DNA from: a virus | Strand: one strand, 5' to 3' | Virus genome (UHGV): UHGV-0326656 | Length of the DNA: 41,916 bases | In this document: positions 1-41,916 of the stretch, in pieces | How the letters are laid out: each line of letters opens with the position of its first letter | Position numbering within the stretch: the first letter of the stretch is position 1 | Notes under the pieces: generated by a model | Told to the model about the DNA's origin: nothing | The model's database searches: none | The model's input: the letters and a program-made list of their open reading frames with translations, nothing else | Program-made: the position numbers and the translations under genes

Positions 1-150
1 CCTGGTAAAGCGGCGATTGGTCGTCTGAAAGGTGAGGAACTGGCGCAATATAATTTGTGGCTGGATTATCTGGACGCACTGGAACTGGTCGATACTTCCG
101 GTGCGCCAGATATTGAATGGCCTACTCCTCCGGCAGTTCAGGCCAGATGA
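1..150 (+). CDS. tail fibre assembly protein (Tfa), C-terminal part; 5' end lies outside the window
   Basis: Frame 1 is open to the TGA at 148-150; translation ...GRLKGEELAQYNLWLDYLDALELVDTSGAPDIEWPTPPAVQAR is nearly identical to the C-terminus of the 40731..41162 ORF. Confidence 0.8.
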   Translation, partial: PGKAAIGRLKGEELAQYNLWLDYLDALELVDTSGAPDIEWPTPPAVQAR

Positions 151-724
151 CATCCGGCGCGGTGCTGGTATCCGTTGCCGTCACCGCGTCAATGTAATCC
201 AGCACAGCGTTTAGTCGGGTGGTTTCTGTCTGCGTCAGCTTCCTCCCGGCCTGCAATTTCAGTTGAATCAGACTAATGGAAGCCATTGCAGTATCAATTA
301 GTGACTGTCGCTGTACTTCTGCCGCTTTTACTGCGGCACCATATTGTGCCTCAGTATCTGTCACCCATTTCTCACCATCCCATTTATCGTATGGCGTTAA
401 TGGGACGATAGTGGTTGTATTTTCAGGGTAATCACCCGGAGCTGTGATTTCTTTTGATTCTCCTGTTTCAGTGCTATAGACAAATTCACCACGATGGTCT
501 GGCACATATATCCACGAGTTAAAATCTTCAGAACGGCAAATTGCATAACCAGTTTTGTATGGGCCAGGGGCATCTAAACAGGAACATGCCGGAATGCCGA
601 CACCAATGGCAAGATATTCTGTTGATGTGGAAATATATTCCCGCGTTTCACCATCATAATTATAAACGGTTATGTCTCCCGCTTTTATGGCAATGAGTTC
701 GTTATTTAAGACAACTTTATTCAT
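122..724 (-). CDS. tail fibre assembly protein, inverted-orientation copy (Tfa')
   Basis: 200-aa ORF about 85% identical to the 41134..41736 ORF; convergent with the + strand Tfa, as in Mu G / e14 P invertible segments. Confidence 0.8.
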   Translation of the reverse strand: MNKVVLNNELIAIKAGDITVYNYDGETREYISTSTEYLAIGVGIPACSCLDAPGPYKTGYAICRSEDFNSWIYVPDHRGEFVYSTETGESKEITAPGDYPENTTTIVPLTPYDKWDGEKWVTDTEAQYGAAVKAAEVQRQSLIDTAMASISLIQLKLQAGRKLTQTETTRLNAVLDYIDAVTATDTSTAPDVIWPELPEE

Positions 725-1179
725 CAGGCAGCCCTCACGATATAATTAAAGGCAATGTTACGAGGTCGGTTTTCGTTTGCAGTTGGAACAACTCTGGAAG
801 CATCGAATGTTACTCGCTTTGCATAACCACCTTTAATTGAATCCGATGAAGCATCTCCGATGACGCTGGTTGTAAAAACGCCAGAATCAGAAGGATAGGT
901 ATTGAACCTGACATCCACTAATGCACCAATTATATTTCGAATGGCATCGCCCTGTGATGAAAGCAAGCTACGGTTAGTATCTATTCCTCTTCCGTCATCC
1001 CAGCCACGAATAAACTCACCACGTAAATCTGGCAATTTATTTGTCGGATAAACTTTTGCCAGTTCCGGATACTCTTCGGCAGAAAAAGGCGCACCATTGC
1101 ATTTCAGCCAGCCTGTTGGCGGAGTGGCTGAAGGCCACGGAACAGGCACACCAACGGGTAATGCCGAACCTTCTCCCAA
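724..1179 (-). CDS. alternative tail fibre C-terminal (receptor-binding) segment; no ATG of its own, opens inside the crossover site
   Basis: Frame opens with TTG inside the gix-like site; Gly/Pro-rich tip sequence ending NIAFNYIVRAA; stop overlaps the Tfa' start. Confidence 0.6.
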   Translation of the reverse strand: MGEGSALPVGVPVPWPSATPPTGWLKCNGAPFSAEEYPELAKVYPTNKLPDLRGEFIRGWDDGRGIDTNRSLLSSQGDAIRNIIGALVDVRFNTYPSDSGVFTTSVIGDASSDSIKGGYAKRVTFDASRVVPTANENRPRNIAFNYIVRAA

Positions 1180-1196
1180 ACCAACCTTTTAGAAAA
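1171..1196. other. hix/gix-type 26-bp invertase crossover site
   Basis: TTCTCCCAAACCAACCTTTTAGAAAA matches the remembered hixL site at about 20 of 26 positions; lies between the variable fibre segment and the invertase start; its reverse complement shares core TT and half-site GGTTTGGGAGAA with 40359..40384. Confidence 0.6.
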
Positions 1197-1249
1197 TGCA
1201 GTAATTCCGCTCAGATGGCATGATCCAAGCTTTTTAAGGGGCATTTCTC

Positions 1250-1360
1250 ATGCTCATCGGTTATGTACGTGTGTCAACAAATGACCAGAACACCGCATTG
1301 CAACGAAACGCACTGGAGTGCGCAGGATGTGAACTGATATTCGAGGATAAGATCAGCGGC
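1250..1360 (+). pseudogene. serine DNA invertase (Pin/Gin/Hin family), 5' fragment of 37 codons
   Basis: MLIGYVRVSTNDQNTALQRNALECAGCELIFEDKISG matches the invertase N-terminus including the catalytic-Ser motif; similarity stops after codon 37. Confidence 0.7.
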
Positions 1361-1588
1361 AGATGGGGGGGCAGTCAGGGGGTTGCCCAGCTCAATTTGT
1401 TTGATGAAAACGCGCCACGCCCGGGTAGTGAGAAACTGATGGAAGTGTTGGATCACCTCAACGCCAAAGACGGCAGGGGAACCTTGTACTTTACCAGGCA
1501 GGGTATCCAGCCACAGTTGCAGATGAAACGCGAGATGCTTTCACCTAGATATACAACGAGATATGATGACATATTAAGAGTTAAATAG
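1361..1588 (+). pseudogene. UmuC-like Y-family polymerase subunit, 3' fragment fused in frame to the invertase remnant
   Basis: Tail ...QLNLFDENAPRPGSEKLMEVLDHLNAKDGRGTLYFTRQGIQPQLQMKREMLSPRYTTRYDDILRVK resembles the UmuC/MucB C-terminus as remembered; no upstream umuC body. Confidence 0.5.
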
Positions 1589-1607
1589 AACATCAGCGAG
1601 GTGATAA

Positions 1608-2603
1608 ATGAAAGGGATATATTATGAGAATACTCGAACCTCTATACCGGGGTGGATATCAAACCTTCATGAAACTCAAAGGTTTGGTTACGCTTATGAA
1701 ACAAGTACTCACTTTGTTCATTTATATGGTAAAGCTGAACCTTTTAATGTCATATCAGTTGGCCTTACCGCAATACAAGGTAAAAGTGGGACTCTAAATG
1801 ATTGGGTTATAAATACATTTGGAGCAACTAACATCCAAACATTACAAAATGATATCGGACATGTTGTTGAAGGTGTCTGGAGACCATCTTTATATTATAG
1901 CGATGACATTCAAGGTGCGTTGTTAGTTGATCCGTTCGAGAAAATGTCGTCAGGACAAGCTCTGCGCAATCTTATTAATAAACTCGATGAATTATTTTTG
2001 TACATTGAGCCAAGCATCACAGGTCTGAAAGCATATAGCCATAAATGCAGGGAGCTATTAATTTTGGCTTGTACAGAAGTTGAGAATCAGTGGGTGTCAC
2101 TGATAAAAAAAACAAACCTAAATAATGTAGGGGCTAGATATACAACTAGGGACTATGTACGGCTTGCAGATAAATGTTTTTTAAAAGAATACAAGGTGAA
2201 TTTTAAAAATTACTCAGGCTTAAGAGATTTCACACCATTTTTATCTTGGGTTCCGACTGCCTCTACTGGCTCTTTACCTTGGTACGATGCTTATAATGGA
2301 ACTAAGCATGATAGGGAAGCAGGTTTTAATCTCGCATCATTGGAGAATGTGATGGATGCCTTATCTGCTTGTATAGTATTGTATTGTGTTAAATATGGAC
2401 CTTATGATTTGGTGTCTGGTGGGGATCTGCTTTCAGGAACGTTTAACGAGCATTTTTCTCTTAGTTTCATAAATAGTGATAAAAGTAGCTATTACGTTCC
2501 CGAATTGAATTTTAACGCAAACGCAATAACAGACTTGTGTGTGATTGACTGTTATAGAGAAAAACTCAACAAAGCATGGGTTACAGAACCTCTTGTTTTA
2601 TAG
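1608..2603 (+). CDS. hypothetical protein, 331 aa, AT-rich orphan (candidate accessory/defence gene)
   Basis: Long ORF with GAGGTGA ribosome-binding site 7 nt upstream; markedly AT-rich versus flanks; no family recognised. Confidence 0.65.
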   Translation: MKGIYYENTRTSIPGWISNLHETQRFGYAYETSTHFVHLYGKAEPFNVISVGLTAIQGKSGTLNDWVINTFGATNIQTLQNDIGHVVEGVWRPSLYYSDDIQGALLVDPFEKMSSGQALRNLINKLDELFLYIEPSITGLKAYSHKCRELLILACTEVENQWVSLIKKTNLNNVGARYTTRDYVRLADKCFLKEYKVNFKNYSGLRDFTPFLSWVPTASTGSLPWYDAYNGTKHDREAGFNLASLENVMDALSACIVLYCVKYGPYDLVSGGDLLSGTFNEHFSLSFINSDKSSYYVPELNFNANAITDLCVIDCYREKLNKAWVTEPLVL

Positions 2604-2841
2604 GTAGTATTAATTCAGCACCTTGATTTTTTGTATTTCCCACGGCACGCGTCACGGCGTGCCAGATAAACGTGTCGGCAGACGCTGTACCCTTAGCAAC
2701 AATCTCCTCCACCACTCTACCTACGACATTCTGCCGTATCCACTCACGAGCTGCTTCCGGTGATAGCACCAGCGGCCGGCGATCATGAATATCTACCAGC
2801 CCTTTATCCGCAGCAGTAGTTACAATCAGGAACCCCTCAGC
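2581..2841 (-). pseudogene. yedK: SRAP (YedK-like abasic-site peptidase), C-terminal part, separated from N-terminal part by IS3
   Basis: Minus-strand frame reads AEGFLIVTTAADKGLVDIHDRRPLVLSPEAAREW...GNTKNQGAELI, matching the YedK C-terminus; in frame with 4100..4525 once IS3 and one AGC copy are removed. Confidence 0.8.
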
Positions 2842-2897
2842 TGATCTTACCCAGCAATAGTGGACACGCAGCTAAGTGAGTAAACTCTCAGTCAGAG

Positions 2898-3206
2898 GTG
2901 ACTCACATGACAAAAACAGTATCAACCAGTAAAAAACCCCGTAAACAGCATTCGTCTGAATTTCGCAGTGAAGCCCTGAAGCTTGCTGAACGCATCGGTG
3001 TTACTGCCGCAGCCCGTGAACTCAGCCTGTATGAATCACAGCTCTACAACTGGCGCAGTAAACAGCAAAATCAGCAGACGTCTTCTGAACGTGAACTGGA
3101 GATGTCTACCGAGATTGCACGTCTCAAACGCCAGCTGGCAGAACGGGATGAAGAGCTGGCTATCCTCCAAAAGGCCGCGACATACTTCGCGAAGCGCCTG
3201 AAATGA
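2898..3206 (+). CDS. insE: IS3 transposase OrfA (HTH subunit)
   Basis: [42 protein letters not shown]... recognised as IS3 OrfA. Confidence 0.9.
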
Positions 3207-4069
3207 AGTATGTCTTTATTGAAAAACATCAGGCTGAGTTCAGCATCAAAGCAATGTGCCGCGTGCTCCGGGTGGCCCGCAGCGGCTGGTATACGTGGTG
3301 TCAGCGGCGGACAAGGATAAGCACGCGTCAGCAGTTCCGCCAACACTGCGACAGCGTTGTCCTCGCGGCTTTTACCCGGTCAAAACAGCGTTACGGTGCC
3401 CCACGCCTGACGGATGAACTGCGTGCTCAGGGTTACCCCTTTAACGTAAAAACCGTGGCGGCAAGCCTGCGCCGTCAGGGACTGAGGGCAAAGGCCTCCC
3501 GGAAGTTCAGCCCGGTCAGCTACCGCGCACACGGCCTGCCTGTGTCAGAAAATCTGTTGGAGCAGGATTTTTACGCCAGTGGCCCGAACCAGAAGTGGGC
3601 AGGAGACATCACGTACTTACGTACAGATGAAGGCTGGCTGTATCTGGCAGTGGTCATTGACCTGTGGTCACGTGCCGTTATTGGCTGGTCAATGTCGCCA
3701 CGCATGACGGCGCAACTGGCCTGCGATGCCCTGCAGATGGCGCTGTGGCGGCGTAAGAGGCCCCGGAACGTTATCGTTCACACGGATCGTGGAGGCCAGT
3801 ACTGTTCAGCAGATTATCAGGCGCAACTGAAGCGGCATAATCTGCGTGGAAGTATGAGCGCAAAAGGTTGCTGCTACGATAATGCCTGCGTGGAAAGCTT
3901 CTTTCATTCGCTGAAAGTGGAATGTATCCATGGAGAACACTTTATCAGCCGGGAAATAATGCGGGCAACGGTGTTTAATTATATCGAATGTGATTACAAT
4001 CGGTGGCGGCGGCACAGTTGGTGTGGCGGCCTCAGTCCGGAACAATTTGAAAACCAGAACCTCGCTTAG
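3203..4069 (+). CDS. insF: IS3 transposase OrfB (DDE catalytic subunit)
   Basis: 288-aa ORF overlapping orfA, with integrase-core motifs (...[10 protein letters not shown]..., ...HTDRGGQY...). Confidence 0.9.
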
Positions 4070-4099
4070 GCCTGTGTCCATATTACGTGGGTAGGATCA

Positions 4100-4525
4100 A
4101 GCTTCATCGCCACGTTCAAATGGTGTGCTGCCAATAGCGGCCATGAATATAGGCTGGCCGTCAGCCCTGCGAATGAAGTAGGGCTGTTTTATAATGCCTT
4201 CGCGCTTCCATTCGAACCAACCATCAGCAAAGCAAATTGCACGTCCATGCAACCAGAGAGGTTTGAACATTCGGCTGGTGGCCGCAGTTTCTGAGCGTGC
4301 GTTAATCAGCGGAGGTTTATTCCACCATCCGGGAGCGAATCCCCAGATAACAGGATCGAGGTGCAACTGTTCGTCGCGTTCGCTCAAAAGCAGAACTTTG
4401 GTACCGGGTGCAACGTTGAATCGTCCAATTGGTTCTGGAACGTATGGGATGTCACGCTCAGCTTCTTCTGATAGGAGGGCAAGATAGTCTTCACGCGTCA
4501 TTGATTGGGCGAAACGTCCGCACAT
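4100..4525 (-). pseudogene. yedK: SRAP (YedK-like), N-terminal part, truncated by IS3
   Basis: MCGRFAQSMTREDYLALL...FMAAIGSTPFERGDEA has the Cys2 catalytic start of SRAP/YedK; the frame runs into the IS3 end. Confidence 0.85.
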
Positions 4526-4566
4526 AGAAACCTCCAGTCACCAGACTGAAAGTATAGGGTAGGGAT

Positions 4567-4590
4567 ACAAAAAAGCCCGCATAAGCGGGC
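4567..4590 (-). terminator. rho-independent terminator-like hairpin
   Basis: On the minus strand GCCCGC-TTAT-GCGGGC followed by TTTTTT, between the ssrA fragment and the SRAP start. Confidence 0.45.
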
Positions 4591-4721
4591 TTTCATGTCA
4601 CTCGGGAGCCGCGGCTCCTTTACGTATCCTTTTTTGTCTCCTCACCGTCTAGTCGGTGTCCTGCTGAGACTGCTAACTTCCTGTTTTTGTTAGTGCTGTC
4701 CTGGCACTGTCCAATCATGAT

Positions 4722-4749
4722 TGGTGGAGCTGGCGGGAGTTGAACCCGC
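4722..4749 (-). other. ssrA: 28-nt 3' end of tmRNA (ssrA) ending CCA; att-core-like relic
   Basis: Minus strand reads GCGGGTTCAACTCCCGCCAGCTCCACCA, identical to the ssrA 3' terminus as remembered; upstream sequence does not continue ssrA. Confidence 0.7.
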
Positions 4750-5040
4750 AGACACGTCGTATGCAAGAACTTGCTGCGGCTGGATGGTGGACTTTCGATA
4801 GTGCGAGTATTGAATGATGTCCAGCCGTTATTGATTTTACGTATTTTTTGCATGAAAAGATTAGCACCTCATCCCACCGCTCCTCCATGATTTTACACCA
4901 CTGTCTCTAGAGCTCTGTGTGCCAGAAGCGGAAGTTCATACCTCTAAGTGGATATTTTGTTAAAATATGCCATCAAAATCCTTGCTACCTCATGGTTGAC
5001 AGTGATAAAAGTTGCACAAATTACTGAGAGAGAAATTACA

Positions 5041-5478
5041 ATGAGTGGAGATACCTCTGAGTTTCCTAATAAACTTCCCAGAAAGCCAATTGGTTGGCGT
5101 GAAGAATATAGTGATTTTACAGGTAGTATTATATTCTATATGATATTCCCGTTGCTTCCATTACTTTTTGAGTCAATTAACACAGGAACTCACCCTTCAA
5201 TACAATCATTAACAATTACTGCATCAATATACTCTTTTTCCATCGGTGTATCTTCTCGAGATAAAGCTATTTTTTGCTTAGGGATTTTTTGTGGTTTCAT
5301 TCTCGCTTATCTTTACGGTAAAGTTAGTGAGCCAAAAGTTATTATATATACCTGGTACTATGTAGTTACGGTGATACTACTGGCTGTAATATTTATATTT
5401 CATCTTCTCGAACGATTTAATAAACACGTGGTAGAATGTGAACCTGTTTTCTCCTTTAAGTTTACGAGAGGTATGTAA
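5041..5478 (+). CDS. hypothetical multi-pass membrane protein (alternative start at 4948)
   Basis: AT-rich ORF with several hydrophobic segments (FYMIFPLLPLLF, IFCLGIFCGFILAYLY, VVTVILLAVIFIF); perfect -35 TTGACA about 40 nt upstream; stop overlaps the next start (TAATG). Confidence 0.6.
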   Translation: MSGDTSEFPNKLPRKPIGWREEYSDFTGSIIFYMIFPLLPLLFESINTGTHPSIQSLTITASIYSFSIGVSSRDKAIFCLGIFCGFILAYLYGKVSEPKVIIYTWYYVVTVILLAVIFIFHLLERFNKHVVECEPVFSFKFTRGM

Positions 5479-5945
5479 TGGAGGATATTATATTTATGTA
5501 TGCTGGGTTGATAGTGTCTTCTTTAGCGGCAATTGTAGGCTTAGCTACATCTATCATGCATACTCGTAAAAAAGTTAAAGCTAATGAAGAGCTTGCAACT
5601 GAAATGGCAAAGAGCTTTAGTGAGCTTGAATCTATCAATAAAAGCATAGGGGATTTGGAAGCGACAATTAAAAGGATAGATGAAGATGAATTAAAGTTAA
5701 GAATAGCAATTGAATCTTTAAAGGAAATGACTTCTGATGAAAAAAAAGAATCTAGGGATATGTTGAAAAACATCGTTAATGATGAGGTGTTCATTAAAGT
5801 TCTTCTCGAAAGCTATAAAAAACTGGATACCCAGTCAAAGAAGGAGATTTATTTGACTTTTTCCAAGTCGACAGATAGAGGCCTTTATCGATATATAAAA
5901 AGAATAGCTTCATCAGTACTCGATAACTTAATGGTTAAAATATAA
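5478..5945 (+). CDS. hypothetical protein with N-terminal transmembrane helix and charged coiled-coil-like C-terminal region
   Basis: AT-rich; MEDIIFMYAGLIVSSLAAIVGLATSIM then K/E-rich heptad-like sequence; translationally coupled to the upstream ORF. Confidence 0.65.
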   Translation: MEDIIFMYAGLIVSSLAAIVGLATSIMHTRKKVKANEELATEMAKSFSELESINKSIGDLEATIKRIDEDELKLRIAIESLKEMTSDEKKESRDMLKNIVNDEVFIKVLLESYKKLDTQSKKEIYLTFSKSTDRGLYRYIKRIASSVLDNLMVKI

Positions 5946-6500
5946 ATGCGTGCGCGCGAGATACAATTTCTCGCGCATTGTGTAACCGGCGACAAAACCC
6001 TGTTATCATTATAGCGACCCGTTTAGATGGGCCATTTGTGCCCCAACAGCTTCTGGGTATAGATTTCCTCGGCCCTGTATAGATACTTTGCTAAAGAGTA
6101 TTTTAATGGTATTTTGCTTACGTACCATTCTTCTAACGAATGTCTGCCTTATCCTGTGAGCTGCCTTCGCTCAGCATTGGCCTGTTTCTCGTTGATTTAT
6201 ATACTGCGACACTAACATAGGCGGATATGTCCGCTCCTCGCTCATAACAGACATTCACTACAGTTATGGCAGAAAGGTATGCATGCTGGGTGGGGAAAGT
6301 ATGAAGGAAAAGAAAACTGCTGCGCTGTTTGTCGTCACGTTTATCTTCATTGGCTATGCAAGTCATAATACAAGGTGGGACAAAACTGAGACACATAAGG
6401 CCTCACAATGGCTTGCAAGGCTTTACATGTTTTGATGTGGTGGGACGTGTGAGCGCAGTGTTGATGGGGTAATGCTTTGAATTAGAAGCGGATTCTTATA

Positions 6501-6546
6501 ATTCGTAATGCGAAGGTCGTAGGTTCGACTCCTATTATCGGCACCA
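6501..6546 (+). other. thrW: 3' 46 nt of tRNA-Thr(CGU) (anticodon loop to CCA); prophage att core, not a complete tRNA
   Basis: ATTCGTAATGCGAAGGTCGTAGGTTCGACTCCTATTATCGGCACCA matches the tRNA-Thr(CGU) 3' part; upstream 30 nt cannot form acceptor/D arms; integrase gene starts 15 nt downstream on the opposite strand. Confidence 0.75.
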
Positions 6547-6560
6547 TTTAAATCAATAAG

Positions 6561-7724
6561 TTACACATCATTAGTACCTTCCTTATTTTTTGACTGGGAC
6601 AAATTTGGGACCGATGGGTTCAGGATCGAGTCTATTTGCCGTGCGTGCTCGGTAAGGTGATTAGGTGCAAGGTGAGCATATCGACGAACCATTTCGATAG
6701 ACTCCCAGCCTCCCATTTCCTGTAACACTGACAACGGGACTCCGGCTTGAACCAGCCAACTTGCCCAGGTGTGTCTCAGGTCGTGAAATCTGAAATCATC
6801 AATACCAGCCCGTCTCAGCGCCGCTTTCCAGGCTGTGTTTGCGTCATACCGCATCTTCCTTACTGTTGGCGCTTTCGTTCCGTCTGGTTTGGTACAGCTT
6901 TCCTTGTACACAAATACCCAACGGTGATGATTCCCGATTTGTTTTTTCAAAACGCGACATGCAGTATCATTCAGCGCAACGCCGATTGCGCGGTTTGATT
7001 TACTCTCTTCCGGGTTTATCCATGCCACTCGGCGCTGCATATCTATTTGTTGCCATTCAAGGTTGATGATGTTCGAGCGTCTTAAGCCTGTTGCCAGTGC
7101 AAATTCAACAACAGACTTTAATGGCTCCGGACATTCATCAATCAGCCTTTGTGCTTCATGGGGCTCCAGCCAGCGGATCCGTTTATTCTTTGGTTGAGGC
7201 ACTTTAATAATTGGTGCCTTATCCAGCATTTTCCATTCACGCTCTGCGGCTCTTAGTAGGGCCTTTATAAATGAAAGATGCGTAGCCTTCGTTGCAACGG
7301 ACGCTGGTTTTGGCGTGTATTCTGGAACAGGTTTCCCTTTTTTTCTGCATGCTTCTGCCCTGAGTTTCCAGTTTTCCTCATGACGCCGGTTCGTCATTTT
7401 CTGCATTGCTGAATAAATTTTTGATTCAGTAATGTCTCTTAGTTGCATTCCTGCGAAATGTTGAAGCCAGAATCCGATCCGGCTTTTGTCATCGTCCAGT
7501 GATTTTTTATGTGCTTTCTCTTCAAGCCACCTGACACATGCTTCCTCGAACGTTATATCAGGTATTTCACCAAGTTTACTGACCCGCCATGCTTCAGCCT
7601 TTAGCTTGTCATGGAGTTCTGTCGCCTGCCTTTTGTCCTTTGTTCCAAGAGACTGTTTAAATCTTTTACCGTTCGGCAATGTGAAACTGGCGTACCATAT
7701 TTCACCTCTGCGGAAGAGTGACAT
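6561..7724 (-). CDS. int: tyrosine-type phage integrase
   Basis: 387 aa with C-terminal catalytic region ...[39 protein letters not shown]; adjacent to tRNA fragment. Confidence 0.95.
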
Positions 7725-7951
7725 TTTCTTTCCTCTGTTATGCCATCACCCGCGCTCACCTGGACAGTATGCAGCGGAGACTGAAGAGCCGCAATGCAGG
7801 CTTGTCGTGTTGTGAGGTAAGGAGATTTATTCTTAGTGGGATCTTTGCGTGTTGCCTGAAGACGCCCTGTGCGTATCCAGTTAATAGCAGTCGGTCTGGA
7901 TATCTTGAGAAAATGACAGGCCTCATCGAGTGTGAGGCTGTATGGCTCCAT
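7601..7951 (-). CDS. xis: excisionase / AlpA-like HTH DNA-binding protein
   Basis: [31 protein letters not shown]... typical Xis/AlpA HTH; directly upstream of and overlapping int; C-terminal extent uncertain. Confidence 0.6.
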
Positions 7952-8295
7952 TATTTCACCTCTTGCTGTGACATTGTTGAAAAACGGATACCAGCTCGTT
8001 GCTGCCAGACGATCCAACCGAGAGTCATATCCCATGCCATGTATTCGTTATCGCCGTTTTTTGCTCTCCGACGATCGACTGTTTTACCGAAACGCTTTTC
8101 CATAAATAATTCATAGGCTGCGCGTTCATCTGGCTCAACTTCCAGAGATGCCAGTGCAATCCGTGCCAGTTCTAAATCATTTTCAAGCTCAGCGCGAATC
8201 TCAGCGAATGCACTCTGTGTTAAGGCGAACTCAATGCTCTGCACTTTATTCCGTGCGCGCTCAAGCAGTGCATGGTAGTTAATTTCGGTTGTCAT
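7951..8295 (-). CDS. hypothetical phage protein
   Basis: 114-aa ORF in the leftward early operon, stop overlaps xis start. Confidence 0.6.
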   Translation of the reverse strand: MTTEINYHALLERARNKVQSIEFALTQSAFAEIRAELENDLELARIALASLEVEPDERAAYELFMEKRFGKTVDRRRAKNGDNEYMAWDMTLGWIVWQQRAGIRFSTMSQQEVK

Positions 8296-9170
8296 ACCCC
8301 TACCTCTTCGAATTCCAATTCCAATTGATCACCCCAGATTTCACATGACTCTGAACACGAACCGGTATCGAATCGCCTGGCCTGTACCATCGCCTGATAC
8401 AAATTTCTGTAGTCGCTGTTGGCAGACATTCTGGCAATTCCGTCAAGCGTCAGGTGACCACGGTACATAATGTCTTTACCTGTTCTGCGATGACCATCCC
8501 TGACGTGTTTGCCTGTAACCAGCTCATTAAAAACTCGCATCAGACCTGGTTCGTCTTTACATGCAAGCCCCAGCTTTTGCGTTGACTTTTTGATGCAGAA
8601 AACACAGTTCCCGAGATGCTCCGGGATTTGCAAATCAAAAGGTTGTTTTCGCCACCACCGGATAACATCCGACTTATCAAAATCTGACAGCTCGGCAAGA
8701 TACCGGACGCCCGATTTCGGTTTCAGCCTACGGGGTTCGTCTGCACGAATACCCAGCCATGTGATGTAATTACCTCGCCCGAAATGGTTATCGCAGTATT
8801 TCGTGAAAGGGATGAGTTTTAGCCTGTCAGTACAGAACGCGCCGCCGATGTATGGCGTGCCGTACTTTTTAACCATGTCCATAAACGGTTTAAGCACCGG
8901 CATTCGTGTCTGAATATCCTTTGGCTCCCATTCTGTATAACCATTTGGCTGCCCAAGCTCAGGATTTATATCGACCTGTAACACAGTTAGTGGTATGTCC
9001 CAGAGCTTTACAACCTCCCGGATAAAGCGGTATGTCAGCGGATGTTCGCAACCGGTATCCATAAAGATGTAGCAGACGTTATTGCCAGCCTTTCTTTGTT
9101 CTTCCATCAGGTGAACAAGATATGCGGATGTTCTCCCGCCAGAAAAACTAACTACATGAGTTATGCACAT
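8292..9170 (-). CDS. PAPS reductase-like (PP-loop ATP pyrophosphatase family) phage protein
   Basis: SFSGGRTSAYLVH PP-loop motif near N-terminus; start taken at MCITHVV... (the upstream in-frame extension overlaps the neighbouring gene). Confidence 0.7.
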   Translation of the reverse strand: MCITHVVSFSGGRTSAYLVHLMEEQRKAGNNVCYIFMDTGCEHPLTYRFIREVVKLWDIPLTVLQVDINPELGQPNGYTEWEPKDIQTRMPVLKPFMDMVKKYGTPYIGGAFCTDRLKLIPFTKYCDNHFGRGNYITWLGIRADEPRRLKPKSGVRYLAELSDFDKSDVIRWWRKQPFDLQIPEHLGNCVFCIKKSTQKLGLACKDEPGLMRVFNELVTGKHVRDGHRRTGKDIMYRGHLTLDGIARMSANSDYRNLYQAMVQARRFDTGSCSESCEIWGDQLELEFEEVGV

Positions 9171-9697
9171 TTGCGTAATTCCGATAACTCGTTGAAGCGT
9201 TCCATAAACATCCCGTAGGCATGGCCCGGTGCCAGTGGAATAACTTTGAACATCTCTGTTGCCGGGATACCTTCCAGTACAGGCCATAAAGAGCCATCAT
9301 CAAGCCCGAGATCACGGCGTTCGGTTGCCAGCATAATGAGATCGGCATATTTCACTGGCGTGCTCATAACAGGAGGTAACCCGTATTTCTCACGGATTAC
9401 TGCATCTATTTTTTCTTCCATCCGTTTATAGTCAGGAAGAAGGCGTTTCAGTGGTGCGGGGATGTCCTGGCAATACGCTTCTGTTGCATCATGCATTAAC
9501 GCTTCAAAAGCAAACTCCTGCGGCACCAGCTGGCTGCAAAGCACCGCATGTTGGGCGACACTGTAGAAGTGAGAAAGATGACCGGCAAAGCGACAGATAT
9601 TTGAAAGGGAAACCGCGATATCGTTAATCACGATGTCGTCTTTATTTATCTTGTCATAATAAAAATGCTTCCCGGAAAAAGTTTTAATAAATGACAT
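9161..9697 (-). CDS. HD-domain phosphohydrolase (YfbR/YfdR-like 5'-deoxynucleotidase)
   Basis: 178 aa from MSFIKTF... with GGAG ribosome-binding site 6 nt upstream; HD-type motifs (...FAGHLSHFYSVAQHA..., ...LMHDATEAY...). Confidence 0.6.
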   Translation of the reverse strand: MSFIKTFSGKHFYYDKINKDDIVINDIAVSLSNICRFAGHLSHFYSVAQHAVLCSQLVPQEFAFEALMHDATEAYCQDIPAPLKRLLPDYKRMEEKIDAVIREKYGLPPVMSTPVKYADLIMLATERRDLGLDDGSLWPVLEGIPATEMFKVIPLAPGHAYGMFMERFNELSELRKCA

Positions 9698-9824
9698 TTT
9701 GTTCTCCACGTATATGCGCTGCACCGCGCTGAGTTTGGGTAAAAGGAAGCCCTCACCATCCGGTGATTATTGAGTTAATTACGTTTCCATAAATGCCCCC
9801 GCAGGGGCATTTGCAGTAATGAAA

Positions 9825-10649
9825 TCAGGCGGTGAAAGTACCAATAAAGGTTTCTACTTTGCTGTCTTTGAATTTCTCAACAAGCAGATCACGAAATTCG
9901 TTAGCCATATCTTCCTGCACTGCTTCCAGCTGAATAATGCGCAGAACCAGTACAGGACGATCGCCAGTGATAATGCTGAGGCGTAATTTAAACGGACGTT
10001 CTTTCAGACCTTCAAACGGAACGCATTTAAATTCAAATGCCACTGGCATAATGTCTTTGGTCTTCGCTTCGACAGATTCCATCAGGGAGCGTTTGCCGCT
10101 GAAGTCATTATCTTCAAAATCAGCGGTCTGGTTTGCTTCAATCGTGATTTTACGGATTGCCGCAGCCGCTTTTGTTGCCTGAATGGCGTCACCATTAGCA
10201 TCAAAGCCCACAAGGTAGTCGGCCCAGTCTTCAATCCATTCTGCCAGTGACTTCTGGGAGTTACGCTCGCCGTTAACAGACAACAGAGCAGAGAACGGTG
10301 CTGTCTTTTTCAGTTTGAGTGTGGCGGTGTTATCTGCGTGACCTGGTTCATCAATAGTACCCAGGTTAAGCACACTGACGGCACGCATATTATCAGCATC
10401 GATAAAGCAGCGGGTGCCTTCATCTGCAAGATCTTTAGAATAACGGGTAAAGTCATCGATGCTGGCAGTGGAAAGCGCACCACGGAAACGGAAGCGATTT
10501 AAATTAAATTTTTCCAGATCATGAATGCGGAAATTCTCAGGCAATGCCACAGCATCGGCACCAATCTTACTGATAATTTCATTAACACCCTGAGCAGAAA
10601 TAAGGGCATGGATTTGATTAATTGCGGTTGCGTCTAAGTTCTGAGACAT
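9825..10649 (-). CDS. DUF2303 (YfdQ-like) phage protein
   Basis: 274-aa ORF; length and gene neighbourhood (next to the HD protein) match the CPS-53 yfdQ-yfdR pair as remembered. Confidence 0.55.
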
Positions 10650-10714
10650 AATAAGTCCTCACTATATAAAGATATTCAGTGATGAGATAAATAATCAGTT
10701 AATTAAAAACGATA

Positions 10715-11077
10715 TTAACGACCTGCTGCGCGGAGTTTTCCGTCAGGTTCACCGGCAAGAGTCAGCAACTGTCCCTGGTCTTCCTGCAGAATAGTCAGGC
10801 GACCACCGCGATTGACATACATCGGCGTTTCGGTGGTGTCTTCTTCGGAAATTTTCCCGCGGTTAGTCGGGCGAACATATGAGAGTTTGTGTTTGATTTT
10901 CACTCGGTTCTCATCAAACGGTTCGATTTCCAGGTTGAGCGAGACCTTACCTTTGGTTTTCGTGTTCATCACACCGGAAGCGACTTCACTGAGAACTGCG
11001 CCGATTTTGGTTTCAAATACGCCGCCGTCCAGCTCCCCGATAAATGCCTGCACATCAGTACTGCGTTCGCTAGCCAT
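10715..11077 (-). CDS. hypothetical phage protein, 120 aa
   Basis: Start at MASERSTDVQ... with GAGGAG 7 nt upstream; the 100-codon upstream extension in the ORF track is GC-rich, Arg/Cys-rich and looks non-coding. Confidence 0.6.
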   Translation of the reverse strand: MASERSTDVQAFIGELDGGVFETKIGAVLSEVASGVMNTKTKGKVSLNLEIEPFDENRVKIKHKLSYVRPTNRGKISEEDTTETPMYVNRGGRLTILQEDQGQLLTLAGEPDGKLRAAGR

Positions 11078-11545
11078 TTTGCTGCTCCTCATCATATCGA
11101 CCCTGCAAGGTCGGTTAGTTTCTCCACAAAACAGAGAAGAACACCTGCGGTGGCTGCCGCCCGGATGGATTGGGTTATGAGCCCGTCGTCCGGTGATGCT
11201 CTTCTCTGTTTTGTAAAAAGGACGGTACCAGCCGGAAGCAAGGGTACAAGCTGGTACCGCCAAGACTACACACAGCATAAAGTTGTGGTGCCGGGTGCCT
11301 CCCGGTGCCTGGCGAAGGTTGCACACCAGGCGGGTGGGTATCCACAGAAGGTCGACTGTCAGCCTCAACCTTAACCCGCGTGCGCTGAGCCGCATTCACC
11401 ACAACGCTAAGGATTCTCTCTGGTTGAAAATACTTAGCTGTTATGTGCCTGCTTTTAGCCACATCAGGCGAGGTGGACCTAGTTATTCCCCAACAACAAG
11501 GATTCGGTTAATCTGGTTATCCCCAACAACGCAAAAGGAAAAGAA

Positions 11546-11980
11546 ATGTCCGGTAATATCTATACGCTGTACAAATCCCACTGTGAAAATGTTGGAAAGT
11601 ATCGGGGCATTGAAATCAGTGGGGTAGTGTCATCAGTCGAAATAAGCAAAGTTGAATCAAGGGCAACATTACTTACTCTTCTGGACCTTGTCTTACATGA
11701 GCACCGGAAGAAATTCGGCACTCCCTATAATCAGTTGAATGGGAAAAAGGCTCTGGTTCACCTTATTCTGATGAAGCATCACTGGATGCCAAAACAGATT
11801 AATGAGATGAAATTTGATGAACTTCTTCTTTCAATTCAGGATGAACTCACACTTGATAAAATAAGCGTAACCGCCCAGAAATTTTTAGATTATCGAGACT
11901 GGAGATCACAAATTCATCACTTTGATGATTTTGACGAAAATGAATGGGATCCTAATTTGTCTGCACAATATCTAAAGTAA
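11546..11980 (+). CDS. hypothetical protein, 144 aa, AT-rich moron in the immunity region
   Basis: AAGGA ribosome-binding site; oriented against the leftward early operon; preceded by two TTATYCCCCAACAAC direct repeats. Confidence 0.55.
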   Translation: MSGNIYTLYKSHCENVGKYRGIEISGVVSSVEISKVESRATLLTLLDLVLHEHRKKFGTPYNQLNGKKALVHLILMKHHWMPKQINEMKFDELLLSIQDELTLDKISVTAQKFLDYRDWRSQIHHFDDFDENEWDPNLSAQYLK

Positions 11981-12158
11981 CATCCTGTGATAAAACCGTG
12001 ATTTCCTGATCCAGTTTTTTTAAGGAGTCTATTGTTTCCTGTCGATAAGACAGCACTTCACGAAGCTGGTTTATAGCTGCCAGCTTCTTTGTCATCCACT
12101 CATAAATTTCCTCATCTGTGTAGCCAGGCGCGACGATTTTGGGTTCTGTTTTGTGCAT
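11952..12158 (-). CDS. hypothetical small protein, 68 aa, first gene downstream of the putative pL
   Basis: ATG at 12158 preceded by GAGGAGA at 6-nt spacing; the TTG start in the ORF track lies inside that ribosome-binding site. Confidence 0.55.
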   Translation of the reverse strand: MHKTEPKIVAPGYTDEEIYEWMTKKLAAINQLREVLSYRQETIDSLKKLDQEITVLSQDVTLDIVQTN

Positions 12159-12195
12159 TTCACATCTCCTCAAGTTATCAGTTACTTGTTGATGG

Positions 12196-12236
12196 GGACC
12201 AGATTGTTAAAGAGCTAAGCGTCCTGTAGGGCGCTT
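12196..12236 (-). promoter_or_regulatory. boxA-like element (GCTCTTTAACAA) with adjacent hairpin; candidate nut-like site; same hairpin plus T-run reads as a + strand terminator
   Basis: Minus strand: hairpin AGCGCCC-TACA-GGACGCT, then TAG, then CTCTTTAACAA, which matches the remembered rrn boxA TGCTCTTTAACAA at 12 of 13. Confidence 0.4.
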
Positions 12237-12406
12237 TTTTGTTGCTAACGAATCATCCTGGACTTCATATGCCCCAGGCGGCTACTTCGTGGGCGTCCTG
12301 CCTGTTCGTTTTTGACATTTACTGACTGCTTACGACACATGCACCGTGTTGCAACCAGATTTTGTTGTAATCCTGTAGTTGGTCTGGAACAAAAGATAAA
12401 ATTAAA

Positions 12407-12443
12407 TTGCGAGATATGCAAGTTATATTTGCGAGATATGCAA
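12407..12443. promoter_or_regulatory. oL-like operator pair, two copies of TTGCGAGATATGCAA 22 bp apart
   Basis: Identical 15-mers at 12407-12421 and 12429-12443; same TTGCG-N5-GCAA pattern as 13211-13225 beside cI; reverse complement gives TTGCAT -35-like hexamers for a leftward promoter. Confidence 0.55.
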
Positions 12444-12454
12444 ATTTATAGGTA

Positions 12455-12477
12455 ATAAAAAGCCACCTTTCGGTGGC
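12455..12477 (-). terminator. rho-independent terminator downstream of cI
   Basis: Minus strand GCCACC-GAAA-GGTGGC followed by TTTTTA, about 20 nt after the cI stop. Confidence 0.6.
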
Positions 12478-12497
12478 CGATGGATGGGATATTGAGG

Positions 12498-13190
12498 TTA
12501 ATTATGTCTCTTAAGGGTTTGCGACTGACTGATTAAGACCTTTCCAAAGACCATGAATCGGTGTTCGTTTTCGCTAGTAATTCCCCATTCACGGTAAATC
12601 TGGTTATCAGAAATCACCAGCAGTTTGTCAGGAATCATTTGAAGTCTTTTAACGTATATTTTGTCATCAAAACCAAAGACATATATACCATCACCATCAA
12701 ACTGATTGATGCTGACATCAACGAAGATGAGATCTCCTGGCTCAATGGTTGGACACATACTGTCCCCACGAACGTTGATAACTTTGATGTGATTGGCTGG
12801 TCGTCCGCCGAACATTGATACAGCATTATCAGTTCTGTATTCGATGGCATGAATCACATCAATGACATCACCGCCCTGGATAAGGCCATTTCCCGCACTG
12901 GCACTGATATCCAGCATTTCAATACGGAACACATCCTTCACCTGCGCAACATCCTCATTGTTACTGTTTTTATATACAGTATTACTTTTGTGGGCAGAGG
13001 TAAAGAGATCAGCAATATCAACACCTAAGCTCTTGGCAATATTACTCAGTGTTTGTTCGGTAAATTGTTTTTGCTTACCCGTTTCTAAGCGCGAGATGTT
13101 CGCCGCATCTACTCCTATCGCTTCAGCGAGATCGGCGATTTTCATGTTCTTCGCTTGGCGAAGTTGTCTGACTCGGTTTCCTATGTTCAT
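12498..13190 (-). CDS. cI: CI-type repressor (N-terminal HTH, C-terminal S24 LexA-like peptidase domain)
   Basis: N-terminal HTH (VRQLRQAKNMKIADLAEAIGVDAANISRLETGK) and C-terminal ...INVRGDSMCPTIEPGDLIFVD...KIYVKRL with Ser/Lys dyad; divergent from cro. Confidence 0.9.
   Translation of the reverse strand: MNIGNRVRQLRQAKNMKIADLAEAIGVDAANISRLETGKQKQFTEQTLSNIAKSLGVDIADLFTSAHKSNTVYKNSNNEDVAQVKDVFRIEMLDISASAGNGLIQGGDVIDVIHAIEYRTDNAVSMFGGRPANHIKVINVRGDSMCPTIEPGDLIFVDVSINQFDGDGIYVFGFDDKIYVKRLQMIPDKLLVISDNQIYREWGITSENEHRFMVFGKVLISQSQTLKRHN
12962..12981. promoter_or_regulatory. near-consensus LexA (SOS) box inside the cI coding sequence
   Basis: TACTGTTTTTATATACAGTA = CTGT-N8-ACAG with AT-rich spacer, about 18 of 20 to the consensus TACTGTATATATATACAGTA; falls in the cI interdomain linker. 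Confidence 0.5.
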
Positions 13191-13210
13191 GCGTTTATTA
13201 CATTTCTTTA

Positions 13211-13225
13211 TTGCGTGATAAGCAA
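13211..13225. promoter_or_regulatory. oR-like operator in the cI-cro intergenic region
   Basis: TTGCGTGATAAGCAA differs from the two 12407-12443 copies at two positions; further ATTGCG/CGCAAT repeats follow up to the cro start. Confidence 0.5.
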
Positions 13226-13287
13226 ATCAACTTGCGCAAAATAATTGCGTGAAATAACATGCATAACGCGCAATATTTGGAGGGCGT

Positions 13288-13548
13288 ATGCAATCACCAT
13301 TACGAAATGTGCGTAAGGCGCATGGTTTCACTTTGCAGCATGTTGCTGCGGGTGTTCAAGTCAATCCAGCGACGTTGAGTCGTATTGAGAGGCTGGAGCA
13401 GATTCCATCTATCGAGCTTGCAGAACGTTTAGCCAATTTTTTTAAGGGTGAAGTCAGCGAAATGCAGATTCTTTATCCGGCACGTTTTCAATCTAGCCAA
13501 AACCAGAATGGGTTTAAACCACAGGAACAGGAGGTGAACCGTGGGTAA
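13288..13548 (+). CDS. cro: Cro-like HTH regulator
   Basis: 86 aa, HTH (FTLQHVAAGVQVNPATLSRIER), GGAGG ribosome-binding site, divergent from cI. Confidence 0.8.
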   Translation: MQSPLRNVRKAHGFTLQHVAAGVQVNPATLSRIERLEQIPSIELAERLANFFKGEVSEMQILYPARFQSSQNQNGFKPQEQEVNRG

Positions 13549-14092
13549 GCATCACTGGAAAGTAGAAAAACAGCCTGAGTGGTACGTGAAAGCTGTCAGA
13601 AAAACTATCGCAGCGTTGCCGGGGGGGTACGCTGAAGCTGCTGACTGGCTGGATGTAACAGAGAACGCATTATTTAACCGCCTTCGTGCCGATGGCGATC
13701 AGATTTTCCCGCTGGGATGGGCAATGATTTTGCAACGTGCTGGTGGAACTCACTTCATTGCTGACGCTGTGGCGCAGTCTGCAAATGGCGTCTTTGTGTC
13801 TCTTCCTGATGTCGAGGATGTGGACAACGCCGATATCAACCAACGCCTGCTGGAGGTCATTGAACAGATCGGCAGTTATTCAAAACAGATTCGTTCAGCA
13901 ATTGAAGACGGTGTAGTGGAACCGCATGAGAAGACAGCAATTAACGACGAGCTGTACCTCTCAATTTCGAAGCTGCAGGAGCATGCAGCACTGGTCTACA
14001 AAATTTTTTGCATTTCAGAAAGTAATGACGCCCGCGAGTGTGCAGCTCCGGGCGCCGTGGCGTGTCGTGACTGTGGAGAAACTAACGCATGA
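13541..14092 (+). CDS. phage regulatory protein, CII-like (CP76-type) (tentative)
   Basis: 183 aa, GTG start with AGGAGG ribosome-binding site, in the position of cII; family assignment from memory only. Confidence 0.45.
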
Positions 14093-14447
14093 ACAGTTTA
14101 ACAACACACTACCGTCGCTCGCAACTGATTGCGCTTCCTGTACCGGGTGGAAAAGCGAAGGTGGAGTATTGCTATGCAGTAAATGTACCAGGTGGCAGGG
14201 TAATTGTAACCCACAGCTTTGCAGAGTGGGCTGTGGGTGATTTTAACCGGCAAAAGGAGACAGTCCTTTGCGACAAGTTAACCGCTGGTTCAAAGATCAC
14301 TACGGAGTACCCGTCAGAGTCATTCGTTGGGAGCCGGAAACACAACGGGTTATCTACCTCCGTGAAGGCTATGAGCATGAGTGCTTCAGCCCGCTCGAAC
14401 AGTTTCGTCGTAAATTCAGGGAAATAGAGGTCGGTCATGAGCACTAA
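14089..14447 (+). pseudogene. small phage gene apparently split by a frameshift at an A-run (frame change near 14252-14255)
   Basis: ATG at 14089 with GGAG ribosome-binding site; after about 55 codons the product turns Ser-rich and low-complexity, while the other frame from 14247 encodes protein-like ...[50 protein letters not shown]... ending at 14447. Confidence 0.4.
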
Positions 14448-15378
14448 ATTAACCGGCTATGTATGGGATGGTTGCGCAGCGTCAGGCATGAAATTATCCA
14501 GCGTGGCAATTATGGCCCGCCTGGCTGATTTCAGTAATGACGAAGGTGTGTGCTGGCCATCAATTGAAACCATTGCCCGTCAGATTGGCGCGGGGATGAG
14601 TACCGTCAGGACGGCTATCGCACGGCTGGAAGCAGAAGGCTGGTTAACGCGTAAGGCGCGTCGCCAGGGTAACCGCAATGCGTCGAATGTTTATCAGCTT
14701 AACGTTGCGAAGCTTCAGGCAGCGGCATTTTCTCAACTGTCAGATTCTGACCCGTCAAAATCTGACGCATCAAAATCTGACCCGTCAAAATTTGATGCGT
14801 CGAAATCTGGCAAAAAAGCGGGTTTTCACCCGTCAGAATCTGGCGGGGATCCGTCAGTAAAATCAAAACATGATCCGTCAGATAAAAAACCTTCTCGTCC
14901 GGACGCTTCGCAACCGGACACGCAGACGGATGAACAGGATTTTTTAACTCGCCATCCTGATGCGGTTGTATTCAGCCCTAAAAAGCGCCAGTGGGGAACG
15001 CAGGATGATTTGACCTGCGCACAGTGGCTCTGGAAAAAAATCATCGCCCTGTACGAGCAAGCCGCCGAATGTGACGGCGAGGTGGTTCGTCCCAAAGAAC
15101 CGAACTGGACAGCCTGGGCAAACGAAATTCGCCTAATGTGTGTGCAGGATGGTCGTACTCACAAACAAATCTGCGAGATGTACAGCCGCGTCAGCCGAGA
15201 TCCGTTCTGGTGCCGTAACGTGCTCAGCCCGTCGAAGCTGCGGGAAAAATGGGATGAGCTTTCCCTGCGCTTATCACCGTCCGTCAGCACGTACACCGAA
15301 AAACGCGAAGACCCGTACTTCAAATCCAGTTACGACAACGTGGACTACAGCCAGATCCCGGCAGGATTCAGGGGGTGA
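14437..15378 (+). CDS. replication initiator (lambda O-like, winged-helix N-terminus) with internal iterons
   Basis: N-terminal winged-helix region (LSSVAIMARLADFSNDEGVCWPSIETIARQIGAGMSTVRTAIARLEAEGWL); central SKSD-type peptide repeats encoded by the DNA iterons. Confidence 0.75.
   Translation: MSTKLTGYVWDGCAASGMKLSSVAIMARLADFSNDEGVCWPSIETIARQIGAGMSTVRTAIARLEAEGWLTRKARRQGNRNASNVYQLNVAKLQAAAFSQLSDSDPSKSDASKSDPSKFDASKSGKKAGFHPSESGGDPSVKSKHDPSDKKPSRPDASQPDTQTDEQDFLTRHPDAVVFSPKKRQWGTQDDLTCAQWLWKKIIALYEQAAECDGEVVRPKEPNWTAWANEIRLMCVQDGRTHKQICEMYSRVSRDPFWCRNVLSPSKLREKWDELSLRLSPSVSTYTEKREDPYFKSSYDNVDYSQIPAGFRG
14738..14890. repeat. about eight direct 15-bp iterons (CCGTCAAAATCTGAC-like); candidate phage replication origin
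   Basis: Units at 15-bp period: CCGTCAAAATCTGAC, GCATCAAAATCTGAC, CCGTCAAAATTTGAT, GCGTCGAAATCTGGC, CCGTCAGAATCTGGC, CCGTCAGTAAAATC, CCGTCAGATAAAAAA. Confidence 0.7.
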
Positions 15379-15380
15379 TC

Positions 15381-15869
15381 ATGAGTCTTTTGAATGAAGT
15401 TCAGAAATTCATTGAAGCCCATCCGGGGTGTACTTCCGGAGACATTGCGGATGCTTTTGCAGGTTACTCACGGCAGCGCGTTCTGCAGTCAGCAAGCAAG
15501 TTACGTCAGAGTGGGCGTGTGGCTCACCGTTGTGAAGGAGATACACGCAGACATTTCCCACGCCTGACTGAGAGAGCGCAGAAGCCGGAACCACAACCAG
15601 TTCGTGAAACCAGACCTGTGCGCAATTTCTATGTCGGCACTAACGATCCCCGGGTGATTTTGTGCCTGACCCGCCAGGCGGAAGAACTGGAGTCCAGGGG
15701 CTTATACCGTCGTGCTGCAACGGTGTGGATGGCGGCATTCCGTGAAAGCCACTCCCAGCCAGAACGAAACAATTTTCTGGCGCGTCGTGAGCGGTGCTTA
15801 CGGAAAAGCAGCAAGCGCGCTGTATCGAGTGATGAGTGGTATCTGTCAGGGAATTACGTGGGGGCGTAA
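15381..15869 (+). CDS. PerC-family transcriptional regulator-like protein (tentative)
   Basis: C-terminal ...LESRGLYRRAATVWMAAF...RRERC resembles the PerC motif as remembered; start chosen at ATG with GGGGG 5 nt upstream. Confidence 0.45.
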   Translation: MSLLNEVQKFIEAHPGCTSGDIADAFAGYSRQRVLQSASKLRQSGRVAHRCEGDTRRHFPRLTERAQKPEPQPVRETRPVRNFYVGTNDPRVILCLTRQAEELESRGLYRRAATVWMAAFRESHSQPERNNFLARRERCLRKSSKRAVSSDEWYLSGNYVGA

Positions 15870-16195
15870 TGACGACGTTAACTCAATGCCAGCAGCAGGT
15901 GCTGGATATGCTGATTTCTTACCAGAAAGAGCGTGGCTTTCCGCCAACCAATCAGGAGGTGGCAACCATGCTGGGATACCGTTCAGTGAATGCAGCGGTA
16001 GAGCATCTTCGTGCACTGGAGAAAAAAGGCGTCATCACGATAAAGCGTGGCGTGGCCCGGGGGATAACGCTTCATACCGCGGTGAAGGACGACGACAGCG
16101 AGGCGGTCGGGATTATCCGCGCACTGCTTGCCGGTGAGGAAAACGCCAGGCTGCGTGCAGCCCACTGGTTACATGAGAGAGGCCTGAAAGTATGA
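15869..16195 (+). CDS. LexA DNA-binding-domain-like protein with no peptidase domain
   Basis: MTTLTQCQQQVLDMLISYQKERGFPPTNQEVATMLGYRSVNAAVEHLRALEKKGVITIKRGVARGITL aligns along its length with the LexA N-terminal winged helix; only 108 aa. Confidence 0.65.
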   Translation: MTTLTQCQQQVLDMLISYQKERGFPPTNQEVATMLGYRSVNAAVEHLRALEKKGVITIKRGVARGITLHTAVKDDDSEAVGIIRALLAGEENARLRAAHWLHERGLKV

Positions 16196-16581
16196 AGCTG
16201 ATCTTGCCTTTCCCGCCCAGCGTGAACACGTACTGGCGACACCCCAACAAAGGGGCGTTTGCTGGTAAGAGTCTGATAAGCGCGGCGGGGCGAAAATTCC
16301 AGAGCGCGGCGTGCGCAGCAATAGTTGAGCAGTTACGTCGTCTGCCGAAACCAACGTCGGCACCTGCTTCAGTGGAGATCGTGTTGTTTCCTCCGGATAA
16401 CCGGATCCGCGATCTGGACAACTATAACAAGGCGCTGTTTGACGCCCTGACCCACGCGGGTGTGTGGGAAGACGACAGTCAGGTGAAAAGAATGCTGGTG
16501 GAGTGGGGACCGGTTATCCCGGAAGGGAAGGTCGAGATCACTATCAGTAAGTACGAGAAAACGGCGGGTGCAGCCGCCTGA
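16192..16581 (+). CDS. rusA: RusA Holliday-junction resolvase
   Basis: ...DLDNYNKALFDALTHAGVWEDDSQV... RusA catalytic motif, 129 aa. Confidence 0.9.
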   Translation: MKLILPFPPSVNTYWRHPNKGAFAGKSLISAAGRKFQSAACAAIVEQLRRLPKPTSAPASVEIVLFPPDNRIRDLDNYNKALFDALTHAGVWEDDSQVKRMLVEWGPVIPEGKVEITISKYEKTAGAAA

Positions 16582-16600
16582 TCAAGAGGAGAAACGAAGT

Positions 16601-17398
16601 ATGAATAATCTGATGGTCATTGATGGTATTGAAGTTCGTCGTGATACTTATGGGCGTTACAGCCTGAACGATCTGCACAGGGCTGCCGGTTCTCTGGATA
16701 AGCATAAGCCTGCATTCTGGCTCCGCAATGAGCAAACTGAACGTTTAATAAGCGAGTTGCAGATTTGCAACTCGGTCAATATAGAGCCAGTTAACGTTAT
16801 TCGTGGCGGAAATAACCAGGGGACGTATGTCTGCAAAGAACTGGTGTATGCCTATGCAATGTGGATCAGCCCGTCATTCCATCTGAAGGTGATCCGTACT
16901 TTCGACATGGTAACCAGCGCACCGGAAAAATTATCCGGACAGGCTGCTGACAAGATGCAGGCTGGTGTGATTCTGCTGGACTTTATGCGCCGGGAATTAA
17001 ACCTGTCTAACTCTTCAGTGCTTGGTGCCTGTCAGAAGCTTCAGGAGGCTGTTGGCTTACCGAATCTGGCACCGCGCTATGCCATTGATGCTCCTGCTGA
17101 TGCACACGATGGCTCAAGTCGCCCGACACTGTCACTGAGTGCATTGCTGAAACAGTATGGTATCCGCCTGACGGCTAATCAGGCATATCACCAGATGGCG
17201 AAGCTGGGGATCGTCGAACAGCGCGAACGATACAGCCGTACCGCGATTAACAACATTAAAAAATTCTGGTCGCTGACGGCGAAAGGCTGCATGTTCGGCA
17301 AGAACATCACCAGTCCCGCAAATCCGCGCGAGACGCAGCCGCATTTCTTCGAATCCCGGTTCCCTGAGCTGTTAAAGCTGCTCGATACCGTTCATTGA
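16601..17398 (+). CDS. KilA-N domain protein
   Basis: MNNLMVIDGIEVRRDTYGRYSLNDLHRAAG...KPAFWLRNEQT KilA-N/APSES-type N-terminus; AGAGGAG ribosome-binding site. Confidence 0.7.
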   Translation: MNNLMVIDGIEVRRDTYGRYSLNDLHRAAGSLDKHKPAFWLRNEQTERLISELQICNSVNIEPVNVIRGGNNQGTYVCKELVYAYAMWISPSFHLKVIRTFDMVTSAPEKLSGQAADKMQAGVILLDFMRRELNLSNSSVLGACQKLQEAVGLPNLAPRYAIDAPADAHDGSSRPTLSLSALLKQYGIRLTANQAYHQMAKLGIVEQRERYSRTAINNIKKFWSLTAKGCMFGKNITSPANPRETQPHFFESRFPELLKLLDTVH

Positions 17399-17399
17399 G

Positions 17400-18395
17400 G
17401 TGACCGTGAGAGCACTACTGACCCCTGAAATTGCCCCGCGTATGGGGATCGTATTGTTCAGACCAGGTTCAGAGCTGATGCCCCTGTTTATGCAGGGGCG
17501 TGTCCTGCTGGAGCCTGAGCCGGAACGTTATTCATCTTTCCCCAGTGGTGCCGTTCCGGCGGCATCACAACCGCTGGCGGATGATCCTGCCGTTCGGGCC
17601 GTGTTCCGTAATGAGGCAGTGATCCGTCGTGCTGGTGGCGTGGAATGTCTTGAAAGCTGGTTACTTCGTGAAAAAGGCTGCCAGTGGCCTCATTCCGACT
17701 GGCACAGCGAGAACATGACCACAATGCGACACGCGCCGGGCGCGATCCGTCTGTGCTGGCACTGCGATAACCAGCTGCGCGATCAGTTCACGGAACGGCT
17801 GGAATCAATGGCAACGGATAACTGTGCCCGCTGGGTGTTGTCTGTTGTGCGTCGGGATCTCGGTTTTGATGACAGTCACGTTGTGACAATGCCGGAACTG
17901 TGCTGGTGGCTGGTTCGTAATGATCTGGCGGATGCCTTACCGGAAAGCGCAGCCCGTAAGGCACTGAGATTACCGAAGCCTGTTGTGCCGTCTGTCACCC
18001 GGGAAAGTGACCTTGTGCCTTCGGTTCCAGCCACCAGCATCATGCAGGATAAAGCGAAAAAGGTGCTGGCGCTGAAAGTGGAGCCGGAGTCGCCGGAGTC
18101 TTTTATGTTACGCCCCAAACGTCGCCGCTGGGTTAATGAAAAGTACACGCGCTGGGTTAAGACACAGCCGTGTGCATGTTGTGGAAAGCCTGCTGATGAT
18201 CCCCACCACCTGATAGGCCACGGTCAGGGTGGAATGGGTACAAAAGCGCATGACCTTTTTGTGTTGCCTTTGTGCAGAAAGCATCACGACGAGCTGCATG
18301 CGGATACCGTGGCATTTGAAGAGAAGTATGGTTCCCAGCTGGAGCTGATATTTCGTTTTATCGATCGTGCGCTGGCAATAGGCGTACTGGCGTAA
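17400..18395 (+). CDS. DUF968 phage protein (YdfU-like)
   Basis: C-terminal Cys/His cluster CACCGKPADDPHHLIGHGQGGMGTKAHDLFVLPLCRKHHDELH; sits between rusA and Q. Confidence 0.6.
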   Translation: MTVRALLTPEIAPRMGIVLFRPGSELMPLFMQGRVLLEPEPERYSSFPSGAVPAASQPLADDPAVRAVFRNEAVIRRAGGVECLESWLLREKGCQWPHSDWHSENMTTMRHAPGAIRLCWHCDNQLRDQFTERLESMATDNCARWVLSVVRRDLGFDDSHVVTMPELCWWLVRNDLADALPESAARKALRLPKPVVPSVTRESDLVPSVPATSIMQDKAKKVLALKVEPESPESFMLRPKRRRWVNEKYTRWVKTQPCACCGKPADDPHHLIGHGQGGMGTKAHDLFVLPLCRKHHDELHADTVAFEEKYGSQLELIFRFIDRALAIGVLA

Positions 18396-18408
18396 GTGGA
18401 GAACGAGC

Positions 18409-19161
18409 ATGAACCTTGAAGCCTTACCGAAATATTACTCCCCGAAATCTCCAAAACTGAGCGATGACGCACCGGCGACAGGCTCTGGTGGTTTAACGAT
18501 TACGGATGTGATGGCTGCGCAGGGGATGGTGCAGTCGAAAGCACCGCTTGGGTTTGCCTTATTCCTGGCAAAAGTTGGTGTTCAGGATCCTCAGTTTGCG
18601 ATTGAAGGTCTGCTCAATTACGCGATGGCACTGGATAACCCGACATTGAATAAATTGAGTGAAGAAACCCGGCTACAGATCATTCCTTACCTTGTGAATT
18701 TTGCCTTTGCTGATTATTCCAGGTCTGCGGCAAGTAAGGCTCGCTGTGAGCATTGTGCTGGTACTGGATTTCATAATGTATTGCGCGAAGTGGTGAAACA
18801 CTCCAGAAGCGGGGAGTCTGTTATCAAGGAAGAGTGGGTGAAGGAACTATGTCAGCATTGTCATGGTAAGGGAGAAGTCAGCACAGCGTGCAGAGGGTGT
18901 AAGGGTAAAGGTATTGTCCTGGATGAAAAAAGAACCCGGCTTCATGGTACGCCTGTTTATAAGATTTGTGGGCGTTGCAATGGAAAACGGTTTAGTCGTT
19001 TACCAACCACACTGGCGCGGCATCATGTCCAGAAACTGGTACCAGACCTGACGGATTATCAGTGGTACAAAGGATATGCAGATGTCATTGATAAACTGGT
19101 TACAAAGTGCTGGCAGGAGGAATCTTACGCTGAAGCACAATTGAGAAAGGTGACAAGATAA
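18409..19161 (+). CDS. late-gene antitermination protein Q
   Basis: 250 aa, MNLEALPKYYSPKSPKLSDDAPATG... with Cys-rich zinc-binding C-terminus; immediately upstream of the late region. Confidence 0.8.
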   Translation: MNLEALPKYYSPKSPKLSDDAPATGSGGLTITDVMAAQGMVQSKAPLGFALFLAKVGVQDPQFAIEGLLNYAMALDNPTLNKLSEETRLQIIPYLVNFAFADYSRSAASKARCEHCAGTGFHNVLREVVKHSRSGESVIKEEWVKELCQHCHGKGEVSTACRGCKGKGIVLDEKRTRLHGTPVYKICGRCNGKRFSRLPTTLARHHVQKLVPDLTDYQWYKGYADVIDKLVTKCWQEESYAEAQLRKVTR

Positions 19162-19363
19162 GTGATCTTCGCCGAAAATGGTGACATCATGCTTGCAATT
19201 TTCAAAAAACATGGATAAGATTTTCTCAACGATGGGCTTTATGTATCTGCTGTTGATAACCTTCAAGAACTCGCCATTGAGCGGGTTTTTTATTGTGTAA
19301 AAACAGAATGACGGTATTAATTAGTAATATAATTATTCGACCATACAACTAGGGGTCGAAAAA

Positions 19364-20149
19364 ATGTATGTTTTTGAGTTAATCAAGCCAGGCAGTAATC
19401 TTAAGTTTGAAAACAGAGAGTTAGAATGGACGTTTAATAACTTATTATCCCATTTAGAAACTGCATTTTATGATGCTAATGTAGCATTAAATTTATTCGA
19501 ACAGGAAAGAACTAAGAATAACAGTAAATTCGATAATATTTCTCAGACATGGCAAGCTGATGTACAGAAACGACAAGCACTGGAAATGCTGGTTCGTAAA
19601 GAGTTTGGTTATCAACCTTATGAATATTCAGAACAGGTTTTTTCAGAGGTCGAGCTACGTCTAAAAAGAGAAAAATGGAATAACGGTGAATATCCGTTGG
19701 CTCATCAACACAGATTGATCTTCTTACATGCAAAATCATTTCTCTACGCTTTGGATGCTATTGATAAATTTTTAAAGGTAATTTCAAAAGAAAATGGCGC
19801 GCCAGAGAACATTAAAAAATTGCATGAACAGCTTTCTAAAGACTTTCCGGATTTAAGAAAGGTAAGGAATTCAGCTCAACACATGGAAGACAGAGTTCGT
19901 GGGCTTGGTGCAGAGAAAGAACCAAAGCCAATAAAACTCAAACCTGTAAATAATATTCATGTTGTTGCACCTCAGGGGGCATTGATGTTGAATAACTTAT
20001 TCGGAACTAAATTTGGGTGCACTATGGCTGATGGCTATTATGGTGAAGTAGATATTTCGACAGAGTCTTTGGCAAAGTTGCAAAATTTAATCCAAAAAGT
20101 TTTTAATTCCTTCAGTTGGGAAGGACCAAAGCAACACCTTCCCCGATAA
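19364..20149 (+). CDS. hypothetical protein, 261 aa, AT-rich moron with an Rx4H (HEPN-like) motif
   Basis: Lies between Q and the holin; motif RNSAQH; followed by its own terminator. Confidence 0.6.
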   Translation: MYVFELIKPGSNLKFENRELEWTFNNLLSHLETAFYDANVALNLFEQERTKNNSKFDNISQTWQADVQKRQALEMLVRKEFGYQPYEYSEQVFSEVELRLKREKWNNGEYPLAHQHRLIFLHAKSFLYALDAIDKFLKVISKENGAPENIKKLHEQLSKDFPDLRKVRNSAQHMEDRVRGLGAEKEPKPIKLKPVNNIHVVAPQGALMLNNLFGTKFGCTMADGYYGEVDISTESLAKLQNLIQKVFNSFSWEGPKQHLPR

Positions 20150-20168
20150 CATTTTCTTTTTTATTGAA

Positions 20169-20196
20169 AGCCGCCAAATAATTGGCGGCTTTTTTA
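20169..20196 (+). terminator. rho-independent terminator after the post-Q moron
   Basis: GCCGCCAA-ATAA-TTGGCGGC followed by TTTTTT. Confidence 0.8.
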
Positions 20197-20238
20197 TTTC
20201 ACAGTACCCGCAAATATCGCGAGGTGAGAGATGACGAA

Positions 20239-20565
20239 ATGCCTCATAACCCAAATACCTGGCTGGACTTGGTCCAGAGCTGGTGGCGTGGAGACACACC
20301 GCTGGGCGCAGTGATTATGTCGATTGTTATGGCTGGCTTGCGCATTGCATATTTTGGCGGTGGTGGGGGCTGGAAACGAAAAACACTCGAGATTTTGCTC
20401 TGTGGTGCTCTGACGCTGACTTTTGCATCCGCTCTTGAGTATGTCGGATGGCCTAAATCTCTTTCTGTTGCCATTGGTGGTGGCGTTGGGTTGATCGGTG
20501 TCGATGCTATTCGTGGGGCTGCAATGAGTGTAATCGGTAATAAGTTTGGTGGCTCTAAGGAGTAA
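20239..20565 (+). CDS. holin
   Basis: Two or three hydrophobic helices (AVIMSIVMAGLRIAYFGG, LEILLCGALTLTFASAL, SVAIGGGVGLIGV), charged C-terminus, directly upstream of the endolysin; the longer ORF in the track begins inside the terminator. Confidence 0.75.
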   Translation: MPHNPNTWLDLVQSWWRGDTPLGAVIMSIVMAGLRIAYFGGGGGWKRKTLEILLCGALTLTFASALEYVGWPKSLSVAIGGGVGLIGVDAIRGAAMSVIGNKFGGSKE

Positions 20566-20568
20566 TTT

Positions 20569-21045
20569 ATGCAGGTACTAAATTCCCAGCGTAAAGCTTT
20601 CCTTGATATGGTGGCTTGGTCAGAAGGAACGGATAACGGACGACAACCGACACGTAACCACGGTTATGACGTTATTGTCGGTGGTGAACTCTTCACTGAT
20701 TACTCCGATCACCCTCGCAAACTTGTCACGCTAAACCCGAAACTCAAGTCAACAGCCGCCGGACGTTACCAGCTTCTTTCACGCTGGTGGGATGCTTACC
20801 GTAAACAGCTTGGCCTGAAAGATTTTTCTCCAGAAAGCCAGGACGCTGTAGCTCTGCAGCAGATTAAAGAGCGTGGCGCTTTACCGATGATTGACCGCGG
20901 CAATATTCGTCAGGCAATCGACCGTTGCAGCAATATCTGGGCGTCGTTACCAGGTGCAGGTTACGGTCAGTATGAACATAAAATCGGCGACCTGATTGCC
21001 CGATTTAAAGAGGCTGGTGGGGTAGTAAATGAAGCTGAGATATAA
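20569..21045 (+). CDS. endolysin, lambda R-type lytic transglycosylase
   Basis: MQVLNSQRKAFLDMVAWSEGTDNGRQPTRNHGYDVIVGGELFTDYSDHPRKLVTLNPKLKSTAAGRYQLLSRWWDAYRKQLGL... closely matches lambda R. Confidence 0.95.
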   Translation: MQVLNSQRKAFLDMVAWSEGTDNGRQPTRNHGYDVIVGGELFTDYSDHPRKLVTLNPKLKSTAAGRYQLLSRWWDAYRKQLGLKDFSPESQDAVALQQIKERGALPMIDRGNIRQAIDRCSNIWASLPGAGYGQYEHKIGDLIARFKEAGGVVNEAEI

Positions 21046-21421
21046 GCTGGTTATTGTTGCCTTCTTTGTTACCGTCATTGGTTCCTTCATCTGGTCTGTC
21101 GGGCATTACTACAGCAAATATCAGCACGAAAAGGAGCGTGCTGATGAGGCTGTACGAAATGCTGAATCGGCAACTGCCATTACCAATAACGTCCTGCAAT
21201 CAATACAAATCGTAAATACAGCACTGGAGGCTAGCCAGCATGCAAAACAACAAATCGCACTGGAGTCACAGAGAACCCAGGAAGATATCAAAGTGGCTGT
21301 TGCGAATGATGATTGCGCTTCACGTCCTGTGCCTGCTGCCGCTACTGACCGGTTGCGGAAGTACGCGGACAGTTTACGTGAGCACCCCAGTAGCACCACT
21401 GTCAACCACCCTAACTTCTGA
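21029..21421 (+). CDS. Rz-like inner-membrane spanin
   Basis: N-terminal transmembrane helix (LVIVAFFVTVIGSFIW) then coiled-coil region; overlaps the endolysin stop. Confidence 0.75.
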   Translation: MKLRYKLVIVAFFVTVIGSFIWSVGHYYSKYQHEKERADEAVRNAESATAITNNVLQSIQIVNTALEASQHAKQQIALESQRTQEDIKVAVANDDCASRPVPAAATDRLRKYADSLREHPSSTTVNHPNF

Positions 21422-21554
21422 AACACCGATTCCAATTATACCTAGTCCACTGACATATGGTGCTAGCCTAGACCTGAATGCAAGTTTGTTATCTGCATTA
21501 GGGCAGTGCAATAGAGATAAAAAGGCTATCCGCAGTATAAACAATGCTAGATGA
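21306..21554 (+). CDS. Rz1-like outer-membrane lipoprotein spanin
   Basis: MMIALHVLCLLPLLTGCGS lipobox followed by Pro-rich sequence; +1 frame inside Rz and running past its end. Confidence 0.65.
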   Translation: MMIALHVLCLLPLLTGCGSTRTVYVSTPVAPLSTTLTSETPIPIIPSPLTYGASLDLNASLLSALGQCNRDKKAIRSINNAR

Positions 21555-21632
21555 AGATTTTAATTTAAATTGAAGATGCCTATTACTAGACATCTTTATA
21601 ATTTATGCTCAAACCAAAGTGGATTTGTAATA

Positions 21633-22007
21633 TTAAAGACTATTTAGGAGACTCTGAATAATAGGCCATAAAGTTAATGTGTTTGCACCAGCTGAGTAAA
21701 ATCGCTCCATCAGTTGTAGAGGTGTTGATGACTGATTAAACTTGATATCATTTAAAATGTCGTATATTTCTTGTAGCTTCTCTGCACCAAGTTTATCGTT
21801 AATTTCACTTAAGTTATTTTGTATGGCGATTTCTGCTTCTTTTATAAGCCGAACTGTTTCTGCTGAGTAATGAATATTGTTGGAAAGAAAAGTATTAGCT
21901 GAATCAATAATTTCATAACCAACATCAGCACCAAATGATTTGTTTCCAATTATTTTGATGTTTTCGCATCCCTCAATGCGATAAGCAACGGTTTTCTTTT
22001 CACTCAT
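21633..22007 (-). CDS. hypothetical protein, 124 aa, AT-rich reverse-strand moron
   Basis: Minus-strand ORF between Rz1 and HNH, the slot lambda uses for bor; AT-rich flanks; no signal peptide or recognisable family. Confidence 0.55.
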   Translation of the reverse strand: MSEKKTVAYRIEGCENIKIIGNKSFGADVGYEIIDSANTFLSNNIHYSAETVRLIKEAEIAIQNNLSEINDKLGAEKLQEIYDILNDIKFNQSSTPLQLMERFYSAGANTLTLWPIIQSLLNSL

Positions 22008-22134
22008 GTTATAACCTGTGTTTAGTTACTTTTATTAGAACCTTGTTATCAGATTTTTCTCATAAAGGAAAGAGTGAAAGAGAAAAATGAATCTCTTTTG
22101 TCAAATATGTCTATCAGATTAAAGAGAGTATTTT

Positions 22135-22485
22135 ATGCCAGCACTGATACCTAGAGCCTGCCGTGTTCGCGGCTGCCACCATACCACTACTGACCCGTCA
22201 GGCTATTGTGAAAGCCATAAAAGCGAAGGCTGGAAGCAATACAAGCCAGGCCAGTCCCGTCATCAGCGCGGCTACGGTTCGAAGTGGGACAGTATCCGCG
22301 CGCGCGTCCTGAAGCGTGACAAAGGTTTATGTCAGTTATGTCTGCGTGCCGGTGTGGTGCGTGAAGCTAAAACCGTTGACCACATCATCCCTAAAGCGCA
22401 TGGCGGCACCGATGCAGACAGTAATCTGCAGAGCCTGTGCTGGCCGTGCCATAAGACGAAGACGGCCCGTGAACGGCTAAAGTGA
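22135..22485 (+). CDS. HNH endonuclease (terminase-associated)
   Basis: Cys-rich N-terminus and ...VDHIIPKAHGGTDADSNLQSLCWPCH... HNH motif; directly upstream of terminase genes. Confidence 0.9.
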   Translation: MPALIPRACRVRGCHHTTTDPSGYCESHKSEGWKQYKPGQSRHQRGYGSKWDSIRARVLKRDKGLCQLCLRAGVVREAKTVDHIIPKAHGGTDADSNLQSLCWPCHKTKTARERLK

Positions 22486-22512
22486 TAATAATTCTCAACT
22501 GCCTGAGGGGAG

Positions 22513-22572
22513 GGGCGGGTCAAATCCCTGTGGCCTGACGTCTTCCGGACTGCCCGCCCCATCGTTTTTTTA
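22513..22572 (+). other. GC-rich inverted repeat plus T-run between HNH and terminase small subunit; candidate cos region or terminator
   Basis: GGGGCGGG ... CCCGCCCC (8-bp stem, about 32-nt loop) followed by ATCG and TTTTTTT. Confidence 0.35.
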
Positions 22573-22610
22573 TACCCGCGAAAAATGAAATTTAACCAGG
22601 AGTGCCGCAT

Positions 22611-23105
22611 ATGGCTGGAACGGCGGGGCGTTCCGGGCGTCGCCCCAAGCCAACGGCGCGCAAGGCGCTGGCCGGAAACCCCGGCAAGCGAGCCCTGAAC
22701 AAAGATGAACCTGTTTTTACGCCCATCAAAGGTGTTGAGCCACCGGAGTGGTTCGCAGAAGAAGATCTCCCTCTCGCCACGATCATGTGGCAACTGACAA
22801 CCAAAGAACTCTGCGGTCAGGGCCTGCTGTGCGTGACTGACCTGGCGGTACTTGAGCGGTGGTGCGTGGCCTATGAGTTCTGGCGACGTGCCGTGAAAAA
22901 TATTGCCAGACAGGGCAACACCATCACCGGTGCAATGGGCGGCATGGTCAAAAATCCGGAGCTGACCGCCAAAAAAGAACAGGAGTCCGAGATGAGCAGT
23001 ACGGGGGCAATGCTCGGACTCGACCCCAGCAGCCGCCAGCGTCTGATTGGCCTGGCGGGGCAGAAGAAAGCCACTAACCCGTTTCTGAAAATCATCGAAT
23101 CATGA
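22611..23105 (+). CDS. terminase small subunit
   Basis: 164 aa, basic N-terminus, AGGAG ribosome-binding site 9 nt upstream; immediately precedes the large subunit. Confidence 0.8.
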
Positions 23106-24835
23106 GCCGGAAATCTTACCCCAACGTAAATGCTGCCAATCAGTATGCCCGTGATGTCGTGCGCGGAAAGATTGTGGCCTGCCAGTTTGTGATTCAGGCC
23201 TGCCAGCGCCATCTTGATGACCTGATGGAGGAAAAAAGTAAGTCGTTTCGTTACCGCTTCGACAAGGACCTGGCTGAACGGGCCGCGAAATTTATTCAGC
23301 TGTTGCCGCACACCAAGGGTGAGTGGGCATTTAAGAGGATGCCCATCACGCTGGAGCCGTGGCAGCTCTTTGTGATCTGCTGCGCGTTTGGCTGGGTCAA
23401 TAAAGGCTCCCGGCTGCGCCGCTTCCGTGAGGTGTATACCGAAATCCCCCGTAAGAACGGCAAATCGGCAATCTCTGCCGGTGTCGCCCTGTATTGTTTT
23501 GCCTGTGATAACGAGTTCGGCGCGGAAGTGTATTCCGGTGCCACGACGGAGAAACAGGCATGGGAAGTCTTTCGTCCGGCAAGACTGATGTGTAAACGCA
23601 CACCCATGCTGACGGAAGCGTTCGGGATTGAGGTTAACGCCTCAAACATGAACCGTCCGGAGGATGGTGCGCGTTTTGAACCGCTGATCGGTAACCCCGG
23701 TGATGGTTCATCACCCCACTGTGCGGTGGTGGATGAATATCACGAGCACGCCACAGATGCGCTTTACACCACGATGCTTACCGGGATGGGGGCGCGACGT
23801 CAGCCACTGATGTGGGCTATCACTACCGCCGGGTACAACATTGAGGGGCCGTGCTACGACAAACGGCGGGAAGTCATCGAGATGCTCAACGGCTCGGTGC
23901 CTAACGATGAACTGTTCGGGATCATCTATACCGTTGATGAAGGTGACGACTGGACCGACCCGCAGGTGCTGGAAAAAGCCAATCCAAATATTGGCGTGTC
24001 GGTTTATCGCGAATTTTTGTTAAGTCAGCAGCAGCGTGCGAAAAATAACGCCCGTCTGGCAAACGTCTTTAAAACAAAACACCTCAATATCTGGGTGTCG
24101 GCGCGTTCGGCGTATTTCAACCTGGTGAGCTGGCAGAGCTGCGAGGATAAATCACTGACCCTTGAGCAGTTCGAGGGGCAGCCGTGCATTCTGGCCTTTG
24201 ACCTGGCGCGTAAGCTGGATATGAACAGCATGGCGCGACTTTATACCCGCGAGATTGACGGTAAAACGCATTACTACAGTGTGGCCCCGCGTTTCTGGGT
24301 ACCGTATGACACGGTGTACAGCGTCGAGAAAAATGAAGATCGACGGACAGCCGAACGCTTTCAGAAATGGGTGGAAATGGGCGTTCTGACCGTTACCGAT
24401 GGTGCGGAGGTGGATTATCGCTACATCCTCGAGGAGGCCAAAGCGGCGAACAAAATCAGCCCGGTCAGTGAGTCACCCATCGACCCCTTCGGGGCGACCG
24501 GGTTGTCACATGACCTTGCTGATGAAGACCTGAACCCCATCACTATCATTCAGAACTACACCAACATGTCCGACCCGATGAAAGAGCTGGAAGCGGCAAT
24601 TGAATCGGGGCGCTTTCATCATGATGGCAATCCCATCATGACCTGGTGTATCGGCAACGTGGTCGGCAAAACCATTCCGGGTAACGATGATGTGGTGAAG
24701 CCCGTCAAAGAGCAGGCGGAAAACAAAATCGATGGTGCAGTTGCGCTGATTATGGCGGTTGGCAGAGCCATGCTGTATGAGAAAGAAGACACTCTGTCCG
24801 ACCACATTGAGTCCTACGGGATCCGCTCGCTTTAA
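23102..24835 (+). CDS. terminase large subunit
   Basis: 577 aa with Walker A-like EIPRKNGKS and nuclease-domain acidic residues. Confidence 0.9.
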
Positions 24836-24846
24836 CTGAGGTAATT

Positions 24847-25029
24847 ATGATCATGCTGATTCTCGCGCCTCTGGTGGGCGTGCTGGGGGTGCTTTTGCTG
24901 GCGTATGGTGCCTGGCTGATTTATCCCCCGGCGGGGTTTGTTGTTGCCGGGGCGTTGTGCCTGTTCTGGTCGTGGCTGGTGGCGCGATATCTCGACCGTA
25001 CACAGTCGTCTGTCGGCGGAGGTAAATAG
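24847..25029 (+). CDS. small hydrophobic protein, 60 aa
   Basis: Two predicted transmembrane helices ([26 protein letters not shown] / [18 protein letters not shown]); between terminase and portal. Confidence 0.45.
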
Positions 25030-26270
25030 TGTTCTTTTCGGGATTATTTCAACGAAAAAGTGACGCACCGATGACCACGCCAGCAGAGCTGGCGGATGCT
25101 ATCGGGTTGTCCTACGACACCTATACCGGAAAGCAGATCAGCAGCCAGCGGGCCATGCGACTGACGGCGGTTTTTTCCTGTGTCAGGGTGCTGGCGGAGT
25201 CGGTCGGGATGTTGCCCTGCAACCTGTATCACCTGAACGGCAGCCTGAAGCAGAGAGCCACTGGCGAACGTCTGCATAAGCTGATCTCCACGCATCCCAA
25301 TGGCTATATGACGCCGCAGGAGTTCTGGGAGCTGGTGGTCACCTGTCTGTGCCTGCGGGGAAACTTTTACGCCTACAAAGTGAAAGCATTTGGCGAAGTG
25401 GCTGAACTGCTGCCCGTCGATCCCGGCTGTGTGGTACCGAAGCTTAACAGTAGCTGGGAGCCGGTCTATCAGGTCACATTCCCGGATGGCTCCACGGATG
25501 TACTGAGCCAGGAAGATATCTGGCATGTGCGCACGCTGACGCTGGACGGACTGGTGGGGCTGAATCCCATCGCCTATGCCCGCGAGGCAATATCGCTGGC
25601 GGCAGCGACCGAAGAGCACGGGGCCAGACTGTTCAGCAATGGCGCGGTGACGTCGGGTGTGTTGCGTACAGAGCAGACGCTGTCAGATCAGGCTTATGAG
25701 CGCCTGAAGAAAGATTTTGAGGAGCGTCACACCGGGCTTGGCAATGCTCACCGCCCGATGATCCTTGAGATGGGGCTGGACTGGAAGTCGATGGCGCTGA
25801 ACGCCGAGGACAGCCAGTTCCTGGAAACCCGCAAGTTTCAGCTTGAAGAAATCTGTCGTCTGTTCCGGGTGCCATTGCACATGGTGCAGAACACCGATCG
25901 CGCCACCTTCAACAATATCGAAGAGCTGGGGCTGGGATTTATCAACTATTCACTGGTGCCGTATCTGACCCGCATTGAGCAGCGGATCAACACCGGACTG
26001 GTACGAAAAAGTAAGCAGGGCGTTTATTACGCCAAATTTAACGCCGGGGCCTTACTGCGCGGGGATATGAAGTCCCGTTTTGAAGCCTACGCTACCGGGA
26101 TCAACTGGGGAATTTACTCTCCCAATGACTGCCGCGACCTGGAAGATATGAATCCGCGTCCCGGTGGTGATGTCTATCTCACACCGATGAACATGACCAC
26201 GAAACCCTCCGATGGCAGTAAAGCCGGTAAGCAGAAGGATAACGCCAATGCAGACGAAACAACGTCTTGA
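25029..26270 (+). CDS. portal protein (HK97 family)
   Basis: 413 aa, GTG start with GGAGG ribosome-binding site; position and length typical of an HK97-type portal. Confidence 0.85.
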   Translation: MFFSGLFQRKSDAPMTTPAELADAIGLSYDTYTGKQISSQRAMRLTAVFSCVRVLAESVGMLPCNLYHLNGSLKQRATGERLHKLISTHPNGYMTPQEFWELVVTCLCLRGNFYAYKVKAFGEVAELLPVDPGCVVPKLNSSWEPVYQVTFPDGSTDVLSQEDIWHVRTLTLDGLVGLNPIAYAREAISLAAATEEHGARLFSNGAVTSGVLRTEQTLSDQAYERLKKDFEERHTGLGNAHRPMILEMGLDWKSMALNAEDSQFLETRKFQLEEICRLFRVPLHMVQNTDRATFNNIEELGLGFINYSLVPYLTRIEQRINTGLVRKSKQGVYYAKFNAGALLRGDMKSRFEAYATGINWGIYSPNDCRDLEDMNPRPGGDVYLTPMNMTTKPSDGSKAGKQKDNANADETTS

Positions 26271-26898
26271 TGTACCGCTGAGTCTGAAATCTGTCAGTGA
26301 CTCCGGTGAGTTTGAAGGGTATGGCTCCGTCTTTGGTGTAAAGGACAGCCACGATGATGTGGTGATGTCAGGGGCATTTGCCGCTTCCCTGCGGGCGTGG
26401 AGTGACAGAAAAGCGTTACCTGCGCTGCTCTGGCAGCACCGCATGGATGAACCCATCGGTGTTTACACCGAAATGAAGGAAGACGATGTCGGGCTTTACG
26501 TCAGGGGACGGTTGCTTATTGATGATGATCCCCTCGCAAAACGCGCACATGCACACATGAAGGCCGGTTCGTTAACCGGCCTTTCTATTGGGTACGTCCT
26601 GAAAGACTGGGAATACGACCGGACGAAAGAAGCCTTTCTGCTGAAAGAAATCGACCTCTGGGAAGTCAGTCTGGTGACGTTCCCGTCTAACGACGAGGCG
26701 CGGATCAGCGACGTCAAGAACGCGCTGGCCCGCGGGGAAATCCCCGAACAGAAAAAAATCGAAAGAGTCCTGCGTGATGTCGGACTCTCCCGTACCCAGG
26801 CCAAAGCATTCATGGCCGGGGGCTATGGCGCACTGTCCCTGCGCGACGCTGAGGATGTGAGCTCTGCACTGAATGCACTGAAAAATCTGAACTTCTAA
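26248..26898 (+). CDS. prohead maturation protease (HK97 family)
   Basis: ...FEGYGSVFGVKDSHDDVVMSGAF... protease fold sequence; AAGGA ribosome-binding site before the ATG at 26248. Confidence 0.8.
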   Translation: MQTKQRLDVPLSLKSVSDSGEFEGYGSVFGVKDSHDDVVMSGAFAASLRAWSDRKALPALLWQHRMDEPIGVYTEMKEDDVGLYVRGRLLIDDDPLAKRAHAHMKAGSLTGLSIGYVLKDWEYDRTKEAFLLKEIDLWEVSLVTFPSNDEARISDVKNALARGEIPEQKKIERVLRDVGLSRTQAKAFMAGGYGALSLRDAEDVSSALNALKNLNF

Positions 26899-26912
26899 TC
26901 AGGAGAAATACG

Positions 26913-28118
26913 ATGGCGGTAGATATTAAAGATGTCGAACAGGTCGCGCAGGAGCTGCAGCAGAAGTTTGACGACTTCAAAGCAAAGAACGACAAGCGCG
27001 TGGATGCGATTGAGCAGGAAAAAGGCAAGCTTGCCGGGCAGGTGGAAACCCTGAACGGGAAACTCAGCGAGCTGGAAAACCTCAAAAGCGATCTTGAAAA
27101 AGAGCTGCTTGAGCTGAAACGTCCGGCAGGTGGTGCGCAAAATAAACTGGCCACCGAGCATAAAGAAGCGTTTGTGGGCTTCCTGCGTAAAGGCCGTGAA
27201 GATGGTCTGCGCGATCTGGAGCGCAAGGCATTACAGGTGGGCACCGATGAAGACGGCGGCTATGCCGTGCCGGAAGCACTGGATCGCAACATTCTCACCC
27301 TGCTGAAAGATGAAGTGGTGATGCGCCAGGAAGCCACGGTGATCACCGTTGGTGGTTCCGACTACAAAAAACTGGTGAATCTGGGCGGCACGGCTTCCGG
27401 ATGGGTTGGCGAGACTGACGCGCGCTCCCAGACTGCCACCTCAAAACTGGGCCTGATTGAACCTTTCATGGGGGAAATCTACGGTAACCCGCAGGCCACC
27501 CAGAAAATGCTGGATGATGCCTTTTTCAACGTGGAAGCATGGATCAACAGCGAGCTGGCAACCGAATTTGCCGAACAGGAAGAAATTGCCTTTACCACCG
27601 GCGATGGTACCAAGAAGCCGAAAGGGTTCCTGGCGTATGAATCCACGGATGAAACCGATAAGGTCCGGGCGTTCGGCAAACTTCAGCATATTGTATCCGG
27701 CGACGCGACGGCGGTGACCGCAGACGCCATTATCAAACTGATTTACACGCTGCGTAAGGCACACCGCACCGGCGCGAAGTTCATGATGAACAACAATAGC
27801 CTGTTTGCCATCCGTCTGCTGAAAGACAGCGAGGGTAACTATCTGTGGCGTCCGGGGCTGGAGCTGGGGCAGCCGTCCTCTCTGGCGGGTTACGGTATCG
27901 CTGAAAACGAACAGATGCCGGATATCGCCGCTGATGCGAAAGCCATTGCATTTGGTAACTTCAAACGGGGTTACACCATCGTTGACCGTATCGGCACCCG
28001 CATTCTGCGTGACCCGTACACCAATAAACCGTTTGTCGGTTTTTATACCACCAAACGCACCGGCGGCATGCTGGTCGATTCGCAGGCCATCAAACTGCTG
28101 AAGATTGCAGTGGCGTAA
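26913..28118 (+). CDS. major capsid protein (HK97 fold, with N-terminal coiled-coil delta domain)
   Basis: 401 aa; N-terminal coiled-coil about 100 aa then capsid core; AGGAG ribosome-binding site. Confidence 0.9.
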   Translation: MAVDIKDVEQVAQELQQKFDDFKAKNDKRVDAIEQEKGKLAGQVETLNGKLSELENLKSDLEKELLELKRPAGGAQNKLATEHKEAFVGFLRKGREDGLRDLERKALQVGTDEDGGYAVPEALDRNILTLLKDEVVMRQEATVITVGGSDYKKLVNLGGTASGWVGETDARSQTATSKLGLIEPFMGEIYGNPQATQKMLDDAFFNVEAWINSELATEFAEQEEIAFTTGDGTKKPKGFLAYESTDETDKVRAFGKLQHIVSGDATAVTADAIIKLIYTLRKAHRTGAKFMMNNNSLFAIRLLKDSEGNYLWRPGLELGQPSSLAGYGIAENEQMPDIAADAKAIAFGNFKRGYTIVDRIGTRILRDPYTNKPFVGFYTTKRTGGMLVDSQAIKLLKIAVA

Positions 28119-28124
28119 TCACTC

Positions 28125-28146
28125 AGGGGCGCGGAACCGCGCCCCT
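28125..28146 (+). terminator. GC hairpin after the capsid gene (weak U-tract)
   Basis: AGGGGCGCG-GAAC-CGCGCCCCT; only a short T-run follows. Confidence 0.35.
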
Positions 28147-28166
28147 GTTCTGACGGGTGAAGAATC

Positions 28167-28367
28167 ATGATCCTGAAACAAGATCTGAAATGGTCACCGG
28201 ACGGTATGCGTGTTGAGGTCATTCGGGCCGGTGAGTATGACGACGGGGCGCTTCATGCCCGGGTGCAGGAGATTGCACTTCAGGCCGGGTTAGCAGAGCG
28301 CGGAACCAGTGCAAAAAGCAGTAAAGCGACAAAAGAGAAAAAAGCCACGACCAGTAAAGAGGGCTGA
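28167..28367 (+). CDS. small phage protein, 66 aa
   Basis: ORF in the head module, Lys-rich C-terminus. Confidence 0.5.
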   Translation: MILKQDLKWSPDGMRVEVIRAGEYDDGALHARVQEIALQAGLAERGTSAKSSKATKEKKATTSKEG

Positions 28368-28369
28368 GT

Positions 28370-28693
28370 ATGCTTCTGACAATGGAAGAGATTAAAGCCC
28401 AACTCCGGCTGGATGAGGATTTCGATACTGATGACCGCCATCTGCAACTGCTGGCCTGTGCGGCACAAAAGCGGACGGAAACGTATCTGAACCGGACGCT
28501 CTATGCACCGGATGAAACCATTCCGGACAACGATCCGGACGGTCTGCACCTGCCGGATGATATTCGTCTGGGGATGCTGATGCTTATCAGCCATTTTTAC
28601 GAAAACCGCTCGTCGGTTACGGAAGTGGAGAAACTCGACATGCCGCAGAGTTTTGGCTGGCTTGTTGGCCCGTACAGGTACTTTCCGCAATGA
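28370..28693 (+). CDS. head-tail connector protein (gp6-like)
   Basis: 107 aa, MLLTMEEIKAQLRLDEDFDTDD... typical connector N-terminus. Confidence 0.7.
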   Translation: MLLTMEEIKAQLRLDEDFDTDDRHLQLLACAAQKRTETYLNRTLYAPDETIPDNDPDGLHLPDDIRLGMLMLISHFYENRSSVTEVEKLDMPQSFGWLVGPYRYFPQ

Positions 28694-29100
28694 AAATTCG
28701 TCAGGCGCAGACCAGCGCAACCTACATTCTGCCGGACCCCGGCGAACTGAATAAACGCGTCCTGATTCGCCAGCGGGTGGATATGCCCGCGGATAACTTT
28801 GGCGTGGAGCCTCAATACCCGGTTACGTTCCGGACATGGGCGAAGGTTATCCAGACCAGTGCCACCACCTGGCAGGAAACCGCGCAGACCGGGGACGCCA
28901 TCACCCATTACATCACCATTCGTTACCGCCGGGGGATCACCGCTGATTATGAGGTGGTCTGCGGTGACAGTGTGTACCGGGTGAAACGTCAGCGCGATCT
29001 GAACGGGGCGCGGCGCTTTCTGCTGCTGGAGTGTACGGAGCTGGGCGAATGTAGGCAGAGTCACGGAGGCAACAATGACGACTTCCTTTTTGCACGTTGA
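28690..29100 (+). CDS. head closure / head-tail adaptor protein
   Basis: Position and size in the head-tail joining cluster. Confidence 0.6.
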   Translation: MKIRQAQTSATYILPDPGELNKRVLIRQRVDMPADNFGVEPQYPVTFRTWAKVIQTSATTWQETAQTGDAITHYITIRYRRGITADYEVVCGDSVYRVKRQRDLNGARRFLLLECTELGECRQSHGGNNDDFLFAR

Positions 29101-29581
29101 TTTTCAGCAGCCCGCGGAGATGCGCTTTAACCGCGCCCGTGTCCGGCGGGCGTTTGTCACGATTGGTCAGCGTCATATGCGTGATGCCCGTCGGCTGGTG
29201 ATGCGCCGTGCGCGGTCGGCAGCGGGTGAAAACCCCGGTTATCAGACCGGACGCCTGGCTCGTTCGATTGGTTACATGGTACCCAGAGCCAGTAAACATC
29301 GCCCTGGTTTTATGGCACGTATAGCCCCTAACCAGCGTAATGGAGAGGGAAACCGTCGTATCACCGGTGATTTTTATCCGGCTTTTTTGTTCTATGGCGT
29401 GAGGCGAGGGGCAAAGCGTCGTCGCAGCCATCATCGTGGTGCATCCGGTGGCAGCGGCTGGCGACTGGCTCCACGTAATAACTTCATGGTGGAAACGCTT
29501 GAAAAGAACCGCAGCTGGACACGCTATTTTCTGGCGCGGGAATTGCGTAAATCACTGAAGCCGGAGAGACGACACAGATGA
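29075..29581 (+). CDS. virion morphogenesis protein, Arg-rich (tentative)
   Basis: 168-aa ORF with GGAGG ribosome-binding site. Confidence 0.5.
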   Translation: MTTSFLHVDFQQPAEMRFNRARVRRAFVTIGQRHMRDARRLVMRRARSAAGENPGYQTGRLARSIGYMVPRASKHRPGFMARIAPNQRNGEGNRRITGDFYPAFLFYGVRRGAKRRRSHHRGASGGSGWRLAPRNNFMVETLEKNRSWTRYFLARELRKSLKPERRHR

Positions 29582-30138
29582 AACTGACGCCTGTTATTGC
29601 TGCACTGCGTGCCCGCTGTCCGTATTTTGAAAACCGGGTTGCAGGCGCGGCACAGTTCAAAAATCTGCCGGAGGTCGGAAAGCTGAGACTCCCGGCGGCG
29701 TATGTGGTACCGGGTGATGACTCTCCGGGAGAAAACAAAAGCCAGACCGACTACTGGCAGGAGCTGAAAGAGGGCTTCTCCGTGGTTGTCATACTGAGTA
29801 ACGGGCGTGATGAGCGCGGTCAGTTTGCCTCGTATGATGTGGTGGACGATGTCCGGCAGATGCTCTTTAAGGCCCTGCTGGGCTGGAACCCGGAAGCGTG
29901 CGGTAACCCGATTACCTATGACGGCGGCACGCTGCTGGATCTGAATCGTCATGAGCTGATTTATCAGTTCGATTTTTCGGTCATCAGCGAGCTGACTGAA
30001 GACGATACCCGCCAGCAGGATGATCTGAACAGTCTGGATGAACTGCAAACGCTGGCGATTGATGTTGATTATCTCGAGCCCGGTAACGGGCCTGACGGCG
30101 ATATCGAACATCACATCGAAATAACCCTTCCTTCCTGA
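29578..30138 (+). CDS. tail completion / neck protein (tentative)
   Basis: 186-aa ORF immediately upstream of the sheath cluster. Confidence 0.5.
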   Translation: MKLTPVIAALRARCPYFENRVAGAAQFKNLPEVGKLRLPAAYVVPGDDSPGENKSQTDYWQELKEGFSVVVILSNGRDERGQFASYDVVDDVRQMLFKALLGWNPEACGNPITYDGGTLLDLNRHELIYQFDFSVISELTEDDTRQQDDLNSLDELQTLAIDVDYLEPGNGPDGDIEHHIEITLPS

Positions 30139-30146
30139 GGATCCTC

Positions 30147-30317
30147 ATGTTTGTCAAACCTGTTAAAGGGCGGTCAGTTCCTGACCCTGCCCGCGGCGAC
30201 CTTTTGCCCGCCGAAGGGCGAAATGTTGACGAGAACAACTACTGGCTGCGCCGTGAAGCAGCGGGTGATATCCGGCGCGTGAATAAAAAGGTGAACACCG
30301 ATGACGATAAGCTTTAA
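30147..30317 (+). CDS. small ORF, 56 aa, upstream of the tail sheath gene
   Basis: Not in the ORF track (under 60 aa); ATG with GAGG ribosome-binding site; MFVKPVKGRSVPDPARGDLLPAEGRNVDENNYWLRREAAGDIRRVNKKVNTDDDKL; overlaps sheath start. Confidence 0.45.
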   Translation: MFVKPVKGRSVPDPARGDLLPAEGRNVDENNYWLRREAAGDIRRVNKKVNTDDDKL

Positions 30318-31797
30318 CACCATTCCGTCGAATACGCTGGTTCCGCTGTTTTATGCGGAAATGGATAACCAGGCGGCGAATACTGCACAGGACAGCGGAG
30401 CATCGCTGCTGATTGGTCATGCCAATAACGGTGCAGAGATTGTTGCCAACAGTCTGGTACTGATGTCGTCGGCAGACTATGCACGCCAGATTTGTGGTGC
30501 GGGAAGTCAGCTGGCGCGTATGGTCGAGGCTTATCGCCAGACCGACCCGTTTGGCGAGCTGTATGTGATTGCCGTTCCTGAATCCACAGGCGCGGCGGCA
30601 ACGGTTACGCTGACGGTGACCGGGGCGGCAACCGAAACCGGCACGGTGAATGTCTATGTGGGACGTACCCGCGTGCAGGCTCCGGTGACCAACGGCGATA
30701 ACGTCACGACGATTGCCAGCAGTATCAAAGATGCCATCAATGCCGTTCCGGCCCTGCCGTTTACGGCTTCATCTTCGGCAGGCGTGGTCACACTGACCGC
30801 GCGTCATAAGGGGCTTTGCGGGAATGAAATTCCTGTCAGCCTCAATTACTACGGCTTTGGTGGGGGCGAAGTGCTGCCAGCGGGCGTACAGATTGCCGTG
30901 GCGACGGGTACCGCCGGAACGGGTGCTCCGGTTCTCACCGGCGCGGTGGCTGCAATGGCGGATGAGCCGTTTGATTATATCGGTCTGCCGTTCAACGACA
31001 CGGCCTCCGTTAACACGCTGGTGACCGAGATGAACGATACCAGCGGTCGCTGGAGCTATGCGCGTCAGCTGTATGGTCATGTGTATACGGCAAAGATCGG
31101 CACGCTGTCAGAACTGGTGACCGCAGGTGACCAGTTTAACCAGCAGCACATTACCCTGGCGGGGTACGAAAAAGAGACCCAGACGCCTGCCGACGAACTG
31201 GCGGCAAGCCGTACCGCCCGCGCAGCGGTGTTTATTCGCAACGATCCGGCACGTCCCACGCAGACCGGTGAGCTGGTGGGTATGCTGCCTGCGCCGAAGG
31301 GGAAACGGTTCACGATGACCGAACAACAGACCCTGCTGTCTCATGGCGTGGCAACGGCGTATGTCGAAAGCGGGGTACTGCGCATTCAGCGTGATGTCAC
31401 CACGTACAGGAAAAACGCTTACGGGGTTGCGGATAACAGCTACCTAGACAGTGAGACTCTGCATACCAGCGCGTATGTACTGCGCAAACTGAAATCCGTC
31501 ATTACCAGTAAGTACGGGCGTCACAAGCTTGCCAGTGACGGTACCCGCTTTGGTCCCGGTCAGGCGATTGTCACCCCGGCGGTGATCAAAGGGGAACTGC
31601 TGGCAACCTACCATCAGCTTGAGCGTGCGGGGATCGTGGAAAACTACGAACTGTTTAAGCAGTACCTGGTTGTGGAGCGTGATGCCAGCGATCCGAACCG
31701 CCTGAACACGCTGTTCCCGCCTGACTATGTTAACCAGTTGCGTGTCTTTGCCGTGGTTAACCAGTTCCGTCTTCAGTATTCAGAGGAGTCCGCATAA
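30301..31797 (+). CDS. contractile tail sheath protein (Mu L-like)
   Basis: 498 aa; position before tube and tape measure. Confidence 0.85.
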   Translation: MTISFNTIPSNTLVPLFYAEMDNQAANTAQDSGASLLIGHANNGAEIVANSLVLMSSADYARQICGAGSQLARMVEAYRQTDPFGELYVIAVPESTGAAATVTLTVTGAATETGTVNVYVGRTRVQAPVTNGDNVTTIASSIKDAINAVPALPFTASSSAGVVTLTARHKGLCGNEIPVSLNYYGFGGGEVLPAGVQIAVATGTAGTGAPVLTGAVAAMADEPFDYIGLPFNDTASVNTLVTEMNDTSGRWSYARQLYGHVYTAKIGTLSELVTAGDQFNQQHITLAGYEKETQTPADELAASRTARAAVFIRNDPARPTQTGELVGMLPAPKGKRFTMTEQQTLLSHGVATAYVESGVLRIQRDVTTYRKNAYGVADNSYLDSETLHTSAYVLRKLKSVITSKYGRHKLASDGTRFGPGQAIVTPAVIKGELLATYHQLERAGIVENYELFKQYLVVERDASDPNRLNTLFPPDYVNQLRVFAVVNQFRLQYSEESA

Positions 31798-32153
31798 TGG
31801 CCCGTATCGGGGGAACCTGTTATTTCAAAATTGACGGTCAGCAGCTATCGCTGACCGGCGGCATTGAGGTGCCCATGAACAGGACGGTCAATGATGACAT
31901 CATCGGCCTGGACGGTTCAGTGGACCGCAAGGAAACTCACCGTGCGCCTTATGTCAAAGGGACCTTCAAGGTGCCGAAGAATTTTCCGGTGAGCAAAATC
32001 ACTTCGTCTGATGAGATGACCATCACTGCCGAGCTGGCGAACGGTCAGGTCTATGTATTGTCGTCCGCCTGGCTGCACGGCGAAGCGAACCATAATGCCG
32101 AAGAAGGCACGGTTGATCTTGAGTTCCACGGTGAAGAAGGGGATTACCAGTAA
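31797..32153 (+). CDS. tail tube protein (Mu M-like)
   Basis: 118 aa following the sheath; GAGGAG ribosome-binding site. Confidence 0.8.
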   Translation: MARIGGTCYFKIDGQQLSLTGGIEVPMNRTVNDDIIGLDGSVDRKETHRAPYVKGTFKVPKNFPVSKITSSDEMTITAELANGQVYVLSSAWLHGEANHNAEEGTVDLEFHGEEGDYQ

Positions 32154-32422
32154 TGAAAGAGCTTGAGTTAAAGAAACCGATTATCGCTCATGGTGAGACA
32201 CTCTCCGTACTGGAGTTTGATGAACCCACCGGGAAGGATGTCCGCGAGCTGGGGTATCCCTACCAGATGAATCAGGATGAGTCCGTCAGACTTCTGGCGC
32301 ATGTGGTGTCGAAATACATTGTGCGGCTGGCGAAAGTGCCGCAAAGCTCTGTCGACCAGATGTCTCCGGCAGACCTGAATGCAGCGGCGTGGCTTGTGGC
32401 TGGTTTTTTCCTCCAGGCCTGA
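32153..32422 (+). CDS. tail assembly chaperone, short form
   Basis: 89-aa ORF directly upstream of the tape measure gene. Confidence 0.7.
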   Translation: MKELELKKPIIAHGETLSVLEFDEPTGKDVRELGYPYQMNQDESVRLLAHVVSKYIVRLAKVPQSSVDQMSPADLNAAAWLVAGFFLQA

Positions 32423-32571
32423 CGGCTGAATACCTCACTGATCGCTTCTTTGACTGCGCCAGCTACTGGCGCATTAATCCCTTAGAATTGCTGAATATGC
32501 CGATCAGTGAAATTCCCTTGCTGGTCAGTCAGGCAAACAGGATAGAGCAGGAGAAACGCACACATGGCTGA
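32153..32571 (+). CDS. tail assembly chaperone, long form made by programmed -1 frameshift at T_TTT_TTC (32404-32410)
   Basis: Slippery heptamer in the zero frame near the end of the short form; -1 frame stays open (FFPPGLTAEYLTDRFF...) to 32571, overlapping the tape measure start. Confidence 0.6.
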
Positions 32572-34396
32572 ATTTGAGCTTAAGGCGTTGATCACCGGTG
32601 TCGACAGGCTTTCTCCCGCGCTGTCGAAAATGCAAAAGAAAATCCGGGGATTTAAACGCCAGGCGGAAGAAGCGTCACAGGGTGGGCTGGCGCTTGGTGG
32701 CGGACTGGCAGCGGGTCTGACGCTTTCCCTGAAATCTTATGCCGATCAGGAAAACGCCGCCACCGGGCTGAAAGTCGCCATGATGGATGCGAACGGCGAG
32801 GTTGGAAAGAGCTTTCAGGACATCAATAAACTGGCTATTGGCCTGGGTAACCAGCTACCCGGTACAACGGCTGATTTCCAGAACATGATGCAGATGCTGG
32901 TGCGTCAGGGGATCCCGGCAGAAAACATTCTTGGTGGTGTGGGTAAAGCGACAGCTTATCTTGCGGTACAACTGAAAAAAACACCGGAAGCGGCTGCTGA
33001 GTTTGCTGCAAAGATGCAGGATGCTACCGGAACGGCGTCAGAAGACATGATGGGGCTGTTCGACACTATCCAGAAGGCGTTTTATCTGGGCGTTGACGAT
33101 ACCAACATGTTGTCCTTCTTCACTAAAACCAGTTCTGTTCTGAAGATGGTGAATAAGGACGGACTTCAGGCTGCACAGAGCCTTGCCCCTATCAGCGTCA
33201 TGATGGATCAGATGGGGATGAACGGGGAGTCGGCAGGTAATGCCCTGCGAAAAGTTATCCAGTCCGGATTAAGCGTTAAGAAAATCAGGGACGTCAATAA
33301 AGTCATGGCCCGCCAGAAACTCGGGGTACAGCTCGATTTTACTGACGGCAAAGGAAGTTTTGGCGGTCTTGATAACATGTTCAGGCAACTGGCAAAGCTG
33401 CGAAAACTGACCGACGTTAAGCGAACAGGTGTACTTAAGGCAATATTTGGTGATGATGCCGAAACCCTTCAGGTGGTCAATGCACTAATCGATAAAGGAA
33501 AGGATGGCTACGATCAGATCCAGCAGAAGATGAATAAACAGGCCAGCCTGAATAAACGTGTTCAGGCCCAGCTTGGTACGCTGTCCAACCTGTGGGAGGC
33601 AATGACGGGGACCGCAACTAACGGCCTTGCGGCTATTGGTGGCGCATTTTCTGGTGACGCCAAAAATATCACGCAATGGCTGGGGGAGTTAGGGGAAAAA
33701 TTCACGAAGTTTGCGGATGAAAATCCCCGGGTTATTCGCGGCGTCGTCGGGCTTGCTGCCGGTCTTGCGATTCTGAAACTGGGATTGATGGGCGTTGGCG
33801 GTGCCATCAGTATTGTCAGCAGGATCATGTCGATGACGCCGATTGGAATGATTGCGACGGCGATAGCCCTGGCTGCGGGATTAATTATCACTAACTGGGA
33901 TGTTGTCGGACCTTATTTCAAGAAGCTCTGGGAAACCATTGGTCCTTATTTTGAGGCTGGCTGGGAACTTCTGAAGAAGGTTTTTGCCTGGTCGCCGCTG
34001 GGGATGGTAATCAATAACTGGGGACCGGTTGTTAAGTGGTTTCAGGATATGTGGGACAAGCTGAAGCCAATTATTGAGTGGTTTACCGACAGTTCCGGTG
34101 ACACGGTCGATGCCATTAACTCTGCGCAGTGGGGCGCGGGTGCTTATGATGCTTATGGGACGGGAATACTGGCGCGGGGATACACACCTTATCAGGCGGT
34201 AGATCCGGCTCAGTCAAACAACGCCTCCGATGCCACAGGCTCGAATCCCTTCATGATTAATAAAGCTACCGCGCCAAAAGTTGATGGTGAGATCAAGGTA
34301 TCATTTATAAATATGCCACCAGATATGCGGGTTACGGAAACACGCTCCAGTGGCATTGATATAAATCACGATGTTGGCTATACCCGATTTTGGTAG
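32564..34396 (+). CDS. tail tape measure protein
   Basis: 610 aa, Ala/Gly-rich with hydrophobic stretches (...GLAAGLAILKLGLMGVGGAISIV..., ...MTPIGMIATAIALAAGLIITNW...); follows the chaperone pair. Confidence 0.85.
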   Translation: MAEFELKALITGVDRLSPALSKMQKKIRGFKRQAEEASQGGLALGGGLAAGLTLSLKSYADQENAATGLKVAMMDANGEVGKSFQDINKLAIGLGNQLPGTTADFQNMMQMLVRQGIPAENILGGVGKATAYLAVQLKKTPEAAAEFAAKMQDATGTASEDMMGLFDTIQKAFYLGVDDTNMLSFFTKTSSVLKMVNKDGLQAAQSLAPISVMMDQMGMNGESAGNALRKVIQSGLSVKKIRDVNKVMARQKLGVQLDFTDGKGSFGGLDNMFRQLAKLRKLTDVKRTGVLKAIFGDDAETLQVVNALIDKGKDGYDQIQQKMNKQASLNKRVQAQLGTLSNLWEAMTGTATNGLAAIGGAFSGDAKNITQWLGELGEKFTKFADENPRVIRGVVGLAAGLAILKLGLMGVGGAISIVSRIMSMTPIGMIATAIALAAGLIITNWDVVGPYFKKLWETIGPYFEAGWELLKKVFAWSPLGMVINNWGPVVKWFQDMWDKLKPIIEWFTDSSGDTVDAINSAQWGAGAYDAYGTGILARGYTPYQAVDPAQSNNASDATGSNPFMINKATAPKVDGEIKVSFINMPPDMRVTETRSSGIDINHDVGYTRFW

Positions 34397-34424
34397 CCAG
34401 GATTCCCCTCACAGGTATTGCTGG

Positions 34425-34452
34425 TTGTAAGTCATAAATAGAGTGATAGAAT
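34425..34452 (+). promoter_or_regulatory. sigma70-like promoter for the tail-module moron
   Basis: TTGTAA, 16-bp spacer, TAGAAT; about 35 nt upstream of the 34488 start. Confidence 0.55.
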
Positions 34453-34487
34453 TAATGCACATTTAGAAAAATGTTAATAGGCGAAAA

Positions 34488-35018
34488 ATGAAAGGCTATA
34501 TCACAGCAAGTGTAATTCTTGGAGCAGCGGCTATTTTTTCATCTCTCATAATCTCTGGCAACATCTCCTTTAAAGATGAACATATTATTCAGTTATCTGG
34601 AGGAGCCATAAAACTTGGTGATGTTTATAAAGAAAATAAATTGATAAGTGCAAAGATTATTTTTCCAGATAATCAGGGTGAACAGATTCTTGTTGTCGAC
34701 GGCAATCCTGAAAACTTTAAGGAGGATTTTCAGGAGAAATTAAATAAAGTAATAAAAACTTTAAATGCGTCAAAGAAAAAAGATGAAGAGAAAGTTAGCC
34801 TGGATAATTTAAGTGTTATTGAAGAGTCTAAACTAGAGCTCGTTTCTGCGGTGCGTTACTCTGCTCAGTATGTTCCTATGTTTACTCTGACGCTGGACAA
34901 AAAAGAAATTACCATGCCTAAAAATACGGTAATATTTCCATTTGCCAGCGATGAAACAGCTAAGTATTTAAATGAACAACAGCAAAAGTATAAAGATTCG
35001 TTGTTTCTGACTCGCTAA
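34488..35018 (+). CDS. hypothetical membrane-anchored protein, 176 aa, AT-rich moron
   Basis: N-terminal signal/anchor (ITASVILGAAAIFSSLIISG); own promoter and terminator; interrupts the tail gene cluster. Confidence 0.65.
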   Translation: MKGYITASVILGAAAIFSSLIISGNISFKDEHIIQLSGGAIKLGDVYKENKLISAKIIFPDNQGEQILVVDGNPENFKEDFQEKLNKVIKTLNASKKKDEEKVSLDNLSVIEESKLELVSAVRYSAQYVPMFTLTLDKKEITMPKNTVIFPFASDETAKYLNEQQQKYKDSLFLTR

Positions 35019-35036
35019 TTAATAAAATTCATTACA

Positions 35037-35066
35037 AGGCCACCTTCTAATAGGTGGCTTTTTTAT
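35037..35066 (+). terminator. rho-independent terminator after the tail-module moron
   Basis: GCCACC-TTCTAATA-GGTGGC followed by TTTTTTATTTT. Confidence 0.8.
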
Positions 35067-35079
35067 TTTCGGAGTGTAT

Positions 35080-36408
35080 ATGACGTGGAAAGACAGGCTT
35101 CAGGATGCGTCATTTCGAGGTGTGCCGTTTAAGGTTGAAGAAGAAAGTGCGGGAACCGGTCGCCGTGTGGAAACACATGAATACCCGAACCGCGACAAGC
35201 CCTATACCGAAGATCTGGGAAAAGTCACTTTCCGCCCGTCCATCACAGCTTATGTGGTGGGAGATGACTGCTTTGACCAGCGCGATCGCCTGATTGAAGC
35301 GCTGAATAAACCAGGTCCCGGCACGCTTGTCCACCCGACATATGGTGAGCTGAAAGTCTGTGTTGACGGGGAAGTTCGGGTCAGCACATCGAAAAGTGAA
35401 GGGCGTATTGTCCGCTTTGACCTGAAGTTTGTCGAAGCGGGAGAACTCTCTTACCCCACATCAGGCGTGGCGACGGCGCAGACGCTGATGTCATCCTGTT
35501 CTGCACTGGATGACTGCATCAGTGACAGTTTCAGTAGTTTCAGTATCGATGGCGTGGCAGATTTTGTGCAGAACGACGTCGTCGGTAATGCCAGCACAAT
35601 GCTTGGGTATGTTTCTGATGCGATGAAAGTGGTGGATTCTGCCGTATCGGATGCCGCCAGGCTGTTGCAGGGGGATATCTCGGTACTTCTGCCGCCGCCA
35701 TCGTCAGGCAAAAATTTCGTTGAGCAGGTGCAGAAAATGTGGCGTACCGGGAAACGCCTTTATGGTAACGCCAGCGACCTGGTCACCATGATCAAAACGC
35801 TTTCCGGTGTCAGCCTCGGCAGCGATCTGCAACCGCGCGGCGTCTGGAAAACGGACAGTAAAACCACCGCCACGGCTACGCAGCAGCGTAACGTGGTTGC
35901 CAGCACCCTTCGTACGACCGCAATCAGCGAAGCGACGTATGCCGTCACCCGATTGCCTGCGCCAACAACTTCCGCGGTGATGCAGAATGCCGCAGTGGGG
36001 CAGGCAACAACACCTGCGCAGAGCACTGGCTGGCCTTCCGTCACGCATCCGGCACTGAACAATGCACCGGCGGTGAAAAACACAGTTGACCTGCCGACGT
36101 GGGAAGAACTGACTGACATTCGCGACACACTGAATACGGCAATTGATAAGGAGTTGTCCCGTACAACCAGTGATGCGCTGTTTCTGGCGCTGCGCCGGGT
36201 GAAAGCAGATCTGAATGCGGATATCAACACGCGCCTTGAACAGTCTGCACGGATCATTCAGCGCGCACCGGATGAGGTTTTACCCGCGCTGGTGCTGGCG
36301 GCGACCTGGTTTGATAACGCGGCGCGTGACGCGGACATTATTCGGCGTAATGCCATTACGCATCCCGGCTTTGTGCCGGTGATCCCTCTGAAGGTGCCAG
36401 TGCAATGA
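35080..36408 (+). CDS. DNA circulation protein (Mu N / gp43-like)
   Basis: MTWKDRLQDASFRGVPFKVEEESAGTGRRVETHEYPNRD... characteristic N-terminus; GGAG ribosome-binding site. Confidence 0.85.
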   Translation: MTWKDRLQDASFRGVPFKVEEESAGTGRRVETHEYPNRDKPYTEDLGKVTFRPSITAYVVGDDCFDQRDRLIEALNKPGPGTLVHPTYGELKVCVDGEVRVSTSKSEGRIVRFDLKFVEAGELSYPTSGVATAQTLMSSCSALDDCISDSFSSFSIDGVADFVQNDVVGNASTMLGYVSDAMKVVDSAVSDAARLLQGDISVLLPPPSSGKNFVEQVQKMWRTGKRLYGNASDLVTMIKTLSGVSLGSDLQPRGVWKTDSKTTATATQQRNVVASTLRTTAISEATYAVTRLPAPTTSAVMQNAAVGQATTPAQSTGWPSVTHPALNNAPAVKNTVDLPTWEELTDIRDTLNTAIDKELSRTTSDALFLALRRVKADLNADINTRLEQSARIIQRAPDEVLPALVLAATWFDNAARDADIIRRNAITHPGFVPVIPLKVPVQ

Positions 36409-37484
36409 ACGACAATGTCACGCTACGGGTAAATGGCCGGGAGTGGAATGGCTGGACATCGGTGCGCATCGGTGCCGGTATTGAACGGCTGGCGCGGGAT
36501 TTCAGTGTGGAGATCACCCGCCAGTGGCCGGGTGATGAGGGTATCACCACGCTTCAGCCGCGCATTAAAAACGGTTCAAAAGTGGAGGTGCTGATTGGTG
36601 ATGAGCTGGTGATCACCGGCTGGGTGGAGGCGACGCCCGTTCGTTACGATGCCCGTTCGGTCAGCACCGGTATTGCCGGACGCAGTCTGACCGCTGACCT
36701 GATTGACTGTGCAGCCGAACCGACACAGTTTAACGGACGATCGCTGGTACAGATTGCGCAGGCGCTTGCTGCGCCTTTCGGCATTGAGGTGGTGAACAAC
36801 GGTGCGCCGTCGGGTGTTATTCCTGACATCCAGCCTGATCACGGCGAAACGGTGATTGAGGTGATCAACAAAATACTCGGTCAGCAGCAGGCACTGGCTT
36901 ACGACGACCCGCACGGCAGGCTGGTGATTGGCGGTATTGGCTCAACTCGGGCACATACCGCGCTGGTACTTGGGGAAAACATCCTTTCCTGCGATACGGA
37001 GAAGAGTATCCGGGAGCGGTTTTCAGTTTACCAGGTGGCGGGGCAGCGTGCCGGAAACGACGATGATTTCGGTGAGGCCACCACCACCGCGCTGCGGGCC
37101 CGCACAGAGGACGCATTTATTGCCCGTTACCGTCCGATGTATATCAGGCAGACAGGGCAGGCCACGGGGGCAGGCTGTATTGCGCGTGCTGACTTTGAAG
37201 CCCGACAACGGGCGGCGCGGACGGATGAAACCACTTATGTGGTGCAGGGCTGGCGACAGGGTAACGGTACGCTGTGGCAGCCCAACCAGCGGGTGATTGT
37301 CTTCGATCCGGTCTGTGGTTTCGACAATACCGAACTGCTTGTTTCGGAAGTCACGTTTACTCAGGACCAGAACGGCACCCTGACGGAAATCCGTGTCGGC
37401 CCGCCTGATGCTTATCTGCCTGAACCCGAAGATCCCGGCGCGCGGAAAAAGAAAAAAGCCAGAGTACAGGAGGACCCGTTCTGA
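36405..37484 (+). CDS. baseplate hub protein (Mu P / gp44-like)
   Basis: 359 aa in conserved Mu-like order. Confidence 0.8.
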   Translation: MNDNVTLRVNGREWNGWTSVRIGAGIERLARDFSVEITRQWPGDEGITTLQPRIKNGSKVEVLIGDELVITGWVEATPVRYDARSVSTGIAGRSLTADLIDCAAEPTQFNGRSLVQIAQALAAPFGIEVVNNGAPSGVIPDIQPDHGETVIEVINKILGQQQALAYDDPHGRLVIGGIGSTRAHTALVLGENILSCDTEKSIRERFSVYQVAGQRAGNDDDFGEATTTALRARTEDAFIARYRPMYIRQTGQATGAGCIARADFEARQRAARTDETTYVVQGWRQGNGTLWQPNQRVIVFDPVCGFDNTELLVSEVTFTQDQNGTLTEIRVGPPDAYLPEPEDPGARKKKKARVQEDPF

Positions 37485-38032
37485 TGAGGGCGATTGAAGC
37501 CATGCAGCGACAACTTCTCGGCCTGATTGGGCGGGCCGTGGTGAAAAGCATCAGTGCCGGCACGAAATGTCAGACCGTGGATGTGTCCCTGATTGCCGGT
37601 GAACCCAAAGCCGGGGTTGAACATCTTGAACCCTACGGTTTTACCGCAAGGGCAAACAGCGGTGCGGAAGCGGTGGTGTTGTTTCCGGATGGCGACCGTT
37701 CTCATGCGGTGGTTGTTACGGTGTCGGACCGGCGCTACCGCCTGAAAGGGCTGCAGACGGGTGAGGTGGCTGTCTATGACGATCAGGGGCAGTCCGTGAC
37801 GCTGACCCGGGAGGGGATCGTGGTGGACGGTGCAGGTAAAACGATCACGTTTCGCAATTCACCTAAAGCACGTTTTGAAATGGACCTGGAAGTGACAGGA
37901 CAGGTGAAAGACCTGTGCGACTCCAGCGGCACTACCATGTCAGCGATGCGGCTTGCCTATAACGGGCATCGTCACAGAGAGAACGGTCAGGGCAGTAACA
38001 CCGACAAACCGGATAAAGCGATGGAGGCATGA
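37484..38032 (+). CDS. baseplate spike/assembly protein (Mu gp45, P2 V-like)
   Basis: 182 aa in conserved order. Confidence 0.75.
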   Translation: MRAIEAMQRQLLGLIGRAVVKSISAGTKCQTVDVSLIAGEPKAGVEHLEPYGFTARANSGAEAVVLFPDGDRSHAVVVTVSDRRYRLKGLQTGEVAVYDDQGQSVTLTREGIVVDGAGKTITFRNSPKARFEMDLEVTGQVKDLCDSSGTTMSAMRLAYNGHRHRENGQGSNTDKPDKAMEA

Positions 38033-38457
38033 TGGAACTGTGGCTGACGGTGAACGGTAAACGCACCTGCGCCAGCGCACCGCTGGATCCGCTGACCCGC
38101 GCCGTGGTGATTTCCCTGTTTACCTGGCGGCGGGCGGAGCCTGATGACAACGCCGACGTCCCGATGGGATGGTGGGGGGATACCTGGCCTGCGGTACAGA
38201 ATGACCGTTACGGCTCCCGACTGTGGCTGCTTCAGCGCAGCAAACTGACCAATCAGCTGGTGCAGACGGTAAGGGGGTATATCCGCGAATGCCTGCAATG
38301 GATGATTGATGACGGCGTGGTGTCCCGTATTGATCTGGATATCCGCCGCACCGGGATTAATGAGCTGGGTAACAGTATCACCCTCTGGCGTCGTGACGGA
38401 CCGGTAATGATTTCTTTTGATGATCTGTGGAGTGCGATAACGCATGGCGGACAGTGA
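38029..38457 (+). CDS. baseplate protein (Mu gp46, P2 W / T4 gp25-like)
   Basis: 142 aa in conserved order. Confidence 0.75.
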   Translation: MMELWLTVNGKRTCASAPLDPLTRAVVISLFTWRRAEPDDNADVPMGWWGDTWPAVQNDRYGSRLWLLQRSKLTNQLVQTVRGYIRECLQWMIDDGVVSRIDLDIRRTGINELGNSITLWRRDGPVMISFDDLWSAITHGGQ

Positions 38458-39502
38458 ATTTCAGCGCCCGACGCTGGCAGAAAATATCAGTATGCTCCGT
38501 AACGATTTATTCGCCAGGCTGGACGTCAGCGACACGCTCCGGCGCATGGATGAAGACGTGCGGGCAAAGGTGTATGCGGCGGCGCTGCATACGGTTTACG
38601 GGTACATCGATTATCTGGCAATGAACATTCTGCCTGACCTGTGCGATGAGTCCTGGCTGGCGCGACATGCTGCGATGAAACGGTGTCCGCGCAAGGGGGC
38701 CACGGCTGCCAGCGGGTATATGCGCTGGGAAGGTGTCAGCGATGGCCTGAAGGTGACCGCCGGGAGTGTTATTCAGCGCGATGACCTGGTGCAGTACACG
38801 GCAACTGCCGATGCAACCAGCTCCGGTGGTGTCCTGCGCGTGCCGATCGCCTGCTCAAATGCAGGCGCGGTCGGTAACGCTGACGACGGTACGGCATTAA
38901 TCCTGGTCACGCCGGTGAATGGTCTGCCGTCTTCCGGTGTGGCTGACACCCTGACAGGCGGATTTGATACTGAAGAGCTGGAAACGTGGCGCGCCCGCGT
39001 CATTGAGCGGTATTACTGGACGCCGCAGGGTGGGGCTGACGGGGACTATGTCGTCTGGGCTAAAGAAGTGCCCGGCATTACCCGCGCATGGACATACCGT
39101 CACTGGATGGGAACGGGAACTGTCGGTGTGATGATTGCCAGCAGTGACCTGATTAATCCCATTCCGGAAGAATCAACGGAAACGGCGGCAAGACAACATA
39201 TCGGGCCACTGGCCCCGGTGGCAGGCTCTGATTTGTATGTGTTCAGGCCGGTGGCACATACGGTGGATTTTCATATCCGCGTGACGCCGGACACACCGGA
39301 AATACGGGCTGCCATCACCGCGGAGTTGCGTTCGCTCCTGCTGCGTGATGGTTATCCGCAGGGAGAACTGAAGGTATCGCGTATCAGTGAGGCGATTTCC
39401 GGTGCGAACGGGGAATACAGCCATCAGTTGCTTGCACCGGCAGACAATATCTCCATTGCAAAAAATGAACTGGCGGTACTGGGGACGATTTCATGGACGT
39501 GA
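38444..39502 (+). CDS. baseplate J-like protein (Mu gp47)
   Basis: 352 aa in conserved order. Confidence 0.8.
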
Positions 39503-40077
39503 CAAACGATGATTACATCCGTCTGTTGTCGGCACTGTTGCCCCCCGGTCCGGCGTGGTCAGCCAGCGATCCGGCGATTGCCGGTGCGGCACCGTCATTA
39601 ACCCGCGTTCATCAGCGTGCGGATGCCCTGATGCGGGAGCTGGATCCGCGCACCACCACTGAACTGATAAACCGCTGGGAGCGTCTGTGCGGTCTGCCGG
39701 ATGAATGTATTCCCGCAGGGACACAGACCCTTCGCCAGCGTCAGCAACGGCTGGATGCGAAGGTTAACCTGGCGGGCGGCATCAACGAGAATTTTTATCT
39801 TGCACAGCTTGCTGCCCTGGGCAGACCAGACGCTACCATCACGCGATACGACAAAAGCACGTTCACCTGCTCATCGGCCTGTACTGACGCGGTGAATGCG
39901 CCGGAATGGCGGTATTACTGGCAGGTCAACATGCCAGCCGCCACAAACACCACCTGGATGACATGTGGCGATCCCTGTGATTCCGCGCTGCGTATCTGGG
40001 GCGACACCGTTGTCGAATGTGTGCTTAACAAACTCTGCCCGTCGCATACCTACGTAATTTTTAAATATCCGGAGTAA
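39493..40077 (+). CDS. tail protein (Mu gp48 / P2 I-like, YmfQ-type)
   Basis: 194 aa immediately upstream of the tail fibre gene. Confidence 0.7.
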
Positions 40078-40080
40078 TCC

Positions 40081-40728
40081 ATGCATCGTATAGACACGAA
40101 AACCGCGCAGAAGGATAAGTTCGGCGCGGGTAAGAACGGTTTTACCCGTGGTAACCCCCAGACAGGCACGCCTGCCACCGATCTGGATGATGACTACTTT
40201 GACATGTTGCAGGAAGAACTCTGCAGCGTGGTGGAGGCATCCGGTGCCAGCCTGGAGAAGGGGCGAAACGACCAGTTGCTTACCGCGCTTCGTGCTCTGC
40301 TGTTAAGCCGCAAGAATCCGTTTGGTGATATCAAATCGGATGGCACGGTGAAAATGGCTCTCGAAAACCTTGGTTTGGGAGAAGCGGCAAAACGGAATGT
40401 GGGGACAGGAGAAAATCAGGTACCGGATATGAACAACTTTGGTAACTCATTGACCGCCAATGGATACCAGAAATTACCTGGGGGGATGATTATTCAATGG
40501 GGGAGTTTTTCTGTCTCACCAACCGGAGGAAGTGTTGGAACAGTTGATATAACATTACCTGTAGCTTTCCCTGCTGCTTGTCGTTCGGTAAACGCTCTTA
40601 TTTCAACTAATGATCCTTCTGCCCGTTCTGTGGGCTTTGATATTGGAAGTACCAACAGAACTAAAATCAGATTTACTTACACTTCTGCTACAACAAATTC
40701 AATTTACTGGATGGCTGTGGGGTATTAA
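40081..40728 (+). CDS. tail fibre protein with conserved N-terminus and swappable C-terminal tip
   Basis: [24 protein letters not shown]... fibre N-terminus; composition turns AT-rich after the crossover site at 40359-40384. Confidence 0.8.
40359..40384. other. hix/gix-type crossover site inside the tail fibre gene (left boundary of the invertible segment)
   Basis: CTCTCGAAAACCTTGGTTTGGGAGAA: two 12-bp half-sites around a TT core; right half-site identical to the reverse complement of 1171-1196; encodes ...ALENLGLGE... at the constant/variable junction. Confidence 0.6.
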
Positions 40729-40730
40729 CT

Positions 40731-41162
40731 ATGGAAAAGACATATTATTTTAATCCCTCTGATTCGGGATTTTATATTTCACCAGATAGCCAAACCATTC
40801 CTGAGAACGCTACGAAAATAAACTTTACTATTTATTCTGAGTTCGCAGGAGTTGCATGGCCTGATGGTAAAATACTTGGTTCAGATAAAAATGGTTTTCC
40901 AGCATGGCAGGATGCGCCACCACTTACCAGCGAAGAATTAATCTCAATCGCTGAATCAAATAAACAGCGATTAGTTAATCAGGCCAACGAATACATGAAC
41001 AGTAAACAATGGCCTGGTAAAGCGGCGATTGGTCGTCTGAAAGGTGAGGAACTGGCGCAATATAATTTGTGGCTGGATTATCTGGACGCACTGGAACTGG
41101 TCGATACTTCCAGTGCGCCAGATATTGAATGGCCTACGCCTCCGGCAGTTCAGGCCAGATGA
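40731..41162 (+). CDS. tail fibre assembly protein (Tfa)
   Basis: 143 aa immediately after the fibre gene; C-terminal 50 aa shared with the inverted copy. Confidence 0.85.
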   Translation: MEKTYYFNPSDSGFYISPDSQTIPENATKINFTIYSEFAGVAWPDGKILGSDKNGFPAWQDAPPLTSEELISIAESNKQRLVNQANEYMNSKQWPGKAAIGRLKGEELAQYNLWLDYLDALELVDTSSAPDIEWPTPPAVQAR

Positions 41163-41736
41163 CATCCGGCGCGGTGCTGGTATCTGTTGCCGTCACCGCG
41201 TCAATGTAATCCAGCACAGCGTTAAGTCTGGTTGTTTCTGCCTGCGTCGGTTTACGTCCGGCCTGCAATTTCAGTTGAATCAGACTGATGGAAGCCATTG
41301 CTGCATCAATCAGTGACTGGCGCTGTGCTTCTGCCGCTTCTACTGCGGCACCGTATTGTGCCTCAGTATCTGTCACCCATTTTTCACCATCCCATTTATC
41401 GTATGGCGTTAACGGGGCGATAGTGGTTGTATTTTCGGGATAGTCGCCTAGTGCTGTGATTTCTTTGGCATCTCCCGTTTCGGTGTTATAGACTATTTCA
41501 CCTCGATGGTCTGACACATATTCCCATGATTTTAAATCCACAGAACGGAAAATTGTATAACCAGCCTTATATGTACCAGGAGCGTCTAAACAGGAATATG
41601 CAGGGATACCGACACCAATGGCAAGATATTCATTTGAAGTGGAAATATATTCCCGTGTTTCGCCATCATAGTTATAGACGGTAATATTTCCCGCCTTTGT
41701 AGCAATAAACTCGCTATTTAATACAGCGTTATCCAT
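41134..41736 (-). CDS. tail fibre assembly protein, inverted-orientation copy (Tfa')
   Basis: 200 aa, convergent with Tfa; about 85% identical to the 122..724 ORF. Confidence 0.85.
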   Translation of the reverse strand: MDNAVLNSEFIATKAGNITVYNYDGETREYISTSNEYLAIGVGIPAYSCLDAPGTYKAGYTIFRSVDLKSWEYVSDHRGEIVYNTETGDAKEITALGDYPENTTTIAPLTPYDKWDGEKWVTDTEAQYGAAVEAAEAQRQSLIDAAMASISLIQLKLQAGRKPTQAETTRLNAVLDYIDAVTATDTSTAPDVIWPELPEA

Positions 41737-41737
41737 T

Positions 41738-41916
41738 ATGCAGCCCTCACGATATAGTTAAATGCAATATTCCGTGGGCGAGTATCGGCAGGAACGACAT
41801 ACATTTCACCAATTGCCCGCTCATTAGAGTTGTTCAGCAATAGGCTTGAGCCATTACTGTCATGACCCGTAATTAAGATATCATTGGACAAAATAAGTGA
41901 GCCCGTACCTGCAGGA
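41738..41916 (-). CDS. alternative tail fibre C-terminal segment, partial (runs off the window)
   Basis: Minus-strand frame ...NDILITGHDSNGSSLLLNNSNERAIGEMYVVPADTRPRNIAFNYIVRAA with stop overlapping the Tfa' start; same terminal motif as the 724..1179 ORF. Confidence 0.7.

What the first reader, a model, noticed from the sequence alone, without database searches (positions are those of the whole stretch)
11546..12158. Two convergent small genes in the slot lambda uses for rexAB/sieB
An AT-rich 144-aa gene on the + strand (against the early-left transcript) and a 68-aa gene on the - strand overlap by about 29 nt at their 3' ends between pL and the structured block. Convergent overlap gives scope for antisense regulation. 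Genes in this slot in lambdoid phages are typically exclusion functions expressed from the prophage.
Basis: inference. Interest (0 to 1): 0.5.

Follow-up and report, generated by a model that had tools for sequence, protein, structure and literature searches.

The report
Conserved convergent prophage gene pair
The two overlapping small genes are real and form a portable gene pair found in many enterobacterial prophages: one gene points against a lytic operon and is probably made by the dormant prophage, its partner runs with the operon, and what the pair does is still unknown.

Summary
ORF 11546-11980 (+, 144 aa) and ORF 11952-12158 (-, 68 aa) are real genes that overlap by 29 nt at their 3' ends, and both are AT-rich (38-41% GC against 50% for the window).

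The 144-aa gene belongs to the uncharacterised ECs1072 family (NF033230, phrog_5286). The 68-aa gene is a YdfC-family gene (phrog_1744) and is the first gene after OL/pL.

The main new result is that the two genes travel together. Of 187 ECs1072-family genes examined, 185 have a convergent YdfC-like partner that overlaps or abuts their 3' end. This holds down to about 20-30% protein identity and in four different lytic-operon positions. The ECs1072-type gene is always antisense to the operon and the partner is always sense.

Published stranded RNA-seq of the Salmonella ST64B homologue shows it transcribed from its own promoter in lysogens.

Neither protein has a known domain. A confident model of the 144-aa protein has no fold relative, and neither family matches known defence-system profiles.

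My best reading is a lysogen-expressed accessory (moron) gene coupled to a lytic-operon partner by convergent transcription, and perhaps by protein neutralisation. An exclusion role is plausible but untested. The comparison with lambda rexAB is positionally inexact.

The parts
11546..11980 (+). ECs1072-family gene (144 aa). It is antisense to the pL operon. The protein is predicted to be soluble, acidic and all-alpha.
   Evidence: NF033230 at 157.8 bits, above the cut-off of 70. phrog_5286 over the full length. AF2 model with pLDDT 86.5 and pTM 0.84. No transmembrane segment; pI 6.4. GC 38.2%.
11952..12158 (-). YdfC-family gene (68 aa). It is the first gene downstream of OL/pL. The model shows a short N-terminal strand followed by one long helix.
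   Evidence: phrog_1744 over the full length. 40.9% identity over 97% of its length to annotated YdfC genes, E 2e-9. HMM iterations. AF2 pLDDT 89.9, helix at residues 15-67.
11952..11980 (.). The 29-nt overlap of the two 3' ends. It begins next to the palindrome-like GGGATCC (11946-11952), which encodes the family-invariant W134 and the WDP motif.
   Evidence: W134 is the only invariant column in the 47-sequence family alignment.
11436..11545 (+). Conserved upstream region and leader of the 144-aa gene. It holds two TCCCCAACAAC repeats (11487, 11520) and the Shine-Dalgarno sequence. No consensus promoter could be placed in it.
   Evidence: The region is conserved in L008, L009, partly in L007, and in PhiR29_1, which carries a different + strand cargo gene. 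Repeats. The promoter scan found no + strand site.
12062..12087 (+). Strong hairpin (-15.6 kcal/mol) with a weak U-tract, 82 nt past the 144-aa stop codon and inside the 68-aa coding sequence. It is a candidate proximal terminator of the + transcript.
   Evidence: The ST64B and Klebsiella homologues have clean hairpin-plus-T5 terminators at the equivalent place inside the partner gene.
12217..12245 (+). Intrinsic terminator on the + strand (hairpin of -11.6 kcal/mol followed by T6). It lies beyond the start of the 68-aa gene, so a + transcript ending here is antisense to the whole 68-aa gene.
   Evidence: Conserved in L008, L009 and PhiR29_1.
12204..12215 (-). boxA-like GCTCTTTAACAA in the pL leader, directly 3' of the same hairpin on the - strand and 45 nt before the 68-aa start codon.
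   Evidence: Single exact match in the window. Conserved in L003, L005, L008 and L009. The similarity to the rrn/nut boxA sequence is from my own knowledge.
12407..12446 (-). OL operators (2 x TTGCGAGATATGCAA) overlapping the presumed pL promoter that drives the 68-aa gene.
   Evidence: Repeat family D1, with its third copy in OR at 13211. cI lies at 12498-13190 (Peptidase_S24 plus HTH). The exact pL hexamers are inferred only.

Best explanation
The two ORFs form one conserved, portable two-gene cassette of temperate enterobacterial phages.

Gene A (144 aa, ECs1072 family) is a moron-type gene. It is AT-rich and has its own leader and terminator. It is always inserted antisense to a lytic operon, and I infer that the repressed prophage transcribes it.

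Gene B (68 aa, YdfC family, a small acidic coiled-coil-type protein) always runs with the lytic operon. Here it is the first gene behind OL/pL, so CI should keep it largely silent in the lysogen.

The proposed working is as follows. In the lysogen A is made and carries out an intracellular accessory function. My first guess is interference with incoming phages or stabilisation of lysogeny. It is not a membrane exclusion protein, because it is soluble. When the lytic promoter fires, transcription of B runs head-on into A's transcription unit. The complementary 3' ends would allow transcriptional interference and duplex-RNA decay, and B protein may bind and neutralise A. The phage's own lytic growth would then be spared.

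Shown: the gene reality, the family assignments, the near-obligate linkage and fixed relative orientation, and lysogen expression of one homologue.
Inferred: expression of this particular copy, the antisense coupling, any A-B protein contact, and the biological role.
For: Linkage:
- 185 of 187 ECs1072-family genes that have at least 250 nt of downstream sequence also have a convergent YdfC-like ORF overlapping or abutting their 3' end. These come from Escherichia, Shigella, Salmonella, Klebsiella, Serratia, Yersinia, Pectobacterium, Pantoea and metagenome contigs.
- 40 of the 42 distinct ECs1072-protein sequence variants have the partner.
- Overlaps are 29-317 nt. In a few Klebsiella-type copies the recognisable partner ORF ends 52-106 nt short of the gene.
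- Partner homology is significant without circularity. ST64B sb50 scores E 4.9e-5 and the Klebsiella ORF 2.5e-4 against a model that excluded them; the next-best of 1422 ORFs scores 0.9. The Serratia partner scores 1.3e-9.

Four operon contexts, always with the same polarity:
- behind pL/cI: this window, E. albertii, Yersinia and Pectobacterium;
- between the cII-like gene and O in Sakai Sp4, where ECs1072 itself lies;
- between Q and the holin gene in ST64B, a Klebsiella phage and Serratia;
- inside a P2-like early operon in Pantoea.

Expression: STMMW_20121 maps base-for-base onto the ST64B homologue, with the same offset for four neighbouring genes.
- It reaches 61-269 TPM in 16 of 17 conditions. 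The holin gene gives 0.2-33 TPM and the Q-like gene 1.5-7.3 TPM (PMC7067206).
- The reads are strand-resolved.
- Sakai ECs1072 was detected as regulated on lysogen microarrays.

Moron anatomy: GC is 38% against 50% for the window. A + strand terminator is conserved. The same upstream leader and terminator frame a different + strand cargo gene in PhiR29_1.
Against: - No promoter for gene A could be located by consensus, and there are no expression data for this phage type.
- In ST64B the partner (STMMW_20131) is also read at 23-258 TPM in lysogens. 'B only during lytic growth' is therefore not general. There it sits just after Q, where I would expect a constitutive pR'-type promoter (my knowledge of lambda).
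- YdfC-like genes occur without gene A in Qin-type prophages.
- One A homologue (L007) lacks B.
- No anti-phage evidence exists. PADLOC gave nothing for the two window proteins or for 47 aligned family members.
- The protein-protein contact is pure inference.
Confidence: 0.4

Rival explanations
1. Toxin-antitoxin-like or abortive-infection pair. Both proteins are made in the lysogen. The small coiled-coil YdfC-like protein continuously neutralises the ECs1072-family protein. Infection or loss of the prophage upsets the balance and frees the effector.
For: Both ST64B genes are read at comparable levels in lysogens. The partner is small, acidic and helical, like many antitoxins. The genetic linkage is tight. 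Convergent 3'-overlapping layouts are known for type I toxin-antitoxin loci of Bacillus prophages (my knowledge).
Against: In this window the partner lies behind two CI operators, and I found no other promoter. Under this model the effector would then be unopposed in the lysogen. Neither protein carries a toxin or antitoxin domain or fold. Type II pairs are co-directional operons. One lineage carries A alone (L007).
Confidence: 0.2
2. Transcriptional lock. What matters most is the act of convergent transcription from the gene-A promoter into the promoter-proximal part of a lytic operon. This would damp leaky pL, pR or pR' read-through in lysogens. The proteins would be secondary.
For: In every context examined the pair sits within about 1 kb of a lytic promoter, as the first to fourth gene, and always head-on to it. 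Terminators stop the antisense transcript before it reaches the promoter or repressor gene. Face-to-face promoters are used this way in phages 186 and P2 (my knowledge).
Against: The A protein is conserved as a protein over 76 clusters at 50% identity, with one invariant residue and several nearly invariant ones, and it folds confidently. RNA-only function would not maintain that. The B protein is likewise conserved.
Confidence: 0.15
3. Two unrelated neighbours. The 68-aa gene is an ordinary early-left gene, an independent moron happened to land next to it, and the overlap is incidental.
For: YdfC-like genes exist alone, followed by DicF, in Qin-type prophages. The slot is a general exchange hot spot.
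Against: 185 of 187 genes co-occur with fixed polarity across four operon contexts, at protein identities down to about 14-30%. Both genes lie inside the same swapped segment.
Confidence: 0.1
4. Host-directed lysogenic-conversion factor. The 144-aa protein alters host physiology or virulence and has nothing to do with phages.
For: It is a lysogen-expressed moron. ST64B STMMW_20121 is expressed in infection-relevant conditions. The cassette is present in 408 of 5426 complete E. coli genomes at 80% coverage or more.
Against: It has no signal peptide, membrane segment or effector-like domain. This reading does not explain the obligatory lytic-operon partner.
Confidence: 0.1

Closest known systems
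P22/lambda sieB with esc and the sas antisense RNA
   Same: A prophage-expressed function sits in the immunity-left region and is coupled to a phage-encoded escape factor and an antisense RNA, so that the phage spares itself (knowledge; summarised in PMC7067206). A true SieB gene lies beside the pair in one Yersinia prophage.
   Different: There is no sequence or domain similarity. SieB is a membrane protein, whereas the 144-aa protein is soluble. esc is an in-frame part of sieB and not a separate convergent gene. No exclusion phenotype is known for this pair.
BstA/aba of Salmonella prophage BTP1 (prophage defence with cognate self-immunity)
   Same: It is a highly lysogen-expressed accessory gene next to the repressor. 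Owen et al. highlight it together with STMMW_20121, the ST64B homologue of the 144-aa gene, as having an accessory-type transcription signature.
   Different: bstA is co-transcribed with cI on the same strand. Its self-immunity element is a DNA site inside the gene and not a partner protein gene. There is no homology to the pair described here.
ydfABC-dicF-dicB operon of the Qin prophage
   Same: The 68-aa protein is about 40% identical to YdfC. It lies, like ydfC, in a repressor-controlled early operon. It is followed on the same strand by a structured RNA whose 3' hairpin weakly resembles DicF.
   Different: The 144-aa antisense gene sits between the ydfC-like gene and the RNA. There is no dicB. 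The DicF match is only 19.4 bits against a gathering score of 48. YdfC itself has no known function.
Type I toxin-antitoxin loci with convergent 3' overlaps (txpA/RatA, bsrG/SR4 in Bacillus prophages)
   Same: They are convergent transcription units in prophages with overlapping 3' ends, which allows duplex-dependent RNA decay (knowledge).
   Different: In this pair both partners encode conserved soluble proteins. There is no small hydrophobic toxin.

Membership tests
ECs1072 family phage-associated protein (NCBIfam NF033230 / phrog_5286) | Whole-protein HMM score above the curated cut-off, with full-length alignment | tested here: met
   157.8 bits against a cut-off of 70, residues 4-144 on profile positions 2-142 of 142. 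phrog_5286 at 1.5e-90, 144/144.
YdfC family (Qin prophage small protein) / phrog_1744 | Significant full-length similarity to annotated YdfC proteins | tested here: met
   tblastn gives 39-41% identity over residues 1-66, E 2e-9 to 3e-9, to genes annotated ydfC or YdfC family in 19 phage records. phrog_1744 at 6e-35, 68/68. A three-sequence HMM that includes PhiR42_1 YdfC finds only this family.
YdfC family (Qin prophage small protein) / phrog_1744 | Operon context ydfC followed by dicF and dicB | tested here: not met
   DicF scores only 19.4 bits against a gathering score of 48, at 11220-11274 on the - strand. There is no dicB. Genuine DicF (76.7 bits) follows ydfC in PhiR42_1 and PPompW.
SieB superinfection exclusion (PF14163) | Match to the Pfam SieB profile | tested here: not met
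   Neither protein gives a hit at E <= 0.1. A true SieB in locus L014 scores 8.1e-20 in the same kind of scan.
SieB superinfection exclusion (PF14163) | Inner-membrane protein with hydrophobic segments | tested here: not met
   At most 11 of 19 residues are hydrophobic in any window, and GRAVY is -0.47 and -0.50.
Lambda RexA/RexB | Located between cI and pL and co-transcribed with cI from the maintenance promoter | tested here: not met
   A terminator follows cI at 12461-12478. The OL operators lie between cI and the pair. The 144-aa gene is on the opposite strand to cI.
Lambda RexA/RexB | Sequence or domain similarity | tested here: not met
   No Pfam, PADLOC or PDB match.
Moron (autonomous accessory unit in a prophage) | Own terminator, and base composition different from the flanks | tested here: met
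   Hairpin plus T6 at 12217-12245 on the + strand. GC is 38% against 50% for the window and 46-57% in the left flank.
Moron (autonomous accessory unit in a prophage) | Own promoter, with expression from the repressed prophage | tested here: inconclusive
   No sigma-70 consensus site lies upstream. A TSS and lysogen expression are published only for the 29%-identical ST64B homologue.
Type II toxin-antitoxin | Co-directional bicistronic operon with recognisable toxin and antitoxin domains | tested here: not met
   The genes are convergent. There are no such domains in Pfam or PADLOC.
Known anti-phage defence systems (PADLOC-DB v2) | Match to any defence-protein profile | tested here: not met
   No families matched the two window proteins (E <= 1) or the 47 aligned ECs1072-family members (E <= 0.01). 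The database dates from 2023, so newer systems were not covered.
STnc100/PasD prophage sRNA (RF02076), for the neighbouring structured block | Covariance-model score at or above the gathering threshold | tested here: inconclusive
   43.4 bits against 47, E 1.1e-7, full-length match to model positions 1-206 at 11212-11435 on the - strand. The same element scores 46.2 bits in L008 and 108.1 bits in the Klebsiella phage.

The most novel reading that the evidence does not exclude
The ECs1072-family gene and its YdfC-like partner make up a previously unrecognised two-component prophage system. A soluble effector of a new fold is made by the lysogen and acts against incoming phages, or locks the prophage's own lytic operon. 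The partner, encoded in that lytic operon and converging on the effector gene, switches it off at both RNA and protein level during the prophage's own induction. This would be a new family of self-immune prophage defence or gatekeeping modules, able to plug into pL, pR, pR' or P2-type early operons.
Probability: 0.3. Interest if true: 0.7.

Novelty: new variant of a known kind. Interest (0 to 1): 0.55.

Why it matters
The cassette is common. It is present in at least 408 of 5426 complete E. coli genomes, and versions occur in Shigella, Salmonella, Klebsiella, Serratia, Yersinia, Pectobacterium and Pantoea prophages. Despite this, both genes are annotated as 'hypothetical', and in several reference records one member is not annotated at all. 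The 144-aa gene is missing from the ST64B RefSeq record, and the partner is missing from Sakai Sp4.

Treating the two genes as one unit with fixed polarity towards lytic operons has three practical consequences. It turns two anonymous ORFs into a testable system. It gives the YdfC family, a K-12 'y-gene', its first functional lead. It also offers a clean case for studying how a prophage couples a lysogen-expressed function to its own induction through convergent transcription. If the pair proves to be a defence or gatekeeper module, it would add a family with a new fold to the prophage immunity repertoire.

Tried and rejected
- Function by homology gave nothing useful. Pfam gave nothing above chance for either protein or for 47 family members; the single stray hit was PAP2_C in 1 of 47. 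NCBIfam gave only the family name. PADLOC gave nothing. PDB sequence searches, single and profile, gave nothing.
- Complex prediction could not be done.
- I considered the structured block (STnc100-like) as an obligate third part of the cassette and rejected this. It is absent near the pair in the Yersinia, Pectobacterium, Pantoea, Serratia and Sakai Sp4 loci.
- I considered the inverted repeat 11510-11529 / 12186-12205, which flanks the cassette, as a mobile-element end or shared operator. At 75% over 20 nt, about ten such pairs are expected by chance in this region by my estimate, so I make no claim.
- The promoter of the 144-aa gene could not be placed, either by the consensus scan or by eye across aligned homologues.
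- I considered the 68-aa protein as an N-like antiterminator, because it is the first gene after a boxA-like site. I rejected this: it is acidic, has no arginine-rich motif, and also occurs in non-first positions.
- The genome-contig scan returned only three loci, and the 47-sequence alignment was too diverse to seed a scan. The three viral-contig scans supplied the survey instead.
- A literature search on accession numbers, PHROG ids and locus tags found only Owen et al. 2020.
Full report
**1. What is at the coordinates**

The window is an SfIV/SfV/CPS-53-type lambdoid prophage. The stretch 10600-12313 is 98.5-99.6% identical to Shigella phage SfIV and to Escherichia phages Kati, 689R6 and 569R4. 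The stretch 11400-12300 is present at 80% coverage or more in 408 of 5426 complete E. coli genomes.

The ORF list and the raw sequence confirm both ORFs:
- 11546..11980 (+): 144 aa, ATG start, with AGGA 9-12 nt upstream.
- 11952..12158 (-): 68 aa, ATG start, with GGAG 8-11 nt upstream.
- The two overlap by 29 nt.

GC content is 38.2% and 40.6% for the two genes, against 50.0% for the window.

To the right lies a CI-type repressor gene (12498-13190, -, HTH plus Peptidase_S24), followed by its terminator. Next come two copies of the operator TTGCGAGATATGCAA at 12407 and 12429, with a third copy in the cI-cro interval at 13211. cro and a cII-like gene follow on the + strand. The 68-aa gene is therefore the first gene of the leftward, CI-controlled operon, and the 144-aa gene points against that operon.

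To the left, the 'structured block' is a full-length near-threshold match to the prophage sRNA family STnc100. It lies at 11212-11435 on the - strand and scores 43.4 bits against a gathering score of 47, E 1e-7. It precedes yfdP and yfdQ.

**2. Both are real genes of named but uncharacterised families**

The 144-aa protein is a member of NCBIfam NF033230, 'ECs1072 family phage-associated protein' (157.8 bits, cut-off 70), and of phrog_5286. RefSeq annotates it under that name.

The 68-aa protein is phrog_1744. It is 39-41% identical over its whole length to genes annotated YdfC in Qin-type phages. YdfC is the third small ORF of the ydfABC-dicF-dicB operon and has no known function.

An exhaustive profile search found 76 clusters (at 50% identity) of ECs1072 relatives. 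Nearly all are 145-155 aa single-domain proteins, and those that carry a source name come from Enterobacterales. W134 is invariant, and L50, R54, L64, G66, A69 and H72 are nearly invariant.

**3. The two genes are one module**

Comparison with relatives shows that both genes lie inside the same exchangeable segment. Homology to SfV and SfII stops at 11476 and resumes at 12247. Homology to PhiR29_1 stops at 11530 and resumes at 12199. Homology to mEp460 stops at 11263 and resumes at 12338. Other small genes fill the gap in each case.

Diverged homologues of the 144-aa gene almost always carry a convergent partner with the same N-terminal motif, (R/K)xEPxIxAPxY(T/S)xEE(I/L)xxW:

| Source | Locus | Overlap (nt) |
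|---|---|---|
| E. albertii | L008 | 64 |
| Metagenome contig | L009 | 44 |
| Salmonella phage ST64B | L012 | 71 |
| Klebsiella phage KPP5665-2 | L013 | 95 |
| Yersinia | L014/L015 | 194 |
| Pectobacterium | L016 | 194 |
| Pantoea P2-like prophage | L018/L019 | 62 |
| Serratia | L023 | 74 |
| O157 Sakai prophage Sp4 (ECs1072 itself) | L020 | 317 |

In ST64B the partner is sb50, and the 144-aa gene is not annotated in the RefSeq record. In Sakai Sp4 the partner is not annotated.

Partner homology was tested with HMMs built from clear members and searched against all 1422 ORFs of the loci then in hand. Every partner ranked at the top. The two most distant partners, which were kept out of the model, scored 4.9e-5 and 2.5e-4, against 0.9 for the best unrelated ORF.

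I then fetched 169 further viral contigs and ran a systematic count. Of 187 family genes with enough downstream sequence, 185 had the convergent partner. Of 42 distinct protein variants, 40 had it. The exceptions were one genuine solo gene (L007) and one frameshift-split copy.

The reverse does not hold. YdfC-like genes occur without the antisense gene in Qin-type prophages, where DicF follows them instead.

**4. Fixed polarity in four operon contexts**

The pair is found:
- directly behind cI/pL: this window, E. albertii, Yersinia and Pectobacterium;
- between a cII-like gene and replication gene O in the rightward early operon: Sakai Sp4;
- between Q and the holin gene in the late operon: ST64B, the Klebsiella phage and Serratia;
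- as the fourth gene of a P2-type early operon: Pantoea.

In every case the YdfC-like gene is co-oriented with the lytic operon and the ECs1072-type gene opposes it. The pair always lies within roughly 1 kb of the operon's promoter. This regularity is hard to explain unless orientation relative to lytic transcription is part of the function.

**5. Expression evidence from a homologue**

Owen et al. 2020 (PMC7067206) analysed stranded RNA-seq and dRNA-seq of S. Typhimurium D23580 lysogens. Reads were mapped separately to the two strands.

The coordinates of their STMMW_20121 (2090066-2090500) and STMMW_20131 (2090430-2090789) map with one constant offset onto the ST64B 144-aa ORF and sb50. The holin and Q-like genes map with the same offset.

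Their Table S5 gives these values over 17 conditions:

| Gene | TPM |
|---|---|
| STMMW_20121 (144-aa homologue) | 61-269 in 16 conditions; 4.9 in late stationary phase |
| STMMW_20131 (sb50, the partner) | 23-258 |
| Holin | 0.2-33 |
| Q-like gene | 1.5-7.3 |

So the homologue, which is 29% identical, is a lysogen-expressed gene. In that late-operon context the partner is also transcribed in lysogens. It lies immediately after Q, where a lambda-type constitutive late promoter would be expected (my knowledge).

Sakai ECs1072 also appears among growth-phase-regulated transcripts in a lysogen microarray. No data exist for the SfIV-type copy.

**6. Transcript anatomy in this window**

No consensus sigma-70 promoter precedes the 144-aa gene. 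However, the 110 nt upstream (11436-11545) are conserved in the closest homologues. They are also conserved in PhiR29_1, where they precede a different + strand gene of 163 aa.

Downstream on the + strand there are two hairpins:
- A strong hairpin with a weak U-tract at 12062-12087 (-15.6 kcal/mol), inside the 68-aa coding sequence.
- A canonical terminator at 12217-12245 (hairpin plus T6), beyond the 68-aa start codon.

The second is conserved in E. albertii, L009 and PhiR29_1. ST64B and the Klebsiella phage have clean hairpin-plus-T5 terminators inside their partner genes.

A + transcript is therefore antisense to at least the 3' third of the partner mRNA, and possibly to all of it. Leftward transcription from pL must traverse the whole 144-aa gene in antisense.

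**7. The proteins**

The 68-aa protein is predicted as a short N-terminal strand followed by a single 53-residue helix (pLDDT 89.9). This suggests a coiled-coil oligomer or a binding partner.

Both proteins are acidic, hydrophilic and without membrane segments. Neither the two window proteins nor the 47 family members matched any PADLOC defence model.

**8. Interpretation**

The evidence establishes a conserved, portable convergent gene pair whose orientation relative to lytic transcription is fixed, and whose antisense member is a lysogen-expressed moron in at least one lineage.

I favour a model in which the lysogen makes the ECs1072-type protein for an intracellular accessory role. That role could be phage interference or stabilisation of lysogeny. 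Firing of the lytic promoter would then counteract it through head-on transcription and duplex RNA, and possibly through binding by the YdfC-like protein. The prophage's own development would not be hindered. This resembles in logic, not in sequence, the sieB/esc/sas and BstA/aba arrangements.

My confidence in the architecture is high, about 0.9. My confidence in the mechanism as a whole is about 0.4. I cannot distinguish it firmly from a toxin-antitoxin-like reading, which fits the ST64B data where both genes are expressed. Nor can I exclude a mainly RNA-level 'lock' on leaky lytic transcription. The 'unrelated neighbours' reading is strongly disfavoured.

**9.

The slot is indeed a hot spot for small + strand cargo genes, and a real sieB sits beside the pair in one Yersinia prophage. 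The other cargo genes of the slot (SfV, SfII, PhiR29_1, mEp460) have no known defence or exclusion assignment either. 'Typically exclusion functions' is therefore not demonstrated.

The slot is not the rexAB position, which lies upstream of pL and is co-transcribed with cI. The 68-aa gene belongs to the lytic operon.

**10. Novelty**

Both families are already catalogued as hypothetical proteins, and STMMW_20121 has been flagged as a candidate accessory gene. In the library I could search, I found no description of the obligate pairing with a YdfC-like gene, of its fixed polarity, or of its occurrence in four operon contexts.

I rate it a new variant of a known kind: a prophage moron with a built-in counter-partner. 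It is moderately interesting and directly testable.

Noticed in passing
window 11212-11435 (-): The 'structured block' is a full-length, near-threshold match to the prophage sRNA family STnc100/PasD (43.4 bits against a gathering score of 47, E 1e-7). It ends in a -31 kcal/mol hairpin followed by U5. That hairpin (11220-11274) weakly resembles DicF (19.4 bits). The ORFs annotated across this stretch are probably spurious: SfIV gp34 in its extended form, SfIV gp35, and the RefSeq 'frameshifted hypothetical protein'. In PhiR42_1, ydfC is followed by genuine DicF and then an STnc100-like element.
   Followed up: partly
window 12204-12236 (-): The pL leader carries a hairpin immediately followed by GCTCTTTAACAA. 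This matches the rrn/nut boxA consensus (from my knowledge) and is the only such site in the window. It is conserved in SfIV, PhiR29_1, E. albertii and L009. The same hairpin read on the + strand is an intrinsic terminator. No second (nutR-like) copy and no N-like gene were seen.
   Followed up: partly
window 12015-12021 and 11952-11954: An A7 run (on the - strand) inside the 68-aa gene coincides with many frameshifted database variants, for example P0047, P0052 and P0056. Another variant, P0017 (103 aa), reads through the stop codon and continues with WDP. All 84 window-type copies in the loci and viral contigs examined were intact.
   Followed up: partly
window 11946-11952; L012 ~3245-3260; L013; L023: The family-invariant tryptophan and the WDP motif are encoded by the palindrome TGGGATCC(C)A. 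In the ST64B, Klebsiella and Serratia lineages the partner's C-terminal tail, read from the opposite strand, therefore also contains WDP. This is probably a by-product of the overlap and not a shared motif.
   Followed up: no
L006 (phage SfII) 2908-3267: In the same slot SfII carries a different convergent pair: 63 aa on the + strand and 68 aa on the - strand, overlapping by 39 nt. Neither is related to the genes studied here, and neither has a Pfam or PADLOC match. The convergent layout may be a recurring theme of this hot spot.
   Followed up: partly
window 11510-11529 and 12186-12205: A 20-nt inverted repeat (75% identical; AATCTGG..CCCCA.CAAC) lies 16 nt upstream of the 144-aa start codon and 27 nt upstream of the 68-aa start codon. 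It also coincides with the PhiR29_1 recombination boundaries. The statistics do not exclude chance.
   Followed up: partly
L002 5965-6153, L004 5653-5841, L008 3464-3652: Related phages (SfV, mEp460 and the E. albertii prophage) carry adjacent IsrK and C4-antisense RNA matches well above gathering scores, to the right of the cII-like gene. The window itself has no Rfam hit at gathering thresholds.
   Followed up: no
L020 (Sakai Sp4) ~9168-9677 (+); L012 (ST64B) 2845-3279 (+): There are annotation gaps in reference records. The YdfC-like partner of ECs1072 is not annotated in Sakai, and the ECs1072-family gene is not annotated in the ST64B RefSeq record, where only sb50 on the other strand is listed.
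   Followed up: yes

What the first reader, a model, noticed from the sequence alone, without database searches (positions are those of the whole stretch)
12174..12500. Putative pL/oL region: duplicated CI operator, boxA-like element and dual-function hairpin
Two identical 15-mers TTGCGAGATATGCAA spaced 22 bp apart match the TTGCG-N5-GCAA site beside cI at oR, giving a self-consistent operator definition for this repressor. Their reverse complements supply TTGCAT -35 hexamers for a leftward promoter. Downstream on that transcript are a hairpin and GCTCTTTAACAA (rrn boxA-like, 12 of 13), then a 68-aa gene that is not Arg-rich, so antitermination here may be N-independent (boxA/Nus or put-like).
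Basis: partly seen in the sequence, partly recalled or inferred. Interest (0 to 1): 0.5.

Follow-up and report, generated by a model that had tools for sequence, protein, structure and literature searches.

The report
Prophage left operator, promoter, leader RNA
This stretch is the repressor-controlled leftward early promoter of an N-less lambda-like prophage, and its transcript leader carries a highly conserved, unannotated folded RNA plus a ribosomal-RNA-type boxA that may explain how such phages read through terminators without an N protein.

Summary
Two identical 15-mers lie 22 bp apart just past the cI terminator. Two related sites lie between cI and cro. Forty natural haplotypes with an identical CI vary almost only in the central 5 bp (TTGCA-N5-CGCAA), as expected of operators.

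The only leftward promoter candidate, TTGCAT-17-TATCTT, is weak (7 of 12) but invariant.

The boxA-like GCTCTTTAACAA is not chance. The exact 12-mer recurs downstream of the same leader in many genera, with or without the hairpin, and never on the opposite strand. The hairpin is a canonical terminator for the opposing strand and weak on the leftward RNA.

- 23 invariant bases and two helices, with compensatory changes at 10 of 11 pairs.
- 174 distinct copies across Enterobacterales.
- Present in 1865 of 5426 complete E. coli genomes, including prophage e14 of K-12.
- Usually starts at about +6 to +9 of the pL transcript.
- Absent from Rfam and not an HK022-type put RNA.
- No N-like gene accompanies it.

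N-independent antitermination by this RNA plus boxA is my best inference. It is untested.

The parts
12461..12478 (-). Intrinsic terminator of cI: GGCCACCGAAAGGUGGCU followed by UUUUUAU
   Evidence: Terminator scan. Folds at -13.2 kcal/mol, z = -4.1. Annotated as a terminator in SfII. Nearly invariant in 40 haplotypes.
12429..12443 (.). OL2, the distal operator: TTGCGAGATATGCAA (leftward sense TTGCA-TATCT-CGCAA)
   Evidence: Exact repeat. Among phages with an identical CI, the central 5 bp carry 5.2 variant cells per position against 0.2-0.4 for the outer pentamers.
12407..12421 (.). OL1, the proximal operator. It overlaps the -35 hexamer of pL.
   Evidence: outer pentamers 0-0.4, centre 1.2 variant cells per position. 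mEp460 has TTGCGCATTATGCAA at the same place.
12393..12421 (-). Candidate pL: -35 TTGCAT (12421..12416), 17-bp spacer, -10 TATCTT (12398..12393). Inferred start near 12386.
   Evidence: Best leftward candidate in 12300-12470, 7 of 12 matches. The -10 is invariant in 40 haplotypes and conserved in mEp460. The start site is inferred, not shown.
12314..12392 (-). Initial leader segment specific to this immunity module. It separates pL from the conserved RNA by about 75 nt.
   Evidence: The mosaic boundary with mEp460 lies at about 12338 and with Kati and SfV at about 12312-12318.
12244..12313 (-). Conserved structured leader RNA. P1 pairs 12310..12305 with 12252..12247. The invariant strand AGGCAGGACGCCCACGAAGUAGC lies at 12304..12282. 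P3 pairs 12278..12274 with 12261..12257. The loop GGCAUAUGAAGU lies at 12273..12262, followed by an AUGA linker.
   Evidence: 94.9% of cells pair, against 64% in shuffles and 19-44% with slid partners. Ten of 11 pairs show compensatory changes. RNAalifold gives the same helices. Covariance-model score 91.3 bits, and this is the only copy in the window. 174 distinct copies, with G.U 27 against A.C 6, favouring this strand. No Rfam match.
12217..12242 (.). Strand-asymmetric hairpin with an A-run (T-run on the plus strand). It is a canonical intrinsic terminator for rightward transcripts and a weak hairpin with a C.A mismatch on the leftward RNA.
   Evidence: Terminator scan, plus strand. Folds at -12.1 kcal/mol (plus) against -7.5 kcal/mol (minus). 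A-run, hairpin and boxA are conserved together as a cassette in many contexts.
12204..12216 (-). boxA-like AGCUCUUUAACAA, matching rrn boxA at 12 of 13. The exact 12-mer GCUCUUUAACAA spans 12215..12204.
   Evidence: With up to 1 mismatch it recurs within 300 nt downstream of the leader RNA in 11 of 82 and 10 of 51 distinct contexts, and in none on the antisense strand. It also occurs without the hairpin in Xenorhabdus (L238), Kluyvera (L284) and locus L337.
11952..12171 (-). Shine-Dalgarno GAGGAG (12171..12166) and the first leftward gene, 68 aa, acidic, function unknown (phrog_1744)
   Evidence: Annotated as a hypothetical protein in E. coli genomes.
13211..13225 (.). oR site next to cI (TTGCGTGATAAGCAA). 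It overlaps a candidate pRM -35.
   Evidence: Invariant in 79 contigs apart from one variant. The pRM assignment comes from reading the sequence only.
13259..13273 (.). oR site next to cro (minus-strand TTGCGCGTTATGCAT)

Best explanation
The interval is the left operator and early-left promoter (oL/pL) and the 5' leader of an N-less SfII/SfV/e14-type lambdoid prophage.

Shown by sequence and comparison:
- After the cI terminator lie two 15-bp inverted-repeat operators (TTGCA-N5-CGCAA), 22 bp centre to centre.
- The proximal operator covers the -35 of a weak, conserved leftward promoter.
- The leader is a mosaic of three parts: an immunity-specific segment, a 64-70 nt structured RNA that is near-universal in this class of phage, and a hairpin-boxA cassette.

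Inferred:
- CI dimers bind OL1 and OL2 cooperatively and block pL.
- After induction the nascent leader RNA folds and acts on the transcription complex in cis, as a put-like processive antiterminator.
- The rrn-consensus boxA recruits NusB-NusE and the other Nus factors.
- RNA polymerase thereby resists Rho, and perhaps intrinsic terminators, over about 870 untranslated nt. That stretch includes the antisense of a convergent gene and an sRNA-like element with its own terminator. Polymerase can then reach the early-left genes, xis and int.
- The hairpin mainly stops the convergent rightward transcript before it enters pL and cI.
For: Operators and promoter. CI domains.

Phage identity and lack of N; PMC3851460; no Arg-rich first ORF in 77 loci.

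The RNA is real.

Position of the RNA:
- It lies 100-180 nt past the repressor gene in SfV, ST64B, ZF40, YeP1, AH07 and Eeyore. In SPN3UB it lies about 170 nt past cI. In mEp237, PHB10 and the Klebsiella phage other genes lie in between.
- A sigma70-like -10 ends a modal 12-15 nt before helix P1 in 127 of 226 upstream contexts.

Modularity: the same RNA is joined to 54 different downstream sequences. The only protein family shared by nearly all loci (75 of 77) is the upstream CI-like repressor, so any partner is probably host-encoded.

boxA recurs on the sense strand only, with and without the hairpin.

Need for antitermination: a convergent gene at 11546-11980 (plus strand), and a full-length STnc100-like match ending in a hairpin and U-run at 11435..11212 (minus strand), lie before the next leftward genes.

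Against: - No experiment bears on any step.
- pL matches the consensus at only 7 of 12 positions.
- The RNA has no detectable similarity to HK022 or HK639 put. Its architecture differs, and it has no second copy in the pR operon.
- Its fold is not thermodynamically exceptional (z = -0.6).
- boxA accompanies it in only 13-20% of distinct contexts, so boxA cannot be required for its function.
- Two possibly relevant papers could not be read: Roberts et al. 2007 on SfV termination-based immunity, and King et al. 2011 on new put RNAs.
Confidence: 0.55

Rival explanations
1. The conserved leader RNA is not an antiterminator. It acts on the transcript itself, for example as a 5'-terminal stability or processing element, or as a binding site for a host RNA-binding protein that sets the level of early-left mRNA.
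For: It sits at the extreme 5' end. It works with any downstream gene. There is a single copy per phage, and none in the pR operon. It has no similarity to put.
Against: A mere protective hairpin would not need 23 invariant unpaired bases and an invariant loop across 174 variants. The repeated association with boxA, a transcription-elongation signal, points to the elongation complex.
Confidence: 0.25
2. The leader works as an attenuator or an RNA-based immunity system, as in P4 CI RNA or P1 c4. The invariant strand and the hairpin compete for pairing, so transcription stops at the hairpin unless this is prevented.
For: The octamer CAGGACGC occurs both in the invariant strand and as the invariant 3' arm of the hairpin, which keeps a C.A mismatch on the leftward RNA. 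[quoted passage not shown] SfV carries this RNA in its pL leader.
Against: The hairpin lacks a U-run on the leftward strand and is weak. Most copies of the RNA have no hairpin or terminator after it. An 8-nt repeat within 80 nt is not statistically remarkable. No Rfam C4-like match was found.
Confidence: 0.12
3. The hairpin-boxA cassette is only a terminator for the convergent rightward gene. The boxA resemblance is carried along passively.
For: The hairpin is a textbook terminator on the plus strand, and its T-run (the A-run on the minus strand) is conserved.
Against: The exact 12-mer is conserved in cassettes whose flanks differ. It also occurs after the leader RNA with no hairpin at all in Xenorhabdus (L238), Kluyvera (L284) and locus L337. 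It is never found on the antisense strand of the same regions.
Confidence: 0.12
4. The two 15-mers are not CI operators, but a chance duplication or sites for another protein.
For: One contig (L159) has lost one copy, showing that the repeat can recombine. No binding data exist.
Against: All four matches in the window flank cI. The variation pattern is that of a dimer site. The outer bases are kept in mEp460 while the centres differ.
Confidence: 0.04

Closest known systems
Lambda, P22 and 434-type oL/pL (tandem CI operators overlapping the early-left promoter)
   Same: An HTH plus S24 repressor. Inverted-repeat operators of one consensus on both sides of cI. Two turns of helix between the oL sites. 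An operator over a promoter hexamer. pL directly after the cI terminator.
   Different: Only two oL sites, both at or upstream of -35 and none over -10. The consensus TTGCA-N5-CGCAA is not one I know from studied phages. The promoter is weak by consensus. oR shows two clear sites, not three.
Ribosomal RNA operon antitermination (boxB-boxA-boxC leader; NusA, NusB, NusE, NusG, SuhB, S4) and its uses at suhB and CRISPR arrays
   Same: boxA matches at 12 of 13. The order is hairpin then boxA, as in rrn (from my own knowledge). A long untranslated RNA lies downstream, which Rho would otherwise terminate.
   Different: This is a phage mRNA operon. boxC was not examined. Nus dependence is untested. 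boxA is present in only a minority of related leaders.
HK022 and HK639 put RNAs (cis-acting antiterminator RNAs that bind the RNA polymerase beta' zinc-binding domain)
   Same: About 65-70 nt, at the 5' end of the pL transcript of lambdoid phages that lack N. Modular with respect to downstream genes. Highly conserved, as expected of an RNA that binds a host machine.
   Different: No sequence or covariance-model similarity. It has one closing helix, a long invariant single strand and one hairpin, instead of two long stems in a V shape (PMC9378689). It has a single copy, with none after pR.
Lambda nutL (boxA plus boxB, bound by N)
   Same: boxA next to a hairpin in the pL leader, upstream of the first early-left gene.
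   Different: The order is reversed. boxA is the strong rrn form rather than lambda's CGCUCUUA. The hairpin has no GNRA-like pentaloop. There is no N gene.

Membership tests
Lambdoid CI-operator switch (oL/pL) | Repressor with an N-terminal HTH and a C-terminal S24 self-cleavage domain | tested here: met
   Pfam HTH_3 (E = 1e-11) and Peptidase_S24 (E = 6e-19). PHROG transcriptional repressor.
Lambdoid CI-operator switch (oL/pL) | Repeated inverted-repeat sites of one consensus on both sides of cI, with conserved outer half-sites and a free centre | tested here: met
Lambdoid CI-operator switch (oL/pL) | An operator overlaps a functional sigma70 promoter that reads away from cI | tested here: inconclusive
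   TTGCAT-17-TATCTT is the best candidate and its -10 is invariant. It scores only 7 of 12 and is not called by the scan.
Lambdoid CI-operator switch (oL/pL) | CI binds the sites and represses pL | not testable with these tools
   Needs EMSA or footprinting, and reporter assays.
Lambda-type N/nut antitermination | An N-like arginine-rich protein encoded just downstream of pL | tested here: not met
   The first gene has 2 Arg in 68 aa. No ARM-bearing first ORF in 77 related loci. SfII, SfV and SfIV are reported to lack N (PMC3851460).
Lambda-type N/nut antitermination | boxA followed by a boxB hairpin with a GNRA-like pentaloop | tested here: not met
   The hairpin precedes boxA and has a C.A mismatch.
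rrn-type boxA / Nus-factor antitermination | Consensus boxA (UGCUCUUUAACAA) on the transcribed strand of a leader | tested here: met
   12 of 13. The exact 12-mer is conserved in independent contexts, on the sense strand only.
rrn-type boxA / Nus-factor antitermination | Dependence on NusB, NusE and SuhB, and protection from Rho | not testable with these tools
   Needs genetics or in vitro transcription.
HK022-type put RNA | Sequence and structure homology to putL or putR | tested here: not met
   Model R1 finds nothing in HK022 or HK639. A put profile finds nothing in the window.
HK022-type put RNA | Copies in both the pL and pR operons | tested here: not met
   One copy in the window; the next best match scores 13.6 bits. 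HK639 is itself annotated with only a putL-like RNA.
HK022-type put RNA | A structured RNA at the 5' end of the pL transcript of an N-less lambdoid phage | tested here: met
HK022-type put RNA | Promotes terminator read-through in cis and is blocked by rpoC zinc-binding-domain mutations | not testable with these tools
   Needs reporter assays in rpoC Y75N-type hosts.
Any Rfam 15 family | A covariance-model match over 12244-12313 | tested here: not met
   No match at gathering score in the window. None at E <= 10 in 11000-12600 over this stretch.

The most novel reading that the evidence does not exclude
The 64-70 nt leader RNA is a second, structurally unrelated class of cis-acting RNA that makes E. 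coli RNA polymerase terminator-resistant. It would act alone or with a consensus boxA and the Nus factors. It would be the general substitute for N/nut in the very common SfV, ST64B, e14 and Gifsy-like prophages of Enterobacterales.
Probability: 0.35. Interest if true: 0.8.

Novelty: new variant of a known kind. Interest (0 to 1): 0.6.

Why it matters
- It gives an operator definition for one of the commonest E. coli prophage immunity types. 446 viral contigs encode a relative of this CI, and the best 80 are essentially identical to it.
- It identifies two concrete cis elements, a covariation-proven leader RNA and a consensus boxA, as candidates for how lambdoid phages without N express their early-left genes. 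A 2025 paper still answers that question only by analogy to HK022.
- The RNA is unannotated, absent from Rfam and mis-annotated as small 'hypothetical proteins' in some phage records.
- It is present in a third of complete E. coli genomes and in prophage e14 of K-12, so it can be tested with standard genetics.

Tried and rejected
- **Rfam.** Gathering and permissive scans gave nothing at the element.
- **HK022 or HK639 put homology.** Rejected.
- **A coding reading.** A 31-codon Lys/Arg-rich ORF (MCRKQS...) overlaps the RNA. I rejected it because the helices covary and because its ATG (about 12342) lies in the immunity-specific segment that SfV and Kati lack.
- **Terminator-type riboswitch.** Rejected, because no consistent terminator follows the RNA and the distance to the first gene varies.
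- **A conserved phage-encoded partner protein.** Only the upstream CI-like repressor is shared by nearly all loci.
- **Non-enterobacterial matches to the invariant 21-mer** (Streptomyces, Delftia, Reyranella and others). Those I translated (14 loci) lie in open reading frames, 12 of them carrying a YFVG[FI]LP motif, and the covariance model gives all these hits only 21-32 bits. They are not the RNA.
- **Thermodynamic tests of the leader fold** were uninformative.
- **Literature.** Roberts, Allison and Verma 2007 (J Gen Virol 88:3187), Allison et al. 2002 (SfV genome) and King et al. 2011 (J Bacteriol 193:5784) are not held. A text search for the invariant sequence found nothing. My last paper search was wasted on an unspecific term.

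Full report
**What the window is.**
- cI (12498-13190, minus strand) encodes an HTH_3 plus Peptidase_S24 repressor. cro (13288-13548) and a CP76/YmfL-type cII-like gene follow on the plus strand.
- The region is 99% identical to Shigella phage SfII over the parts it shares. It is mosaic with SfV, SfIV, mEp460 and phage Kati.
- The full 661-bp stretch around the finding occurs in 95 complete E. coli genomes. Parts of it occur in about 1700.
- SfII, SfV and SfIV are reported to have no N, cII or cIII homologues (PMC3851460).

**The observation.**
- The two exact 15-mers lie at 12407-12421 and 12429-12443.
- The only two other matches with up to 3 mismatches in the window lie in the 97-bp cI-cro gap. 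That corresponds to about 0.0035 expected by chance, and P of about 6e-6.
- The boxA-like 13-mer lies at 12204-12216 on the minus strand, and the hairpin at 12217-12236.
- A separate hairpin at 12478..12461 is the cI terminator.

**Operators and promoter.** Eighty viral contigs encode an essentially identical CI (99-100% identity). They supply 53 distinct pL-region haplotypes, of which 40 align without gaps.
- Variation falls in the central 5 bp of the distal site (5.2 variant cells per position) and in the 7-bp spacer (3.6).
- The outer pentamers (0-0.4), the proximal site (centre 1.2) and the hexamer TATCTT (0) are nearly fixed.
- mEp460, about 90% identical here, has TTGCGCATTATGCAA and TTGCGAGATATGCAA 24 bp apart, and TTGCGCGTTAAGCAA at oR. 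The ends are kept and the centres are free.

This is the signature of a dimer-binding operator, TTGCA-N5-CGCAA in leftward sense.

The proximal site provides TTGCAT as the -35. TATCTT follows 17 bp downstream. This is the best leftward candidate in 12300-12470, but it scores only 7 of 12 and the scan did not call it. The start near 12386 is therefore inferred.

At oR there are two clear sites 48 bp apart. An 'inside-out' palindrome lies between them, and I could not assign it.

**The leader is a mosaic**.
- The immunity module ends near 12338.
- A 60-70 nt segment (12245-12315) is identical in SfV, SfII and Kati, although both flanks differ.
- The hairpin-boxA unit and the 68-aa gene form another module.

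**The conserved RNA.** A distant BLAST of the leader found the 60-70 nt segment, always unannotated, in phages of many genera. These include Salmonella (ST64B, SPN3UB, SEN34), Pectobacterium (ZF40), Yersinia (YeP1-3), Pantoea (AH07), Citrobacter and Klebsiella, plus mEp237.
- *Position.* It lies 100-180 nt beyond the repressor gene, on the same strand, in SfV, ST64B, ZF40, YeP1, AH07 and Eeyore. It lies further away, with other genes in between, in mEp237, PHB10 and a Klebsiella phage.
- *Abundance.* A scan with its invariant 22-mer returned at least 120 viral contigs with one copy each.
- *Structure.* Fifty-nine diverse copies align without gaps (A1). The outer helix P1 and the hairpin P3 pair in 94.9% of cells, against 64% in shuffles and 19-44% with slid partners. 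Compensatory changes occur at 10 of 11 pairs. RNAalifold finds the same helices.
- *Diversity.* Across 174 distinct copies there are 25 different P1 and 29 different P3 helices. The 23-nt strand AGGCAGGACGCCCACGAAGUAGC and most of the loop do not vary.
- *Strand.* G.U outnumbers A.C by 27 to 6, which favours the leftward RNA.
- *Caveat.* The invariance of the 23-nt strand is partly imposed by the way copies were collected, through an exact 21-22-nt pattern.

**Distribution and placement.**
- In one genome per species, the full element (70-93 bits) is found throughout Enterobacterales. One hit each is in a Pseudomonas and a Chryseobacterium assembly.
- GC-rich hits elsewhere are coding coincidences.
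- 1865 of 5426 complete E. coli genomes carry it, with up to four copies and never an annotation.
- K-12 derivatives carry it in prophage e14 between ymfK (cohE) and ymfJ, downstream of an SfV-type pL.
- Where a sigma70-like promoter is recognisable (127 of 226 upstream contexts), its -10 ends a modal 12-15 nt before P1. The RNA therefore begins at about +6 to +9. In this window's immunity module the distance from the -10 is 82 nt.
- The RNA is joined to 54 different downstream sequences, with no consistent terminator after it.
- No N-like first gene accompanies it. No protein partner is shared by nearly all loci except the upstream CI-like repressor.
- The window has a single copy.

**Relation to known RNAs.**
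- No Rfam family matches.
- HK022 put RNA is about 70 nt, forms two stems, starts at +3 of pL and binds the beta' zinc-binding domain (PMC9378689).
- My covariance model finds nothing in HK022 or in HK639, whose annotated putL-like RNA is plainly HK022-like. A put profile finds nothing in the window.
- The element is therefore not a member of the put family, although it occupies the same place in the same kind of phage.
- A 2025 study of an N-less lambdoid phage, whose CI resembles that of mEp460_4F5 (a carrier of this RNA), could only suggest a put-like mechanism (PMC12315714).

**boxA and the hairpin.**
- With up to 1 mismatch, GCTCTTTAACAA follows the RNA within 300 nt in 11 of 82 distinct viral contexts and 10 of 51 distinct genomic contexts. 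It never appears on the antisense strand of the same regions.
- It is usually preceded by an A-run and the hairpin AAGCGCCC-loop-GGACGCUU. In Xenorhabdus (L238), Kluyvera (L284) and locus L337 it follows the RNA with no hairpin. boxA is therefore selected for itself.
- On the plus strand the hairpin is a canonical terminator (-12.1 kcal/mol with a T-run). On the leftward RNA it has a conserved C.A mismatch, no U-run and -7.5 kcal/mol.
- It probably stops the convergent ECs1072-family transcript (gene 11546-11980, plus strand) and lets pL transcripts pass.

**Why antitermination would be needed.**
- After the 68-aa gene, the leftward transcript runs antisense through the convergent gene.
- It then crosses a near-threshold, full-length STnc100-like sRNA match ending in a hairpin and U-run (11435..11212, minus strand; 43.4 bits against a cutoff of 47).
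- Only then does it reach the next leftward genes and xis/int.
- That is about 870 untranslated nt, the situation in which boxA-Nus complexes protect rRNA and CRISPR transcripts from Rho (established knowledge).

**Verdict.**
- The oL/pL assignment is well supported in silico.
- boxA is real.
- N-independent antitermination is a reasonable inference, but nothing here tests it.
- The most valuable result is the leader RNA. Its existence and structure are secure. Its function is unknown, and I rate a put-like role at about 0.35-0.4.

Noticed in passing
window 11212-11435 (minus strand): Full-length match to Rfam RF02076 (STnc100 sRNA), just below threshold: 43.4 bits against 47, E = 1e-7. Its 3' end has a DicF-like hairpin and U-run. 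Relatives annotate this stretch as a 'frameshifted' or 112-226-aa hypothetical protein (SfII_35, Kati CDS0006), which is probably wrong.
   Followed up: partly
window 11484-11530: Direct repeat GTTAT(T/C)CCCCAACAAC, two copies about 32 bp apart, just upstream of the plus-strand ECs1072-family gene (11546-11980). It is a possible regulator binding site for that accessory gene.
   Followed up: no
window 12291-12298 and 12218-12225 (minus strand): The octamer CAGGACGC occurs in the invariant strand of the leader RNA and again as the invariant 3' arm of the hairpin before boxA. There it enforces a conserved C.A mismatch. Alternative pairing is possible.
   Followed up: partly
window 13235-13249: Between the two clear oR sites lies CGCAAAATAATTGCG, a palindrome with the operator half-sites in the opposite ('inside-out') orientation, rather than a third canonical operator.
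   Followed up: no
L339 2501-2571 (E. coli K-12-type chromosome, prophage e14, between ymfK/cohE and ymfJ): e14 carries an SfV-type cI terminator and pL, and the leader RNA (72.6 bits, a variant with a 1-nt insertion). The element can therefore be studied in K-12.
   Followed up: partly
L010, L012, L014, L046 and others: about 10-60 nt after the leader RNA in Gifsy/Rac-like (recE, kil) prophages: A second conserved leader stretch, AACGCGCAGCAGG-N7-ACGUUCCGCUGGCCGGCGAUAAG. Its small hairpin covaries (CGCUGGCCGGCG, CGCCAGCCUGGCG, CGCUAGCCAGCG). A conserved small ORF beginning MIDFARKP follows.
   Followed up: no
L159 (viral contig with an identical CI): One of the two 15-mer operators plus the spacer is deleted, exactly 22 bp. 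The tandem repeat evidently recombines in nature.
   Followed up: no
L338 37910-37969 (phage HK639): The record annotates an 'M3-like RNA' after the cII-like gene, in addition to the putL-like RNA. I did not see an equivalent in this window, where the cII-like gene overlaps the next ORF.
   Followed up: no
window 12062-12087 (plus strand), inside the 68-aa gene: A second terminator-like hairpin on the plus strand (GAAGCTGG...CCAGCTTC followed by TTTGTC). It could also end the convergent ECs1072-family transcript.
   Followed up: no

Follow-up and report, generated by a model that had tools for sequence, protein, structure and literature searches.

A LexA box conserved within a prophage cI repressor gene is a candidate operator for an internal promoter and a nested S24-only isoform

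Why would a prophage keep a binding site for host LexA in the middle of the gene for its own repressor? The question is raised by the 41.9-kb stretch of viral DNA analysed here (the window), in which TACTGTTTTTATATACAGTA at 12962-12981 is the sole good LexA box and lies inside the reading frame of cI. The original prediction had located a near-consensus box here, in the linker between the HTH and S24 domains of cI, and had considered it too good to have arisen by chance. Its position and sequence were reproduced exactly, and the Pfam matches of cI to HTH_3/HTH_26 (residues 7-64) and to Peptidase_S24 (residues 104-218, E=6e-19) flank the box codons, which encode N-T-V-Y-K-N-S-N. The box is a 6-bp inverted repeat that departs from the consensus TACTGTATATATATACAGTA by two mismatches (18/20 positions match), with an exact CTGT-N8-ACAG core and A or T at 8/8 spacer bases, and its cI sense-strand 20-mer is identical to the operator of umuDC as read from the genome of E. 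coli K-12. No other site in the window comes within three mismatches of TACTGTATATATATACAGTA, the runner-up with a CTG-N10-CAG pattern having eight, and a comparable site (three mismatches or fewer) appeared in 0/100 dinucleotide-preserving shuffles, bearing out the judgement that the match is too good for chance; a uniform-composition estimate puts the chance of a site with at most two mismatches at about 7e-5 per window. Although the CTGT-N8-ACAG core likewise occurs only once in the window, it arose at least once in 38/100 shuffles and is not significant alone, so the case for the cI box rests on the full 20-mer and on its conservation. A second CTGT-N8-ACAG in mEp460 and Stx2a_1447 (L002 4860-4875) is GC-rich, lies within an ORF and has poor flanks, and we take it as chance. 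Rfam and tRNA scans of the window gave no matches.

The gene that hosts the box encodes, by its architecture, a lambda-type cleavable repressor, combining HTH and S24 domains with an Ala-Gly site and a Ser/Lys dyad. Its counterpart in Shigella phage SfII, annotated as cI, is 99.3% identical in DNA and 100% identical in protein, and A99-G100, S144 (GDSM) and K181 (VKRL) are invariant across the cI family, as is the longer stretch A97-S98-A99-G100. A divergent cro gene and operator repeats are present beside cI (Table 1), and the terminator downstream would provide a common end for transcripts from PRM and from an internal promoter. LexA and the cI repressors of lambda, P22 and the Fels-1 type share this organization (HTH and S24 domains, Ala-Gly site, GDSM and VKRL, with divergent cro and operators); unlike those phage repressor genes, the cI gene of the window additionally carries an apparent DNA operator for LexA. 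The e14 repressor gene ymfK, suspected as a relative since the cII of SfII is named YmfL, proved to be of an unrelated type, and the box is absent from YmfK of e14 and from 9 other box-less cI relatives examined.

Table 1 Positions of the LexA box and of observed and predicted features in and around cI
Feature	Position in window	Strand	Basis or remark
cI repressor gene, 230 aa (HTH, linker, S24 autopeptidase)	12498..13190	-	ORF, Pfam and SfII annotation
LexA (SOS) box	12962..12981		+ strand TACTGTTTTTATATACAGTA; cI sense strand TACTGTATATAAAAACAGTA; cI nt 210-229, codons 70-77
Putative -35, TTTACC (codons F63-T64)	12999..13004	-	17 bp upstream of TACTGT
Putative -10, TACTGT, promoter-proximal half of the box	12976..12981	-	Predicted; same hexamer 17 bp after the -35 in umuDC, sulA and Fels-2-type tum
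Predicted internal transcription start, A-run in box spacer	12967..12970	-	Prediction only; 7 nt downstream of putative -10
SD-like GAGGA	12952..12956	-	10 nt upstream of GTG84; anti-SD duplex -6.4 kcal/mol
In-frame GTG (Val84), best internal start candidate of the window	12939..12941	-	SD-duplex scan and translation
In-frame GTG (Val87), family-wide internal start position	12930..12932	-	SD of the window weaker, -3.9 kcal/mol
Proposed nested ORF, S24-only cI isoform lacking the DBD	12498..12941	-	147 aa from GTG84; 144 aa from GTG87 (12932)
Predicted RecA-stimulated autocleavage site Ala99-Gly100 (GCG GGA)	12891..12896	-	Assigned by analogy with the LexA, lambda cI, UmuD family
Intrinsic terminator directly 3' of cI	12461..12478	-	Terminator scan; also annotated in SfII
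Right operator repeat TTGCGTGATAAGCAA in cI-cro intergenic PRM/PR region	13211..13225		Sequence; ~230 bp upstream of the box
Two left operator repeats TTGCGAGATATGCAA	12407-12421 and 12429-12443 (12407..12443)		Sequence; downstream of cI terminator

Conservation across the cI family argues that the box is maintained as DNA. We compared 150 distinct cI sequences, reaching down to about 66% nucleotide identity and falling into 30 lineages (defined at <88% nucleotide identity) that are related to each other, so that lineage counts are not independent events; the box is kept at the same codons in 150/150 sequences and 30/30 lineages. Its core reads CTGT-N8-[AC]CAG in every sequence, and the family consensus of the spacer is AT[A/G]TA[A/T]A[A/T]. 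The box is encoded by 118 of the 120 protein clusters (>=68% identity), and one of the two exceptional clusters is a T71A variant that still reads TGCTGT...ACAG. Carriers include Salmonella ST64B, Stx2a phages, and Klebsiella and Citrobacter prophages. Among eight deep lineages, only 2/35 invariant four-fold columns use a single codon, T71 (ACT) being one of them, and the only such column among 24 six-fold ones is S76 (AGT). Four of 62 hypervariable amino-acid columns have a fixed third base, and three of these four are box codons 70, 73 and 75; T71, V72 and S76 alone are invariant linker residues in the family. The TACTGT arm is invariant in 30/30 lineages while the other arm varies, with A15 changed to C in 5/30 lineages and A20 to G in 9/30, and the opposite arm never compensates. 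Divergence of the NTD is correlated with that of the CTD (r=0.74), and nothing at the box signals a breakpoint. The best explanation of these sequence patterns is purifying selection on the DNA itself, the box probably serving as a functional operator for host LexA. The locus offers a clear case of a transcription-factor operator maintained within a coding sequence through selection at synonymous and hypervariable codon positions.

Full-text searches of the literature, including PMC8072944, PMC7067206 and PMC3121763, returned no mention of a LexA box within this cI. A survey of the Salmonella SOS regulon scored boxes solely within 400 bp upstream of a start codon (PMC8072944), and neither its text nor its supplements contain the sequence of the ST64B box. 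The transcriptome of ST64B and its supplementary tables, covering conditions that mostly do not induce the SOS response, list no ncRNA within cI (PMC7067206).

The surroundings of the box point to a possible promoter that would read in the sense direction of cI. In K-12, umuDC and sulA combine TTGATC, a 17-bp spacer and a TACTGT that is the first half of the LexA box, and the cI site has the same layout with TTTACC, 17 bp and TACTGT. The -35 motif is TTTAC[CGAT] in 28/30 lineages and TTTATT in the other 2, a conservation that is not independent evidence because the conserved residues L-F-T encode it; the spacer between -35 and -10 is free of indels in 119/119 protein clusters despite 57 different spacer peptides. 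With an approximate PWM, the cI site scores 6.5-8.7 bits, compared with 8.4 bits for sulA and umuDC, and ranks between 1 and 5 among ~3300 sense positions in every lineage. A strict consensus scan of 12300-13400 found no promoter and is uninformative, because it also missed the expected PR and PRM. Scanning IMG/VR for the exact pattern TTTAC-N18-TACTGT-N8-ACAGT gave 71 matches outside this cI gene, most of them intergenic and 20-77 nt upstream of an SD and the ATG of a 62-aa ORF that is followed by dinI, at a locus 99% identical to Fels-2. The Fels-2-type tum promoter, with TTTACA, 17 bp and a TACTGT-box followed by a 20-77-nt leader, SD and start, is alike in design to the cI site. In a widespread Citrobacter variant the hexamer is TGCTGT, which removes the key A of the putative -10 and leaves the LexA core intact, and in the distant member L442 it is CACTGT and a -35 cannot be recognised; LexA binding therefore seems to be kept more strictly than the promoter.

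Past the box, the gene also offers a candidate place to begin translation. In 29/30 lineages, the stretch from the box to the Ala-Gly site contains an in-frame GTG whose anti-SD duplex is at least as strong as -5.2 kcal/mol; in same-size windows elsewhere in cI, the frequency of an SD with GTG averages 6% and does not exceed 30%. Such scores carry the caveat that SD-like purine runs can also be produced by codons for Glu, Gly, Lys and Asp, residues that linkers often contain. The Val87 column ranks first in the gene for a start codon with an SD (73% of lineages), and 23/29 Val codons there are GTG, against 19% of Val codons gene-wide. An SD with a start follows the corresponding region in 1/8 box-less relatives (35-43% identity). 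L442, a homologue with an unrelated N-terminal domain, has both a LexA box in its linker and an SD with GTG, and L443, a closer CTD homologue, has neither. The correspondence has exceptions in both directions, as one lineage (L248) has the box and lacks a good internal start, and a box-less Mannheimia phage (L320) has an SD and ATG in the same position. Residues 84-87, where the internal start falls, are also a recurrent boundary of the CTD module, and the 144-aa version still matches Peptidase_S24 (E=2e-19). A start at Met92, which the window alone had suggested, was rejected, as this position has no SD and is not a start codon in most lineages. The conservation of SD and GTG suggests that the nested ORF of 144-147 aa may be expressed separately, and a whole promoter and ribosome-binding site are probably maintained within the cI coding sequence in the same manner as the operator.

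On balance, these comparisons incline us slightly towards a reading in which the box is the operator of a LexA-repressed internal promoter that would run in the cI sense direction and drive an S24-only isoform of 144-147 aa. In this model, the box would overlap the -10 and the start site of a weak-to-moderate sigma-70 promoter on the minus strand within cI. LexA would hold this promoter shut in the undamaged lysogen; strong DNA damage would lead to cleavage of LexA and to a short transcript that begins within the box, carries an SD and could be translated from the in-frame GTG of Val84 or Val87, 20-30 nt downstream. Its product would be the S24 domain of cI, responsible for cleavage and oligomerisation, without the DNA-binding domain. 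An internal SOS promoter with a truncated C-terminal product was among the options of the original prediction, and it gains comparative support from the geometry shared with sulA, umuDC and Fels-2 tum and from the conserved SD and GTG that co-occur with the box. We infer that LexA occupies the box in vivo, that the promoter is active and in which direction, and that the isoform is translated; most inferential of all are whether its effect is positive or negative and by what mechanism it acts.

The likeness to umuDC extends beyond the promoter, in that S24-only UmuD lies downstream of the box in umuDC as the S24 domain does in cI. An alignment of the nested S24 part of cI with K-12 UmuD gives 36% identity over 83 aa and brings GDSM and VK(R/K)L into register, and UmuD and UmuD' are the best PDB sequence matches for that part. 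Unlike in umuDC and sulA, the cI box lies within a coding sequence, so that the whole arrangement, from the -35 through the spacer to the box, doubles as codons, and the start is a GTG in frame with a longer protein; unlike for umuDC, neither a link to a umuC partner nor a role in mutagenesis is expected for the cI isoform.

What might such an isoform do? The S24 domains of the lambda cI/LexA family mediate dimerisation and cooperativity. The most plausible role would be that of a built-in LexA-controlled antirepressor, which might co-oligomerise with full-length cI or cut it in trans, weakening operator binding and adding a LexA-dependent input to RecA-stimulated self-cleavage of cI. There are precedents for the arrangement in the Tn5 inhibitor protein and the phiC31 repressor isoforms, in which translation from an in-frame internal start gives a truncated form that is missing the N-terminal DNA-binding part and modulates its full-length counterpart; to our knowledge, these nested regulators do not include a cI/S24 repressor whose internal promoter carries a LexA operator. 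In other prophages, cleavage of LexA turns on small proteins that inactivate the prophage repressor, as described for gfoA and gftA of Gifsy, with tum of 186 and antC of N15 also cited (PMC3121763), and the Gifsy repressors targeted in this way are not cleaved during induction (PMC3121763). The cI fragment may act like a tum/antC/gfoA module, yet it falls outside those gene families: the known antirepressors are separate genes outside the immunity region, whereas the candidate described here is an in-frame fragment of the repressor, and the cI that hosts it retains the Ala-Gly site and the Ser/Lys motifs. The window contains no separate small LexA-controlled gene, its sole LexA-like site being the one within cI. 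More tentatively than for the promoter itself, we speculate that this widespread cI family carries a LexA-controlled antirepressor of its own, in the form of a nested in-frame isoform without DNA-binding domain. One gene would in that case integrate two SOS signals, self-cleavage of the full-length repressor stimulated by RecA and derepression of the truncated form through LexA, and merge the cleavable-repressor and antirepressor strategies.

Two other readings of a LexA operator at this place, a roadblock and an antisense promoter, are weaker and stand behind the sense promoter. As a roadblock, which we consider unlikely, LexA bound to the box would impede polymerase coming from PRM without any promoter being involved, so that less full-length cI is made in undamaged cells; cleavage of LexA would then raise cI, setting the threshold for induction or aiding the recovery of repression. 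The box does lie within the transcribed region of cI, the Citrobacter and L442 variants keep the LexA core more strictly than the promoter-like elements, and in ST64B the cI RNA is not lower, and is somewhat higher, in the two conditions with the highest cro RNA, these conditions being known by their cro level alone (TPM table, PMC7067206). However, a roadblock predicts neither the fixed 17-bp geometry common to the sulA, umuDC and tum promoters, nor the internal SD and GTG conserved together with the box, nor the stronger conservation of one of its arms, and more repressor synthesis during the SOS response contradicts the logic of an SOS-inducible prophage. A single repressor dimer bound far within a transcription unit is usually a leaky block.

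An antisense transcript from the box had been suggested as well. Here the box would control a promoter on the plus strand, and after LexA cleavage a transcript would cross the 5' part of cI in the opposite direction, pass OR and enter cro, which would disturb the expression of cI. TACTGT-like hexamers are found on both strands of the box, as they must be because it is palindromic; its invariant first T would correspond to the key A of an antisense TAnnnT hexamer, and decent hexamer pairs flank the box in some lineages, reaching 11 bits with the approximate PWM. Yet the sequence and register of these hexamers vary between lineages, and they fall in the indel-prone part of the linker. They are poor in the E. 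coli group, the window included, where the -35 varies (TTGTTA in the window, TTATTA in SfII, CTAATA in mEp460, CCAGTA in Stx2a_1447) and the -10, TATTAC, is without the final T. An antisense promoter would also leave the SD and GTG on the sense strand unexplained, and we regard it as improbable.

It was further suggested that a LexA-DBD-only protein encoded by the same phage (15869-16195; 108 aa) could bind the box; such binding might shut off cI in lytic growth. This protein matches Pfam LexA_DNA_bind (E=3e-19) and shares 43% identity with residues 1-86 of LexA, the recognition helices also being alike (RSVNAAVEHL vs RSPNAAEEHL), but the link fails on distribution: 50 phage records contain the gene (>=96% identity), and in many of them the cI is of an unrelated type (SfV, SfIV, cdtI and Stx2c phages), and no match to it turned up among the records of ST64B, 18 Klebsiella phages, Citrobacter phiNP, Eeyore or Flotzy, all of which bear the box. 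Its use of the box in this way is very improbable, and any binding would be an add-on rather than the reason why the box is conserved. Least probable of all, with hardly any likelihood left to it, is a cause unrelated to LexA, be it protein constraint on T-V-x-x-x-S, a hairpin in the cI mRNA, a joint where domain modules recombined, or chance: the three invariant linker residues, the inverted repeat and the position of the linker between two modules shuffled in evolution might suggest one, but T uses 1 of 4 and S 1 of 6 codons while the third bases of hypervariable codons 70, 73 and 75 are frozen, T71A keeps CTGT, the A15 and A20 changes are typical of natural LexA sites and are not compensated as a hairpin would require, no NTD/CTD discordance marks a joint at the box, and shuffles and family-wide conservation exclude chance.

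Placing LexA directly in the lysis-lysogeny switch, as the promoter reading would, would concern a widespread group of phages. Sequences close to the cI allele of the window occur in 1040 of 5426 complete E. coli genomes, and Stx2a- and Stx2k-converting phages of O157:H7 and other STEC belong to the family, as do the serotype-converting SfII, ST64B, Citrobacter rodentium phiNP and many Klebsiella prophages. If our reading is true, it would bear on the induction of toxin phages by DNA-damaging antibiotics, and the textbook divide between prophages with a cleavable repressor and those with a LexA-controlled antirepressor would not be a clean one.

The immunity region of this lambdoid prophage is nearly identical to that of Shigella phage SfII (99.3% DNA identity over 12300-13600), and the original prediction that a LexA box lies in the linker of its cI repressor was borne out, with TACTGTTTTTATATACAGTA located at 12962-12981. 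On the cI sense strand the box reads TACTGTATATAAAAACAGTA, covers codons 70-77 (N-T-V-Y-K-N-S-N) of the inter-domain linker and is identical to the umuDC operator, whose sequence was taken straight from the E. coli K-12 genome. It has two mismatches to the LexA consensus and is both the sole CTGT-N8-ACAG of the window and its only site within three mismatches; the runner-up CTG-N10-CAG site has eight, and none of 100 shuffled controls produced a LexA-like site within three. The operator-like repeats around cI comprise two copies of TTGCGAGATATGCAA left of the terminator, within 12407-12443, and TTGCGTGATAAGCAA at 13211-13225 between cI and cro, with further degenerate copies nearby; presumably these serve as OL and OR in this immunity type. 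Elsewhere in the window, ~450 bp at ~11090-11540, between a 121-aa-type gene (10715 to ~11080, minus strand) and a 144-aa ORF (11546-11980), hold only overlapping, implausible ORFs in several frames, and no Rfam or tRNA matches were found in that stretch.

Features of the cI region in window numbering (domains in cI residues)
Feature	Position	Strand	Remarks
cI repressor gene	13190 to 12498	minus	230 aa
cI HTH domain	residues 7-64		
cI Peptidase_S24 domain	residues 104-218		
cro	13288-13548		divergent from cI; followed by a CII-like gene on the same side
Operator-like repeats TTGCG-N5-GCAA	13211, 12407, 12429		flank cI on both sides
Terminator	12461-12478		directly after cI
GTG84, best start candidate in the window	12941-12939	minus	GAGGA at 12956-12952, -6.4 kcal/mol; predicted product 147 aa
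GTG87, weaker start candidate	12932-12930	minus	-3.9 kcal/mol; predicted product 144 aa

cI genes were gathered from phage records, from genomes sampled at one per species, from IMG/VR contigs and from metagenome assemblies. They gave 308 loci, 150 distinct nucleotide sequences and 30 lineages, which lie more than 12% apart from one another and 24-34% from the window. In every sequence collected, the box occupies cI nt 210-229, with an invariant arm TACTGT, an opposite arm [A/C]CAGT[A/G/T] and an AT-rich spacer. T71, V72 and S76 are the sole invariant residues of the otherwise hypervariable linker, and codon use indicates that the box is kept as DNA, not as protein. Among eight deep lineages, a single codon is used in 2 of 35 invariant four-fold-degenerate columns, one of them T71 (ACT), and in 1 of 24 six-fold columns, S76 (AGT); the third base is kept in 4 of 62 columns with at least three different amino acids, three of which are box codons 70, 73 and 75. 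The box holds seven third-codon positions, of which six never vary, versus a background of ~8-10%; our binomial estimate of chance for this is ~1e-6. The motif is encoded by 118 of 120 protein clusters (at least 68% identity), the exceptions being a T71A change common in Citrobacter, which still reads TGCTGTATATAAAAACAGTG, and a single contig in which the box is lost. It is also retained in L394, a 60% identical member, and, as CACTGTTGATAAATACAGTG, in the linker of L442, a homologue with a different N-terminal domain and only the C-terminal domain in common. Together these patterns argue strongly that the box is a selected site for predicted LexA binding. An RNA hairpin as the cause of conservation was rejected because arm changes are never compensated, and no phylogenetic discordance between N- and C-terminal domains was found at the box among the collected cI sequences. 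Some IMG/VR variants (L253, L251, L257, L134, L258 and L260) have an additional LexA-like palindrome of lesser strength, TACTGCGGCTGAAAACAG[T/G]A, at cI nt 189-208; it begins within the putative -35 element and precedes the main box by 21 nt. A further exact CTGT-N8-ACAG, GGCTGTAAGTAACCACAGAG, in phages mEp460 (L002, 4860-4875) and Stx2a_1447 (L003, 4858-4873) lies inside an annotated Rha-antirepressor ORF; it is GC-rich, has poor flanks and is probably a chance match.

On the cI sense strand, TTTACC (codons F63-T64) is followed after 17 bp by the invariant TACTGT arm, a spacing constant in 30 of 30 lineages and 119 of 119 protein clusters; the six intervening residues occur in 57 forms, and linker length varies downstream of the box. 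K-12 sulA and umuDC have TTGATC, 17 bp and TACTGT, the last being the first half of each LexA box. Scored with one approximate sigma-70 matrix, the cI site reaches 6.5-8.7 bits in every lineage, compared with 8.4 for sulA and umuDC, and ranks 1-5 among ~3300 sense-strand positions per gene. When IMG/VR was scanned for the exact pattern TTTAC-N18-TACTGT-N8-ACAGT, 119 matches came up, of which 48 are in the box-bearing cI family and 71 outside it. Most of the latter are intergenic, 20-77 nt upstream of an SD and ATG of a 62-aa ORF followed by dinI, in a locus just after a P2-type replication gene and 99% identical to Fels-2 that we take to be the 186/Fels-2 tum antirepressor operon. For the tum operon we refer to the part of PMC8072944 that cites Bunny et al. 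Given the geometry shared with sulA, umuDC and the Fels-2-type locus, we infer that the cI-internal arrangement is the standard design of SOS promoters, host and phage. Real caveats apply: the putative -35 is built of conserved codons, and the putative -10 is weakened, with predicted LexA binding kept, in the Citrobacter variant (TGCTGT) and in distant L442 (CACTGT and no -35).

Because the terminator directly follows cI, a sense transcript from the box could only span the S24 domain. An in-frame GTG preceded by an SD-like element (anti-SD duplex -5.2 kcal/mol or stronger) is present between the box and Ala99-Gly100 in 29 of 30 lineages; in equal-sized windows elsewhere in cI, the mean share of lineages with one is 6% and the highest 30%. 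The commonest position, Val87, is the alignment's top column for combining a start codon with an SD (in 73% of lineages, ahead of Val95 with 43%). Its codon is GTG in 23 of 29 cases, although GTG makes up only 19% of all Val codons of the collected genes; among Val columns, codon bias is stronger only at Val72, which lies in the box. The SD-like element is kept through differing peptides, such as EG (GAGGG), KD (AAGGA), GD (GGAGA) and QEE (AGGAGG), and in lineages lacking GTG87 its place is taken by GTG84/85 or GTG96 with an SD. Such a start occurs in only one of eight box-less relatives (35-43% identity); L442, with its foreign N-terminal domain, has both box and SD plus GTG, and L443, a closer relative in the C-terminal domain with a lambda-like N-terminal domain, has neither. 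The proposed internal start is also the boundary (residues 84-87) at which the C-terminal module joins unrelated N-terminal domains in many homologues, and this module behaves as a shuffled unit. In homologues P0123, P0133, P0137, P0143, P0153-P0156, P0162, P0166, P0167 and P0172, similarity to the window's cI starts only at residue 77-87; two representatives, P0166 (165 aa) and P0167 (domain at the N-terminus), resemble stand-alone S24 proteins. The predicted 144-147-aa product would comprise the complete S24 domain; its identity to UmuD is 36% over 83 aa, the GDSM and VK(R/K)L motifs being aligned, and the best solved-structure sequence matches of its S24 part are UmuD and UmuD'. At this domain boundary (M-L-R-L-E-V-L-D), codon 87 of the box-less S24 repressor cI of Mannheimia phage vB_MhM_2256AP1 (L320) is an in-frame ATG with a good SD (-6.0 kcal/mol), hinting that isoforms with the C-terminal domain only may arise by internal initiation in other cI families without LexA control.

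The original interpretation is partly supported: of the functions predicted, an internal sense promoter with a truncated product is favored by the geometry and by the SD plus GTG, and we consider a LexA-repressed promoter of this kind, driving a cI isoform devoid of the DNA-binding domain, the likeliest mechanism and a reasonably probable one. In our model, LexA keeps the promoter, whose -10 and start site would lie within the box, shut; with an operator as strong as that of umuDC, and as expected from the order of SOS induction, it would open only once LexA is well depleted. The short mRNA would then be translated from the internal GTG. In lambda cI and LexA, the S24 domain provides the contacts for dimerisation and cooperativity and is capable of cleavage in trans, which makes it most plausible that the isoform would disable full-length cI by poisoning or cleaving it, and so act beside RecA-stimulated autocleavage as an antirepressor that the phage encodes within cI and LexA controls. 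We advance this antirepressor role tentatively, by analogy; least certain of all is the sign of the effect, and the isoform could alternatively be a decoy that slows induction.

A pure roadblock, in which LexA on the box blocks transcription from the cI promoter region PRM, accounts for the LexA core only and seems unlikely. Control of an antisense promoter, as originally suggested, is more doubtful still: candidates near the box vary by lineage in sequence and register and are poor in the E. coli group, including the window, so that promoter elements are not conserved across lineages. The phage's own 108-aa protein (15869-16195, plus strand), which has a LexA_DNA_bind match, no S24 domain and 43% identity to LexA residues 1-86, had also been proposed to bind the box. 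Its gene is found in 50 phage records (96-99% identity), many with other cI types (SfV, SfIV, cdtI and Stx2c phages), and has no match in the box-bearing ST64B, Klebsiella, Citrobacter phiNP, Eeyore and Flotzy records. This independent distribution makes the protein a very improbable ligand and points to host LexA as the one that accounts for conservation of the box. Causes of conservation other than LexA fail on the codon evidence and merit hardly any credence. The gene for the 108-aa protein adjoins dam, PAPS-reductase-like and rusA genes, and one possibility is that its product is a non-cleavable LexA mimic in lytic growth. In SfII (L001, 8082-9544, versus window 15375-16195), a 654-bp dam methylase gene separates it from the PerC-like gene; in the window, dam is missing and the ORF directly follows the PerC-like ORF.

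Two prophage induction strategies have been distinguished by Lemire et al. (PMC3121763). In one, used by lambda, P22 and Fels-1, the cI-type repressor is cleavable; in the other, used by the Gifsy phages, 186 and N15, the repressor stays uncleaved and is inactivated by an antirepressor that is under LexA control and encoded at another site. The window's cI has the full feature set of the former but, in addition, a LexA operator inside the gene; this operator has the architecture of an antirepressor promoter of the latter, yet lies within the repressor gene itself. No description of a LexA operator inside such a cI gene was found in the searchable literature. ST64B, which carries the box-bearing cI type, is the sole prophage of S. 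Typhimurium D23580 with lytic-gene transcription after peroxide and nitric-oxide shock (PMC7067206), and it is up-regulated earlier than the Gifsy prophages after ciprofloxacin (PMC12626290). The window locus includes no separate gene and therefore falls outside the tum, ant and gfoA gene families; we propose that it may nonetheless work in the same way as SOS genes of the tum and umuD type.

What the first reader, a model, noticed from the sequence alone, without database searches (positions are those of the whole stretch)
14738..14890. Iteron array inside the replication initiator gene
About eight direct repeats at 15-bp period (CCGTCAAAATCTGAC and variants) sit in the middle of the O-like gene and also produce SKSD-type peptide repeats. 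This mirrors lambda ori within O and probably marks the phage origin. The 15-bp period, five codons per repeat, is shorter than lambda's 19-bp iterons.
Basis: partly seen in the sequence, partly recalled or inferred. Interest (0 to 1): 0.4.

Follow-up and report, generated by a model that had tools for sequence, protein, structure and literature searches.

The report
Prophage replication origin inside initiator gene
The repeats are real and are very probably the initiator-binding sites (iterons) of this lambda-like prophage's replication origin, embedded in the initiator's own gene; this is an ordinary kind of origin in a version that does not seem to have been described.

Summary
Observation confirmed. 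Five tandem 15-bp units (14737-14811) and a sixth full unit (14830-14844) lie in the O-like gene 14437-15378; two GATCCGTCAG part-units follow. Only the first five keep the 15-bp period. Each unit holds a 13-bp near-palindrome, GTCArAwTCTGAC.

The tract is constrained as DNA, not as peptide. Across about 90 relatives, synonymous-codon identity to the window is 0.72-0.85 in the tract and about 0.42 in the better-conserved N-domain (87 of 88 loci). Serine codons there are 85% TCA/TCT. One clade reads the same motif in another frame.

The repeats travel with the winged-helix N-domain, not with the C-domain or neighbouring genes. Natural domain swaps and remote relatives carry different dyad-symmetric repeats at the same position. 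The least stable 30-mer of the gene lies just downstream.

Best reading: a lambda-style origin (iterons, then an AT-rich tract) in the linker between initiator domains. The N-domain is HTH_36, not lambda-O type. The C-domain is lambda-O-like. No P or DnaC gene follows, and the protein ends in DnaT's last nine residues (8 of 9 identical). Binding and origin firing are untested. New member of a known kind; modest interest.

The parts
14437..15378 (+). O-like replication initiator gene (313 aa) that contains the origin
   Evidence: ORF. PHROG 391 'replication initiation O-like', E 1e-135 over the full length. Annotated 'DNA replication protein O' or 'primosomal protein' in SfII, SfIV and other phages at 98-99% identity.
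14437..14730 (+). Coding region for the winged-helix N-domain (aa 1-98), the presumed iteron-binding domain
   Evidence: Pfam HTH_36 E 4e-11, with weaker GntR, PaaX, DnaD_N and RP-C hits. No profile similarity to the lambda O N-domain. Conserved at 58-100% amino-acid identity in 97 loci, with synonymous sites saturated at about 0.42 identity.
14728..14751 (+). Extended first unit TTTTCTCAACTGTCAGATTCTGAC; contains the perfect 13-bp palindrome GTCAGATTCTGAC (14739-14751)
   Evidence: D1, I8. The same extended form recurs at 14823-14844 and is the only unit type in the Proteus/Providencia relatives.
14737..14811 (+). Five tandem 15-bp iterons (units at 14737, 14752, 14767, 14782, 14797); each is a 13-bp near-palindrome plus a 2-bp spacer
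   Evidence: In the position matrix of 388 phased units from 90 loci, information is high at unit positions 4-14, including codon third positions, and low at positions 1-3 and 15. Copy number is 5 in 70 of 74 near-identical prophages; 3 have one extra unit and 1 has two.
14812..14822 (+). A-rich spacer AAAAAAGCGGG between the tandem array and the last full unit
   Evidence: Its length differs by 1 nt in the phiP27 clade, which shifts the reading frame across the next unit.
14823..14847 (+). Extended last unit TTTTCACCCGTCAGAATCTGGCGGG (15-bp core at 14830-14844)
   Evidence: (D1). The DNA is nearly invariant across genera. It is read as FHPSES/FDPSES in most loci and as (F)T(L/R)QNL in L003, L009 and L080.
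14848..14857 (+). Distal repeat 1, GATCCGTCAG (contains a Dam GATC site)
   Evidence: D3. GAwCCrywA is present in 86 of 91 distinct loci. It does not change in lineages whose iterons changed.
14858..14890 (.). A+T-rich, A-strand-biased tract; candidate DNA-unwinding element (it encloses distal repeat 2)
   Evidence: 14858-14887 is the least stable 30-mer inside the gene (nearest-neighbour free energy -34.1 kcal/mol, 73% A+T) and falls in the least stable 4% of the whole window. It is adjacent to the iterons on the promoter-distal side, as in lambda.
14872..14881 (+). Distal repeat 2, GATCCGTCAG (contains a Dam GATC site)
   Evidence: (D3).
14891..14919 (+). Module junction: 15-bp-spaced pair CTTCTCGTCCGGAC / CTTCGCAACCGGAC, where the N-domain-plus-origin module joins alternative C-domain modules
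   Evidence: D4. phiNP similarity to the window ends at about 14916-14926. mEp460_4F5 similarity begins at 14879.
14950..15267 (+). Coding region for the lambda-O-like C-terminal domain (aa 172-277)
   Evidence: BLASTP against lambda O, E 7e-26, aligned with lambda O residues 177-270. PHROG 277 and 2357. No Pfam model matches.
15349..15375 (+). C-terminal tail SQIPAGFRG, 8 of 9 identical to the last nine residues of E. coli DnaT
   Evidence: The tail occurs on different C-domain types. In the sampled loci it goes with the absence of a phage DnaC-like or P-like gene.
14268..14447 (+). DUF4222 small gene overlapping the initiator start; a frequent neighbour but not the determinant of iteron sequence
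   Evidence: Pfam DUF4222, E 9e-19. Present upstream in 74 of 97 loci. It is 98% identical in mEp460_4F5, whose iterons are unrelated, and 43% identical in phiNP, whose iterons are identical.

Best explanation
The tract 14728-14890 is the cis-acting replication origin of this SfII/SfIV-type lambdoid prophage. It is written into the linker-coding part of the initiator gene.

Proposed mechanism:
1. Dimers of the initiator's winged-helix N-domain bind the six GTCArAwTCTGAC near-palindromes. This is inferred from symmetry, DNA-level conservation and co-inheritance.
2. The packed nucleoprotein complex destabilises the adjoining A+T-rich segment at 14858-14890. This is inferred from position and duplex stability, by analogy with the lambda O-some.
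3. The lambda-O-like C-domain, with its DnaT-like tail, then brings in the host DnaB-DnaC helicase complex, because the phage encodes no P or DnaC homologue. This step is inferred, and it is the least certain one.

The SKSD-type peptide repeats are a by-product. The linker tolerates whatever peptide the DNA sites encode, and a 15-bp period (five codons) lets units be gained or lost without breaking the reading frame.
For: What the sequence and tools show directly:

- Non-random, in-frame array with internal dyad symmetry.
- DNA-level constraint. Codon identity to the window at conserved degenerate amino acids is 0.83/0.79/0.72 in the array and 0.85/0.77/0.77 in the distal part, against 0.44/0.41/0.42 in the N-domain, for three bins of divergence. 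Amino-acid identity is nevertheless lower in the tract. 87 of 88 diverged loci go this way.
- Codon choice. Serine codons in the linker are TCA 50% plus TCT 35%, against 21% for the two in the N-domain. AGC plus AGT are 5% against 52%. AAA makes up 90% of lysine codons against 61%.
- Pattern inside the unit. The variable positions are first and second codon positions of the spacer codon, while third positions of TCA, AAA and TCT are fixed.
- Frame independence. The motif TTTsACCCkTCAGAATCTG is kept in a shifted frame in L003, L009 and L080.
- Linkage to the N-domain. phiNP shares the N-domain and a nearly identical repeat tract but has a different C-domain. mEp460_4F5 has a C-domain 96.6% identical to the window's, but an unrelated N-domain and unrelated iterons (about 5 x GGGTCAAAGTGACC at 23 bp). 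Lineages with an altered recognition helix and wing have altered cores (L011, L086-L091).
- Remote HTH_36 initiators carry other dyad-symmetric repeats at the same gene position: Min27 3 x GGGGCAGGAGCTGCCC, RAH1 4 x TATGCCATCTGATGGCAC, and a Vibrio phage 3 x GGTCAAATTCCGACC.
- DUF4222 and the downstream genes do not track the repeats.
- Lambda-like layout: same inter-domain position as the annotated lambda iterons, followed by the least stable 30-mer of the gene.
- C-domain homologous to lambda O, no loader gene in the neighbourhood, and a DnaT-identical tail that goes with loader absence in the sampled relatives.

From the literature: lambda-type O proteins bind such iterons as dimers, and silent iteron mutations abolish replication of lambdoid plasmids (PMC7466680).
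Against: - No binding, unwinding or origin-activity data exist for this family. I found no paper describing its origin.
- The A+T-rich tract is short and only 73% A+T, in the least stable 4% of the window rather than an extreme.
- The loci are phylogenetically related, so the 87-of-88 count is not 87 independent events. The frame shift is a single evolutionary event in one clade. The switches of iteron core within the family amount to only one or two events.
- The position matrix is partly circular, because units were chosen by match to the core.
- The helicase-recruitment step rests on a nine-residue match and a small sample of neighbouring genes. YeP1-type relatives have neither the tail nor a loader.
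Confidence: 0.75

Rival explanations
1. The sites are bound by the initiator but are not the origin. On this reading the array serves autoregulation, copy control, incompatibility or exclusion (titration or handcuffing, as with plasmid iterons outside the origin), and replication starts elsewhere.
For: The comparative evidence demonstrates a DNA element co-inherited with the N-domain. It does not demonstrate initiation at that element. The A+T-rich tract is modest.
Against: The position and order (iterons, then an A+T-rich tract, between the N- and C-domain coding parts) match the proven lambda origin. No second array of the motif exists in the 41.9-kb window: the only other match with up to 3 mismatches is at 8674. 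In natural swaps the origin-like tract, including its own A+T-rich part, travels with the N-domain.
Confidence: 0.1
2. The repeats are a slippage-generated low-complexity peptide linker (Ser/Asp/Lys-rich). On this reading they matter only as protein, or not at all, and have no function as DNA.
For: The region encodes a repetitive, probably unstructured linker. No secondary structure is predicted for residues about 102-163, though the model is low-confidence. Unit number varies by whole units between close relatives.
Against: Synonymous sites are far more conserved than in the folded N-domain, while the peptide is less conserved. Serine and lysine codon choice is extreme. The substitutions that are tolerated are non-synonymous ones in the spacer codon. 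The same DNA is read in another frame in one clade. Each unit has dyad symmetry. The non-repetitive distal part is equally constrained.
Confidence: 0.04
3. The conservation reflects frequent recombination at a module junction, which would homogenise this short segment among phages, rather than selection on a binding site.
For: The tract sits next to a real mosaic junction at 14879-14925. Lambdoid phages exchange modules at such points.
Against: Conservation is position-specific within each unit: the palindromic core is fixed and the 2-4 spacer bases are free, even among near-identical prophages. The pattern holds from Escherichia to Proteus, Providencia and Yersinia, where N-domain synonymous sites are saturated. 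Lineages with a changed N-domain have changed cores at the same position, which homogenisation would erase.
Confidence: 0.05
4. The tract acts as an RNA or single-stranded-DNA hairpin, for example an mRNA structure controlling translation of the initiator or a cruciform signal, not as a protein-binding array.
For: The 201-nt tract folds much better than shuffled sequence: -67.5 kcal/mol, z = -5.65. Positions 7 and 11 of the unit are statistically associated (odds ratio 8.5).
Against: The commonest core, TCAAAATCTGA, is a mismatched palindrome: A7 opposite C11 in 238 of 505 units. So the sequence is conserved, not the pairing. Good folding is expected for any array of near-palindromes. Rfam gives only sub-threshold hits to eukaryotic miRNA hairpin models, on both strands (30.7 bits against a gathering score of 97). 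The long-range hairpin depends on unit number, which varies.
Confidence: 0.04

Closest known systems
ori-lambda within gene O of phage lambda and lambda-type Stx phages (four to six 18-19-bp iterons plus an A+T-rich region)
   Same: The iterons lie inside the initiator gene, between its DNA-binding N-domain and its C-domain. Each iteron has dyad symmetry. An A+T-rich tract lies on the promoter-distal side. The origin is inherited with the N-terminal half of the protein. The C-terminal domain is homologous (E 7e-26). The extra codons encode a tolerated linker peptide; PMC7466680 makes the same point for the 13 extra residues of the Stx O proteins.
   Different: The N-domain is HTH_36, with no detectable similarity to the lambda O N-domain. 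The iteron sequence is unrelated: GTCArAwTCTGAC against ATCCCTCAAAACGAGGGA. The period is 15 bp for five units against 20-24 bp. The array is bracketed by extended units. There are conserved GATC-bearing distal repeats. No P gene follows. The protein ends in a DnaT-like tail that lambda O lacks.
Other HTH_36-type 'O-like' phage initiators (PHROG 391 and relatives: SfII, SfIV, phiP27 L17, Min27/24B O, P22-like SI5, Klebsiella RAH1)
   Same: Same N-domain fold family and the same placement of a dyad-symmetric repeat array directly after the N-domain coding part. SfII and SfIV are 98.8-98.9% identical over the whole gene.
   Different: Repeat sequence and spacing differ with the N-domain: 21-24 bp in Min27, SI5 and RAH1, and 17 and 22 bp in the Vibrio phage. 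The C-domains and the helicase-loading partner also differ: DnaC-like plus DnaB in phiP27, P-like in RAH1, primase-helicase in SI5, and none here. I found no published description of the origin for any of them.
Iteron-containing plasmid origins (Rep proteins of pPS10, R6K, RK2, F and P1 with winged-helix domains)
   Same: Arrays of direct repeats bound by a replicon-specific winged-helix initiator, next to an A+T-rich unwinding region. The general mechanism is reviewed in PMC4980987 and PMC5043065 (found; cited from my own knowledge of their content).
   Different: Plasmid iterons are usually about 17-22 bp, spaced about two helical turns apart, intergenic, and bound by Rep monomers. Here the units are near-palindromes packed at 15 bp inside the coding sequence. 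The only sequence link is a sub-threshold RP-C hit (E 0.005, 17 bits against a cutoff of 24).
E. coli DnaT (primosomal protein i) and DopC
   Same: The last nine residues are 8 of 9 identical to DnaT's C-terminus. PMC5509034 reports an HTH_36 O-like protein (DopC) carrying a DnaT C-terminal motif.
   Different: There is no similarity to DnaT outside the tail. DnaT is not a sequence-specific origin binder. The function of the tail is not established in the reviews I read (PMC5778457, PMC13220808).

Membership tests
Lambda-type phage origin (iterons inside the initiator gene) | Several direct repeats with internal dyad symmetry inside the initiator ORF, between the N- and C-domain coding parts | tested here: met
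   Six full units at codons 101-136 of 313. The annotated lambda iterons lie at codons 117-145 of 299.
Lambda-type phage origin (iterons inside the initiator gene) | An A+T-rich, easily melted tract directly adjoining the iterons on the promoter-distal side | tested here: met
   14858-14887 is the least stable 30-mer in the gene (73% A+T, least stable 4% of the window). It is shorter and less extreme than lambda's.
Lambda-type phage origin (iterons inside the initiator gene) | Origin specificity is inherited with the N-terminal half of the initiator | tested here: met
   Natural swaps in phiNP and mEp460_4F5. Covariation in L011, L086-L091 and the remote relatives. No linkage to DUF4222.
Lambda-type phage origin (iterons inside the initiator gene) | Selection acts on the DNA sequence independently of the encoded peptide | tested here: met
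   Synonymous-site conservation, codon bias, and frame-shifted retention of the motif.
Lambda-type phage origin (iterons inside the initiator gene) | The initiator binds the iterons, and replication starts there | not testable with these tools
   This needs EMSA or footprinting, origin mapping, or mini-replicon assays.
Lambda-type phage origin (iterons inside the initiator gene) | A P-type helicase loader is encoded immediately downstream and works with the initiator's C-domain | tested here: not met
   The next genes are PerC-like, a LexA DNA-binding-domain protein, and RusA. P-like or DnaC-like genes occur only after relatives with other C-terminal tails.
Lambda O protein family (Pfam Phage_rep_O N-domain) | N-terminal DNA-binding domain of the lambda O type | tested here: not met
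   No Phage_rep_O hit in Pfam. BLASTP aligns only the linker and C-domain. hhalign of the N-domain profile against lambda O residues 1-120 gives probability 0.1%.
Lambda O protein family (Pfam Phage_rep_O N-domain) | C-terminal domain of the lambda O type | tested here: met
   BLASTP E 7e-26, residues 172-277 against lambda O 177-270.
HTH_36-type O-like phage initiators (PHROG 391) | HTH_36 winged-helix N-domain and a full-length match to the PHROG profile | tested here: met
   Pfam HTH_36 42.9 bits against a cutoff of 25. PHROG 391 E 1e-135, covering 1-313 of the protein and 1-298 of 298 profile positions.
Iteron-plasmid Rep initiators | Sequence membership in a plasmid Rep family (for example Rep_3 or RP-C) | tested here: not met
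   Only RP-C at 17.2 bits, below the 24.4-bit cutoff. No PDB sequence relative beyond weak MarR hits.
DnaT (primosomal protein i) | Homology to DnaT's domains, not only to its terminal peptide | tested here: not met
   Only the last nine residues align (8 of 9 identical). The 'primosomal protein' labels in public records therefore overstate the relationship.

The most novel reading that the evidence does not exclude
This could be a P-less variant of lambdoid initiation. Under this reading, an unusually compact iteron array (13-bp palindromes every 15 bp, with neighbouring dimers on nearly opposite faces of the helix) opens a short A+T-rich tract that is flanked by conserved GATC-bearing repeats; those repeats are read by a host factor or by Dam/SeqA, not by the initiator. 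The initiator then recruits the host DnaB-DnaC complex directly, through a C-terminal peptide copied from (or ancestral to) the tail of the restart protein DnaT. That would also give a function to the DnaT tail, whose partner is not defined in the reviews I read.
Probability: 0.25. Interest if true: 0.6.

Novelty: new member of a known kind. Interest (0 to 1): 0.35.

Why it matters
- **Prevalence.** The initiator gene has a match in 2724 of 5426 complete E. coli genomes, and in 1576 of them the match covers at least 80% of the gene. It is also present in the Shigella serotype-converting phages SfII and SfIV and in prophages across Enterobacterales. Its origin is not annotated in any record I opened.
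- **Annotation and engineering.** Placing the origin helps annotation, the design of prophage-derived replicons, and predictions of which co-resident prophages compete for the same initiator.
- **Dual coding.** This is a clean natural example: a protein linker whose sequence is dictated by DNA-binding sites. Repeat peptides in such linkers should not be read as protein motifs.
- **Helicase recruitment.** The DnaT-like tail offers a testable lead on how lambdoid phages without a P gene obtain a helicase.

Tried and rejected
- **Structure prediction** from the single sequence gave a poor model (mean pLDDT 44). I used only its secondary-structure pattern and ran no fold search.
- **PDB sequence search** gave only weak MarR and PaaX hits.
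- **The viral-contig scan** returned 80 loci that all have a 100% identical N-domain. They were useful only for copy-number polymorphism.
- **The plasmid search** was uninformative on autonomous replication. Some hits are phage-sized circles; others are very large replicons, presumably carrying prophages or mislabelled chromosomes.
- **GATC clustering** at 14848/14872 is not statistically unusual: there are 12 such close pairs in the window, and GATC is slightly under-represented overall. I make no Dam/SeqA claim beyond noting that the sites are conserved.
- **DnaA-box and IHF-site resemblances** in the distal tract were judged by eye only. They are not conserved across relatives, so I dropped them.
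- **DUF4222 as the iteron-binding protein** was rejected.
- **A curated RNA family** was rejected.
- **The Stx 'P27' O-iteron paper** (PMC7466680) concerns a lambda-type O. It serves as a paradigm, not as data on this family.
- **Literature searches** for a description of this origin found nothing. The library lacks most subscription-journal papers, including the SfV genome paper and the classical lambdoid-origin papers, so prior description cannot be excluded.
- **The recognition-helix pattern** in the script for one search matched nothing. That covariation table therefore rests on the wing motif alone, and 11 loci were left unclassified.
Full report
**What is there**

The window is an SfII/SfIV-type lambdoid prophage. 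The 942-bp ORF 14437-15378 is 98.8-99.3% identical to the 'replication protein O' or 'primosomal protein' genes of Shigella phages SfII and SfIV and of several E. coli phages. It has a match in 2724 of 5426 complete E. coli genomes.

It sits in a standard early-right operon:
- CI-like repressor, 12498-13190 (minus strand)
- Cro-like gene, 13288-13548
- CII-like gene, 13541-14092
- a small DUF4222 gene, 14268-14447
- the initiator, 14437-15378
- then PerC-like, LexA-DNA-binding-domain-like and RusA genes

The initiator has three parts. Residues 1-98 form an HTH_36 winged-helix N-domain. Residues about 100-165 form a repetitive linker. Residues 172-277 form a C-domain homologous to that of lambda O (BLASTP E 7e-26).

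**The observation**

Five 15-bp units lie head to tail at 14737-14811. A sixth full unit lies at 14830-14844, after an A-rich spacer. Two part-units, GATCCGTCAG, lie at 14848 and 14872. Tandem Repeats Finder scores the array at 86 (period 15) and 100 (period 30). The consensus with up to three mismatches occurs 9 times in the window against 1.26 expected, and 8 of the 9 are in this tract.

The units are in frame and give the peptide LSDSD-PSKSD-ASKSD-PSKFD-ASKSG.

Two features were not mentioned. Each unit contains a 13-bp near-palindrome, GTCArAwTCTGAC; the first is perfect (14739-14751). The first and last full units are extended forms, TTTTCnCAnCnGTCAGAwTCTGrC.

**Is it DNA or peptide that is conserved?**

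I collected about 90 distinct relatives with N-domain identity from 58 to 100%: phage records and one genome per species. All have the same layout. There are 2-9 phased 15-bp units by the match criterion, then an A-rich spacer, an extended unit, GATCCrTCA repeats around an A-rich segment, and a conserved junction. Four tests that do not depend on how I picked the units agree.

1. **Synonymous sites.** At residues identical to the window, the codon is also identical in 0.72-0.85 of cases in the tract, against 0.41-0.44 in the N-domain. The tract's amino-acid identity is lower than the N-domain's. 87 of 88 diverged loci show this.
2. **Codon choice.** Serine codons in the linker are 85% TCA or TCT and 5% AGC or AGT. 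In the N-domain the figures are 21% and 52%.
3. **Near-identical prophages.** Single-base differences fall mainly in the 2-4 spacer bases, where they change the amino acid. The array changes length only by whole units: 70 prophages have five units, 3 have six and 1 has seven.
4. **Reading frame.** In the phiP27 clade, a 1-nt shorter spacer and a 1-nt longer downstream segment shift the frame across the last unit. TTTsACCCkTCAGAATCTG is then read as TLQNL or TRQNL instead of DPSES or HPSES, yet the DNA motif is kept.

A position matrix of 388 phased units shows high information on the palindromic core, including codon third positions, and low information in the spacer. That matrix is partly circular, because units were selected by their match to the core.

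**Which protein reads it?**

The repeats follow the N-domain.
- Citrobacter phage phiNP shares the N-domain (about 80% nucleotide identity, with many silent differences) and a nearly identical repeat tract. Homology stops about 20-30 bp after the tract, and a different, DnaD-like C-domain follows.
- mEp460_4F5 has a C-domain 96.6% identical to the window's from 14879 onward. Its N-domain is unrelated. Its own iterons are about five GGGTCAAAGTGACC units at 23 bp, and it has its own A+T-rich repeats.
- Relatives with a one-residue insertion and a changed recognition helix and wing have changed cores. L011 and L091 have GGGGTCAAATATTGA. L086, L089 and L090 have 19-bp palindromes of the form GGGGTCAAnnnTTGACCCC.
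- HTH_36 initiators only 38-46% identical carry other dyad-symmetric repeats at the same gene position, 17-24 bp apart: Min27, SI5, RAH1 and a Vibrio phage.
- The upstream DUF4222 gene does not track the repeats. It is 98% identical in mEp460_4F5, whose iterons are unrelated, and 43% identical in phiNP, whose iterons are identical. It is absent from 23 of 97 loci.
- The downstream genes vary freely.

**Origin layout**

In the lambda record, four 18-bp iterons start 20, 24 and 23 bp apart at codons 117-145 of O and are followed by the A+T-rich region. Here the units occupy codons 101-136. The least stable 30-mer of the whole gene, 14858-14887 (73% A+T), follows directly. The tract therefore has the lambda order, at the equivalent place in a protein that shares lambda O's C-domain. 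The N-domain, however, is not lambda-O type.

**Mechanism proposed**

- Inferred from the evidence above: N-domain dimers occupy the six near-palindromes.
- Inferred by analogy with the lambda O-some (PMC7466680 and the reviews found): the complex destabilises 14858-14890.
- Inferred, weakest step: the C-domain recruits the helicase. No P, DnaC or DnaB homologue lies nearby. The protein ends in SQIPAGFRG, 8 of 9 identical to the last nine residues of E. coli DnaT.

The IPxGFRG tail occurs on different C-domain types. In the relatives I sampled, initiators lacking it are followed by IstB/DnaC-like or lambda-P-like genes, and initiators carrying it are followed by Dam or PerC-like genes. YeP1-type proteins are an exception, with neither a tail nor a loader. 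How DnaT recruits DnaB-DnaC is described as unknown in PMC5778457. PMC5509034 already noted an HTH_36 O-like protein with a DnaT C-terminal motif.

**Rivals**

- **Pure peptide linker.** Contradicted by the four tests above.
- **Homogenisation by recombination at the module junction.** It does not explain the position-specific pattern inside units, or the changed cores in lineages with a changed N-domain.
- **RNA or cruciform hairpin.** Suggested by good folding (z = -5.65). But the commonest core is a mismatched palindrome, and Rfam gives only sub-threshold hits to miRNA hairpin models.
- **Initiator-binding sites that are not the origin.** This cannot be excluded without experiments.

**Novelty**

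Origins made of iterons inside the initiator gene are textbook for lambdoid phages. This one is a member with a different DNA-binding domain, a different iteron and tighter packing. I found no description of it in the searchable literature, which omits much of the older subscription literature. I rate it a new member of a known kind, of modest interest. The side observations (the DnaT-like tail, and the conserved distal repeats that do not depend on initiator type) are the more intriguing leads.

Noticed in passing
window 15349-15375: The initiator ends in SQIPAGFRG, 8 of 9 identical to the extreme C-terminus of E. coli DnaT (SQIPPGFRG). The IPxGFRG tail sits on different C-domain types. In the sampled relatives it goes with the absence of a phage DnaC-like or P-like loader gene, so it may be a host helicase-recruitment peptide.
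   Followed up: partly
window 14268-14447 versus 14089-14427: There is an annotation conflict. A 59-aa ORF (TTG start, overlapping the initiator start by 11 nt) is a clear DUF4222 protein (E 9e-19). Phage records such as SfIV instead annotate a 112-aa ORF in another frame that has no Pfam match. DUF4222 lies directly upstream of the initiator in 74 of 97 loci.
   Followed up: partly
window 14848-14857 and 14872-14881; L173-L175: The distal repeats GATCCGTCAG, each with a Dam site, flank the most A+T-rich segment. They are present in 86 of 91 relatives and stay the same where the iterons changed. Remote relatives with unrelated iterons have a look-alike, GAACCAGTCA. So they appear independent of initiator specificity, and their role is unknown.
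   Followed up: partly
L003 (phiP27), L009, L080, about 450-470 nt into the gene: A pair of compensating 1-nt length changes puts the last iteron in a different reading frame (TLQNL or TRQNL instead of DPSES or HPSES) while the DNA motif is preserved.
   Followed up: yes
L172:662-679 (lambda 39161-39178): To the right of lambda's A+T-rich region, CGTCAGAGAATTCTGGCG resembles this family's unit CCGTCAGAATCTGGCG. Providencia-type relatives carry a lambda-like SSxNSxESSDQ segment at the corresponding place. This could be chance or shared ancestry of the linker.
   Followed up: no
E. coli K-12 records, hits H45-H48: The K-12 CPS-53 (KpLE1) copy, upstream of yfdN, matches only positions 234-942 of the gene. 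It keeps the whole iteron tract but lacks about the first 78 codons of the DNA-binding domain, which fits a defective replication module.
   Followed up: no
L092-L171; hit H44: Unit copy number is polymorphic among otherwise identical prophages. Of 74, 70 have five tandem units, 3 have six and 1 has seven. One complete E. coli genome has a 30-bp longer gene.
   Followed up: yes
L003 (NC_003356 phiP27, record 10334-13537): The 'P27' O protein studied in PMC7466680 is lambda-type, differing from lambda O by two substitutions and a 13-residue insertion. The phiP27 record in the phage collection instead carries an HTH_36-type initiator (L17) followed by DnaC-like and DnaB genes. I did not resolve whether these are the same phage.
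   Followed up: no
L021, L043, L048, L010: Enterobacterial-type initiator modules occur in records labelled Vagococcus (88% N-domain identity), Chryseobacterium (85%), Martelella (82%) and 'Elizabethkingia phage EKP1' (61%). The first three probably reflect contamination or mislabelled hosts.
   Followed up: no
window 14891-14919: A second 15-bp-spaced pair, CTTCTCGTCCGGAC / CTTCGCAACCGGAC, lies exactly at the junction where alternative C-domain modules are joined. GTCCGGAC is itself a palindrome. The pair is conserved across C-domain types.
   Followed up: partly

Follow-up and report, generated by a model that had tools for sequence, protein, structure and literature searches.

HepS, the single-protein 'HEPN Solo' abortive infection (Abi) system of the Gifsy-1 prophage, is activated by the tail-tip protein J. 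In the resting state it is a tetramer with the R and H buried, and it cleaves tRNA anticodon loops (PMC13043305). Tha, a HEPN RNase defence of a Staphylococcus prophage, is activated by a phage structural (tail) protein (PMC11087260); in the discussion of the HepS paper, it is described as repressed during the lytic cycle of its own prophage (PMC13043305). Single- or near-single-gene Abi systems with an Rx4-6H motif, located on mobile elements, also include the lactococcal-type HEPN proteins AbiU2 (PF18734), AbiV (PF18728) and AbiD/F. The integron-cassette HEPN family (PDB 3jrt, Vpc_cass2), whose members were proposed to be dormancy-inducing RNases, is likewise among the closest known systems (Anantharaman et al. 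2013). HEPN proteins are defined by Rx4-6H with a polar N, D or H directly after the R. An upstream acidic residue within Ex3[KR] on helix 2 is present in many HEPN families, not all, and the Rx4-6H is placed where helix 3 ends, a segment that is often not helical (Anantharaman et al., PMC3710099).

The gene described here lies in a 41,916-nt stretch of viral DNA (UHGV-0326656), hereafter the window. Its product is a 261-aa stand-alone cytoplasmic protein of a previously undescribed family, with a predicted catalytic core resembling that of a HEPN RNase. Like HepS, the protein is partner-less, occupies an accessory slot of a lambdoid prophage and carries an Rx4-6H motif; by analogy, the same logic would be expected, namely inactivity at rest, a phage-protein trigger and RNA cleavage. 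The two differ in that HepS has no detectable sequence relationship to the family (the family profile finds no PDB chain with E below 0.02) and has its motif at residues 100–105, whereas a helical arm and, towards the C-terminus, a β domain are additional elements of the 261-aa protein. The LT2 Gifsy-1 record was rejected as a source of HepS, being without hepS; STM2620 is an unrelated protein. Tha is also a prophage-borne HEPN protein, but it belongs to another phylum and another system and is likened here by description only. AbiU2 and AbiV genes adjoin or neighbour some family members, yet these families are distinct from ours: hhalign against a 40-sequence AbiU2 alignment gives a probability of 0.3%, and the family matches no Pfam HEPN model. 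We give a probability of roughly 0.5 to the reading as a stand-alone HEPN-like RNase with a function in abortive infection, and a conflict or defence role of whatever biochemical kind is probable.

In lambdoid phages, the Q-to-holin (Q–S) slot is known for Shiga toxin, and cargo located there, 3' of PR'/tR', is read by Q-modified polymerase. Like stx and the other cargo of this slot, the gene is foreign and lies 3' of PR'/tR' and 5' of the holin. The stx genes are unrelated to it in sequence or likely function, and its product is cytoplasmic, without a signal peptide.

A self-terminated cargo cassette between Q and the holin

The ORF check confirms the 261-aa frame with its ATG start in the window, flanked on the 5' side by the Q antiterminator gene and its leader and on the 3' side by the holin gene, a GH24 lysozyme gene and then Rz/Rz1 (Table 1). 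The Q leader contains a candidate late promoter that, by analogy, may act as lambda PR' does, and ends in a tR'-like terminator only about 70 nt from the ATG; the ORF is alone in the E. coli cassette. GC content ranges from 0.32 to 0.38 across the ORF against 0.47–0.59 on either side, with an overall value of 0.36 against 0.50 for the surrounding ±3 kb.

The cassette boundaries are resolved by alignment. In three prophages, the leader is conserved through the tR'-like terminator (to about 19294) and diverges straight after its T-run, and in two related prophages, homology picks up again at the T-run of the second terminator, at about 20190; these breakpoints therefore delimit the cassette listed in Table 1. 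Among E. coli genomes, the Q-side homology stops at 19240–19291 and the holin-side homology starts at 20187–20219. The Q gene and its leader are common in these genomes, and the ORF is present in just 22 of the 5426 complete ones. Two prophages with the same Q leader and slot carry other cargo: a DNA methyltransferase together with a small 67-aa ORF in one (record L014, 1507–2913), and a 111-aa hypothetical protein in the other (record L015, 1439–1774). Because related E. coli prophages share both flanks and carry different cargo between them, the ORF is an independent insertion. Each of the alternative cargoes has its own terminator hairpin, with the flanking T-run common to all. A nucleotide search of phage records gave a single match, to phage Tritos, which covers 84 nt of the Q leader.

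The hairpin proper of the 3' terminator spans 20166–20193 with a folding energy of −14.1 kcal/mol, and the homologous morons of Klebsiella and Citrobacter also end in a hairpin and T-run. The TATAAT upstream of the ATG is a possible promoter of the ORF; the consensus scan of the upstream region detects no full sigma-70 promoter at this site, and the Klebsiella copies likewise have a TATAAT with a weak −35 element 5' of the gene. Of the features that characterize a moron, foreign composition, a terminator and presence/absence polymorphism are all found here, and the promoter evidence consists of the lone TATAAT with no −35. The sequence-only reading had described an AT-rich, independent insertion in the stx slot between Q and the lysis genes, closed by a strong terminator at 20169–20196. 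All of this stands, with the terminator essentially as placed.

Table 1 Features of the Q-to-holin region of the window and the minimal family version
Feature	Coordinates	Strand	Basis or remarks
Q antiterminator gene	18409..19161	+	PF03589 Antiterm, E 1e-53; phrog_127; RefSeq 'antitermination protein'
PR'-like late promoter candidate, GTGACA-18-GAAAAT	19150..19179	+	Consensus match only, in conserved Q leader
tR'-like intrinsic terminator at end of Q leader	19265..19296	+	10-pair hairpin + T-run
Cargo cassette (moron), 895 bp	about 19295..20189	.	Alignment breakpoints and low GC; other cargo in related prophages
TATAAT, perfect, 30 nt 5' of ATG	19328..19333	+	Sequence reading; without good −35; possible promoter
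Shine-Dalgarno-like AGGGG, 8 nt 5' of ATG	19351..19355	+	Sequence reading
261-aa ORF	19364..20149	+	Uncharacterised family, PHROG 5322; AF2 pLDDT 89, pTM 0.81
D131-x3-K135, HEPN-type Ex3[KR]-like, on helix 112–142	19754..19768	+	D131 127/139, K/R135 122/139
Family signature R168-N-S-A-Q-H173-M-E-D-R177, R-[ND]-[ST]-x-x-H-x-[ED]-[DE]-R	19865..19894	+	139-member alignment
Strong intrinsic terminator closing the cassette	20166..20199	+	12-pair hairpin (6 GC) + T-run
Lambda-family holin	20239..20565	+	PF05106, E 9e-25; coordinates as RefSeq, carried over from L001
Minimal family version, 204 aa, Marinitoga phage MPV1	L023 3911-4525		Motif RNSIAHFEDR + Dx3K

A DUF968/HNHc_6 gene (17400–18395) lies directly 5' of Q in the window, and 26 of 45 viral loci with a homologue of the moron have a DUF968 gene as one of the two ORFs upstream; many such prophages therefore share a DUF968–Q–cargo–holin backbone. 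Further along the window, an HNH endonuclease gene (22135–22485) adjoins genes for a P27-family small terminase and a large terminase (22602–24835), and e14-like ymfL/ymfR genes and a KilA-N gene (16568–17398) are also present. The window is therefore a mosaic lambdoid prophage.

Conservation of the motif across the family

The RNSAQH sequence that matches Rx4-6H, as pointed out in the sequence-only reading, comprises residues 168–173 (19865–19882). That reading rated a single short motif as weak evidence, and 20,000 shuffles of the protein agree: Rx4H arises in 32% of them, Rx4-6H in 68% and R[NDH]x3H in 5%. With Rx4H in nearly a third of shuffles, the motif is therefore not significant in a single sequence. 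A second Rx4H in the same protein, RLIFLH (R117–H122, window 19712–19729), shows how easily the bare pattern arises by chance, its R being kept in 44 and its H in 48 of 139 homologues. RNSAQH gains its meaning through conservation across homologues, among which it is the feature kept best.

Close homologues of the protein number 375, and every one is annotated as hypothetical. A profile HMM scan of 1.8 billion representatives recovers 990 clusters (counted at 50% identity) at E <= 0.001, 450 of them at E <= 1e-30; nearly all are 250–280 aa long and match over the full length. The idea of a chance ORF is ruled out by these clusters. In an alignment of 139 representatives with a pairwise identity of at most about 50%, R168 and H173 are each kept in 137 members, and N occupies position 169 in 104 members and D in 34. 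The charged residues after the histidine are similarly constrained, with E/D at 175 in 138 members, D/E at 176 in 133 and R177 in 134. The signature motif is kept in the relatives from a Marinitoga phage, Deinococcus and Azospirillum. In the last two (RSAALHPEDR and RDSIQHTHER, respectively), the Rx4H is retained and D131 is not. On the sequence level, the Rx4H, the N/D after the R and the upstream Dx3[K/R], in which the acidic residue is D rather than E, match the published HEPN hallmarks.

Predicted structure and the minimal version of the family

The AlphaFold2 model, built from a 48-sequence alignment, is a helical bundle with a small β domain. It starts with a short N-terminal hairpin, followed by helices 18–81, 89–106, 112–142, 149–160 and 164–168; after the motif come a short helix (174–178), a β-rich stretch and a helix at 233–249. 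Helix 164–168 ends at R168, and residues 169–173 form a coil; this segment has the lowest confidence in the model (61–78). The protein sequence contains neither a signal peptide nor a hydrophobic N-terminus.

A search of phage genomes with tblastn returned only a 204-aa protein of Marinitoga phages (in MPV1, for instance), encoded between tape-measure and tail genes. This protein aligns with the family profile over residues 103–188 at an hhalign probability of 97.4%, and belongs to a branch that, with only 3 proteins and no Pfam annotation, was set aside as a stepping stone to known families. It lacks query residues of about 49–99, the helical arm, while keeping the first helix, the Dx3K and motif helices, the β stretch and the C-terminal helix. 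The Azospirillum relative lacks the same region. Together, these two relatives suggest a four-helix core made of residues 18–48, 112–142 (with D131x3K135), 149–168 (ending in R168-N-x3-H173) and 233–249, into which two insertions would be set, the helical arm at about 49–106 and the small β domain at about 190–230. Such a core would follow the order of elements in HEPN proteins.

A Foldseek search with the whole-protein model, the check proposed in the sequence-only reading for a HEPN fold, finds no match in PDB or BFVD. The model is compatible with HEPN, but fold searches cannot separate HEPN from generic four-helix bundles, so this check does not discriminate.

Homology searches and the nature of the putative active site

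The Pfam scan of the protein and of 48 and 139 homologues yields no family and no HEPN model, and the NCBIfam scan yields no family. PADLOC, applied to the protein and the 139 members, detects nothing recurrent; a single CARF_HEPN match (E 0.005) occurs in one of the 139. The protein matches PHROG 5322, whose function is listed as unknown. Sequence searches of PDB with the single protein and two profiles return nothing below E 0.02 and no HEPN protein among the weak matches; choline kinase, SRP54 and 2ap3 were set aside as noise. Comparison with single AbiU2 and AbiV sequences shows no relation, and a literature search by accession, PHROG id, locus tag and keywords finds no description of the family.

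These results bear on a rival reading, in which the protein serves conflict or defence on mobile elements without being a HEPN RNase. Residues R168, H173, E175, D176 and R177 would then form another catalytic or ligand-binding site, for instance that of a metal-dependent nuclease or a phosphodiesterase, or a sensor surface, with the helical bundle as scaffold. Every profile test of HEPN homology failed, the whole-protein fold is without a Foldseek match, the invariant E/D-D/E-R after the histidine lies outside the HEPN definition and could bind metal, and the genomic contexts described below point to conflict systems in general. However, the combination of R-[ND]-x3-H, the upstream Dx3[K/R] and the position at a helix end is what HEPN predicts. 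To our knowledge, HEPN families are mutually undetectable by sequence. The profile failures thus weigh little, and they make it less likely that the protein belongs to a recognised HEPN family, more so than that it works like a HEPN RNase. We consider this rival unlikely. The Abi or toxin role proposed in the sequence-only reading is partly supported. For the preferred reading of a HEPN-like RNase in abortive infection, the motif is conserved as described and the gene occurs solo on mobile elements; the profile link to HEPN families did not materialize.

Genomic contexts of the homologues

The gene is solo in every context examined, and no neighbour is common to the approximately 15 contexts. 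The Q-to-holin slot itself recurs in E. coli, in four Klebsiella prophage backgrounds with three Q families (homologue 61% identical) and in Citrobacter (homologue 49% identical). A scan of IMG/VR gave 55 loci, 45 of them non-redundant, at 33–100% identity, with two ORFs called on each side. Q is found within the two upstream ORFs in 30 of the 45, a holin within the two downstream ORFs in 31, and both in 26; in four further loci, DUF968 and a Q-sized ORF without classification precede the gene and a holin follows it. Counted by Pfam, the neighbours comprise three or four families of Q and five of holin.

Homologues are also found outside this slot. In an Andreprevotia prophage, the gene is flanked by tail-completion and major-tail genes, and it forms a cassette in the superintegron of Vibrio parahaemolyticus, whose array also contains an HEPN_AbiV cassette. 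In a Pseudomonas island it directly follows HEPN_AbiU2 and precedes AAA_21/RloB, and an Aeromonas integrase/VapE island holds it together with a SIR2-like gene. On plasmids, it is found beside AbiEii and a PIN toxin pair in Acinetobacter, and with RelE/ParE on a 7.4-kb plasmid of A. baumannii. In Azospirillum it adjoins DUF262 and HipA, in Chromobacterium it is an orphan chromosomal insertion, and Limnobacter also has homologues. The gene is 13–15 GC points below its surroundings in E. coli, Klebsiella, Citrobacter, Chromobacterium and Andreprevotia. The anti-phage role that we favour draws on this context, that is, on the AbiU2, AbiV, AbiEii, SIR2, AAA_21/RloB, DUF262 and toxin–antitoxin (TA) neighbours and on the moron slots of prophages.

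The Vibrio superintegron (L009, about 5940–6000) and the Aeromonas island (L010, about 5940–6000) have a near-identical stretch just 5' of the ATG, GCGTTGCTCACACCTTAA..., which looks like part of an integron attC site. The Aeromonas copy may therefore derive from a gene cassette.

The frequency of the Q-to-holin position could mean that the protein serves the lytic cycle of the phage, as a late protein made just before lysis, such as an RNase that shuts off the host or processes late transcripts, or an accessory of lysis timing. About two-thirds of the 45 viral loci have the gene in this position, in combination with several families of Q and of holin and with protein identity as low as 33%; the consensus scan gave no convincing promoter of its own, and, inferring from lambda biology, its transcription under Q antitermination would be certain. 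Against this, homologues without any late operon are found in an integron array, on 4–8 kb plasmids, in chromosomal islands and as an orphan chromosomal insertion, closely related prophages dispense with the gene and carry other cargo in the slot, and its scarcity among E. coli genomes (22) points the same way. A lytic-cycle function is accordingly improbable. That homologues occur at a distance from lysis cassettes also argues against a lysis-specific role, and its rejection as a lysis gene in the sequence-only reading is upheld.

We give little credence to a toxin of addiction or stress whose effect would be to stabilise the mobile element or bring on dormancy, with no part in anti-phage defence. 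Such a role would fit the homologues that very small plasmids and integron cassettes carry, with TA modules as neighbours, and it agrees with the proposal of Anantharaman et al. of dormancy RNases in integron HEPN cassettes. In the contexts examined, however, there is no conserved neighbouring antitoxin. On the Psychrobacter plasmid pA53P1 (L021, 4168 bp), the gene is the sole cargo beside rep, mobA (relaxase) and mobC, and cells evidently tolerate the protein on its own, with no partner. The absence of a conserved partner gene argues against a classical TA pair, and a type II/VII toxin (e.g. HepT/MntA) was rejected on the same grounds, the gene being alone with rep and mob on this 4.2-kb plasmid. 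A constitutively active toxin could not persist alone; a trigger is therefore needed, which is the logic of Abi. Virulence cargo acting on a eukaryotic host, as suggested by the slot shared with stx, is hardly credible for a protein that lacks both a signal peptide and a hydrophobic N-terminus, resembles no toxin family and has homologues in environmental bacteria (Chromobacterium, Limnobacter, Andreprevotia, Psychrobacter, Deinococcus) and a phage of Thermotogae (Marinitoga).

Proposed mode of action

Solo HEPN defence proteins serve as the model for how a HEPN-like RNase of abortive infection would work here. In the lysogen, the protein would stay inactive, as an oligomer, until some part of an invading phage activated it, and it would then cleave RNA (tRNA, mRNA or rRNA) without a metal. 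The RNase activity expected of a HEPN protein is metal-independent and comes from a composite, dimeric active site. This cleavage would stop translation, and the infection would abort. The gene would travel as a self-terminated moron just after the leader of the Q-dependent late promoter. Its terminator would insulate the holin from cassette transcription, keeping lysogenic transcription out of it, and Q-modified polymerase would read through this terminator in the late phase of the prophage itself. Because of its position behind PR'/tR', the protein must therefore tolerate or exploit the lytic cycle of the resident phage.

If the solo HEPN reading holds, the family is new, and the system is of a known kind (solo HEPN defence) rather than a new one. 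About a thousand clusters would then be added to the few self-contained, one-protein RNases of phage defence, of which HepS is one, with a range over Proteobacteria that reaches Deinococcus and Thermotogae phages. Current defence-finding tools miss this family, for which Pfam, NCBIfam and PADLOC have no model. The Q-to-holin placement, which is strongly conserved, is the least expected feature. The slot in enterobacterial lambdoid prophages would become a recurrent home for immunity genes, and the question would arise of how a prophage tolerates an Abi RNase expressed by its own late transcription.

A bolder version, which we regard as rather doubtful, makes the protein the founding member of a widespread, unrecognised family of single-protein immune RNases with a new HEPN topology, in which the helical arm and the β domain would interrupt the four-helix core, and its placement in the late operon functional, so that expression is boosted in the late phase of the prophage. 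The protein would then act on co-infecting or co-resident phages in that phase, or sense late phage proteins, and the Q-to-holin position would be more than a convenient insertion site.

A second AT-rich gene in the window

Another AT-rich gene (GC 0.31–0.35), encoding 124 aa, lies on the − strand at 21633–22007, between Rz/Rz1 and the HNH/terminase genes. It has no family in Pfam, PADLOC or PHROG and no tblastn match in the phage or plasmid collections, and it occurs in 15 of the 5426 E. coli genomes. For the Tai (tail-assembly-interference) defence genes, the reported location is 5' of the packaging module, on the strand opposite to the late operon (PMC11364771). The 124-aa gene, for which no sequence link to Tai was found among phage records, has the same placement.

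What the first reader, a model, noticed from the sequence alone, without database searches (positions are those of the whole stretch)
21555..22134. Reverse-strand moron after the spanin genes
A 124-aa AT-rich gene on the opposite strand sits between Rz1 and HNH, flanked by AT-rich intergenic DNA and a hairpin (AAGATG...CATCTT) at its 3' side. This is the position and orientation of lambda bor, but the product has no lipoprotein signal and no recognisable family.
Basis: inference. Interest (0 to 1): 0.5.

Follow-up and report, generated by a model that had tools for sequence, protein, structure and literature searches.

The report
Orphan reverse-strand prophage cargo gene
A small, AT-rich gene of unknown function sits backwards between the lysis and DNA-packaging genes of an E. 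coli prophage; it is a real, conserved, swappable accessory gene ("moron") in a known cargo slot, and what its protein does is still unknown.

Summary
ORF 21633-22007 (-) encodes a 124-aa protein. The segment 21555-22134 has 31% GC against 49% and 55% in the flanks. A 10-bp hairpin (21573-21596) follows the stop codon.

The segment is a swappable cassette. Homology to related prophages stops at about 21522-21530 and resumes at the HNH start codon. Related elements carry other cargo there, including the bor homologue iss on the reverse strand. Phage SfIV has only a 291-bp spacer with no annotated gene.

The gene is real: relatives show dN/dS of 0.25, homologues reach down to about 27% identity, and the AlphaFold2 model has pLDDT 90. 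The small family was found only in Enterobacterales (named records and metagenome contigs). In all 15 distinct loci examined it lies after the lysis cassette, antisense to the late operon.

The protein is soluble and acidic, with no signal peptide. The model shows two 22-residue beta-helix rungs followed by a helical bundle. Nothing matches in Pfam, NCBIfam, PHROGs, PADLOC, PDB or BFVD. It is not a homologue of Bor/Iss or Tai.

The closest functional analogy is phi80 taiEcA, a lysogen-expressed defence gene in the same slot and orientation. An inter-phage conflict role is only inferred. The promoter is unresolved. This is a new member of a known kind, of modest interest.

The parts
21633..22007 (-). 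Coding sequence of a 124-aa soluble, acidic protein (13.9 kDa, pI 4.8). Residues 7-50 form two 22-residue beta-helix-like rungs. Residues 49-123 form a helical bundle. A family-conserved loop motif, S-x-G-A-N-x-L-T-x-W-P, lies at residues 105-115.
   Evidence: ORF. RefSeq CDS WP_021570658.1. Purifying selection: dN/dS 0.245 between two relatives; window versus relatives pN 0.18 and pS 0.75. Homologues down to about 27% identity. AlphaFold2 pLDDT 89.9 and pTM 0.75. Conserved motif.
21573..21596 (-). Stem-loop 37 nt after the stop codon, in the 78-nt spacer between the convergent lysC and the cargo gene. It is the candidate transcription stop for the cargo gene.
   Evidence: 10-bp stem, -13.3 kcal/mol on the - strand against -8.8 on the + strand. 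Homologous cassettes carry unrelated hairpins at the same place. No T-run, so terminator activity is inferred.
22043..22072 (-). Conserved non-coding block CTTTCCTTTATGAGAAAAATCTGATAACAA, 36-65 nt upstream of the ATG. It is a candidate promoter, operator or 5'-UTR element.
   Evidence: 27 of 30 positions are identical to the 70%-identical cassettes, whose synonymous sites are saturated. In IMG/VR the core 20-mer occurs only in the six contigs that carry the gene. It occurs nowhere else in the window.
22008..22134 (-). AT-rich (27% GC) divergent spacer between the cargo gene and HNH. It contains an AGG Shine-Dalgarno-like triplet (22015-22017), two copies of AATCTGATA (22047-22055 and 22112-22120) and a perfect TTGACA with no matching -10 element.
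   Evidence: Consensus scans found no sigma-70 promoter of at least 9/12 here.
21522..22134 (.). Extent of the swappable cassette. The left breakpoint lies in the last codons of lysC. The right breakpoint is at the HNH start codon.
   Evidence: blastn against five related prophages. Most E. coli matches start at query 735/736/756, which is window 22134/22135/22155.

Best explanation
The segment is a self-contained accessory cassette (a moron) at the junction between the lysis and packaging modules of a lambdoid-type E. coli prophage with SfII/SfIV-like late genes. It encodes one real, conserved, cytoplasmic 124-aa protein from a previously unannotated family found only in Enterobacterales.

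Shown: the gene is under purifying selection, it is optional for the phage, it is exchangeable with unrelated cargo, and in every locus examined it lies antisense to the late operon directly after the lysis genes.

Inferred, regulation: the gene is transcribed from its own AT-rich upstream region in the lysogen, and the transcript ends at the hairpin before lysC. During lytic growth, Q-antiterminated late transcription crosses it head-on and lowers its expression. This is the 'noncontiguous operon' arrangement reported for taiEcA of phage phi80.

Inferred, function (about 0.35): the protein benefits the lysogen in phage-phage conflict. It would bind a protein of an incoming phage through its mini beta-helix and helical-bundle surface, giving superinfection interference or defence. 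It does not act on the cell envelope as Bor/Iss does.
For: Real gene: dN/dS 0.245. Family of about 20 diverged sequences of 122-145 aa with an invariant Pro115 and the motif SxGANxLTxWP. Confident fold, pLDDT 89.9.

Cassette: sharp homology breakpoints. Alternative cargo in the same slot: a 169-aa protein, two reverse-strand hypotheticals, a GrlR-family protein, DUF2441 and iss. A spacer with no annotated gene in SfIV. GC 0.31 against 0.49/0.55. Present in 15 of 5426 genomes.

Position and orientation: same place and strand in E. coli, Salmonella, Citrobacter, Atlantibacter, Pantoea and IMG/VR loci, despite three different lysis cassettes and at least three packaging modules.

Own signals: the hairpin is stronger on the gene strand. 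The upstream block is conserved and gene-specific.

Precedent: phi80 taiEcA is a reverse-strand defence gene upstream of the packaging module. It is expressed in the lysogen and reduced when Q is expressed (PMC11364771).

Cytoplasmic and soluble: no signal peptide or transmembrane segment, pI 4.8.
Against: No promoter could be identified by consensus, and there is no expression data. The hairpin lacks a T-run.

No sequence or fold similarity to any known defence protein. PADLOC finds nothing, although PADLOC also gives validated TaiEcA only a faint HEPN-model match, E 0.004. There is no homology to Tai.

The family was seen only in this one prophage slot, never in satellites or defence islands. 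Tai, by contrast, also occurs in satellites and other hotspots. Known cargo of the slot is functionally mixed (Iss, GrlR-like, Rha, Tai), so location alone gives a weak prior for defence.
Confidence: 0.6

Rival explanations
1. It is a lytic-cycle accessory factor tied to lysis or to the lysis-packaging transition, for example a modulator of lysis timing or of late transcription. This would explain why the family always sits at the 3' end of a lysis cassette.
For: All examined homologue lineages lie 15-300 bp beyond the last lysis gene, whatever lies on the other side. In L022 the stop codon is only 15 bp from Rz.
Against: It is on the opposite strand to the late operon, so it is not co-transcribed with the lysis genes. 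It is absent from most relatives with the same spanin and HNH genes, and from infectious phage SfIV. It is replaced by unrelated cargo such as iss. The protein is cytoplasmic and acidic, whereas holins and spanins act in the envelope.
Confidence: 0.12
2. It is a host-fitness or virulence conversion factor that acts on the bacterium itself, for example a cytoplasmic regulator or adaptor. In role it would resemble other cargo of this slot, such as Iss/Bor or GrlR-like proteins.
For: The same slot carries iss and a GrlR-family regulator in related prophages. The carriers are gut, poultry and other animal E. coli isolates.
Against: No signal peptide or lipobox, so it is not Bor-like. No DNA-binding or enzymatic motif. 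No association with any pathotype is evident among the 15 genomes.
Confidence: 0.15
3. The antisense transcript is the functional product, and the protein is secondary. Transcription opposing the late operon would dampen leaky read-through from the lysis genes into the packaging genes, or the reverse, in the lysogen (an excludon-like role).
For: Convergent arrangement with the lysis cassette in every locus. Q expression reduces TaiEcA in the analogous phi80 layout, which shows the two transcription units interact. The non-coding upstream block is conserved.
Against: Strong protein-level constraint: pN 0.18 against saturated pS, dN/dS 0.245, and relatives at about 27% identity that keep length, motif and predicted fold. 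A hairpin lies before lysC. The slot has no annotated gene in SfIV.
Confidence: 0.06
4. It is a chance ORF, or a decayed fragment of a larger beta-helix protein such as a tailspike, and has no function.
For: Sub-threshold NosD/beta-helix Pfam hit (15.3 bits against a cut-off of 23.6). Only two rungs, which would be unusual for a stand-alone beta-helix.
Against: An ORF of this length is improbable at this composition (3.5e-5). Full-length homologues have the same size and both domains. No larger protein contains the sequence among 1.84 billion representatives; the only long hits are repeat noise. dN/dS is below 1.
Confidence: 0.03

Closest known systems
Lambda bor / E. coli iss (lysogenic-conversion lipoprotein gene downstream of Rz/Rz1, reverse strand)
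   Same: Same slot and same orientation. A related prophage with the same HNH-terminase module carries iss exactly there. Both are small, optional, single-gene cargo.
   Different: No signal peptide, lipobox or Lambda_Bor Pfam match. The protein is predicted cytoplasmic and has a different fold.
taiEcA (orf63) of phage phi80, the Tai tail-assembly-interference defence (PMC11364771)
   Same: A reverse-strand gene that interrupts the Q-dependent late operon between the lysis genes and the packaging module. It is a single-gene cargo described as a moron. The paper showed expression in the lysogen and a reduction when Q is expressed.
   Different: No homology: BLASTP E 5.3 and hhalign probability 0.1%. 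TaiEcA is 204 aa. Tai homologues also occur in PICIs and P4-like satellites, whereas this family was seen only in the prophage slot. No adjacent counter-defence gene is evident here.
Morons as defined for HK97/HK022 (extra gene with its own promoter and terminator and deviant composition; from my own knowledge of Juhala et al. 2000). HK97 gp15 is an example of a superinfection-exclusion moron (cited in PMC11364771).
   Same: Deviant GC, precise insertion between genes that lie close together in a relative (SfIV), a 3' hairpin, and optional presence.
   Different: The promoter is not identified and expression is not shown.
Right-handed parallel beta-helix (PbH1 / NosD / pectin-lyase-like) proteins
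   Different: Only two rungs, fused to a helical bundle. All scores are below family thresholds. No catalytic or carbohydrate-binding signature.

Membership tests
Moron (independent accessory transcription unit in a phage genome) | An extra gene lying between genes that are adjacent or nearly adjacent in related phages | tested here: met
   SfIV has only a 291-bp spacer between the o-spanin and HNH, with no annotated gene and no ORF longer than 43 aa lying inside it. Five related prophages carry different cargo between the same flanks.
Moron (independent accessory transcription unit in a phage genome) | Base composition different from the surrounding phage genes | tested here: met
   GC 0.307 against 0.486 (lysis cassette) and 0.552 (HNH-TerL).
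Moron (independent accessory transcription unit in a phage genome) | Own terminator | tested here: inconclusive
   Significant hairpin 37 nt after the stop codon (-13.3 kcal/mol, z -5.9), with analogous hairpins in homologous cassettes. There is no T-run, and the consensus scan did not call it.
Moron (independent accessory transcription unit in a phage genome) | Own promoter | tested here: inconclusive
   No sigma-70 match of at least 9/12 in 22008-22134. A gene-specific conserved 30-nt block lies upstream.
Moron (independent accessory transcription unit in a phage genome) | Expressed from the prophage in the lysogen | not testable with these tools
   Needs RNA-seq, 5'-RACE or a reporter fusion.
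Bor/Iss lipoprotein family | Signal peptide with a lipobox cysteine, and the Lambda_Bor domain | tested here: not met
   No Pfam match. The N-terminus MSEKKTVAYRIEG is hydrophilic and the maximum KD(19) is 0.86. The only Cys (C14) is in the context EGCEN.
Bor/Iss lipoprotein family | Location downstream of Rz/Rz1 on the opposite strand | tested here: met
   iss occupies the same slot in L019.
Tai (tail assembly inhibition) defence proteins | Sequence homology to TaiEcA (phi80 orf63) | tested here: not met
   BLASTP E 5.3. hhalign of the family profile against TaiEcA gives probability 0.1%.
Tai (tail assembly inhibition) defence proteins | Reverse-strand gene upstream of the packaging module, interrupting the late operon | tested here: met
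   compared with PMC11364771.
Tai (tail assembly inhibition) defence proteins | Blocks tail assembly of incoming lambdoid phages | not testable with these tools
   Needs plating assays and electron microscopy.
Parallel beta-helix (PbH1/NosD) repeat proteins | Significant match to a beta-helix repeat profile | tested here: not met
   NosD at 15.3 bits against a gathering score of 23.6. Only 1 of 13 family members hits it.
Parallel beta-helix (PbH1/NosD) repeat proteins | Stacked three-strand rungs of about 22 residues | tested here: inconclusive

The most novel reading that the evidence does not exclude
The 124-aa protein founds a new single-gene prophage immunity or interference family. It would have a fold not previously seen: a two-rung mini beta-helix capped by a helical bundle, with an invariant GAN-LT-WP loop. 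The lysogen would express it antisense to the late operon, and it would disable a protein of incoming phages. It would be position-locked to the end of lysis cassettes across Enterobacterales lambdoid prophages.
Probability: 0.3. Interest if true: 0.55.

Novelty: new member of a known kind. Interest (0 to 1): 0.33.

Why it matters
The lysis-packaging junction of lambdoid prophages is a recognised cargo slot that has already yielded Bor/Iss (serum resistance) and Tai (anti-phage defence). This cassette adds a conserved, unannotated protein family with a confidently predicted fold that matches nothing in the PDB or BFVD. It is therefore a cheap candidate for a phage-challenge screen.

If it proves to be a defence or exclusion factor, it would add one more small single-protein system, plus a second natural example of the antisense 'noncontiguous operon' control seen in phi80. 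If it proves inert, nothing about current models changes.

Tried and rejected
- **Family scans.** Pfam, NCBIfam, PHROGs and PADLOC, run on the protein; Pfam and PHROGs also on all 13 family members. Only sub-threshold, inconsistent hits.
- **Profile against PDB sequences.** Nothing below E 0.06.
- **Tai homology.** Rejected. The 261-aa and 169-aa neighbouring cargo proteins also gave no BLASTP similarity to TaiEcA.
- **Two-gene system with the 261-aa AT-rich gene upstream of the holin.** Rejected. 22 genomes have that allele, 15 have the 124-aa gene, and only 7 have both.
- **Conserved same-strand partner.** Rejected. Distant homologues have different upstream genes (a HEAT-repeat 68-aa protein, a 148-aa protein, a 172-aa protein), and the E. 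coli cassette has none.
- **RNA element in the spacers.** Only chance-level Rfam hits.
- **Regulation by a site shared with the rest of the prophage.** The upstream motifs occur nowhere else in the window.
- **Portable promoter.** The 20-mer occurs only in contigs that carry the gene.
- **Sequenced phage isolates.** tblastn against 50,697 GenBank phage records found no homologue.
- **GTDB representative genomes.** The scan found none. The first attempts, with too diverse an alignment, failed.
- **Promoter prediction.** Hexamer matching is inconclusive. The best candidates differ between homologous cassettes.

Full report
**1. The observation**

The ORF exists as described: 21633..22007 on the - strand, 124 codons, ATG start. 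RefSeq annotates the same ORF as a hypothetical protein in an identical E. coli prophage (WP_021570658.1).

The ORF lies between an Rz1-like LysC o-spanin (ending at 21554; Pfam LysC, 2.4e-14) and an HNH endonuclease (22135-22485; Pfam HNH, 5.4e-16). The HNH gene is followed by a P27-type small terminase and a large terminase.

Composition:

| Segment | GC |
|---|---|
| ORF 21633-22007 | 0.333 |
| 3' spacer 21555-21632 | 0.244 |
| 5' spacer 22008-22134 | 0.268 |
| Whole finding 21555-22134 | 0.307 |
| Lysis cassette | 0.486 |
| HNH to TerL | 0.552 |

In DNA this AT-rich, a 124-codon open frame is unlikely by chance: 3.5e-5 analytically, and 2 of 2000 shuffles reach that length.

- On the gene's own strand it folds at -13.3 kcal/mol (z = -5.9).
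- On the + strand it folds at only -8.8 kcal/mol, because a U.G pair becomes a C.A mismatch.
- It has no T-run, so the consensus terminator scan did not call it.

**2. It is a real gene**

Homologues exist but are few.
- A word-indexed search of 5.8 billion proteins found 7.
- An exhaustive phmmer scan of 1.84 billion representatives found 14 hits. Nine are true full-length relatives of 122-145 aa, with 29-56% identity.
- A profile search added Citrobacter, Atlantibacter and Pantoea members.
- All named sources are Enterobacterales.

Two relatives that are about 70% identical to the window protein give dN/dS = 0.245 against each other. Against the window gene, synonymous sites are saturated (pS 0.75) while pN is 0.18.

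The family keeps its length. Pro115 is invariant, and the motif S-x-G-A-N-x-L-T-x-W-P is nearly invariant.

With a 13-sequence alignment, AlphaFold2 gives a confident model (pLDDT 89.9, pTM 0.75).
- Residues 7-47 form two stacked rungs of three short strands with a 22-residue period. The two rungs share 6 of 22 residues.
- Residues 49-123 form a bundle of five helices.

The protein is acidic (pI 4.8), has no hydrophobic segment and has no lipobox.

**3. It is a swappable cassette in a cargo slot**

The full 901-bp query around the gene is present in only 15 of 5426 complete E. coli genomes. At least part of the query, mostly the HNH gene, is present in 753. Most of the other matches start exactly at the HNH start codon (window 22134/22135).

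Direct comparison with five related prophages puts the left breakpoint at 21522-21530, in the last codons of lysC.

The same flanks enclose different cargo in different genomes:

| Locus | Cargo between the same flanks |
|---|---|
| L002 | 169-aa forward-strand protein |
| L016 | Two reverse-strand hypotheticals |
| L017 | GrlR-family protein |
| L018 | DUF2441 protein |
| L019 | iss, the bor homologue, on the reverse strand |
| SfIV (isolated phage) | 291-bp spacer, no annotated gene and no ORF longer than 43 aa inside it |

The gene is therefore optional for the phage.

**4. The family is position-locked**

I examined 15 distinct loci from 11 diverged lineages.
- They span E. coli, Salmonella, Citrobacter, Atlantibacter, Pantoea, metagenome contigs and IMG/VR contigs.
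- In every one, the gene lies just beyond the last lysis gene and on the opposite strand.
- This holds although the lysis cassettes differ: lambda-S holin with GH24, holin_3_7/holin_8 with GH19, and holin_2 with Phage_lysozyme.
- The genes on the other side also differ: HNH with P27-type terminase, lambda-type Nu1/GpA, a Terminase_2 fragment, and others.

None was in a satellite or a defence island. I have no firm explanation for this constancy. It could reflect exchange by flanking recombination, or a requirement for this position.

Distant members have a same-strand upstream gene, but it is a different one each time. There is therefore no conserved partner. The 261-aa AT-rich gene upstream of the holin in the window assorts independently.

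**5. Signals**

Homologous cassettes carry unrelated but equally placed hairpins after the stop codon. This supports a transcript-end function.

Upstream, a 30-nt block (window 22043-22072, - strand) is 27/30 identical between cassettes whose synonymous sites are saturated.
- In IMG/VR its core 20-mer occurs only in the six contigs that carry the gene.
- It occurs nowhere else in the window.

No sigma-70 consensus promoter could be assigned, and the best hexamer pairs differ between cassettes. The promoter remains unproven. Rfam gives only chance-level hits.

**6. What the protein is not**

- No family in Pfam, NCBIfam, PHROGs or PADLOC matches, either for the protein or consistently across the family.
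- Nothing turns up in PDB sequences.
- No homologue occurs in 50,697 GenBank phage records.

**7. How it most likely works**

The nearest functional precedent is taiEcA (orf63) of phi80.
- It is a reverse-strand gene between the lysis genes and the packaging module.
- It interrupts the Q-dependent late operon.
- It is expressed in the lysogen, and its level falls when Q is expressed.
- It blocks tail assembly of incoming lambdoid phages (PMC11364771).

The window protein is not a Tai homologue (BLASTP E 5.3; hhalign probability 0.1%), but the architecture is the same.

I therefore propose the following, as inference.
- The gene is transcribed from its own upstream region in the lysogen.
- The transcript ends at the hairpin.
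- Head-on late transcription lowers its expression during lytic growth.
- The product is a cytoplasmic binding protein used in conflict with other phages.

I give the cassette and moron part high confidence, and the defence function about 0.35. PADLOC silence carries little weight, because validated TaiEcA gets only a faint match there (E 0.004). HepS of Gifsy-1 is another recent single-protein prophage defence that senses a structural protein (PMC13043305).

The rivals are a lysis-linked accessory role, a host-directed conversion factor, an antisense-RNA role and a spurious ORF. They are weighed in the rival section of this report, and none is favoured by the data.

**8. Verdict**

This is a new member of a known kind: a moron in the lysis-packaging cargo slot. 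It encodes an unannotated, narrowly distributed protein family with a fold that matches nothing searched. Interest is modest until a phenotype is found.

Noticed in passing
window 19364-20149 (+): A second AT-rich cargo gene (261 aa, GC 0.36) lies between the antiterminator Q (18409-19161) and the holin. It matches phrog_5322 (unknown function) and nothing in Pfam or PADLOC. It contains V-R-N-S-A-Q-H, an Rx4H motif reminiscent of HEPN nucleases (from memory, not tested). Diverged homologues of 261 and 264 aa sit in the same slot of L004 and L003. It assorts independently of the 124-aa gene (22 and 15 genomes, 7 shared).
   Followed up: partly
window 1-756 and 41013-41768: The two ends of the window are 88.8% identical over 756 bp. 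Each carries a 200-aa tail-fibre assembly gene on the - strand (122-724 and 41134-41736; proteins 85% identical). An IS3-type transposase (2898-4069) lies between the left copy and the integrase (6561-7724). This suggests a neighbouring prophage remnant or an alternative tail-fibre segment.
   Followed up: partly
window 22510-22572 (+): A GGGGCGGG...CCCGCCCC stem followed by T7 lies between HNH and the small terminase. It looks like a terminator inside the late operon, or it may relate to the cos region. Its fold energy is not better than shuffles (z = -0.16).
   Followed up: partly
window 22047-22055 and 22112-22120 (- strand): AATCTGATA occurs twice, 65 bp apart, in the divergent spacer between the cargo gene and HNH, and nowhere else in the 41.9-kb window (expected 0.32; 7 of 100 shuffles give at least 2). 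One copy lies inside the conserved upstream block. It could be a regulator site.
   Followed up: partly
L038 9309-9599 (+): This prophage carries a 31%-identical homologue of the 124-aa protein. In its Q-holin slot it also has a 96-aa ORF with beta-helix-like N-rich repeats. The ORF aligns weakly to the family profile (hhalign probability 22%, E 1e-3). It may be a distant paralogue in the other cargo slot, or chance.
   Followed up: partly
L008 6774-6980 (+), L013 6449-6895 (+), L011 6391-6909 (+): Distant homologues of the 124-aa gene are the last gene of short reverse-strand units. The upstream genes differ: a 68-aa HEAT-repeat protein in Citrobacter (Pfam HEAT, 8e-9), a 148-aa protein in Pantoea (hydrophobic N-terminus by eye) and a 172-aa protein in Atlantibacter.
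   Followed up: partly
window 21240-21554 and 21029-21421 (+): The o-spanin (LysC/Rz1-like) frame overlaps the 3' part of the DUF2570 i-spanin gene and extends 133 nt beyond it. This is an overlapped rather than embedded spanin pair. The cassette's left recombination breakpoint (about 21522-21530) lies inside the last codons of this o-spanin, so the C-terminal residues of LysC change with the cargo.
   Followed up: no
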